A program made the translations under genes and the position numbers. Source: a virus (lineage: Duplodnaviria; Heunggongvirae; Uroviricota; Caudoviricetes). From it: a stretch of DNA of 18,144 nt. This document shows positions 1 through 18,144 of the stretch, one piece after another; position 1 is the first letter of the stretch, and every line of letters begins with the position of its first letter. The stretch lies in IMG/VR virus record IMGVR_UViG_3300029843_000306; one strand, written 5' to 3'. The notes beneath the pieces were generated by a model. It saw only the letters and a program-made list of their open reading frames with translations. It did not search any database and had not been told where the DNA came from.

Positions 1-234
1 ATGAAATCAAAAGACACCCTAAAGTGGTTCCCTGCGCAGCTTCCTGAAGTAAGAATTATCCTAGGGGATGCTGTAGTGGAAGTAGCAAAACAGGGAAGAC
101 CTATCAATACCAGAACATTGCTTGATTACATTGAAGGAAACATAAAGAAAAAATCATGGCTGGATAACAAAGAATTATTACAAACAGCGATATCAGTTCT
201 TAAAGACAACCAAAATTTAAATGGTAAAATGTAA
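1..234 (+). CDS. ydfK: Small prophage protein of the YdfK/YnaE family (cold-shock inducible in K-12)
   Basis: 77-aa ORF from the ATG at position 1; sequence recognised from memory as the YdfK/YnaE paralog family; lies next to pin as in Qin and Rac. Confidence 0.75.
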   Translation: MKSKDTLKWFPAQLPEVRIILGDAVVEVAKQGRPINTRTLLDYIEGNIKKKSWLDNKELLQTAISVLKDNQNLNGKM

Positions 235-550
235 TATAATAAACTTACTTTTTTATCATTTTTCCACTTTAACAACATTTTGCTCCACTTTTCCACGACC
301 AAACAACTTGAAATCTGGTTAAAATAACACGCAACACTATTCTTCTTCCTTGAGTCCGCCCGGAACTCGAAAAACAAACCGAGTTAAAGCCATTTTTCAC
401 AAAATCGATTTTGGGTCTCACCAAAATTACGGGGTTGCATACGCATTCGTTTATTTTCGAACGTGTACATACAAATATGCACAAAAATAATCATAATTAT
501 TTTCTGAGATGCATTATGATATGAACACCAATTTCGTATAGAGTCTCACT

Positions 551-1141
551 ATGTCTCAAATTTTTGCTTACTGTCGGATATCAACGCTGGATCAGACCAC
601 CGAAAATCAACGCCGGGAAATCGAAAGTGCAGGTTTTAAAATCAAACCTCAGCAAATAATCGAAGAACACATTAGCGGCTCAGCAGCAACCAGTGAGCGT
701 CCTGGTTTTAACCGGTTGCTTGCTCGCCTGAAATGTGGTGATCAATTGATTGTGACAAAACTGGATCGCCTTGGTTGTAATGCAATGGATATCAGGAAAA
801 CAGTGGAACAACTGACCGAAACAGGTATCAGAGTGCATTGCTTAGCATTGGGGGGCATTGACCTGACCAGTCCAACAGGAAAAATGATGATGCAAGTAAT
901 TTCAGCAGTCGCTGAATTTGAACGAGACCTTTTACTTGAACGCACTCATTCCGGGATAGTAAGAGCCCGCGGCGCAGGGAAACGTTTTGGTCGACCACCT
1001 GTGTTAAATGAAGAACAGAAACAGGCGGTATTCGAACGAATTAAGTCAGGTGTAAGTATAAGTGCCATTGCCCGGGAATTCAAAACCTCGCGGCAAACCA
1101 TTTTAAGAGCCAAAGCAAAACTTCAGACACCTGACATATAA
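551..1141 (+). CDS. pinQ: Pin-type serine recombinase (DNA invertase, Hin/Gin/Cin/Pin family)
   Basis: 196 aa; N-terminal catalytic-serine motif ([10 protein letters not shown]) and C-terminal HTH ([17 protein letters not shown]); adjacent to tfa/stf as for pinQ/pinR/pinE. Confidence 0.93.
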
Positions 1142-1238
1142 AAAATAATCTCGGTGTGAGATGCTTTACGTCTTCCAAGCCCCCTTCCTTGCCGTAAATG
1201 GAAAGATACATCTAATTATAGAATTTATATGTTTTACC

Positions 1239-1814
1239 CTACGGCAGTGCTGGCCATTCAATATCCTGTGCAGTTGACGTATCAACACGGTTCAGCAATA
1301 CCCGATACTTTTTCCATGCTTCCAGCAACGAGATTTCTTCCTCCGTTGCAATTTCCAGATCTGCAGCATCCTGAAGCGGCGCAATATGCTCACTGGCTAC
1401 CTGCATCAGGTTGTTTTTTGTTTCTTCCGCCTCCCGGATCCGGAACAGTTTTTCTGCTTCCGTATCCTTCACCCAGGCTGTGCCGTTCCACTTCTGAAAC
1501 TCCCCTTCCGGCGATAACCAGGTAACATTTTCCGGTAACGGACCGAGTTCAGAAATAAATAACGCGTCGCCGGAAGCCACGTCATAAACCGTTTTACCCC
1601 GATGATCTTCAACGAGATGCCACGATGACTCATCACTGTTGAAAACAGCCACGAAGCCAGCCGGAATATCTGGCGGTGCAATATCGGTACTGTTTGCTGG
1701 CAGACCTGTATGAGGCGGAATATATGCATCACCTTCACCAATAAATTCATTAGTTCCGGCCAGCAGATTATAAATTTTTATGGTCCGTGGTTGTTCACTC
1801 ATTCTGAATGCCAT
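1239..1814 (-). CDS. tfaQ: Tail fibre assembly protein (Tfa)
   Basis: 191 aa; sequence recognised as lambdoid Tfa; its ATG overlaps the stf stop (TAATG) at 1812-1816, the usual stf-tfa coupling. Confidence 0.9.
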
Positions 1815-2716
1815 TATGCAAGCCTCACAATATAGTTAAATGCGATGTTTTTGACGGTGTTTTCCGCGTTACCAGCAGCGTTAACGGTGATGGTGTGTCC
1901 ATGTGAACCAATCGCAACGGAGTGCGTATGAGCACCAATACCGACAGTATGTGCATGTGCGCCTGCGCTTGCAGCAGTGCCGGACAGCGAGTGGGTATGA
2001 GCACCATCTGATGATGTCTTCCCTGCATTACGAGTCTGGCCACTACCGCTTGTTGTGCTCATAATCCCCGCGCTTAGATTTGAAATCGCGGTATAACCAT
2101 TAGGGAAAATGCTCGTGTTCGTGCCACCAAATGCACCGGAACTCTTGTGTTGGTGCGCACCGGCACTATTTGCGGTCCCGCTAATACTATGGGTATGCGC
2201 CCCGGTGTTATTCGTGGATTTGGTTCCGTAATCAAACGACGATGTGGTTTTCGTCCCCAAATCCGTACTGGATGCGCTGGCGCTGTGGGTGTGCGATTTA
2301 ATGCCGTCCTGTTCCTGAGATAATACGGCCCGACCACTGGCGGGCTTGCCCTTAATCGTCCAGCCACGCATATCAGGGATCACGCCTGACGGATAAGCAA
2401 CTGCAAGTTTCGGGTATGCAGATTTGTCAAAAGTCTGCCCCTGCATCAGGGCATAACCAGACGGAACGGTATCTGATGGCCACGGGATTGGTGCACCGAC
2501 TGGATAAAACTCTGCAGGAGGATGAGCCGAGGTGTAAAGCTGCGCCCACGGCGACCAGTTTGCGTCGGTCGTATCCCGTCGTGAACAAATAAATGCCGGA
2601 GCATGAGCACCGCTTGTACCACTCCAGCCGATGAGTAACTCACCTTCGCCAACGGCTGTCATCCCTTTCAGGTGAATGATATTTCCATACGCTGTTGGAT
2701 ATCCGTTGTTATACAC
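1814..2716 (-). CDS. stfQ: Side tail fibre protein, C-terminal receptor-binding remnant (N-terminally truncated)
   Basis: 300-aa ORF with repeated G-A-H-T-H-S / H-x-H motifs typical of Stf C-termini; no ATG start (GTG at 2716), and in-frame Stf-like sequence continues upstream to a stop near 2777, so this is a fragment. Confidence 0.8.
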
Positions 2717-2726
2717 CTCGTATAAC

Positions 2727-3877
<1,151 letters not shown>

Positions 3878-3899
3878 TGTTCATTCCACGGCCAAAAAC

Positions 3900-4075
3900 A
3901 GAGAAAGGAAACGACAGAGGCCCAAAAGCTCGTTTTCAGCACCTGTCGTTTCCTTTCTTTTCAGGGGGTATTTTAAATAAAAACATTAAGTTACGACGAA
4001 GAAGAACGGAAATGCCTTAAACCGGAAAATTTTCATAAATAGCGAAAACCCGCGAGGTCGCCGCCCCGTAACCTG
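3900..4075 (-). other. cos site: cosN cohesive end (GGGCGGCGACCT, complement of 4055-4066) with the flanking cosB/cosQ-like region
   Basis: Minus-strand sequence ACGGGGCGGCGACCTCGCGGGTTTTCGCTATTTATGAAAATTTTCCGGTTTAAGGC… sits directly upstream of Nu1 and matches the lambda left end as I recall it. Confidence 0.8.
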
Positions 4076-4265
4076 TCGGATCGCCGGAAAGGACCCGCAA
4101 AATGATAATAATTATCATCTGCATGTCACAACGTGCATCTACGCCATCAAACCACGTCAAATAATCAATTATGACGCAGGTATCATATTAATTGATCTGC
4201 ATCAACTTAACGTAAAAACAACTTCAGACAATACAAATCAGCGACACTGAATACGGGGCAACCTC

Positions 4266-4499
4266 ATGTCAACGAAGAACAGAACCCGCAGAACAACAAC
4301 CCGCAACATCCGCTTTCCTAACCAAATGATTGAACAAATTAACATCGCTCTTGAGCAAAAAGGGTCCGGGAATTTCTCAGCCTGGGTCATTGAAGCCTGC
4401 CGCCGGAGACTGTGCTCAGAAAAAAGAGTTTCTTCTGAAGCAAACAAAGAAAAGAGTGACATTACTGAATTGCTCAGAAAACAGGTCAGACCAGATTGA
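4266..4499 (+). CDS. ynfO: Small putative ribbon-helix-helix DNA-binding protein
   Basis: 77 aa; N-terminal basic stretch, then a beta-strand/helix/GSG-turn/helix pattern (RNIRFPNQMIEQINIALEQKGSGNFSAWVIEACRRRL) typical of Arc/CopG folds; fold is inferred from sequence pattern. Confidence 0.65.
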   Translation: MSTKNRTRRTTTRNIRFPNQMIEQINIALEQKGSGNFSAWVIEACRRRLCSEKRVSSEANKEKSDITELLRKQVRPD

Positions 4500-4556
4500 A
4501 GCAATTTAGATAATCGTGCAGACTACGCCCCCTCATATCACATGGAAGGTTTATCT

Positions 4557-4967
4557 ATGGATCAGGTAGTCATTTTTAAACAAATATTTGATAAAGTTCG
4601 AAACGATTTAAACTATCAATGGTTTTATTCTGAGCTAAAACGTCACAATGTCTCACATTACATTTACTATTTAGCCACAGAGAATGTTCATATTGTATTA
4701 AAAAATGATAATACAGTGTTATTAAAGGGCCTAAAAAACATTGTGTCTGTCAAATTTTCAAAGGATAGGCATCTTATAGAAACGACCTCTAATAAGCTGA
4801 AATCCAGAGAGATCACATTTCAGGAATACAGAAGAAACCTTGCTAAAGCAGGAGTTTTTCGGTGGGTTACAAATATCCACGAACAAAAAAGATATTACTA
4901 TACCTTTGATAATTCATTACTATTTACTGAAAGCATCCAGAAAACTACACAGATCTTACCACGCTAA
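4557..4967 (+). CDS. ydfO: DUF1398-family prophage protein
   Basis: 136 aa from the ATG at 4557 (GGAAGG Shine-Dalgarno upstream); sequence recognised as YdfO; the track ORF starts 5 codons earlier. Confidence 0.8.
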
Positions 4968-4975
4968 ACCATAAC

Positions 4976-5015
4976 GTCCGGCTTCTCTCACTCCTGAGCC
5001 GGACTGCATTGGTTT
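4976..5015 (+). terminator. Candidate hairpin terminator after ydfO
   Basis: 8-bp stem GTCCGGCT (4976-4983) / AGCCGGAC (4997-5004) followed by a moderately T-rich tract. Confidence 0.35.
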
Positions 5016-5118
5016 AATAAAAACCATCAACAATTGTGATTTAGATATTCGGAACCATTCAAATATAACAAAACCCCGTAAAAACGAGGTTTATGGATAA
5101 ATTTTATTATTGAATACA

Positions 5119-5292
5119 TCAGATTAAATTAATCTTGACATCATAGCTTTCAAGACCCGTCATTTTTTCCCGTGCGGTAAACTGAATACTGGTAACTTCT
5201 TTCCCGGTCTTTTTCTTAAGTTCAATAATTTTTTTTGTTATATATTCAGAAATATCTGCTTCTGCTTTTGTTTTTAAGTTTTCAATATTCAT
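5119..5292 (-). CDS. gnsB: GnsA/GnsB-family small protein
   Basis: 57-codon ORF absent from the track (under 60 aa), translated by hand: MNIENLKTKAEADISEYITKKIIELKKKTGKEVTSIQFTAREKMTGLESYDVKINLI; AGGA Shine-Dalgarno before the ATG at 5292; Gns-like C-terminus. Confidence 0.7.
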   Translation of the reverse strand: MNIENLKTKAEADISEYITKKIIELKKKTGKEVTSIQFTAREKMTGLESYDVKINLI

Positions 5293-5463
5293 CATTTCCT
5301 CTTTTAGTCTGTTATGACTTTCCAGTTACACAGTAAGTCGATTATATGGTGCAAACGTGTAAAAGATAAGATGAAACATCGCAATAATCAACATACGATA
5401 GTCTAAATTTTACACAAACAGACAAAGAGAATTTTCCTGAATTATCAATGCAATAGCATCAAA

Positions 5464-5619
5464 TCAACTCAAGAGCCTTATTGCTGCTTCCAGAATTTCT
5501 TCTGAAGTAACATGTCGATCCGCGGCTACATAAATGACTTTATGATCTCCGGTCAGAGATGGAAACCCTGCGGCCATTACAGTAAGGTGTGTTTTTTCGC
5601 CATTTGGATATTCACGCAT
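5464..5619 (-). CDS. ynfN: Small prophage protein at the K-12 ynfN position (51 aa; possible N-terminal extension to ATG 5694)
   Basis: ORF 5464..5736 in the track; the 51-aa version from ATG 5619 matches the K-12 YnfN length and position (between gnsB and cspI); start choice uncertain. Confidence 0.5.
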   Translation of the reverse strand: MREYPNGEKTHLTVMAAGFPSLTGDHKVIYVAADRHVTSEEILEAAIRLLS

Positions 5620-5740
5620 GATGGTGTTAACTCCAGTCATCGCTGGCACTACCACTGCTGGTTCAGAGTTAAAAAAAACTATGATTTTTTTCATGATGTT
5701 ACCGTAGTATGTGAGTATCCATCGAATAGACACCAAGCAA

Positions 5741-5766
5741 AAAAGCTCCCGAAGGAGCCTTCATTT
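5741..5766 (-). terminator. Rho-independent terminator (UUCG-loop hairpin plus U-tract)
   Basis: Minus strand reads GCUCC-UUCG-GGAGC followed by UUUUUUGC; downstream of cspI and upstream of ynfN. Confidence 0.6.
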
Positions 5767-5965
5767 TCACTTTTTTAAATCCAACGACAGACGGCTGGCA
5801 TTTAAGTATTGTGAAATATTATCAAATGTAATCATCATTGATTTACAAAAGATACATTTTGCCCCGAAAGGATTCATGTCAGAAACATCAAAAGATGATG
5901 TTCTATACTGGGAACCATGACAACACGGGCATCTAAAGTGAATATGGTTTGTAATATTGTCTACC

Positions 5966-6178
5966 TCAAAGCGCCACTACATGAACAGCGGCAGGACCTT
6001 TAGGTCCGTTCTCAATACCAAATTCAACTTCCTGATTCTCAGTTAATGTTTTGAAATCGTTGCTCTGAATTGCTGAGAAATGGACAAACACATCTTTGCT
6101 GCCATCTTTCGGCGTGATGAAACCAAAACCTTTTTCAGGGTTAAACCATTTCACTAAACCAGTCATTTTGTTAGACAT
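5966..6178 (-). CDS. cspI: Cold-shock protein, CspA family
   Basis: 70 aa; RNP1/RNP2 motifs (KGFGFI, VFVHF); sequence recognised as CspI; long AT-rich 5' leader ending AAAGGTAATAATTATG. Confidence 0.9.
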
Positions 6179-6540
6179 AATTATTACCTTTTGAAGAAAT
6201 TAGCCCTTGGGCAGAATGGTCCGAAAAAAAATATCAGAGAGAAAAACCAACAAGGAAATCTCAAGAGGTACAAATAATAAAATTATAACAATGACTGCTT
6301 CAGATAAATTTGTAACAAACCAGAACACCATTAACGCATGATTAACCACCCATAGCAAGGATTACTTTTGTAAAGAAAAACACAGCAATGAAAGAATAGC
6401 TTTATTTATTAATAAAACGTGTCATTCTGATTAAGACCTTTTATCTTACCCTTAAGATTTCAGGAATTTTGGCTCATGGAAGAGTCCTTTTTATTTAAAT
6501 TTTACATTCCGCGATGTAAATGTTCCGATTTAATATTACC

Positions 6541-7564
<1,024 letters not shown>

Positions 7565-7568
<4 letters not shown>

Positions 7569-7876
7569 AGATATTTATGATGAGGACGCTCGTGCTTATT
7601 GGCAGGATTTTCAATCTTAAAGGAGTACTGATGCTGCAGATAAGACTCAACTTTTTCTGACAATTTTTCTGCTACTTCCAGGAAGACTTGCCGGACGCTC
7701 CTTCTGGCTGCTGCCTCATAAAACTCCAGCGCAGCTCCTTCAACACGGTCCATGGCGACATCCAGGTCAAAAATTTCACCGTCAAAGCGTTCTTTGTCCT
7801 GTAAGGCTACAGTTACCGTAACTTTATTCTCAAAATTACGGACTCCTTTCACAACCAGTTCATAGTCTTGAGTCAT
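7565..7876 (-). CDS. ydfR: Prophage protein YdfR (DUF1327) inserted between holin and endolysin
   Basis: 103 aa; sequence recognised as YdfR; stop overlaps the rrrQ start. Confidence 0.75.
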
Positions 7877-7880
7877 TGGA

Positions 7881-8096
7881 TTACTCTCCTCTCGCAGCCT
7901 TACGCCTGTCTTCTTTAATCTTGAAATAAAGATTTGTCAGATACGTCAGCAGGCCAAAAACCAGGCTACCCAGCACACCGATTGCAGCCCACTGTGACGG
8001 AGTTACTTTATCGAGTAACTGCAATGCCCAGAAACCAGCATTACCCGCCGATGTGCCATAGGCAACACCTGTTGTTAACTTATCCATTGATTTCAT
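7881..8096 (-). CDS. essQ: Class II holin (phage 21 S-like pinholin) with dual-start motif
   Basis: 71 aa from ATG 8096 (GGTGAGGA Shine-Dalgarno upstream); begins M-K-S-M, giving Met1/Met4 starts as in S21; two TM segments; the 96-aa track ORF from 8171 is rejected as the start. Confidence 0.85.
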
Positions 8097-8315
8097 ATCC
8101 TCACCCCGATGTACACGGATGGTGCAATATGTTTGAAAAGATCGGAGTCTACGGGGTAGTTTTGACAGCACACGTTGTTCTCAACGGCGCTAAAAAAACA
8201 TACACATTAAAAATGTGGGTAATTATTTTGAAAGAAAGTCATATATAAAATAATAATACGAGAAATGTTTTCATATTTAGTGTACTGTATACGGCCATTT
8301 ATACAGGAAAAGCCT

Positions 8316-8486
8316 ATGTCAGAACGTAAAAACTCAAAATCACGCCGTAATTATCTCGTTAAATGTTCCTGCCCAAACTGCACCCAAGAGTCAGAACACA
8401 GTTTTTCAAGAGTACAAAAAGGTGCCCTTTTGATCTGCCCTCATTGCAACAAAGTATTCCAGACAAATCTTAAAGCTGTAGCCTGA
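8316..8486 (+). CDS. ynfU: Small zinc-ribbon-like protein (two CxxC pairs)
   Basis: 56 aa from ATG 8316 (AGGAAAAG upstream); CSCPNC…CPHC motifs; track ORF 8265..8486 has an implausible N-terminal extension. Confidence 0.65.
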   Translation: MSERKNSKSRRNYLVKCSCPNCTQESEHSFSRVQKGALLICPHCNKVFQTNLKAVA

Positions 8487-8545
8487 TTGATTTTATTAGT
8501 AACAAGTATTTTTTATATTTTAATAATATATTTAAAGCAGATAAT

Positions 8546-8570
8546 AAAAAACCCGCCTGAGCGGGTTTGA
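8546..8570 (-). terminator. Rho-independent terminator between cspB and the lysis genes
   Basis: Minus strand reads AAACCCGC-UCAG-GCGGGUUU followed by UUUUUUAUUAU. Confidence 0.7.
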
Positions 8571-8849
8571 GATTGTGGTGCTTTTTGTGGGAGTCATCCA
8601 CTTACGCACTTTGTTTTGCCATGCCAGCAGTTAGCTTCTGCTGTAAAACTATTCATGCAGCAAACCTGCACTTCACCACAATGGTTAGCATACTTTTCCT
8701 GATTAAGATTTTGCCAAATATGCTAGCCATTGTTTCATGTATTGGACCTCCTTACTTTTTATTAAAGAGATCCAATATTCACTACTCTGTCCGTATCTCT
8801 ACTCAGGCATCAGCCTTCTTCGTTATCGTATACAGACGAGCGATGAATT

Positions 8850-9065
8850 TTAATCAGTAATGATGACATTTGCTGCTGCAGGACCTTTAGCACCACTCTC
8901 TATAGAGAAGGTAACCTTTTGACCTTCAAATAAGGTTCGATAATTATCATTCTGAATCGCAGAAAAATGCACAAACACATCTTTACTACCATCAACAGGA
9001 GAAATAAAGCCGAAACCTTTATCAGCGTTAAACCATTTTACTAAACCAGTCATTTTATTTGACAT
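8850..9065 (-). CDS. cspB: Cold-shock protein, CspA family
   Basis: 71 aa; sequence recognised as CspB; RNP motifs present. Confidence 0.9.
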
Positions 9066-9365
9066 TCTACATTCCTTAACTTGAGCCTTTCGGCATAAAT
9101 GGTTTGCATAACAGAAACGACTTCGTACTTAATTGGAGAGACTCAAAGAAGGAATAAGTGAATAACACCTGAAATGAGAACTGCTTTAGTAAACTACTTC
9201 GTATATCGTCTGTTCTTCAAACCGACGCAATCATTAACGCATAGTTGAACATATGAAGCAATGTTTATTTTAGACATCCAGCCATCTTCAACCCCATCAA
9301 AAAACTATAGCTTTCTTCAGGAACGTGTGTATAGTGCGCCAAGTTATCAGTATTAAGGAATTTTT

Positions 9366-9578
9366 TTGTCCCGTAAAATGACAGGAATTGTCAAAACCTT
9401 TGACGGCAAAAGCGGCAAGGGTCTTATCACCCCATCCGATGGTCGTATCGATGTCCAGCTTCATGTTTCAGCGCTCAATCTCCGCGATGCAGAAGAAATT
9501 ACCACCGGATTACGCGTGGAATTTTGCCGGATAAATGGTCTGCGTGGCCCTTCAGCTGCCAATGTTTACCTTTCATGA
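9366..9578 (+). CDS. cspF: Cold-shock-domain protein, divergent CspA-family member
   Basis: 70 aa; divergent from cspB; degenerate RNP1 (KSGKGLI); sequence recognised as CspF. Confidence 0.85.
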
Positions 9579-9632
9579 GCTATATTAAAGCTTTAATTTC
9601 AGGCCCCATCGGATCACACATGGAGAGTTTTT

Positions 9633-9722
9633 ATGAATAACCCCGTCTGTCTTGATGACTGGTTGATTGGCTTTAAAAGCTTATGCTGTACTTTGGCCGT
9701 AATAGCTCTGCTAATAATATAA
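9633..9722 (+). CDS. Candidate 29-aa hydrophobic small protein ([29 protein letters not shown])
   Basis: ATG at 9633 preceded by GGAGAG at about 7 nt; absent from the ORF track (too short); single predicted TM-like segment; no homology evidence. Confidence 0.3.
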
Positions 9723-9867
9723 TAAGCAGACTCATTGTGTTTAGGGACATTGTACTGGAAGAAAACATTTTAAACATCAGGCAAATAACCAAGTCACCAG
9801 CTAAATAATAAGTTAACAGACATGAGTCCCGGGATGAGATTCAACATTACCATTGCCCCATTTAAAG

Positions 9868-9900
9868 CACAAAACCCGCTCATCAGCGGGTTTTCTACTT
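9868..9900. terminator. Hairpin terminator, candidate tR' of the late operon (also usable as a cspF terminator on the + strand)
   Basis: AAACCCGCT-CATC-AGCGGGTTT (9872-9893) with T-rich flanks on both strands; lies about 40-60 nt downstream of the candidate late promoter. Confidence 0.5.
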
Positions 9901-9934
9901 TTTCTTAACGTCGGGTATACAAAGCCCATCGTTG

Positions 9935-9970
9935 AAAAAATTTTATCCATATTTTTTGAAAAATGCAAAC
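9935..9970 (-). promoter_or_regulatory. Candidate late promoter pR' (sigma-70) just downstream of Q
   Basis: Minus strand -35 TTGCAT (complement of 9963-9968), 17-nt spacer, -10 TAAAAT (complement of 9940-9945); position matches lambdoid pR'/qut. Confidence 0.5.
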
Positions 9971-9999
9971 ATCATGTCGCCATCTTCAGCAAAAATCAT

Positions 10000-10752
10000 T
10001 TATCTCGTCACCTTCCTCAATTGCGCTTCCGCGTATGCTTCTTCCTGCCAGCACTTTGTTACCAGTTTACCAATGACGTCCGCATACCCCTTATACCACT
10101 GATAATCGGTCAGGTCTGGTACCAGCTTCTGGACATGACGTCGTGCCAGCGTGGTCGGTAAACGACTAAACCGGTTTCCATTACAACGCCCACAAATCTT
10201 ATATACCGGTACGCCATGAAACCGGGTTCTTTTTTCATCCAGAACAATCCCTTTACCCTTACACCCTCTGCACGCTGTGCTGGCTTCGCCCTTACCATGG
10301 CAATGCTGACATAGTTCCTTCACCCATTCTTCCTTGATTACAGATTCCCCGCGTCTGTAGTGTTTCACCACTTCGCGCAATACATTATAAAATCCCGTAC
10401 CTGAACAATGCTCACAGCGAGCCTTACTTGCCGCAGACCTGGAGTAATCAGCAAAGGCAAAACTCACGAGGTAAGGAATAATCTGTAACCGGATTTCTTC
10501 ACTCAATTTGTTCAATGTCGGGTTATCCAGTGCCATCGCGTAATTTAGCAGGCCTTCAATCGCAAACTGAGGGTCCTGAACACCAACTTTTGCCAGAAAT
10601 AAGGCCAACCCAAGTGGTGCTTTCGACTGCACCATCCCCTGCGCTGCCATTACATCCGTAATTGTTAAACAACCGGTGCCTGTCGCTGGAGCGTCATCGC
10701 TCAATTTTGGAGATTTTGGGGAGTAATATTTTGGTAAGGCTTCAAGGTTCAT
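10000..10752 (-). CDS. quuQ: Late-gene antitermination protein Q (phage 21/82-type)
   Basis: 250 aa from ATG 10752; multiple CxxC zinc-binding motifs (CEHCSGTG, CQHCHGKG, CRGCKGKG, CGRCNG); sequence recognised as QuuQ; track ORF has a 10-codon extension. Confidence 0.9.
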   Translation of the reverse strand: MNLEALPKYYSPKSPKLSDDAPATGTGCLTITDVMAAQGMVQSKAPLGLALFLAKVGVQDPQFAIEGLLNYAMALDNPTLNKLSEEIRLQIIPYLVSFAFADYSRSAASKARCEHCSGTGFYNVLREVVKHYRRGESVIKEEWVKELCQHCHGKGEASTACRGCKGKGIVLDEKRTRFHGVPVYKICGRCNGNRFSRLPTTLARRHVQKLVPDLTDYQWYKGYADVIGKLVTKCWQEEAYAEAQLRKVTR

Positions 10753-10765
10753 GCTCGTTCTCCAC

Positions 10766-11815
10766 TTACGCCAGTACGCCAATTGTCAGCGCGCGATCGA
10801 TAAAACGAAATATCAGCTCCAGTTGGGAGCCATACTTATCTTCAAATGCCACTGTATCCGTATGCAGCTCGTTGTGATGCTTTCTGCACAAAGGCAACAC
10901 AAAGAGATCATGTGCTTTTGTTCCCATTCCGCCCTGCCCGTGACCAATCAGATGATGCGGATCGTCGGCTGGCATACCGCAGCAAGCACACGGCTGTGTC
11001 TTAACCCAACGTGTGTATTTCTCCTTAACCCAGCGGCGACGTTTAGGCAGCTTCATGAAAGATTCCGGAGACTCTGGATCAACGGTGATGCTTACCACCG
11101 TCTTTTCCTGTGGTGATTTTTGTTGCTGGTGGGCGTAAGGCAACGGTGCAAGATTTTTTGTGCGTTGTTTCAATATGCTGGTGGCGGTCTGCTCTCCCGG
11201 TACGATGTCGCTTTCGCGGTACACCGAGCAGATTTTTTCCGCTGGTAATCCCAGCGAACGACGCGATACAGCCTCAGGTAGTGCATCCACCACCTGATTG
11301 CAGACCGCCCACCAGGATAATTCAGCCAAAGATAATTCCCGCTCCTGCGTACCGCTTATTGCGTGACGGATGACGTCAATCACCCATGCTGTCAGATTTT
11401 GTTGAGCAAGCAGCTCCAGTGATTCCGATGTCTGGTCACGCAGTTGGTTGTCGCAGTGCCAGCACAACACCATTGCGCCGGTACCATAACGGTGAATGAC
11501 TGTTTCAGTGTGATGGTAATCGCCATTAGGCCACTGGCAGGATGTAACATGACGTAATAGCCAGTCGGACAATGCGCCAACGCCGCCAGCAGCACGAATC
11601 ACCCGTTCGTTACTAAAAAACGGCAGCAATGTTTTGTCTTCCGCCAGCGGCTGGCGAACGGCAGGAACGACTCCGGATGGCAGATTACGCATGCTTTTTG
11701 GTTCCGGTTCCACCAGCACTCGAGGATTATGAAATATCTGTATGGATTCACGGCCCGGCTTAAGGACCACCAGCCCAAGCTCAGGCACCAGAACAGGTCT
11801 AAGTAATACCCGCAC
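10766..11815 (-). CDS. ydfU: DUF968-family protein with HNH-like nuclease motif
   Basis: 349 aa from GTG 11815 (track ORF extends to 11854); C-terminal HNH-like motif CACCGMPADDPHHLIGHGQGG…CRKHHNELH. Confidence 0.75.
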   Translation of the reverse strand: MRVLLRPVLVPELGLVVLKPGRESIQIFHNPRVLVEPEPKSMRNLPSGVVPAVRQPLAEDKTLLPFFSNERVIRAAGGVGALSDWLLRHVTSCQWPNGDYHHTETVIHRYGTGAMVLCWHCDNQLRDQTSESLELLAQQNLTAWVIDVIRHAISGTQERELSLAELSWWAVCNQVVDALPEAVSRRSLGLPAEKICSVYRESDIVPGEQTATSILKQRTKNLAPLPYAHQQQKSPQEKTVVSITVDPESPESFMKLPKRRRWVKEKYTRWVKTQPCACCGMPADDPHHLIGHGQGGMGTKAHDLFVLPLCRKHHNELHTDTVAFEDKYGSQLELIFRFIDRALTIGVLA

Positions 11816-11816
11816 G

Positions 11817-12095
11817 TTACCTCCAGATCCGTTGCTGGAAAGTGCGGGACGCACGTGGTGGGCGTTCGGAATAAGGCAGCCTGACAGAGATTATCCAGTG
11901 CCGATAGTCGAGACTGAGAGCTTTCTTAACCTCGAACCCGCGCCTGCGGTAAGAATGAATCAGCCATTCGGCCTGTTCTGCAGTGCATGGAGGGTGCTGG
12001 AACCATTCAGACTTGAATGCGTGAGAATACCGCCCGTGCGTGCAGGCAAGAACGGGCGAATTATCAGAATTGTAATATTTTGCGTTGCGTGCCAT
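11817..12095 (-). CDS. Hypothetical small protein with Cys/His residues, upstream of and abutting ydfU
   Basis: 92-aa ORF with GGAG Shine-Dalgarno 5 nt before ATG 12095; stop abuts the ydfU start; no family assignment made. Confidence 0.5.
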   Translation of the reverse strand: MARNAKYYNSDNSPVLACTHGRYSHAFKSEWFQHPPCTAEQAEWLIHSYRRRGFEVKKALSLDYRHWIISVRLPYSERPPRASRTFQQRIWR

Positions 12096-12161
12096 CGGTT
12101 TTCTCCGGTGGCACGGTGTTACTCAGCGGGAGTTCAGCCCCGCGCAAGATTGTAGATGAGT

Positions 12162-12413
12162 TTATTCTCCTGAAAAAGCAGAAAAGCCAGCTTTTATTCC
12201 GATCTCTTTCAATGCCTGTAATGAAGTGACAAACTCACCTTCGCGCAAGATAAATCCGTCCGTGACCCGAGCATCCACAAAATTAATTAACGCAGCCCCA
12301 TTCTTTCGCAAACACATAATGCGGTAATGACTAACAAGATTTCCATTTTCAACGCACACAGCATAGAGGCCATCTTCACAAAAAATTTTACGCAGTTCTT
12401 CGATGTTCATCAT
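12162..12413 (-). CDS. rem: Small prophage protein Rem
   Basis: 83 aa; position between ydfU and hokD and length match K-12 rem; sequence identity is from recollection only. Confidence 0.6.
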   Translation of the reverse strand: MMNIEELRKIFCEDGLYAVCVENGNLVSHYRIMCLRKNGAALINFVDARVTDGFILREGEFVTSLQALKEIGIKAGFSAFSGE

Positions 12414-12539
12414 CAGAATCCTTCCGGATAATTAGCTCTCCCCTTTAAGGGACCATCCCTCTTATCCCTGCGCGCTACTTAAGTATTTTTGATTCTATTC
12501 CGGCACCGTCCAGAACTTCAAACGCGTTGAAAATAAAAA

Positions 12540-12565
12540 CAAAAACCCGCCGAAGCGGGTTAAGT
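12540..12565 (-). terminator. Rho-independent terminator of the relB-relE-hokD operon
   Basis: Minus strand reads ACCCGC-UUCG-GCGGGU followed by UUUUGUUUUUAUUUU. Confidence 0.8.
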
Positions 12566-12629
12566 GCGGGTGCGTTGAGGATGCCTGCCACATCAGAGGT
12601 GGCGAGGGATTTCTCCCCCGCCGGGTCTC

Positions 12630-12785
12630 TTACTCCTCAGGTTCGTAAGCTGTGAAGACAGCGACCTCCGTCTGGCCGGTTCGGATTCGTACCTCGCAGA
12701 GGTCTTTCCTCGTTACCAGTGCCGTCACTATGACGGTTAAACAGATGACGATCAGGGCGATTAACATCGCCTTTTGCTGCTTCAT
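12630..12785 (-). CDS. hokD: Hok-family type I toxin (small membrane peptide)
   Basis: 51 aa translated by hand: MKQQKAMLIALIVICLTVIVTALVTRKDLCEVRIRTGQTEVAVFTAYEPEE; absent from the ORF track; downstream of relE as in relBEF. Confidence 0.85.
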   Translation of the reverse strand: MKQQKAMLIALIVICLTVIVTALVTRKDLCEVRIRTGQTEVAVFTAYEPEE

Positions 12786-12856
12786 AGCCTGCTTCTCCTG
12801 TCAACGCAAAGCAGAAGTGTCACCTTCGGTGCGAAACAGAGATGTCATGCTTTGGT

Positions 12857-13144
12857 TCAGAGAATGCGTTTGACCGCCTCGCTATATACTTCCGAGCGTT
12901 CTCTTTTCCCAACAGAAATCACGAAAACGACAACTTTCTCGTCTATAACCTGGTATACAAGGCGATAGCCTGAAGACCGGAGCTTAATCTTGTAACAATC
13001 AGGCATACCACGGAGCTTGTTTGCTTCAATCCGGGGTGACTCAAGTACTTCAACCAGCTTCTTTTTCAACTGTTCACGTACCGTCGAGCCCAGCTTTCGC
13101 CATTCCTTTAGTGCCCGCTCGTCAAAATCCAGAAAATACGCCAT
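12857..13144 (-). CDS. relE: RelE mRNA interferase toxin (type II TA)
   Basis: 95 aa; sequence recognised as RelE; start overlaps the relB stop (ATGA). Confidence 0.95.
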   Translation of the reverse strand: MAYFLDFDERALKEWRKLGSTVREQLKKKLVEVLESPRIEANKLRGMPDCYKIKLRSSGYRLVYQVIDEKVVVFVISVGKRERSEVYSEAVKRIL

Positions 13145-13383
13145 CAGAGTTCATCCAGCGTCACACGTACTGGCTTAGGATTACGAAGCCGTTCTTTCAC
13201 TATCTCCACAAGTTCAGCATCTTCATCACTCAGGAGTGTCTGTTTGAACGGCAAGCGTTCATTGTCAGCGATATACTCGAGCATGAGACGAAGCGCTTCA
13301 GAAGGAGTTACACCCATTTTTTCAAGCGCGGCGTAAGAACGCGCTTTAAGTTCATCGTCAATACGCAGGTTAATGCTACCCAT
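13144..13383 (-). CDS. relB: RelB antitoxin (RHH family)
   Basis: 79 aa; sequence recognised as RelB; AAGAGGTG Shine-Dalgarno upstream. Confidence 0.95.
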   Translation of the reverse strand: MGSINLRIDDELKARSYAALEKMGVTPSEALRLMLEYIADNERLPFKQTLLSDEDAELVEIVKERLRNPKPVRVTLDEL

Positions 13384-13385
13384 GT

Positions 13386-13440
13386 CTTACACCTCTTGTA
13401 ATTACAAATGTCATTACAAGTATCGCACTACAACATGCTT
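13386..13440 (-). promoter_or_regulatory. relBE promoter/operator region (relO-like repeats)
   Basis: Repeated TTGTAAT/TACAAG hexads (CTTGTAATTACAAATGTCATTACAAG on the + strand) directly upstream of relB. Confidence 0.55.
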
Positions 13441-13713
13441 AGGGCAAGTCACGAAGGAAGTCAGAAAGTAGTCGTAAGAACGGTGATCACTGTCCGCTTT
13501 GTGCCAGGAGCAGCCATTGCTAAGTCCATCCTGTATTGTGCAGGTCAGCTCGTTTTTAAAGAGTCCGGCCATCATCTTACTGGTACAGACACCATATACT
13601 TTGTGACGGTCAGGCTACATATGCACAACTCAACTTATTCATCTATTTTTTGCTTTAGCATGTCAGTGTTGCTTTCTCGTCGGCGGGTGAGCGGTGACCT
13701 GACCTGTCGATAA
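13408..13713 (+). CDS. ydfV: Hypothetical ORF at the position of K-12 ydfV (weak coding evidence)
   Basis: 101-aa ORF starting inside the relB operator; no recognisable domain; listed only because the equivalent ORF is annotated in K-12. Confidence 0.25.
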   Translation: MSLQVSHYNMLRASHEGSQKVVVRTVITVRFVPGAAIAKSILYCAGQLVFKESGHHLTGTDTIYFVTVRLHMHNSTYSSIFCFSMSVLLSRRRVSGDLTCR

Positions 13714-13865
13714 AGGAACGTAACACGTTTTATGCAACACCCGCATGCGGCAGAAAATTATTGCCGAACGTTTACCCCTGTCAACAAGCTTTACTTTCTG
13801 AGGCGCGCCAGCCCGCGAGGAAAACAATCTGAACATCAAACAATTAATGACACAAGAAATACGAT

Positions 13866-13892
13866 TAAAGATTTTTTTGTGCATGCCGATAG
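13866..13892 (+). promoter_or_regulatory. Sigma-28 (FliA) class promoter of flxA
   Basis: TAAAGATT (13866-13873), 11-nt spacer, GCCGATAG (13885-13892), against the consensus TAAAGTTT-N11-GCCGATAA; GGAG Shine-Dalgarno and ATG follow. Confidence 0.75.
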
Positions 13893-13915
13893 TGCTTTTT
13901 TAAAAGGAGAAATCT

Positions 13916-14248
13916 ATGTCTGTCACAATTCAGGGAAATACCTCAACCGTTATTTCAAACAACTCCGCCCCGGAAGGAACATCAGAAATAGCCAAAATCA
14001 CAAGACAAATTCAGGTGCTGACTGAAAAGCTTGGGAAAATCTCATCGGAAGAGGGGATGACGACACAGCAGAAAAAAGAAATGGCTGCATTGGTACAGAA
14101 GCAAATTGAAAGCCTCTGGGCTCAACTGGAGCAGTTGTTAAGGCAGCAGGCAGAGAAAAAGAATGAAGACGCGACAGTTCAGCCTGATAAAAAAGAAGAG
14201 AAAAAAGACGATACAAATACCGCTGGCACCATTGATATTTACGTCTAA
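13916..14248 (+). CDS. flxA: FlxA (FliA-regulated protein of unknown function)
   Basis: 110 aa; sequence recognised as FlxA; coiled-coil/charged composition. Confidence 0.9.
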   Translation: MSVTIQGNTSTVISNNSAPEGTSEIAKITRQIQVLTEKLGKISSEEGMTTQQKKEMAALVQKQIESLWAQLEQLLRQQAEKKNEDATVQPDKKEEKKDDTNTAGTIDIYV

Positions 14249-14261
14249 GTGACAGCCGTAT

Positions 14262-14290
14262 TGTGGCCCTCATCGGGCCACTTTTCGCCA
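14262..14290 (+). terminator. Rho-independent terminator after flxA
   Basis: GTGGCCC-TCATC-GGGCCAC followed by TTTTCGCC. Confidence 0.65.
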
Positions 14291-14537
14291 TCAGCCTTTT
14301 CTTTAAAGACATATTATCTTTGTATCATTTCTGATAGTTAACATTACAAGATATAAGTAATGGACGCACTCCCAATTAGTCTATTTAAATCGCCACGAGT
14401 TTAACTGACAACCCATGATCAATTATGAATTGCAACTATTTCTGTAGTCACTTTTGTGGGGACAGTCCACAAAACTGCCAACTTCCGCTTCTTGCTCTTA
14501 GCGGACATTAGCATAGGCTATTTATCCGGAGCTTAAG

Positions 14538-16505
14538 TTGCACGCCATTGGGTGGGTTAAGCATAAATGTATTCCTGGTGCTAAATGGCCCGAAATTCAG
14601 GCAGAGATGCGCATCTGGAAAAAACGTCGCGAAGGTGAACGCAAGGAAACCGGAAAATACACGTCTGTTGTTGATCTCGCCCGCGCCAGAGCCAATCAAC
14701 AGAACACTGAAAATTCAACAGGAAAAATCAGCCCGGTCATTGCTGCCACTCATCGCGAATACAAGCAGACATGGAAAACACTGGATGACGAACTGGCCTA
14801 CGCTCTCTGGCCTGGTGATGTGGATGCCGGAAACATTGACGGCAGCATCCATCGCTGGGCAAAAAATGAAGTTATCGACAACGACCGCGAAGACTGGAAG
14901 CGTATCTCGGCATCAATGCGCAAACAGCCTGATGCCCTTCGCTACGACCGCCAGACTATTTTTGGCCTTGTCCGTGAACGTCCGATCGACATTCACAAAG
15001 ACCCTGTGGCACTGAACAAATACATTACTGAATACCTGACTACAAAGGGCGTGTTTGAAGATGAAGGAAGAAATCAGAGCGCAACTGATACTCTCTCGTC
15101 GCCAGTACCAGAAACTGATGCAGTGGAAACGGCAATTCCGGACAACGAAAAAACCGAATGCAAAGTGGAAGTCGAACCATCTGTAGAGCGTGAAGGGCCG
15201 TTCTACTTCCTCTTCACCGACAAGGATGGCGAAAAATACGGTCGCGCAAACAAACTTTCTGGTCTGGATAAGGCACTGGCTGCAGGGGCTACTGAAATCA
15301 CGAAAGAAGAATATTTCGCCCGCAAAAACGGTACATACTCAGGTTCACAACAAAATACTGGTGCATCTGACACGACCGCACAACCAGAGCCGGTAAAAGT
15401 TACCGCTGACGAAGTAAACAAAATTATGCAGGCAGCCAATATCAGCCAGCCTGACGCCGATAAGTTGCTTGCTGCATCACGTGGTGAATTTATTGAAGGG
15501 ATTAGCGACCCGAATGATCCGAAATGGGTTAAGGGGATCCAGACCCGCGATACTGTGAACCAGAACCAGCAAGAAACGGAACAGAACGACCAGAAAGCGG
15601 AACAAAACAGCCCAAATACGCAACAAAACGAGCCAGAAACGAAACAACCTGAACCAGTAGTGCAACAGGAACCGGAAAAAATCTGCACCGCCTGCGGTCA
15701 GAGCGGTGGTGGCAACTGCCCTGATTGTGGTGCGGTGATGGGCGACGCAACATACCAGGAAACATTCGATGACAAGAACCAGGTTGAAGTTCAGGAAGAC
15801 GATTCGGAGAAAATGGAAGGCGCTGAACATCCACACAAGGAGAATGCTGGCAGCGCTCAGGACCACGCCAGCGATAGTGAAACTGGCGAGATGGCAGATC
15901 CCTTAATTACGGTGAACGGTCATCACGTTATCACATCCACCAGCAGGACTTGTGACCATCTAATGATCGACCTTGAAACCATGGGAAAAAATCCTGATGC
16001 CCCGATTATCTCAATAGGTGCAATATTTTTCGATCCGCAAACCGGAGATATGGGACCGGAATTTAGTAAGACTATCGATCTGGAAACTGCTGGCGGAGTC
16101 ATTGATCGGGACACCATTAAATGGTGGCTTAAGCAATCACGCGAAGCGCAATCTGCCATTATGACCGATGAAATCCCGTTAGATGATGCACTGTTACAAT
16201 TGCGGGAATTTATCGACGAAAACTCCGGTGAATTTTTTGTTCAGGTTTGGGGAAATGGAGCCAACTTCGACAACACGATTTTGCGCCGTTCATACGAACG
16301 GCAGGGGATCCCCTGCCCGTGGCGTTACTACAACGATCGCGATGTACGCACAATCGTTGAGCTGGGAAAAGCCATGGACTTCGATGCCAGAACGGCTATT
16401 CCATTCGAAGGTGAGCGCCATAATGCACTTGATGACGCCCGTTACCAGGCAAAATACGTTTCAGTTATCTGGCAAAAACTGATCCCGAGTCAGGCTGATT
16501 CTTAA
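14538..16505 (+). CDS. Large early-region protein: N-terminal domain of unknown function, disordered acidic/Gln-rich linker, CxxC…CxxC zinc ribbon, C-terminal DEDDh (DnaQ-like) 3'-5' exonuclease domain
   Basis: 655-codon ORF; start is TTG 14538 (GGAG 8 nt upstream) or ATG 14607; C-terminus carries DLETMG, GNGANFD and H-NALDDA motifs of the DEDDh fold; zinc ribbon CTACGQSGGGNCPDCG. Confidence 0.7.
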   Translation: MHAIGWVKHKCIPGAKWPEIQAEMRIWKKRREGERKETGKYTSVVDLARARANQQNTENSTGKISPVIAATHREYKQTWKTLDDELAYALWPGDVDAGNIDGSIHRWAKNEVIDNDREDWKRISASMRKQPDALRYDRQTIFGLVRERPIDIHKDPVALNKYITEYLTTKGVFEDEGRNQSATDTLSSPVPETDAVETAIPDNEKTECKVEVEPSVEREGPFYFLFTDKDGEKYGRANKLSGLDKALAAGATEITKEEYFARKNGTYSGSQQNTGASDTTAQPEPVKVTADEVNKIMQAANISQPDADKLLAASRGEFIEGISDPNDPKWVKGIQTRDTVNQNQQETEQNDQKAEQNSPNTQQNEPETKQPEPVVQQEPEKICTACGQSGGGNCPDCGAVMGDATYQETFDDKNQVEVQEDDSEKMEGAEHPHKENAGSAQDHASDSETGEMADPLITVNGHHVITSTSRTCDHLMIDLETMGKNPDAPIISIGAIFFDPQTGDMGPEFSKTIDLETAGGVIDRDTIKWWLKQSREAQSAIMTDEIPLDDALLQLREFIDENSGEFFVQVWGNGANFDNTILRRSYERQGIPCPWRYYNDRDVRTIVELGKAMDFDARTAIPFEGERHNALDDARYQAKYVSVIWQKLIPSQADS

Positions 16506-16577
16506 TGTTCAACTGTCGCCGGTTGTGACTGGTATTCTGCAACCGGCGCTCGTCTGATGTAAGAGATAAAGAAATCG

Positions 16578-16829
16578 ATGAGCGAAGTAATCATGATTGT
16601 CTCTCCCGGCAAATGGGTATCCGAAGAGCAGTTAATTGCGCTGAAAGGAATAAAAAAAGGTACGTTAAAAAAGGCCCGGGAAAAATCGTTTATGGAAGGA
16701 AGGGAATATAAGCATGTCGCTCATGACGGTATGCCATGGGATAACAGTCCATGCTTTTACAACCTGGAAGAAATTGATCGCTGGATTGAGCGCCAGGCAT
16801 CAGCGAGACCAAGACGTCATCTTACTTGA
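16578..16829 (+). CDS. Excisionase-like / small DNA-binding protein upstream of int
   Basis: 83-aa ORF directly upstream of and co-oriented with the integrase; basic; family assignment is by position and general resemblance only. Confidence 0.5.
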   Translation: MSEVIMIVSPGKWVSEEQLIALKGIKKGTLKKAREKSFMEGREYKHVAHDGMPWDNSPCFYNLEEIDRWIERQASARPRRHLT

Positions 16830-16863
16830 CTAAAAGCCACACTAACTAATGAGAGAAGTTGAA

Positions 16864-18144
16864 ATGAAATATCCGACAGGCGTGGAAAACCATGGAGGGA
16901 AATTACGTATCTGGTTTGTTTATAAAGACGTAAGAGTCAGGGAAAATCTGGGGGTTCCTGACACAGCAAAAAACAGGCGCGTTGCAGGTGAACTACGCTC
17001 CTCTGTTTGTTACGCAATAAAAACTGGTGTTTTCGACTATGCAAAACAGTTTCCCTCCTCACGCAATCTGGAAAAATTTGGTGAGGCCCGACAAGATTTA
17101 ACCATAAAAGAACTGGCTGAAAAATTTCTGGCACTGAAAGAAACTGAAGTCGCCAAAACATCACTCAACACATACCGTGCCGTCATCAAAAATATCCTGA
17201 GCATAATCGGTGAAAAAAATCTTGCCTCATCGATTAATAAAGAAAAATTACTGGAGGTTCGTAAAGAGTTACTGACTGGATACCAGATCCCCAAAAGTAA
17301 CTATATTGTTACACAACCAGGGAGATCGGCTGTAACTGTAAATAATTACATGACAAATCTTAACGCCGTGTTCCAGTTTGGTGTTGATAACGGTTACCTG
17401 GCAGATAATCCGTTTAAGGGGATCTCGCCATTAAAGGAATCAAGAACCATTCCGGATCCTCTTTCGCGGGAAGAATTTATCCGTCTTATCGATGCGTGCA
17501 GAAATCAGCAAGCAAAAAATTTATGGTGTGTTTCTGTTTATACTGGAGTTCGCCCTGGTGAGCTGTGTGCACTTGGATGGGAGGACATAGATCTGAAAAA
17601 TGGAACAATGATGATCAGGAGAAATTTAGCAAAAGACCGTTTCACGGTACCAAAAACACAGGCGGGAACCAATCGGGTCATTCATCTTATTAAGCCAGCA
17701 ATCGACGCTCTCCGGAGTCAGATGACATTAACGAGACTGAGCAAAGAGCATATCATTGATGTTCACCTCAGAGAGTATGGCAGAACAGAAAAACAAAAAT
17801 GCACCTTTGTTTTTCAACCTGAAGTGTCAGCGAGAGTAAAAAATTATGGTGACCATTTTACCGTTGACTCAATAAGGCAGATGTGGGACGCAGCGATAAA
17901 ACGTGCCGGACTCCGCCATCGAAAATCATATCAGTCGAGACATACTTATGCCTGCTGGTCGCTGACAGCTGGTGCTAACCCGGCATTTATAGCAAACCAG
18001 ATGGGCCATGCAGATGCGCAAATGGTATTTCAGGTATACGGAAAATGGATGTCTGAAAACAATAATGCACAGGTAGCTTTGTTAAATACACAGTTAAGCG
18101 AGTTTGCCCCAACCATGCCCCATAACGAAGCAATGAAAAATTAA
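16864..18144 (+). CDS. Tyrosine site-specific integrase (phage integrase family), apparently full length
   Basis: 426 aa from ATG 16864 (track ORF starts at 16849 without a Shine-Dalgarno); C-terminal catalytic motifs R (VYTGVRPGEL), H-x-x-R (SRHTYA) and Y (VYGKW); window ends at its stop codon. Confidence 0.9.
   Translation: MKYPTGVENHGGKLRIWFVYKDVRVRENLGVPDTAKNRRVAGELRSSVCYAIKTGVFDYAKQFPSSRNLEKFGEARQDLTIKELAEKFLALKETEVAKTSLNTYRAVIKNILSIIGEKNLASSINKEKLLEVRKELLTGYQIPKSNYIVTQPGRSAVTVNNYMTNLNAVFQFGVDNGYLADNPFKGISPLKESRTIPDPLSREEFIRLIDACRNQQAKNLWCVSVYTGVRPGELCALGWEDIDLKNGTMMIRRNLAKDRFTVPKTQAGTNRVIHLIKPAIDALRSQMTLTRLSKEHIIDVHLREYGRTEKQKCTFVFQPEVSARVKNYGDHFTVDSIRQMWDAAIKRAGLRHRKSYQSRHTYACWSLTAGANPAFIANQMGHADAQMVFQVYGKWMSENNNAQVALLNTQLSEFAPTMPHNEAMKN

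Follow-up and report, generated by a model that had tools for sequence, protein, structure and literature searches.

An orphan lambda-type cos site in a deleted variant of the Qin prophage of Escherichia coli

A Qin remnant shortened by three deletions

The stretch of DNA analysed here (18,144 nucleotides, below called the window) is part of Qin, the cryptic lambdoid prophage of E. coli. Its positions 1-14524 are 99.99% identical to E. coli LR-58-1, the nearest complete genome. According to the RefSeq annotation of LR-58-1, the gene order is ydfK, pinQ, tfaQ, stf', J', a truncated small terminase subunit, ynfO, ydfO, gnsB, ynfN, cspI, rzpQ, rrrQ, ydfR, ess, cspB, cspF, ydfT, ydfU, rem, hokD, relEB, ydfV and flxA. 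The chromosomal setting in related genomes is the rspB-ydfJ interval. The Qin region of K-12 MG1655 and the window are 99.8-99.9% identical (99.8% over 6.1 kb). Rfam matches at the gathering threshold were an IS009 inside tfaQ (1273-1471, minus strand) and cspA-type thermoregulator leaders upstream of cspI and cspB (5939-6324 and 8834-9226, minus strand).

The same prophage DNA is found in a phage, PhiR42_1 (PV340562.1; 48.7 kb), which combines the early and late genes of Qin with complete Nu1, A, W, B, C/Nu3, D, E, the tail genes, stf, tfa and pin. It also carries int, xis, exoVIII, ydfD/C/B, dicA- and dicC-like repressors, relBE, hokD, rem and ydfU, as well as Q, cspB/F/I, lysis genes and a cos. 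PhiR42_1 13041-24194 differs from window 3371-14524 at only two of 11,154 positions (99.98% identity), and window 3371-7300, which comprises cos, the late region and the 5' part of Nu1, matches the phage base for base. PhiR42_1 thus appears to be, in effect, an intact Qin-like temperate phage; its plaque-forming status is taken from the title and host field of the GenBank record and from the description of the PhiR panel. Brenes and Laub (2025) are reportedly the source of the PhiR phages. In PMC13190303, the PhiR series is presented as a set of temperate phages related to lambda that were tested for plaque formation. The near-identity of remnant and phage would mean that Qin remnants are either very young or still exchanging DNA with live phages.

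Compared to PhiR42_1, the window has undergone three deletions. The junctions and the features next to them are as follows.

2768-2770: second deletion junction, J to stf; removes PhiR42_1 41331-45351
2770-3370, minus strand: internal fragment of the tail-tip gene J, corresponding to PhiR42_1 40726-41330
3257-3877, minus strand: Nu1' (NohA-like) open reading frame, 206 amino acids; window 3371-3877 encodes Nu1 residues 1-169, and the tail of 37 residues comes from the J fragment
3367-3375, no strand: first deletion junction, 3' end of Nu1 to the interior of J; removes PhiR42_1 24195-40725 (~16.5 kb, A through most of J; determined by BLAST)
14524/14525: third deletion junction; removes PhiR42_1 4693-13040 with the repressor, cro, cII, the O replication gene and an IS

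The first deletion fused the 3' end of Nu1 to J and in this way created the reading frame of 206 residues with its foreign tail. In the Nu1-derived part, 166 of 169 residues (98%) are identical to lambda Nu1 according to BLASTP, and the Pfam family Phage_Nu1 matches residues 1-164 (E = 3.6e-101). Both the recognition helix (residues 17-24) and the wing (residues 31-39; ranges from PMC9026076) are those of lambda. Nu1' has kept the DNA-binding and oligomerisation parts, but its TerL-binding C-terminus is 12 residues short. At the DNA level, bp ~697 of Nu1 abuts the internal J fragment, which is followed by stf', tfaQ and pinQ. A preliminary description of this DNA had claimed that Nu1 is truncated and that the large terminase subunit and all head genes are lost; both statements proved correct, with 37 unrelated residues following residue 169. 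Among 5426 complete E. coli genomes, the Nu1'-J' junction is rare, with 36 carriers.

At the third junction, DNA downstream of flxA is joined to the interior of exoVIII (recE-like), and the entire immunity, dic and replication region is gone. This junction did not occur in any of the 5426 complete E. coli genomes, nor did the GTDB species representatives contain the corresponding 32-mer. The right end of the window encodes Int (431 amino acids) and Xis (83 amino acids). Both are full-length, contain the expected Pfam domains, and share 100% protein identity with their PhiR42_1 counterparts. The lysis cassette is also kept. The complete remnant, which has no replication, head or tail genes, is estimated at ~20 kb, that is, the window plus about 1 kb at each end as deduced from the comparison with K-12 and PhiR42_1.

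Two observations concern the borders of these segments. First, the DNA of window 14525-18144 is only ~96% identical to PhiR42_1 and LR-58-1, compared to 99.98% identity with PhiR42_1 to the left. Most of the divergence evidently falls within the truncated exonuclease gene, a pattern that suggests a mosaic boundary; at the protein level, Int and Xis are identical to those of PhiR42_1. Second, the breakpoint in stf (...GCGCGGTTA) is common to the window and to Qin of K-12 MG1655, and its partner is bp 719 of Nu1 in K-12 and the J fragment in the window. K-12 retains 22 bp of Nu1 that are absent from the window, and consequently neither form can be derived from the other by a simple deletion. The shared breakpoint suggests a recombination hot spot in stf; a connection of this hot spot with the adjacent Pin invertase is speculation.

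Anatomy of the cos site

The 12-nucleotide cohesive end of lambda, GGGCGGCGACCT, has one exact match in the window, which is located on the minus strand at 4055-4066. A near-match at 13689 was attributed to chance, as it contains two mismatches and the expected mean number of matches with at most two mismatches is 0.75. In an alignment, the window from ~4428 down to 3371 is collinear with lambda (NC_001416) 48141-48502 followed by 1-697, with ~97% identity. Within this segment, window 3902-4096 contains a complete lambda-type cos on the minus strand, with cosQ, cosN, R3, I1, R2 and R1 in this order. The subsites were defined according to Murialdo and Feiss (2022; PMC9026076) and the annotated record of phage 434 (OL657226), and are listed below.

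4090-4096, minus strand: cosQ, the packaging-termination subsite (GGGTCCT), equivalent to lambda 48473-48479; exact, and at lambda spacing to cosN
4053-4068, minus strand: cosN, that is GGGCGGCGACCT (4055-4066) with symmetric flanks of 2 bp; exact match
4002-4017, minus strand: R3 of cosB, the critical TerS binding site (lambda bp 50-65); 15 of 16 positions identical, G54A at window 4013
3981-3993, minus strand: I1 of cosB, the IHF site (lambda bp 74-86), with the plus-strand sequence AAACATTAAGTTA; identical to lambda
3943-3958, minus strand: R2 of cosB (lambda bp 109-124), inverted relative to R3 and R1; identical to lambda
3902-3917, minus strand: R1 of cosB (lambda bp 151-166); identical to lambda
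3877, minus strand: ATG of Nu1

The extent of cosN follows the definition of a 16-bp site that consists of the 12 bp and flanks of 2 bp (PMC9026076). The phage 434 record places R3 at 50-65, I1 at 74-86, R2 at 108-123 and R1 at 151-166. A scan with Rfam gave no match at cos. The preliminary description had reported an apparently intact cos at 3900-4075. The intactness held up, since every subsite is present and R3 carries the only change within a subsite; the interval given for it covers cosN and cosB and ends ~20 bp before cosQ.

A base-by-base comparison with lambda, which included R1-R3 and the IHF site, revealed no substitution in cosN and no loss of an R site. The sequence from lambda 48487 through bp 53 is unchanged in the window. 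All spacings from cosQ to R2 are those of lambda, and not a single insertion or deletion was found from cosQ to bp 137. Between cosQ and the ATG of Nu1, the window deviates from lambda in eight places, namely T48486C, G54A, A73G, T102C, G134A, a 1-bp deletion at 138, T145G and T176G; a ninth difference, A48471G, lies 2 bp outside cosQ. The sole substitution within any R site is G54A. R3 spans bp 50-65, TerS contacts bp 55-63, and mutations that impair packaging have been found at bp 56, 58 and 59 (PMC9026076); G54A is thus located outside the contact zone.

Each of the differences from lambda recurs in phage 434 or in PhiR42_1. Phage 434 has all of them other than G54A, among them A73G, T102C, G134A, the 1-bp deletion at 138, T145G and T176G, and G54A is common to PhiR42_1 and Qin of K-12. 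Position 53, which is adjacent to G54A, is variable in phage 434 and DLP12. In an alignment with the annotated R boxes of phage 21, the R boxes of the window show many differences, which marks the site as lambda-type and not as phage 21-type.

A further feature became apparent from the comparison with K-12. Over 6.1 kb, the window and Qin of K-12 differ at 11 positions, all of which fall into window 4083-4185; on the cosQ side, this interval begins 17 bp away from cosN. At 11 of these 11 positions (lambda 48384-48486), K-12 Qin has the base of lambda. On the cosB side, bp 54 is the first informative position, and it is Qin-type in both the window and K-12. The crossover between the patch and Qin-type DNA is thus confined to a 70-bp interval that contains cosN. 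Such a one-sided tract extending from cosN is consistent with what cutting at cos and subsequent repair from a lambda-like template would leave; the rationale for a tract of this kind beside cos is given in PMC3945230. The patch could also be an old mosaic boundary rather than a footprint of repair. An origin of the patch in the K-12 laboratory lineage was ruled out: the same allele is present in UMNK88 and in other non-K-12 strains, and the event is therefore not a laboratory artefact. Next to the patch, 217 bp of the window (4186-4402, inside ynfO) are 100% identical to lambda 48167-48383. This stretch is flanked by diverged DNA on the ynfO side (lambda 48124-48166) and by the patch of single-nucleotide differences on the cos side, and represents another small mosaic block shared with lambda.

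Competence of the site and its expected fate

The exact cosN with its flanks, the spacing of cosQ, the arrangement R3-I1-R2-R1 and the lambda-type R boxes constitute the full set of sequence features of a lambda-specificity cos. The Qin cos is very probably competent for a terminase of lambda specificity. Judged by its sequence, its packaging specificity is that of lambda and not that of phage 21, because its R boxes diverge strongly from those of phage 21 and the helix and wing of Nu1' are identical to those of lambda. Phage 434 has the same packaging specificity as lambda (Feiss et al. 2015; PMC4669245).

We consider it likely that the Qin cos is a recent relic, and no maintained device, that has stayed competent for lambda specificity, and that cutting, abortive packaging and recombination are to be expected from it, but not the transfer of an island. 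The anatomy of the site, its identity to the cos of a functional phage, the missing genes and the lack of a partner cos in the genome used as a proxy for the flanking DNA are observed. From the identity to the PhiR42_1 cos and from the literature, we infer cleavage and abortive packaging at the site. Its survival is probably due to the position of the ~16.5-kb deletion that took away A through J, which starts within the 3' end of Nu1, a short distance downstream of cos. The preliminary description had implied that its retention is surprising. A remnant that shares 99.98% of its bases with a live phage along 11 kb has had no time for decay, and the surprise is unwarranted.

The expected course of events can be outlined by analogy to lambda, where TerS and IHF act on cosB, TerL nicks cosN, and terminase stays with the cosB end, docks to a prohead and translocates the DNA (PMC4669245). 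Termination of packaging requires cosQ and cosN of the next cos (PMC4669245). At the Qin cos, the trigger would be infection by a phage of lambda specificity (lambda, 434, phi80 or a PhiR42_1-like phage) or induction of such a phage as a co-resident. TerS of this phage and IHF would assemble on R3-I1-R2-R1, and TerL would then nick cosN. The cosB-bearing end would be threaded into a prohead toward lower coordinates, that is, through Nu1', J', stf', tfaQ, pinQ and ydfK into host DNA. Because there is no second cos in register, the motor would stall at headful, and the product would be a tailless, non-infectious particle. The free cosQ-side end would be recombinogenic, so that the realistic output would be an exchange of cos and the late region with incoming phages, and not the transfer of an island. 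Both outcomes have been described. A helper of the same specificity that starts at a single prophage cos packages the adjacent host DNA and, after stalling at headful, yields a tailless, non-infectious particle; a crossover downstream yields a recombinant phage instead (Feiss et al. 2015; PMC4669245). For Qin, the frequency of recombinant phages is given as about 1e-6 (PMC3945230).

The DNA that would be packaged was deduced from LR-58-1, which served as a proxy for the flanking DNA and diverges from the window past 14524. In this genome, the path leads through ydfJ, dcp, marRAB (~17-18 kb), the lsr operon (30-38 kb) and hipBA (~45 kb). A second cosN-like site was found neither within 50 kb downstream nor within 55 kb upstream in LR-58-1, and for this reason productive transduction or a satellite-like transfer is not expected.

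It might be argued that the site looks intact and is nevertheless used by no terminase in vivo, either because G54A weakens R3 or because a lone chromosomal copy is inaccessible, and that it is without any consequence. G54A does lie inside the annotated 16 bp of R3, which is the R site most sensitive to mutation (PMC9026076). However, the identical cos of PhiR42_1 adjoins a complete packaging module, bp 54 is neither among the contacted nor among the sensitive positions of R3, and the neighbouring bp 53 differs in phage 434 and DLP12. Moreover, helper terminase does use chromosomal prophage cos sites (PMC4669245). We therefore regard an inert site as improbable.

Even less credible is the idea that the host has been selected to keep the orphan cos, together with a Nu1' impaired in TerL binding, as a decoy that wastes or poisons the terminase of superinfecting phages of lambda specificity. 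Initiation at a prophage cos does reduce the yield of viable progeny (Feiss et al.; PMC4669245), and a protein that has kept its DNA-binding and oligomerisation parts without the last 12 TerL-binding residues would suit such a role. However, there is no sign of selection in a region that is simply 99.98% identical to a live phage. The Nu1'-J' form is confined to 36 of the 5426 genomes, the junction in K-12 is a different one, and one chromosomal cos would be a weak sink in the presence of many replicating phage genomes. An interfering function of this kind is thus very unlikely.

The preliminary description had proposed that a functional cos could allow packaging or mobilisation by a helper in the manner of a cosmid or a satellite. 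The first part of this proposal is supported insofar as a terminase of lambda specificity should bind and cut the site; the second part is not. For a mobilisation, the ~20-kb remnant would have to excise by means of its own Int and Xis, to be packaged through cos, for example as a ~40-kb dimer, and to be transferred. A lambda head packages roughly 38-51 kb. Two times 20 kb would lie inside this range, Int and Xis are full-length and at the protein level 100% identical to those of PhiR42_1, and the cos is predicted to be competent. However, a 20-kb monomer would be much too small for packaging. The immunity and replication segment with the O gene (PhiR42_1 4693-13040) is deleted, so that neither concatemers nor multimers are expected. 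A replication gene was not found among the annotated or called open reading frames of the window, and the genes annotated in window 1-14524 include no primase-replicase, AlpA or Rpp. With a single cos and no partner cosN nearby in LR-58-1, transfer of the remnant appears extremely unlikely. The locus is chromosomal, no plasmid replicon gene was seen, and the remnant does not correspond to a cosmid-like replicon. Among the attributes of phage-inducible chromosomal islands (PICIs), the remnant has a full-length integrase and excisionase with predicted activity. Its annotated genes are those of a standard Qin and include no replication module or hijacking gene, and its cosB is not distinct from that of a helper. 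In known cos-type islands, Rpp redirects the helper TerS to a different cosB (PMC9026076); in contrast, the cosB of Qin is lambda-type. Taken together, helper-dependent mobilisation of a ~40-kb dimer or maintenance of cos and Nu1' for interference with phage packaging deserves hardly any credence, its positive support being the intact Int and Xis and the arithmetic of 2 x 20 kb.

Orphan cos sites in E. coli and comparison with known systems

The situation found in Qin is not an isolated one. A 233-bp segment of the lambda-type cos was detected at 8799 places in 4591 of the 5426 complete E. coli genomes, with a median of two per genome. For the lambda-type large terminase, a segment from the middle of the gene was found at 4734 places in 3339 of these genomes. 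From these two numbers it follows that roughly half of the lambda-type cos copies appear to be orphans, i.e. to lack a lambda-type large terminase gene, an estimate that depends on the sensitivity of megablast, with partial hits being counted and divergent A alleles possibly being missed. Orphan cos sites thus seem to be about as common in complete E. coli genomes as cos sites accompanied by terminase.

A literature search for 'docL/docR' particles returned unrelated papers only. Lambda terminase on the E. coli chromosome is said to have been the subject of Kotani et al. (1992), the rescue of cos mutants by a defective prophage that of Fisher and Feiss (1980), and lambda qin111 that of Espion et al. 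(1983). Orphan prophage cos sites are already known and widespread in E. coli, and the scenario outlined above is explicit in Feiss et al. 2015 (PMC4669245). The Qin case is a further example of an orphan lambda-type cos, here in a variant of a well-known cryptic prophage, and little is at stake. Orphan cos sites are probably live substrates for swaps of cos segments between resident remnants and incoming lambdoid phages. They would also mark chromosomal positions where cutting is expected during growth of any phage with matching specificity. For studies on the decay and recombination of cryptic prophages, the near-identity to PhiR42_1 and the K-12 patch that ends at cosN may be more useful.

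The cos of the window and that of lambda agree in the subsites, their order and orientation and the spacing from cosQ to R2, and the DNA-binding domain of the adjacent TerS is the same. The window differs from lambda in that its cognate Nu1 is truncated, that A and all head genes are absent, and that it shows eight small changes between cosQ and the ATG as well as A48471G. With PhiR42_1, the window shares the whole cos and the Int and Xis proteins without any difference. In contrast to the window with its three deletions, the phage possesses complete Nu1, A, head and tail genes and the immunity and replication region.

Qin of K-12 (nohA-cos-ynfO) is the same prophage at the same chromosomal site, with identical cosN and cosB including G54A. 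It differs in three respects: bp 719 of Nu1 is joined straight to stf without a J' fragment; the dic immunity region, which is absent from the window, is kept; and the patch identical to lambda (48384-48486) is located beside cosN.

The cos-type PICIs of E. coli (PMC9026076) resemble the Qin remnant as chromosomal elements with a lambda-like cosN and a dependence on helper capsids. However, PICIs excise, replicate and carry Rpp, whereas the remnant has neither a replication module nor an annotated Rpp-like gene. In the helper system of the Feiss laboratory, a chromosomal cos of matching specificity is used by helper terminase, as is expected for the Qin cos. In that system, the helper phage packages the DNA between the cos sites of tandem chromosomal prophages (PMC4669245). 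Productive packaging there requires two tandem prophages, whose cos sites are one genome length apart; Qin has one cos.

DLP12 with its cos-nohD region is likewise a defective prophage that carries a lambda-type cos and no working large terminase subunit. Unlike the window, it has retained a Nu1 homologue of full length along with a short piece of A, and its cos contains C53T and T85A in place of G54A. In crosses between DLP12 and lambda, 10 of 19 recombinant junctions were next to cos, and nu1 of DLP12 was functional in lambda (De Paepe et al.; PMC3945230).

Follow-up and report, generated by a model that had tools for sequence, protein, structure and literature searches.

Morons, as defined for phages HK97 and HK022, are stretches of extra DNA lying between genes that are adjacent in relatives, with a promoter and a terminator of their own, and are expressed from the repressed prophage (Juhala/Hendrix; Cumby et al. 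2012, PMC3594210). In lambda, the interval between Q and S holds pR', the 6S RNA with tR', and orf-64, and many lambdoid phages carry cargo there. In Stx phages the cargo is stx, which is co-oriented with late transcription and relies on it for high expression; presumably the stx moron is of this kind in phages of the 933W type as well. StxS, which may be compared with the lambda 6S RNA, is reportedly the short transcript running from pR' to tR'.

The window analysed here, a whole stretch of 18,144 nt, is a Qin-type lambdoid prophage sharing 99.87% identity with the Qin prophage of Escherichia coli K-12 over 11.2 kb. Gene calls were based on the ORF list, the RefSeq annotation of DNA with full or 99.87% identity, and Pfam. 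The order on the minus strand is Q (ydfT), pR', tR', ynfS and cspF (both antisense), cspB, a terminator hairpin, ynfU (antisense) and essQ-ydfR-rrrQ-rzpQ. K-12 Qin (b1556-b1559, b4776; ydfT/quuQ-cspF-cspB-ynfU-essQ) is the same element with an identical gene order, and no difference was found inside the cassette region. Elsewhere, the window copy lacks the ydfW-ydfD (dicA/dicF/dicB) stretch and IS2E of K-12 Qin, contains an additional J fragment, and shows no interruption in its ydfE-like and integrase ORFs. With the majority of its structural genes lost and the dicA-dicB region absent, the window prophage is defective, and its late circuit may never fire.

The original prediction placed cspF, cspB and ynfU between the late promoter and the lysis cassette, and their positions match the ORF list, RefSeq and Pfam; this observation on placement is correct, and it describes already annotated biology, a textbook moron. 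We consider it very probable that the arrangement is a moron in the late-operon cargo slot of Qin, insulated by terminators in the lysogen, with readthrough by Q postulated for lytic growth. We searched the literature for earlier descriptions of cold-shock genes as morons of lambdoid phages and found none.

The late switch and its cargo slot

We found the components of a lambda-type Q module: a Q protein of family PF03589, a constitutive promoter after Q with a -10-like element, and an intrinsic terminator downstream. The Q gene (ydfT/quuQ; 10000-10752, minus strand) encodes 250 aa, annotated in RefSeq as 'antitermination protein Q', which belong to the same Pfam family as lambda Q (Antiterm, E 3.6e-54) and carry a DnaJ-type CXXCXGXG zinc finger. 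A promoter scan located pR' directly after Q at 9940-9969 on the minus strand, with a -35 of TTTGCA (9969-9964), an 18-nt spacer and a -10 of TAAAAT (9945-9940); its layout is that of lambda pR', and it is kept in 2H10, SfV and the Stx2k phage. Published dRNA-seq data place the transcription start at K-12 position 1642422, corresponding to 9933 in the window, where the -10-like AACGAT of the initial transcribed region begins (9928-9933, minus strand). The 10 nt CAACGATGGG are identical to the start region of lambda pR', and lie 5 nt from the -10 in both. By lambda precedent, we take AACGAT to be a sigma-dependent pause and Q-loading signal.

The short RNA from pR' is ended by tR' (9860-9899), an intrinsic terminator that acts in both directions and whose 10-bp stem occupies 9871-9894; it is supported by scan, folding and in vivo 3' ends, and on the plus strand it ends the cspF-ynfS RNA. 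The 56-nt stretch 9855-9910 has a folding energy of -23.9 kcal/mol (z -6.2) as minus-strand RNA and of -15.1 kcal/mol (z -5.7) as plus-strand RNA. In vivo 3' ends lie at 9867 (Term-seq) and 9860/9861 (TRS, R 0.93-0.96) on the minus strand and at 9899 (R 0.91) on the plus strand, and the equivalent site of SfV is annotated 'terminator'. According to published K-12 data, the resulting RNA of 67-74 nt is made constitutively from 9933 in the lysogen. Lambda likewise makes a short constitutive RNA stopped at an intrinsic terminator; however, the lambda RNA measures 194 nt, and the Qin tR' also serves the opposite strand. In uninduced K-12, the ydfT coding sequence had 0.004-0.008 read starts per position versus 1.1-2.2 in the pR'-tR' stretch, so that the Qin RNA resembles StxS and lambda 6S in being constitutive and well above the coverage of the Q coding sequence; Q is essentially silent in the K-12 lysogen. 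An Rfam match to isrK at 9869-9935 scored only 16.6 bits and was not significant.

The distance between the Q stop and the essQ start is 1,903 bp here and 676 bp in lambda. Thus, the predicted extra DNA between Q and S is present, although the premise that Q and pR' are typically followed directly by S was too simple. Relative to lambda, Qin has 1.75 kb of cargo with three further termination or 3'-end sites before the holin. The Q-pR'-tR' module is shared, at about 90% identity, with SfV and phiSTEC1575-Stx2k, and homology to both stops exactly at 9871, the foot of tR'. Beyond this point, SfV has orf47/orf48, which are co-oriented with late transcription and unrelated to the Qin cargo, and then, immediately ahead of S, an annotated terminator; the Stx phage, with the same Q allele, has tRNAs and stx2AB between tR' and an S21-family holin gene. 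At the other edge, next to the holin gene, homology to Stx and other phages stops at 8087-8124, just upstream of essQ. Because homology ends at both of these points, the cassette lies in the cargo slot used by stx, in agreement with the position originally proposed. In contrast to stx, two of the three Qin cargo units are antisense to late transcription, and cspB is served by a cold-regulated promoter and a terminator of its own; the HK97 and HK022 morons are single genes, but the Qin cargo combines three or four transcription units.

Three of the cargo genes lie on the plus strand. The gene cspF (9366-9578; CSD, PF00313, E 5.6e-22; RefSeq) encodes a cold-shock-domain protein and, as predicted, is antisense to the minus-strand late genes. 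The original prediction did not include ynfS (9633-9722), a fourth small gene situated 3' of cspF and also antisense, whose 29-aa product is recognised by RefSeq and Pfam (YnfS, PF23697) and has been detected as a tagged protein. A 56-aa zinc-ribbon protein is encoded by ynfU (8316-8486; YnfU, PF23499, E 3.5e-31), which is likewise antisense, a feature not mentioned in the prediction. Tagged YnfU was among the best-expressed new small proteins in uninduced K-12. Since YnfU is expressed, a promoter-like site 5' of its gene, identified by a consensus scan (8228-8257, plus strand; TTGAAA-18-AATAAT, 10 of 12 matches), is probably active; the promoter hexamers given for the cargo are consensus matches only. 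Together with cspB, these genes make up two convergent pairs of transcription units, with one shared bidirectional terminator per pair. On the far side of the slot lie essQ (7881-8096, minus strand), the first lysis gene, encoding a holin of the S21 type (Phage_holin_2_1, P21-type, PF04971, E 4.4e-34), and the remaining lysis genes ydfR, rrrQ (endolysin) and rzpQ/rzoQ (spanins) at 6541-7876 on the same strand (DUF1327, Phage_lysozyme, DUF2514; RefSeq). All of the lysis ORFs are intact according to the ORF list and Pfam.

The GC content is 34-38% over 8050-9400 and 9550-10000 (44-47% in cspF) versus 45-52% in the lysis genes and Q/ydfU. The locus thus shows the extra DNA, deviant GC content and own terminator expected of a moron, and its own expression is evident from the YnfU and YnfS proteins and from cspB RNA in uninduced K-12, with a leader starting at 9226. 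Of 5,426 complete E. coli genomes, about 1,600 contain the same cassette. It also occurs in five deposited phages (six records), PhiR42_1, HannyBb, PhiR63_1, 2H10 and Tritos, at the same place and with 96.5-100% identity; one of these phages is an ICTV species. In addition, phage PHB10 and a chromosomal island of Enterobacter each have the same cspF/cspB/ynfU set beside an integrase, and phage Cyrano has cspB with its RNA and terminator alone. The region from about 8110 to about 9870 (1.75 kb) is best viewed as a variable slot holding a horizontally mobile, low-GC cold-shock cassette.

Transcription and termination between cspB and the holin

The cspB mRNA begins with a 5' UTR of the cspA thermoregulator type (9066-9226, minus strand). 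Over cspB mRNA 8834-9226 the Rfam model RF01766 scores 158.8 bits, compared with a gathering score of 78, which places the leader in that family, and a Rho-dependent 3' end lies inside it at 9145. The coding sequence (8850-9065, minus strand; 71 aa; CSD, E 9.8e-32; RefSeq) has a coverage of 6.6-8.2 in the uninduced prophage, compared with the 0.004-0.008 of ydfT. The commonest 3' end on the cspB strand, which was absent from the original prediction, is not at the terminator hairpin but at 8733-8737, 7-11 nt past a long hairpin in the 3' UTR and without a U-tract (feature 8733-8786, minus strand, from folding, Term-seq and TRS). Term-seq ends map to K-12 1641224/1641226 with counts of 0.6-2.5 million, and the TRS end to 1641222/1641223 with R 0.66-0.74; roughly two thirds of the cspB-strand RNA stops here and the rest at 8542/8543. 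There is also a transcription start at 8818, within the cspB 3' UTR. An 11-codon ORF at 8738 (MKQWLAYLAKS) with a perfect Shine-Dalgarno sequence was rejected as a gene, as it occurs in the Qin class only and its Shine-Dalgarno sequence forms the 3' arm of this long hairpin. A decayed ynfQ/ymcF homologue 3' of cspB, as in cspI-ynfQ, was likewise rejected after DNA and tblastn comparisons showed no similarity.

The terminator predicted to separate cspB from the holin gene is a canonical one with in vivo ends on both strands (8540-8577; scan, folding and 3'-end data). Its stem at 8549-8568 has 8 pairs, 5 of them G-C, with a UCAG loop and a minus-strand tail of UUUUUUAUUAU; it thus combines a G+C-rich stem-loop with a U-tract inside which the 3' ends fall. 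The 51-nt stretch 8535-8585 folds at -15.8 kcal/mol (z = -4.7), and none of 200 shuffled sequences folded as well. A generic terminator scan over the region showed no enrichment (7 found versus 4.4 +/- 2.2 expected), and the case for this terminator therefore rests on the quality of the hairpin itself and on the published K-12 3' ends. On the minus strand, the end at 8542/8543, classed as intergenic and 307 nt past the cspB stop, has a TRS statistic of 0.98-0.99 and ranks 140th genome-wide, although a separate Term-seq study gives no minus-strand end at this hairpin. On the plus strand, the ynfU RNA ends at 8570/8571 with R 0.81, following a poor tail (UUUGAGAUU).

All in vivo 3'-end and start-site data used here come from K-12 at 37 C without phage induction. 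For these uninduced cells, the TRS values correspond to about 1-2% local readthrough at 37 C, so that host-driven cspB transcription does stop before the lysis genes, and the high Q-independent readthrough from cspB into essQ that would have spoken against the prediction was not seen. The prediction is thus supported in each of its factual elements, with an amendment: the hairpin stops cspB-strand RNA, but the primary barrier to transcripts from pR' is tR', which the original prediction did not mention (stem 9871-9894).

The circuit may be described as follows. In the lysogen, published K-12 data show that the pR' RNA stops at tR' and the cspF-ynfS RNA at its other face, whereas the cspB RNA ends at 8733-8737 or 8542/8543 and the ynfU RNA at the other face of the hairpin. 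With Q essentially silent, these stops leave the holin, endolysin and spanin genes nearly untranscribed despite the strong host-controlled promoters upstream. During lytic growth, Q would load onto polymerase paused at the AACGAT of pR', and the modified polymerase would run through to essQ, past tR', the Rho site of the cspB leader and the hairpin at 8549-8568. We infer this readthrough from lambda homology and from the presence of the cassette in deposited phages, which is compatible with lytic growth. Our literature search found no published data on Q-dependent readthrough of tR' or the downstream terminators in a Qin-type element.

A conserved structured RNA 3' of cspB

Between the main cspB 3' end and the terminator, alignments, covariation, folding and a covariance model identified a conserved structured RNA of 157 nt (8572-8728, minus strand), separated from the terminator hairpin by 3 nt. 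It consists of a hairpin, P0 (8728-8683), and a four-way junction closed by P1 (8682-8674 paired with 8580-8572), with hairpins P2, P3 and P4; the AAGCUAA loop of P3 and the junction AAAGUGCGUAAG are invariant. The helices show strong covariation across Enterobacteriaceae, the minimum free energy structure of the single sequence has the same fold (z -4.4), and the covariance model R1 scores 153 bits on the RNA in the window. The RNA is also more conserved than the sequence beside the cspB stop codon. By eye, a possible pairing of GGUUUG with CAAACC between the P2 loop and the terminator was noticed. No second copy was found after cspI or elsewhere in Qin.

Searching Rfam 15 with the 157-nt RNA gave no family match at E <= 5 other than short sub-threshold ones of 16-22 bits (Trp_leader, isrK, rsmX and Betaproteobacteria toxic sRNA), which were anchored on the adjacent terminator hairpin. 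Several other identities were considered and rejected. A tRNA-like element is disfavoured in that ARAGORN found none in the window and the junctions of 2, 11, 23 and 6 nt are unlike those of tRNA; a protein gene in the conserved block, in that no frame is preserved among Qin, Cyrano and PHB10 while the helices covary; and a terminator-type riboswitch, in that the terminator is missing from some classes. Specifically, the Qin, Cyrano, L108 and Superficieibacter classes have an intrinsic terminator after the RNA, whereas those of PHB10, Enterobacter and Kluyvera lack it and their RNA continues toward a 75-aa ORF.

Structured 3'-UTR elements and 3'-UTR-derived small RNAs are known in enterobacteria, including CpxQ, RaiZ and the cspE 3' end. 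Like these, the 157-nt RNA is flanked by a 3' end or processing site internal to the mRNA on one side and by an intrinsic terminator on the other; unlike them, it has a four-way junction and long invariant single-stranded junctions instead of a seed plus terminator. We give about even chances to its being an undescribed functional RNA class that travels with the cspB genes of phages and islands through the Enterobacteriaceae, in at least eleven genera. It might serve as a cis-acting stability or processing element of the cold-shock mRNA, as a protein-binding platform or as a 3'-UTR-derived regulatory RNA. No relevant paper came up when the literature was searched for a cspB 3'-UTR RNA or for an sRNA between essQ and cspB; the RNA is new and has apparently gone unnoticed inside E. 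coli K-12, while the rest of the locus was already known.

Other readings of the hairpin and meaning of the locus

The close abutment of the 157-nt RNA and the 8549-8568 hairpin raises the possibility that the hairpin mainly makes the 3' end of a functional RNA, which might belong to the cspB 3' UTR or be processed or independent, and that protection of the lysis genes is a by-product. The four diverged classes in which a terminator follows the RNA do so in contexts without lysis genes, the minus-strand end is intergenic and 307 nt past the cspB stop, and the start at 8818 lies inside the 3' UTR. However, the two roles are not mutually exclusive, and the lack of the terminator in the PHB10, Enterobacter and Kluyvera classes means that the hairpin is not an obligatory part of the RNA; we regard this reading as a tentative minority option. 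Somewhat less likely still, the hairpin may be a mere shared terminator of the convergent pair ynfU/cspB, of a sort common across the E. coli genome and without special relation to the late operon. Ends on both strands, an A-tract on one side with a U-tract on the other, and the similar bidirectional use of tR' would fit such a role, but the poorer tail and lower R on the plus strand (0.81 versus 0.98-0.99) argue that the hairpin is built for the direction of cspB and the late operon, and SfV, too, has a terminator directly before S, past its own cargo.

Two further possibilities appear much weaker. CspA-family proteins reportedly act as antiterminators and can weaken intrinsic terminators, and cspB, whose leader is of the cold-inducible cspA type, is transcribed more after cold shock; with the hairpin and antisense ynfU alone standing between cspB and essQ, CspB and its relatives might melt the hairpin in the cold and let cspB transcription enter essQ-rrrQ independently of Q. 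Intact lysis ORFs behind the cassette in about 30% of E. coli genomes argue, however, that cold shock is not lethal, and most cspB RNA ends upstream of the hairpin in any case, making such a leak improbable. The least credible explanation, to which we attach very little weight, is that insertion of the cassette into an already dead prophage disrupted the late operon, leaving an arrangement without function: Qin is indeed cryptic both in K-12 and in the window, but the identical arrangement is found in the five deposited phages, including the ICTV species, all lysis ORFs are intact, and the slot boundaries coincide with junctions at which SfV and Stx phages also join their modules.

Read as a terminator-insulated moron, the locus shows cleanly, and with data in support, how a prophage prevents host-controlled promoters in its cargo from switching on the lysis genes, with two bidirectional terminators bracketing convergent units in a slot that elsewhere carries Shiga toxin. 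The essQ-cspB gap is also a popular landing pad for reporter libraries, and the neighbours of constructs placed there are a strong two-way terminator, ynfU and the structured RNA. If the 157-nt RNA controls the stability or processing of the cold-shock message or acts in trans, it would represent a new cold-shock regulatory element.

Gene order and the cargo slot

By megablast, many E. coli chromosomes carry window positions 7800-10900 without a mismatch (100% identity), and 1,604 of 5,426 complete E. coli genomes have them at >=80% coverage; positions 3367-14524 were 99.87% identical to the K-12 MG1655 segment annotated as 'cryptic prophage Qin'. RefSeq annotation and our own ORF and Pfam checks were concordant and bore out the gene identities and coordinates of the original prediction. 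The order they give is ydfU (10766-11815, minus strand), Q/ydfT (10000-10752, minus; PF03589), ynfS (9633-9722, plus), cspF (9366-9578, plus), cspB (8850-9065, minus), ynfU (8316-8486, plus) and the holin gene essQ (7881-8096, minus), followed by ydfR, rrrQ, rzpQ/rzoQ and then cspI, with the late genes on the minus strand. This placing of cspB, cspF and ynfU between Q and the lysis genes is annotated, textbook prophage biology and already known. The present copy differs from that of K-12 at window positions 14517-16985 and 2770-3366: it is without the ydfW-ydfD stretch (dicC, dicA, dicF and dicB) and IS2E, its 655-aa ydfE-like exonuclease ORF (PF16473) and its integrase ORF are uninterrupted, and at 2770-3366 it has some 600 additional bp that code for a fragment of tip-attachment protein J. 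An Rfam match to IS009, an old sRNA candidate family, at 1273-1471 (minus strand, 220.9 bits) overlaps coding sequence, by coordinates in the tail-fibre gene region (K-12 tfaQ).

The Q-pR'-tR' module is common to the window, SfV and phiSTEC1575-Stx2k (~90% identity), and the homology of both phages with the window ends at 9871, the distal foot of the terminator tR'. Past this point come orf47, orf48, an annotated terminator and then S in SfV, and small ORFs, three tRNAs and stx2A/B in phiSTEC1575-Stx2k. The holin module is shared with several hundred phage records (425 whole-query matches), mostly of Stx phages, and their homology breaks off at 8087-8124. The two breaks delimit a cargo interval of about 8110-9870, and the proposed equivalence with the stx position thus holds literally, the slot being the same. 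Its GC content is 34-38% (cspF, 44-47%) against 45-52% in the flanks, it has promoters and terminators of its own, and uninduced K-12 expresses it (cspB RNA is present, and the proteins YnfU and YnfS are detected), all of which match the features defining a moron (PMC3594210). A second low-GC cold-shock cluster just past the lysis cassette (5650-6550; cspI, with its own cspA-type leader at 5939-6324 [RF01766, 112.8 bits], then ynfQ, ynfR, ynfN and gnsB) is a second moron slot within one late operon.

The cspF-cspB-ynfU cassette behaves as a unit. The three genes recur together at 65-75% identity in other arrangements, beside the integrase of phage PHB10 (ynfU homologue at 3313-3477 of that locus) and in an Enterobacter chromosomal island, where the ynfU homologue (1048-1218) lies downstream of cspF on the same strand. 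The ynfU homologue also occurs alone, divergent from an unrelated holin, in Klebsiella phage ST13-OXA48phi12.4 (3562-3732). The 108-kb phage Cyrano and related E. coli plasmids carry only cspB of the three genes, complete with leader, 3' region and terminator. The three recurring settings of ynfU suggest that the zinc-ribbon protein YnfU may be functionally linked to the csp pair.

Terminators flanking the cassette

The layout originally proposed, with its genes and cspB-holin terminator, stands, but it overlooked pR' and tR' directly after Q. The promoter pR' (9969-9940, minus strand; TTTGCA-18-TAAAAT) carries CAACGATGGG five bases past TAAAAT, with the same sequence and spacing as lambda pR'. 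By analogy with lambda, AACGAT is presumably the sigma-dependent pause and Q-loading site. The tR' hairpin (9871-9894, 10-bp stem) lies downstream, and for the 56-nt stretch containing it (9855-9910) the folding energy is -23.9 kcal/mol (z -6.2). A dRNA-seq start site at K-12 1642422 (Thomason 2015, cited in the supplement of PMC10687069) corresponds to window position 9933, the first A of AACGAT. Minus-strand 3' ends at tR' map to 9867 by Term-seq (PMC7815308) and to 9860/9861 (R 0.93-0.96) in a 3'-terminus (TRS) analysis of K-12 grown in LB, where R is 1 minus local readthrough; the latter analysis also places the plus-strand terminus of ynfS at this hairpin (9899, R 0.91), which indicates that tR' is bidirectional as well (PMC10687069). 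In uninduced K-12, the resulting 67-74-nt RNA (within 9860-9933, minus strand) has ~200-fold the coverage of the ydfT coding sequence. It is the counterpart of lambda 6S RNA and StxS, a short product of a constitutive late promoter that ends at tR'. Its Rfam match to an isrK-like RNA (16.6 bits) was not significant.

Between cspB and essQ, the hairpin with stem 8549-8568 reads AAACCCGC-UCAG-GCGGGUUU, followed by UUUUUUAUUAU on the minus strand. The 51-nt stretch 8535-8585 folds at -15.8 kcal/mol on the minus strand (z -4.7, 0 of 200 shuffles as good) and at -20.1 kcal/mol on the plus strand (z -4.7). A generic terminator scan was not enriched over the region (7 found, 4.4 +/- 2.2 expected), so the case for this hairpin rests on published in vivo ends. 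A minus-strand terminus at K-12 1641031/1641032 (window 8542/8543; R 0.98-0.99, rank 140 among all tested positions) bears out the strong terminator of the original prediction, and a plus-strand terminus lies at 1641059 (window 8570; R 0.81) (PMC10687069); independent Term-seq lists a plus-strand end at 1641060 and none on the minus strand at the hairpin (PMC7815308). These ends show that the hairpin does terminate transcription, and from either side; it is better built for the cspB/late-operon direction than for the ynfU direction and leaks very little at 37 C without phage induction.

The identical cassette lies between Q and holin in the deposited phages PhiR42_1, HannyBb, PhiR63_1, 2H10 and Tritos, and is thus compatible with a working late operon. 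Judging from these phages and the lambda-type module, Q-modified polymerase would read through the cassette into the lysis genes. The original observation is upheld; its interpretation is supported but amended to include pR'/tR', bidirectional hairpins and a main cspB 3' end elsewhere.

A conserved structured RNA downstream of cspB

On the cspB strand, RNA most often ends at 8733-8737 (Term-seq counts 0.6-2.5 million, TRS R 0.66-0.74) rather than at the terminator hairpin. This 3' end lies 7-11 nt past another, long hairpin, has no U-tract and may result from processing or trimming. A published dRNA-seq start site lies at 8818 (minus strand), 32 nt past the cspB stop codon, preceded by TTAAAA-17-TACGAT (8825-8853), which overlaps that codon; this site could act as an independent promoter for the 3' hairpin and the RNA described below.

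Between 8733-8737 and the terminator lies a 157-nt block (8572-8728, minus strand) whose conservation among diverged copies exceeds that of the sequence adjoining the stop codon, and in which no reading frame is kept across the copies compared. Pattern scans located it in 170 viral contigs (from two overlapping scans) and in 29 species-representative genome contigs, 128-221 nt downstream of a cspB-like gene in 25 of the latter; the other four were cut at the locus edge or had no cspB-like gene within reach. The genome contigs belong to Escherichia, Shigella, Enterobacter, Kluyvera, Kosakonia, Phytobacter, Leclercia, Raoultella, Superficieibacter, Pseudescherichia and Atlantibacter. The block is thus known from at least 11 enterobacterial genera and follows a cspB-like gene in all but a few cases. 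RNAalifold independently gave a P0 hairpin and a four-way junction (P1-P4), and the K-12 sequence alone gave the same fold (z -4.4). Covariation was strong. In the curated alignment (A4, 20 sequences), 97.2% of cells were paired against 28-56% with slid partners, 12 of 36 pairs had changed on both sides against 0-3 in slid controls, and none of 500 shuffles reached the observed values on any of five measures; the model-based alignment (A5, 45 distinct sequences) gave 97.0% and 15 of 36. G-U pairs place the sense strand on the cspB strand. With a covariance model, each locus gave one and only one strong copy (99-201 bits), that in the window at 8552-8746, and none was found in the 5650-6550 cluster. 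In the Raoultella lignicola copy (~4412-4644 of its locus), the 8-nt unit CCTGAAAG is repeated ~7 times within junction J2/3; this copy still scored 129 bits. The essQ-cspB gap (8097-8849), into which K-12 reporter constructs are widely inserted as a chromosomal landing pad (PMC2847246 and later reporter-library studies), contains ynfU, the bidirectional terminator and this RNA.

At E <= 5 the structure matched no Rfam 15 family; the hits that overlapped it were all short, scored below threshold and were anchored on the neighbouring terminator hairpin. A tRNA-like element was rejected, as ARAGORN found no tRNA. Only four classes of diverged copies have the terminator after the RNA; in the others its place is taken by a 75-aa ORF that matches no known family, and a terminator-type riboswitch was rejected for this reason. 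Our leading guess is that the RNA acts in cis on the stability or processing of a cold-shock mRNA, ahead of the alternative that it is a 3'-UTR-derived RNA. An RNA of this kind did not turn up in text searches of the literature, and the conserved cspB 3' RNA looks to be the only part of the finding that is new.

Follow-up and report, generated by a model that had tools for sequence, protein, structure and literature searches.

Does the short open reading frame that follows cspF in a lambdoid prophage encode a protein, and what might that protein be for? The frame occupies positions 9633 to 9722 of the window, by which we mean the whole 18,144-nucleotide stretch of viral DNA analyzed here, and the original prediction described it as an unannotated hydrophobic ORF of 29 codons. 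The word "unannotated" proved wrong. The window is 100% identical to Escherichia coli K-12 MG1655, in which the region is the cryptic lambdoid prophage Qin, and the ORF is annotated there as ynfS (b4750, YP_009518791.1, "protein YnfS", NC_000913.3 1642122-1642211). The same peptide is listed as hypothetical protein WP_120795389.1 in PGAP genomes and is identical to the YnfS entry in Table 1 of VanOrsdel 2018 (PMC6001520). It also has a dedicated 29-position Pfam family, PF23697 ("YnfS"), which it matched end to end, residues 1 to 29 on profile positions 1 to 29 (80.9 bits against a cutoff of 27, E = 4.7e-23). In sequence, length and position, between cspF and ydfT/quuQ in Qin, we found no difference from the reference gene. 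Taking identity and anatomy together, we are highly confident that the ORF is ynfS, a verified small protein gene of Qin. The gene and its ribosome-binding site are as follows.

9633 to 9722, plus strand: ynfS coding sequence, 29 codons and stop (ORF list, NC_000913.3 annotation, PF23697, PMC6001520 Table 1)
9622 to 9627, plus strand: Shine-Dalgarno sequence GGAGAG of ynfS (sequence, duplex energy, invariance across the 134 sampled copies, lack of pairing in the centroid fold)

Published data establish that ynfS is a genuine translated small ORF. Two of the checks that the original prediction proposed, start-site mapping with retapamulin and Onc112 and epitope tagging, had already been published with positive outcomes: both inhibitors gave strong start peaks at ynfS (Weaver 2019, bioRxiv 10.1101/511675), and a chromosomal YnfS-SPA fusion was detected by immunoblotting in a study that also scored ynfS as positive in tetracycline ribosome profiling (VanOrsdel 2018, PMC6001520). 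In both reports, the evidence comes from normal growth in LB, with tagged YnfS detectable and initiation strong (PMC6001520; bioRxiv 10.1101/511675). Two overlapping ORFs, at 9673-9792 on the minus strand and 9683-9808 on the plus strand, were rejected, as neither has a Shine-Dalgarno sequence and 9633 is the start that the published mapping supports; the plus-strand ORF is annotated in one phage record. Elsewhere in the literature, ynfS is placed among the uncharacterized Qin genes in a reassessment of the E. coli y-ome (PMC11551758) and falls in a tiling-array cluster of transcripts lowered by fluoride (PMC10100675). cspF is among the AZT-induced, LexA-dependent genes that lack a LexA box, in a report from which ynfS is absent (PMC11228462).

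Since the ORF was already named and experimentally confirmed, its detection here is a rediscovery, and the gene, its annotation and its translation, being already known, carry little weight as a discovery. What the present analysis adds are the limits of the cassette that carries ynfS, a bidirectional terminator in common with a lambda-type pR', a narrow range and an absence of constraint at the amino acid level. For a y-ome gene, this provides context: a mobile cassette of 571 bp links ynfS to cspF and lies antisense in the path of late transcription of viable lambdoid phages.

The translation signals bore out the original prediction of a start codon with a well-spaced Shine-Dalgarno sequence. 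The ATG at 9633 is preceded by GGAGAG with a gap of 7 nt between GGAG and ATG, the duplex with the anti-Shine-Dalgarno tail of 16S rRNA reaches -6.4 kcal/mol (-6.1 kcal/mol for cspF's own site), and the frame closes with tandem TAA TAA codons. The mRNA segment 9579-9900 is not unusually structured (folding z = -1.34), and both the Shine-Dalgarno sequence and the AUG are unpaired in its centroid fold. The peptide also agreed with its earlier description as 29 residues with a hydrophobic segment and three cysteines (C6, C18 and C19). A short polar N-terminus, MNNPVCLDD, is followed by a hydrophobic segment from W10 to I29, of which the uninterrupted run after K15 is only 14 residues. The 19-residue Kyte-Doolittle mean over residues 11 to 29 is 2.46 (GRAVY 1.47), above the value of 1.6 that is the conventional threshold for a membrane helix. 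On hydropathy, we consider it rather probable that YnfS is a tail-anchored peptide whose single helix inserts in the inner membrane, with the N-terminus in the cytoplasm. We also searched the 18-kb window, on both strands, for ORFs of 25 to 60 codons whose start fits GGAG-N5-9-ATG and which encode a strongly hydrophobic 15-mer. Only ynfS and hokD (~12633-12785, minus strand) qualified, the latter being a true type I toxin gene and an internal positive control, and 200 Markov-1 random sequences contained 0.02 such ORFs on average. The combination found at 9633 is more than chance.

The order of genes across the locus is cspB, cspF, ynfS, quuQ/ydfT and ydfU, and cspF and ynfS together form a discrete unit within it.

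8850 to 9065, minus strand: cspB, the next gene past the cassette in the direction of the late transcript (annotation, Rfam cspA thermoregulator over the leader)
9366 to 9578, plus strand: cspF, upstream cistron of the cassette (annotation, Pfam CSD match)
9285 to 9855, no strand assigned: 571-bp cspF-ynfS indel cassette with promoter region, cspF, ynfS and a 133-nt 3' spacer (absence of the whole block in L130)

In NZ_CM143255.1 (L130), the cspB leader, up to window position 9284, is joined directly to position 9856, just before the terminator described below, and this junction defines 9285-9855 as a single insertion/deletion unit. A second lineage (L129) has lost 258 bp in a clean deletion (9569-9826), and with them the end of cspF and the whole of ynfS. 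The cassette is carried by the phages PhiR42_1, PhiR63_1, HannyBb and 2H10, and it sits with the pR'-proximal terminator on one side and the cspB and lysis genes on the other, in reverse orientation to the late operon. Its GC content of 41% is not distinct from that of the neighboring AT-rich intergenic DNA. cspH, the chromosomal paralog of cspF, shares 82% nucleotide identity with it only across 9354-9568; the homology ends at the csp stop codon, and we found no ynfS-like ORF downstream of cspH. At the cassette junctions, 9285-9296 and 9850-9860, we noted a short CCAT...CCCCAT microhomology (left, ...CCATCTTCAACCCCATCAAAA; right, ...CCATTGCCCCATTTAAAG), which may have mediated insertion or deletion of the cassette.

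Within the cassette, ynfS starts 54 nt past the cspF stop codon, and promoter and terminator scans detected no promoter- or terminator-like site between the two genes. From this spacing and the uninterrupted interval, we infer that cspF and ynfS are co-transcribed as one bicistronic mRNA, in which ynfS would be the distal cistron. A consensus scan called no plus-strand promoter upstream of cspF, and the 80 nt upstream of the gene are nearly invariant among 126 copies. As a side observation, cspA-type thermoregulator leaders (RF01766) were found on the minus strand upstream of cspB (8834-9226, 158.8 bits) and upstream of a presumed cspI (5939-6324, 112.8 bits); cspF is without a comparable long leader and gave only a 14-bit partial match to the same model.

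The other boundary of the locus is formed by the late-transcription control region of the prophage.

10000 to 10752, minus strand: quuQ/ydfT, lambda-type antiterminator Q (annotation, Pfam Antiterm PF03589, PDB 7ubm/4mo1 lambda Q, E = 5e-36)
9940 to 9969, minus strand: late promoter pR' of Qin, -35 TTTGCA, -10 TAAAAT, spacing 18 (promoter scan, alignment to lambda pR')
9925 to 9934, minus strand: initial transcribed sequence CAACGATGGG, identical to lambda pR' (alignment)
9871 to 9894, both strands: bidirectional intrinsic terminator that ends the cspF-ynfS transcript on the plus strand and is the pR'-proximal tR' equivalent on the minus strand (both-strand evidence)

The Qin pR' lies on the minus strand just past the quuQ stop codon, its -10 element being followed by TTTTTCAACGATGGG, and the region aligns with lambda pR' (TAAATT-TGACTCAACGATGGG) in a match that includes TCAACGATGGG. 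Transcription would start near 9933. In lambda pR', AACGAT is the sigma70-dependent pause element where Q loads, and we take the AACGAT within the initial transcribed sequence of Qin to be a putative element of the same kind. On the plus strand, the terminator scan identified a hairpin at 9871-9894 (AAAACCCGC-TCATCA-GCGGGTTTT) followed by CTACTTTTTC; on the minus strand, the same interval folds into a 10-bp stem followed by UUUUGUGCUUU (z = -4.7). The hairpin is conserved in diverged alleles, and since it is terminator-like on both strands, we regard it as a bidirectional terminator common to pR' and the cspF-ynfS unit. A short pR' transcript of about 70 nt would end there.

Because pR' fires on the minus strand with the terminator and then ynfS in front of it, Q-dependent read-through would be antisense to ynfS. 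On prophage induction, Q-modified RNA polymerase would pass the terminator and transcribe antisense over ynfS and cspF toward cspB and the lysis genes. The original prediction had proposed such an antisense transcript from pR'. Its geometry, comprising a lambda-type pR', a terminator and the orientation of both, held up; the read-through across ynfS and cspF is what this arrangement would predict. Separately, the pR'-to-terminator transcript (9869-9935, minus strand) folds far better than its shuffles (z = -4.7) and aligned over the full length of the Rfam isrK model (1-77 of 77) far below threshold, at 16.6 bits against a gathering score of 50 (E = 0.45). IsrK is an Hfq-binding small RNA of the Salmonella prophage Gifsy-1. 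In Qin, the transcript may correspond to lambda 6S RNA or to IsrK, or the match may have arisen by chance.

We next considered how widely ynfS is distributed. The segment 9579-9900 was present at a coverage of at least 80% in 1406 of 5426 complete E. coli genomes (~26%), and taking the best match per record, 1293 matched at an identity of at least 99% and 333 at 90 to 95%. A tblastn search found the peptide in four sequenced temperate phages, the same four that were named above, always between cspF and Q. A scan for the back-translated motif DDWLIGFK covered one genome per species for 185,579 species, a design that diverged homologs without the exact motif would escape. Of its 56 matches, 53 were rejected because the motif lay inside unrelated larger proteins, mostly of Acidobacteriota, which left one record of Shigella flexneri and two of E. 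coli as true matches. NCBIfam gave no match to YnfS, PHROGs only an insignificant one (E = 0.12) and PADLOC none. By these searches, ynfS is restricted to lambdoid prophages and phages of Escherichia and Shigella. Two of the phages, PhiR63_1 (L006, ~3340-5060) and HannyBb (L008, same span), have ~1.7 kb of extra DNA between the terminator on the ynfS side and Q. It is annotated solely as many tiny hypothetical ORFs, and a tRNA scan of this DNA in PhiR63_1 found no tRNA genes.

Conservation of the ORF and its start codon in related prophages was a further check named in the original prediction. We assembled copies from IMG/VR and from fetched loci, using an anchor outside ynfS on the 3' end of cspF, and obtained 134 usable copies. 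The intact 29-codon frame was present in 131 of them, as 10 peptide alleles; the start codon was kept in 133 and the Shine-Dalgarno sequence was identical in all. The frame and its start are thus conserved with three exceptions, a nonsense allele, K15* (AAA>TAA), in two copies and ATG>ATA in one, and these natural alleles could serve as ready-made controls.

The substitutions themselves told a different story about the peptide. All 12 in ynfS are nonsynonymous (M1I, N2D, N3K, P4S, D9G, L11M, I12T, K15*, S16I, A22T, V23L and I29M), and with an expected synonymous fraction of 21 to 27%, a count of zero has a probability of ~0.02 to 0.07 under neutrality; this test draws on a shallow set of ~30 haplotypes, has low power and counts alleles rather than independent events. 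Segregating-site density was 12% for ynfS, 11% for the spacer upstream and 9% for cspF; variation is much greater in the downstream spacer, part of it due to haplotypes with unrelated sequence at that place. Because every change is nonsynonymous, the peptide shows no sign of purifying selection; the pattern could reflect relaxed constraint, diversifying selection or small-sample noise. None of the alternative frames or strands made the polymorphism convincingly rich in synonymous changes, the best being frame +1 with five synonymous and seven nonsynonymous changes. All three cysteines and the DDW motif are almost invariant, most replacements are conservative, and the hydrophobic tail is preserved. 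We also observed that cspF itself looks weakly constrained, with 9 synonymous and 11 nonsynonymous segregating changes, including Q31*, among 123 copies, and that some lineages carry a truncated, frameshifted cspF.

What, then, does YnfS do? Most likely, it is a small membrane peptide, tail-anchored and produced together with CspF. In normally growing K-12, ynfS is translated, and its Shine-Dalgarno sequence is strong and open; it would be the distal cistron of a cspF-ynfS mRNA, which would end ~150 nt downstream at the bidirectional hairpin that would also terminate the short pR' transcript. We put the odds that the peptide has a selected function at about even. The conserved full-length frame, start codon and Shine-Dalgarno sequence, the near-invariant cysteines and the viability of the phages that carry the gene speak for it; a dN/dS that is not below 1, the natural knockouts and deletions and an extremely narrow taxonomic range speak against it.

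The alternative that survives best is that ynfS is translated without a selected function, as a young, lineage-restricted ORF that arose in the 3' region of the cspF cassette. A functionless ynfS would then persist because the cassette is young and nearly clonal. The ratio of 0 synonymous to 12 nonsynonymous changes argues for this, as do the nonsense and start-loss alleles, a polymorphism density equal to that of flanking noncoding DNA, the deletion variants without ynfS, the lack of a homolog outside Escherichia and Shigella or at the cspH locus, and the lack of an NCBIfam, PHROG or PADLOC family. However, this account sits less well with a Shine-Dalgarno sequence and start codon kept in 133 of 134 copies and a full 29-codon length kept in 131, with almost invariant cysteines and DDW and mostly conservative replacements that spare the hydrophobic tail, or with carriage by viable temperate phages that have limited genome space; in addition, ~30 haplotypes give the substitution test little power. 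We consider this neutral origin a serious contender, to which we would give somewhat less than an even chance.

The cassette can also be compared with phage morons. Morons downstream of pR' include genes of the lambda bor/lom type and the stx genes of Stx phages. Like them, cspF-ynfS is a discrete cassette, present or absent among related phages and placed between the late promoter and terminator and the lysis genes: 9285-9855 is absent from NZ_CM143255.1 and present in four phages. It likewise resembles them in having a terminator and in its expression in a lysogen. The hairpin at 9871-9894 is a clear terminator, the conserved 80 nt upstream of cspF yielded no consensus promoter, and expression from a repressed prophage is seen in the published detection of YnfS-SPA in MG1655, in which Qin is cryptic (PMC6001520). 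Unlike these morons, the cassette runs against the late operon, uses one bidirectional terminator in common with pR' and has a GC content that does not stand out. On a functional version of this comparison, YnfS would be a moron peptide that acts at the membrane as a modulator (e.g., of holin or lysis timing, superinfection exclusion or envelope physiology), is under diversifying selection and is silenced in the lytic phase, when Q lets antisense transcription pass the shared terminator. We regard this full account as unlikely.

A slightly fainter prospect is that translating ynfS matters and the peptide does not, with ribosomes shielding the 3' end of the cspF mRNA from Rho or RNases, or with the convergent unit acting as a brake on pR' by transcriptional interference. 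This would suit an unconstrained amino acid sequence in a frame whose Shine-Dalgarno sequence, start and length are kept, and a cspF-ynfS unit that converges on pR' at a common, bidirectional terminator. However, the nonsense allele K15* is tolerated, prophages without the cassette keep the same arrangement of pR', terminator and lysis genes, and the distance of ~150 nt from the ynfS stop codon to the terminator leaves no obvious coupling.

The original prediction raised a further reading, that of a type I toxin; the role of antitoxin would fall to the pR' transcript or to a dedicated small RNA. YnfS resembles the toxins of such pairs (HokD in the window; the Ldr, Ibs, TisB and ShoB families) in its small size, hydrophobic helix and prophage location. 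Its size and hydropathy fit, although any membrane activity is a prediction from hydropathy; the same prophage carries hokD, ynfS sits where Q-dependent read-through from pR' would be antisense, and the minus strand has a weak promoter-like site (9743-9714, 9/12 match). However, promoter-like sites are not in excess in the ynfS region (6, against a shuffle expectation of 3.9 ± 2.4), and the candidate -10 of this one is altered by A9719G in about a third of alleles. Terminator scans found no minus-strand terminator that would bound a small RNA over ynfS, and Rfam found no known RNA there, either at gathering thresholds or at E <= 1. The search for an antisense small RNA that the original prediction had called for came back empty at ynfS, in that promoter scans, terminator scans and Rfam reveal no gene for an antisense RNA equipped with a promoter and terminator of its own. 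The pR' transcript, for its part, stops at the terminator before reaching ynfS unless Q is made. Nor is translation of ynfS repressed in the manner of type I toxins, given the unpaired Shine-Dalgarno sequence and AUG in an mRNA with z = -1.34 and the strong initiation and detectable protein in unstressed growth (PMC6001520; bioRxiv 10.1101/511675). No match to Hok, Ldr, TisB, Ibs or another toxin family was obtained, Pfam at E <= 10 returning YnfS alone and PADLOC nothing; natural nonsense and start-loss alleles occur; and the literature that names ynfS yielded no report of growth arrest or killing by overexpressed YnfS. Finding neither an antisense RNA gene nor an occluded ribosome-binding site nor a match to a toxin family, we consider a type I toxin highly improbable.

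As a small membrane peptide, YnfS is closest to the small single-helix inner-membrane proteins of E. coli (the Storz and Hemm sets, e.g., AcrZ), which also have fewer than 50 amino acids and one hydrophobic segment and, like YnfS, were discovered by tagging and ribosome profiling in the publications that report it; AcrZ served as the level standard in Weaver 2019 (bioRxiv 10.1101/511675). YnfS differs from proteins such as AcrZ in its very narrow distribution and in a hydrophobic segment that reaches the very C terminus, which makes it tail-anchor-like. Other short ORFs likewise flank genes of the cold-shock family, namely those for YnfU (beside cspB) and YnfR (beside cspI) in Qin and for YmcF (beside cspG), but these proteins have no sequence similarity to YnfS. 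YnfR is cold-induced, and nothing comparable is reported for YnfS (PMC6001520). Elsewhere in the window and unrelated to ynfS, Rfam returned a full-length, gathering-level match to IS009 (RF02111) at 1273-1471 on the minus strand, with a score of 220.9 bits.

Follow-up and report, generated by a model that had tools for sequence, protein, structure and literature searches.

A small gene missing from the MG1655 record lies between rem and ydfU in the Escherichia coli prophage Qin

Gene organization upstream of quuQ

The window, meaning the whole 18,144-nucleotide stretch of viral DNA analysed here (IMG/VR record IMGVR_UViG_3300029843_000306), is the E. coli Qin prophage, with 99.95% identity to MG1655 across window positions 10511-14524; its sequence is also 100% identical to many strains besides MG1655. 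The genes of interest run on the minus strand in the order rem, orf92, ydfU, quuQ, and the first three reading frames lie where the initial annotation had placed them. The run is headed by rem (12162-12413; 83 aa, annotated as 'protein Rem'), followed by a 66-nt spacer (12096-12161) in which the orf92 Shine-Dalgarno can be read from the sequence. orf92 (11817-12095) encodes a basic protein of 92 aa with a pI of 10.2, and ydfU (10766-11815; 349 aa from a GTG start) encodes a DUF968 protein of predicted His-Me finger (HNH) type. Starting 13 nt downstream of ydfU is quuQ/ydfT (10000-10752), annotated as a Q-type antiterminator and matching Pfam Antiterm at E 4.2e-54; because of this gene we take the locus to be the equivalent of a nin region. 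Upstream of rem, a consensus scan marked the hokD intrinsic terminator (12544-12561) and a promoter-like site (12492-12521), both also on the minus strand; sites were no more numerous than in shuffled sequence.

Rem belongs to this module only loosely. The initial annotation had grouped it with the other two genes, which holds within the Qin lineage, where 79 of the 82 Escherichia loci that could be judged have rem ahead of orf92, but not elsewhere: rem was not found at the loci of other genera that carry a relative of orf92. The protein matches phrog_340, a PHROG without assigned function, and Pfam, NCBIfam and PADLOC searches returned no family for it. A SocB match of 14.9 bits was dismissed as meaningless.

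orf92 as a conserved gene

The start of orf92 is preceded by GGAG, 6 nt before the ATG, the good Shine-Dalgarno described previously. Against divergent alleles the gene has a dN/dS of 0.10-0.22. Hundreds of alleles keep both length and start, with full-length homologues (90-92 aa) reaching down to 63% identity, so that the conservation of gene and start on which the initial annotation depended is borne out; more distant members of the family, 35-50% identical, come from ten or more genera. PGAP annotates the frame as hypothetical protein WP_012304870.1, and MG1655 record NC_000913.3 carries no annotation of it at the corresponding coordinates, 1644306-1644584. By the dN/dS, the full-length homologues and the PGAP annotation, orf92 is a real gene under selection. 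A literature search with the protein accession and nin-region terms returned nothing relevant.

The 92-aa protein, to which no family had been assigned, matches PHROG 1212 at E 1.7e-35, with residues 27-92 covering profile positions 1-66, the whole profile; its Gifsy-2 homologue matches at E 3.3e-35. An exhaustive search of 1.84 billion cluster representatives with the family profile yielded only 107 representatives, nearly all of them stand-alone proteins of about 66 aa. The family is basic (median pI 9.7). Homologues of the core include Orf QD1 of N15, which is longer at 142 aa, and four 66-aa proteins, Gifsy-2 STM1021.1n, mEp237_051, phiES15 gp17 and PY54 ORF47. These differ from orf92 in lacking its 26-residue N-terminal extension and in being followed by NinG, YbcO or another gene, not YdfU. 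PdcA of P1 (66 aa, upstream of PdcB) was rejected as a homologue (hhalign E 0.22). Pfam (E up to 1), NCBIfam and PADLOC gave no family for orf92. Identity with NinE or NinF was rejected, as neither Pfam profile matched, and the Erwinia and Pantoea phages with an orf92-family member have NinF as a gene of its own.

Alignment and an AF2 model divide the protein into three parts. Codons 1-26 (12018-12095) encode a variable extension, predicted to be disordered, that aligns within the Escherichia clade only and precedes the start of the PHROG 1212 profile at residue 27; residues 1-23 have pLDDT below 50. Codons 27-73 (11877-12017) encode a conserved beta-alpha-beta-beta core, with predicted strands at 30-33, 55-60 and 67-73, a helix at 39-52, and a block-mean pLDDT of 90-94 over residues 31-70. 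Conserved core residues are W31, H34, C37, T38, Q41, Y49, R52, G53, L60, D63, W67 and L73. Codons 74-92 (11820-11876) encode a basic, Pro/Arg-rich tail with a charge of +4 that ends in Q-Q-R-I-W-R and is predicted, at lower pLDDT, to form a short helix at 84-90.

The K-12 allele contains two Cys and five His, and had been labelled a Cys/His protein. Across the family this label does not survive: C37 is the sole invariant Cys, H34 is 89% conserved, and C18 and the other His are not conserved, so a zinc-binding protein, which needs three or four conserved ligands, was rejected. Searches of PDB sequences with orf92 and with its family profile returned nothing significant, and Foldseek with the orf92 model found nothing in the PDB below E 0.1. 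The best PDB matches were R3H domains at E 0.1-0.5, and no significant structural match supports DNA binding. An R3H domain was rejected, since the R3H matches have E 0.1-1.4 and TM 0.31-0.41 and the conserved R-x3-H is absent from the family alignment. Against viral models, Foldseek gave a sole match, the homologue N15 Orf QD1.

The orf92-ydfU junction

As the initial annotation had noted, the orf92 stop abuts the ydfU start. The junction (11813-11825, minus strand) reads TGG AGG TAA C GTG, which puts the TAA stop 1 nt from the GTG start and the ydfU ribosome-binding site, GGAGG, within the last two orf92 codons. The spacing is identical in 82 of 85 Escherichia loci, and an analogous TGGGGGTGAnnATG junction stands before NinG and YbcO genes in other genera. 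Common to all three nuclease families is the pattern Trp-Gly/Arg-stop, 1-2 nt, start, with the Shine-Dalgarno inside the last codons. Such packing permits translational coupling, as had been proposed. We infer that ydfU is translationally coupled to orf92, because ribosomes on orf92 would terminate 1 nt before the GTG, on top of the ydfU Shine-Dalgarno. Stops and starts this close together are frequent in the early operons of phages, and the packing of orf92 and ydfU therefore proves little by itself.

YdfU as a predicted His-Me finger protein

YdfU matches Pfam DUF968 (PF06147) at 255.7 bits against a cut-off of 27.8, with the full 171-position model spanning residues 160-346, and phrog_96 'HNH endonuclease' at E 1.1e-170; it has further weak matches to HNHc_6 and to the RecA-dependent nuclease Ref. 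A longer reading of 362 aa from the GTG at 11854 is unsupported, as homologues start at MRxLLxP. The C-terminal HNH or treble-clef module, residues 268-349 (10769-11014), is organised as C276-x2-C279 ... D285-P-H287-H288 ... H292 ... D303 ... C310-x3-H314 ... H318. Within it, C276, H287, H292, D303, P308 and L309 are invariant in an alignment running from Qin to Vibrio phage Her and to P1 PdcB at 28% identity, and the two remotest sequences show variation at the second knuckle, C310/H314. The C-terminal HNH motif reported previously is therefore well founded, and by these profile and residue matches YdfU is a His-Me finger (HNH) protein. This identity was already known: YdfU has been assigned to His-Me finger group 7, the group of YbcO (Jablonska et al. 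2017, PMC5714182), for which a NinG-like recombination role has been hypothesised.

An AF2 model of YdfU, built on a shallow alignment of 77-89% identity (the 120 homologues listed are all close relatives), is of too low quality to use, with a mean pLDDT of 48, and only residues 270-349 reach 70-88. In the PDB its fold comes closest to HNH domains, those of IscB and Cas5-HNH (probability 0.96), but at E 0.32-2.4. In the N-terminal half, residues 93-126 (11438-11539) hold a second invariant motif, C-Q...L-C-W-H-C-D-N..R, modelled at low confidence as beta-beta-alpha. Profile comparison with the C-terminal HNH was not significant (E 0.11-0.84) and gave no support for a duplicated HNH here. For an Orf/NinB-like domain ahead of the HNH, we found no NinB Pfam match (E up to 1), and AF2 confidence is low in that region. 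The YdfU profile matched no PDB sequence, including 1PC6 and the DLP12 YbcO structure 3g27.

Relatives of YdfU place these features in context. At about 96 aa, YbcO (DUF1364, PDB 3g27) is a minimal domain, whereas YdfU has some 265 extra N-terminal residues, including the second invariant Cys/His motif. Gram-positive DUF968 proteins such as phiETA Orf20, described by Curtis et al. 2014 (PMC4118853) as fusions of an Orf-like domain and HNH, belong to the same Pfam family and lack a further N-terminal region present in YdfU. P1 PdcB is a full-length homologue, with 26% identity over 91% of the protein; it shares the N-terminal CQ...LCWH.DN motif and the C-terminal His but differs at several Zn-ligand positions. 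Like ydfU, its gene comes shortly before one for a late-gene regulator, here lpa.

A packaging-associated HNH role for YdfU, of the terminase-accessory HK97 gp74 type, was rejected because ydfU has no adjacent terminase. In Qin, SfV and KpF5 the gene directly precedes Q, and the Nu1-like gene of the window (3257-3877) is about 7 kb away. PADLOC returned no anti-phage defence match for Rem, orf92 or YdfU. The packaging, homing or exclusion roles suggested earlier thus find no support, and the conserved neighbours are recombination genes.

Gene neighbourhoods of the orf92 family

We compared 36 loci carrying a small gene of this family, comprising 34 species-level genome loci and four phages minus one duplicate and one truncated locus, from many Enterobacterales. 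Pfam calls for the downstream gene were NinG in 21, YbcO in nine and DUF968 in six, with some cross-hits, and in two of the 36 the downstream gene had no family. NinG, YbcO and YdfU are all members of the His-Me finger superfamily, within which they fall into groups 24 and 7 (PMC5714182). Upstream of the small gene there is usually DUF1367 (phrog_319, 'NinB/Orf homologous recombination mediator'), and otherwise YbcN (NinB family), an RdgC-like protein or Rem. Comparison of DUF1367 with phiES15 YbcN by hhalign was not significant, so its NinB-like label rests on the PHROG annotation and a database note; the DUF1367 profile found nothing significant among PDB sequences.

The link to YdfU depends on lineage. 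A first scan of viral contigs gave near-identical Qin-type loci only and was used for within-lineage statistics. YdfU lies directly downstream of orf92 in all 85 judgeable Escherichia loci. The functional pair proposed by the initial annotation is not obligate, because none of 84 YdfU loci from other lineages has an orf92-family gene: no member lay within 2.5 kb in 80 SfV-type loci, SfV, KpF5, Vibrio phage Her or P1 PdcB. We therefore rejected an obligate two-gene system of nuclease and cognate inhibitor or partner, which is also opposed by the finding that small-protein similarity does not track nuclease family. Small proteins 82-88% identical to one another adjoin either NinG or YbcO, an arrangement that speaks against a pair of co-adapted proteins and is what mosaic exchange at gene boundaries would be expected to give.

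Several phages depart from the usual order. An Erwinia phage has a cytosine methylase and NinF between the small gene and NinG, and a Hafnia phage has a 59-aa ORF there. The gene directly after the small gene does not encode a His-Me finger nuclease in PY54 or PhiR46_1. These exceptions still have recombination genes beside them, such as a RecE-like exonuclease in PhiR46_1. In the Edwardsiella phage GF-2 the small gene is followed by NinG and has no DUF1367 upstream.

Interpretation of the locus

The locus is an ordinary prophage module with one overlooked gene, orf92. Our best explanation, to which we give slightly more than an even chance, is that the stretch is a shrunken nin region (early-right, just upstream of Q) of a lambdoid prophage, and that it carries a recombination module in which a small basic accessory protein is co-translated. 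The Qin locus occupies the same position, between early genes and Q, as the lambda nin region with its Orf/NinB, Rap/NinG and NinE/NinF genes, and both have a His-Me finger nuclease just upstream of Q with a small ORF before it. They differ in that Qin has no NinB-like gene here and has YdfU (DUF968) in place of NinG. Most orf92 relatives sit between the NinB-like DUF1367 (phrog_319) gene and NinG itself, and YbcO-type genes are one of the three types found directly downstream. Lambda Orf and Rap, unlike orf92, have been characterised biochemically (PMC4118853; PMC5714182).

YdfU takes the slot held by NinG/Rap or YbcO in other lambdoid phages, and because of that slot it is probably a recombination or branched-DNA-processing endonuclease. 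Termination of orf92 translation 1 nt before the GTG would couple YdfU synthesis to that of the small protein. The orf92 protein, in turn, would most likely be a nucleic-acid-binding accessory factor in the same DNA-recombination process, and is probably not a dedicated subunit of any single nuclease.

It is rather unlikely that orf92 is instead a stand-alone small gene of the nin region whose function is unrelated, such as host takeover or regulation, and whose adjacency to the nuclease reflects conserved lambdoid order and tight packing. Adjacency does break down in distant members, and outside Escherichia the small gene is tied to DUF1367 on its upstream side no less closely than to the gene after it, which is what a fixed slot in a syntenic block would predict. 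Equivalent slots in lambda-type phages are filled by NinE and NinF, which are small and unrelated, and orf92 has no significant fold match. Against this, every context, exceptions included, is rich in recombination genes (NinB-like, RdgC-like, RecE-like, NinG, YbcO, YdfU, RusA), and a strongly basic protein fits nucleic-acid binding.

We consider it unlikely that the small protein is a dedicated partner, whether a regulatory, an inhibitory immunity-like or a targeting subunit, that binds the downstream nuclease and is made in fixed proportion to it through coupling. A His-Me finger nuclease does follow immediately in about 34 of the 36 loci, across three families and several upstream contexts; the junction, with the nuclease Shine-Dalgarno inside the small gene's last codons, is conserved; the Escherichia loci are uniform in having YdfU next; and GF-2 keeps the adjacency to NinG even without DUF1367. 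These points are offset by the YdfU-family nucleases, which mostly lack the small gene (0/84 loci). Lambda NinG and DLP12 YbcO are likewise not known to be accompanied by it; their upstream slots are held by NinF and NinE, respectively. Near-identical small proteins pair with NinG or YbcO without co-variation with nuclease type, and distant members are separated from NinG or precede unrelated genes.

A more specific proposal, and in our view a distinctly unlikely one, is that orf92 and the other PHROG 1212 proteins serve the His-Me finger nucleases of phage recombination (NinG/Rap, YbcO and YdfU) as a common accessory factor that had gone unrecognised. Made by termination-reinitiation coupling just ahead of the nuclease and acting between an Orf/NinB-type mediator and that nuclease, such a factor would target the nuclease to particular DNA structures or restrain its activity. 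For phage biology, the gain is a defined genomic habitat for the uncharacterised small-protein family PHROG 1212: the lambdoid recombination block of Enterobacterales phages, where it is flanked by a NinB-like mediator and a His-Me finger nuclease. This habitat provides a concrete, cheaply testable hypothesis and reveals no new kind of system.

Last, a strong Rho-dependent terminator has been reported upstream of ydfU in K-12. That the 92-codon frame is a chance ORF in an untranslated ydfU leader holding this terminator is highly improbable and, as far as sequence evidence goes, refuted: its absence from the curated MG1655 record and the termination reported between rem and ydfU would fit, but the low dN/dS, the length and start kept in hundreds of alleles, the homologues in other genera, the confidently predicted core fold and the good Shine-Dalgarno all speak against it. 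E. coli K-12 thus gains a conserved gene of 92 codons between rem and ydfU, which is under purifying selection and is missing from the reference annotation of MG1655. The reported terminator also suggests that orf92 is poorly translated in the resident prophage. orf92 sits exactly at this terminator, which affects how both the terminator and ydfU expression are read.

A conserved gene between rem and ydfU

The window is an E. coli lambdoid prophage of the Qin type: positions 10500-12700 occur with 100% identity in many E. coli chromosomes, and 10511-14524 matches MG1655 at 99.95% identity. Four genes lie head to tail on the minus strand, namely rem (12162-12413, 83 aa), orf92 (11817-12095, 92 codons), ydfU (10766-11815, 349 aa, GTG start) and the Q-type antiterminator gene quuQ/ydfT (10000-10752). 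A GGAG Shine-Dalgarno sits 6 nt 5' of the orf92 ATG. The orf92/ydfU junction reads TGG AGG TAA C GTG, so a single nucleotide separates the orf92 stop from the ydfU start, and GGAGG, the Shine-Dalgarno of ydfU, falls inside the final two orf92 codons. Direct reading therefore agrees with the initial annotation on the ORFs, the orf92 Shine-Dalgarno and the stop abutting ydfU. An older, 362-aa YdfU (GTG 11854) lacks support: homologues as remote as those in Vibrio phage Her and P1 (PdcB) begin at the equivalent of MRVLL.

orf92 is a gene. Its protein retrieved 129 cluster representatives. Full-length forms (90-92 aa) occur in E. coli, Shigella, E. albertii and E. marmotae, the most divergent at 63% identity. 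dN/dS is 0.10-0.22 (Nei-Gojobori, against at least seven divergent alleles); against one such sequence, L092, dN is 0.13 and dS 0.60. PGAP annotates orf92 as the hypothetical protein WP_012304870.1, found in other E. coli genomes, and the curated MG1655 record (NC_000913.3) leaves the rem-ydfU interval empty, with orf92 (1644306-1644584) unannotated.

Family and predicted structure of the small protein

Searches of Pfam, NCBIfam and PADLOC gave no family for orf92. Residues 27-92 match PHROG 1212 (function unknown; E 1.7e-35), which supplies the family that the initial annotation could not assign. By tblastn against phage genomes, the core of ~66 aa recurs at 35-48% identity in Gifsy-2, SPN3UB, mEp237, phiES15 and PY54 and in phages of Klebsiella, Edwardsiella, Hafnia, Erwinia and Pantoea. 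Only 107 members, nearly all of them stand-alone proteins of ~66 aa, emerged from an exhaustive profile search across 1.84 billion cluster representatives. The family is small and limited to Enterobacterales; a variable N-terminal extension (24-26 residues) is peculiar to its Escherichia clade.

The protein had been described as a Cys/His protein, a label that does not hold in a structural sense: C37 is the sole invariant Cys/His in the family alignment, and H34 is 89% conserved. The family is basic (median pI 9.7; K-12 protein pI 10.2, net charge +9). An AlphaFold2 model built from a 35-sequence alignment predicts a disordered N-terminus (pLDDT <50 over residues 1-23), a core at pLDDT 90-94 (strand 30-33, helix 39-52, strands 55-60 and 67-73) and an Arg/Pro-rich tail of lower confidence with a short helix at 84-90. 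Foldseek found nothing significant in the PDB, the best matches being R3H domains and the PlyG wall-binding domain (E 0.1-0.5); among viral models it returned only a homologue, N15 Orf QD1 (E 1.9e-3, 32% identity).

YdfU as a predicted His-Me finger nuclease

That YdfU is an HNH/DUF968 protein is already known from the literature. It matches the full Pfam DUF968 model (255.7 bits) and phrog_96, 'HNH endonuclease' (E 1.1e-170), with weak matches to HNHc_6 and the RecA-dependent nuclease Ref family. YdfU and YbcO (DUF1364, PDB 3g27) have been placed together in His-Me finger group 7, for which a NinG-like recombination role has been proposed (Jablonska et al. 2017, PMC5714182); Gram-positive DUF968 proteins have been described as Orf-like domains fused to HNH (Curtis et al. 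2014, PMC4118853).

We aligned YdfU proteins from Qin, SfV, Klebsiella KpF5, Vibrio Her and P1 (PdcB), at 28-85% identity. In the C-terminal module C276, H287, H292, D303, P308 and L309 are invariant, and the HNH motif noted in the initial annotation is accordingly conserved. A second invariant motif, CQ...LCWHCDN..R, lies in the N-terminal half (residues 93-126; 11438-11539, minus strand), where C93-Q94, L117-C118-W119, D122-N123 and R126 persist down to PdcB. It forms a low-confidence beta-beta-alpha element in the AF2 model, and comparing its profile with that of the C-terminal HNH module gave no significant match. Overall the YdfU model is poor, with a mean pLDDT of 48, and the PDB structures closest to it, at non-significant E-values, were the HNH domains of IscB and Cas5-HNH.

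P1 PdcB (function unknown; sequence L088, 2405-3448) is a full-length YdfU homologue, 26% identical over 91%; its gene is flanked by doc and by lpa, which encodes the late-promoter activator. Three longer database ORFs (P0282-P0284) contain YdfU at 100% identity, one N-terminally extended to 438 aa and the others 607-aa YdfU-Q fusions with Pfam family PF27659; alleles with a frameshift or read-through could explain them.

The small gene usually precedes exchangeable nucleases

In Escherichia, YdfU lies directly downstream of orf92 in 85 of 85 judgeable loci, with identical spacing in 82, and 79 of 82 loci have Rem on the upstream side. A forward survey from the small gene covered 34 species-level genome loci and four phage loci, of which 36 were scored. 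Pfam assigned the downstream genes of these 36 loci to NinG (21), YbcO (9) or DUF968 (6), with some cross-matches; the sole downstream genes without a family were those of PY54 and one Kosakonia locus. All three are His-Me finger families (PMC5714182). The junction reads ...TGG GGG TGA nn ATG before NinG and YbcO and ...TGG AGG TAA c GTG before YdfU, and in all junctions compared the purine-rich final codons of the small gene are the nuclease gene's Shine-Dalgarno.

The converse does not hold. A small-family HMM that recovered all positive controls found no member in 80 SfV-type YdfU loci (+/-2.5 kb) or near the YdfU homologues of SfV, KpF5, Vibrio Her and P1. PdcA (66 aa), upstream of PdcB in P1, is unrelated to orf92.

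Small proteins sharing 82-88% identity precede NinG in Kluyvera and a YbcO-type gene in mEp237; between mEp237 (L085) and the Kluyvera prophages L106, L111 and L112 the identity is 86-88%. This indicates that the nuclease was swapped while the small protein stayed unchanged. Both downstream genes start ATGGCnAA, so the conserved junction may be a recombination breakpoint for nuclease cassette exchange. Adjacency is looser in distant members: Edwardsiella GF-2 retains the small gene then NinG, a cytosine methylase and NinF separate the two in Erwinia phage 59, a 59-aa ORF does so in Hafnia Pocitis76, and PhiR46_1 has a RecE-like exonuclease downstream.

Outside Escherichia the small gene is as tightly coupled to its upstream gene as to its downstream one. 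Most of these loci have DUF1367 (phrog_319, 'NinB/Orf homologous recombination mediator') in the upstream place. Elsewhere it is taken by YbcN (NinB family), an RdgC-like protein or Rem. The usual order is NinB-like mediator, small gene, His-Me finger nuclease, often RusA, then Q. The constant feature of PHROG 1212 genes is their habitat, the nin-region recombination block, not a specific partner, and the Qin nin region (Rem, orf92, YdfU, Q) is a reduced version of it.

On this basis we interpret orf92 as a small, basic protein with an accessory role in the phage recombination or DNA-processing module. Its translation would be coupled to that of the following nuclease, and YdfU would be the Rap/YbcO-equivalent nuclease of the Qin-type prophage lineage. 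Taken jointly, translational coupling, DNA binding and a recombination role are modestly probable. That orf92 is an unrelated small nin gene, adjacent through synteny alone, seems doubtful, although the looser distant loci suit it. A role as dedicated partner of the nuclease, regulating or inhibiting it, fits the strict Escherichia pairing and is about as unlikely, since near-identical small proteins adjoin different nucleases. That orf92 is no gene is scarcely credible given its dN/dS. The initial observation is thus confirmed and its interpretation supported in part; packaging, homing and exclusion roles find no support, since no terminase is adjacent, PADLOC gave no match and the neighbors are consistently recombination genes. 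The new points are modest: a selected gene missing from the MG1655 annotation, a family placed in lambdoid recombination modules, and a conserved, putative coupling junction with three His-Me finger nuclease families, although orf92 is an obligate partner of none.

Expression context and other features of the window

The terminator upstream of ydfU is listed among the strongest Rho-dependent ones in E. coli (PMC9160355), and in rho mutants rem barely changes while ydfU is derepressed (PMC9160355 supplement). This places termination in or near orf92 (~11815-12161, minus strand), and points to poor translation of orf92 while the prophage is silent; such termination sits awkwardly with orf92 translation. 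The lambda nin region contains Rho-dependent terminators, which the Qin terminator resembles. A consensus scan alone marked two minus-strand sites within 12492-12561, an intrinsic terminator-like hairpin (AACCCGCTTCGGCGGGTT plus a T-run) just 3' of hokD and a weak sigma-70-like promoter just before rem.

Right of flxA (14517-18144, plus strand) the window diverges from MG1655 and the ydfW-dicC-dicA-dicF-dicB block is absent. A 655-aa ORF there (14538-16505, plus), with an exonuclease domain of the Rv2179c-like 3'-5' type, resembles an intact ydfE-type gene; an integrase ORF (16849-18144, plus) follows without IS2 interruption. On the minus strand, Rfam identifies two cspA-type thermoregulator leaders at the prophage cold-shock genes (cspB, cspI/cspF region; 5939-6324 and 8834-9226) and an IS009 RNA match (1273-1471).
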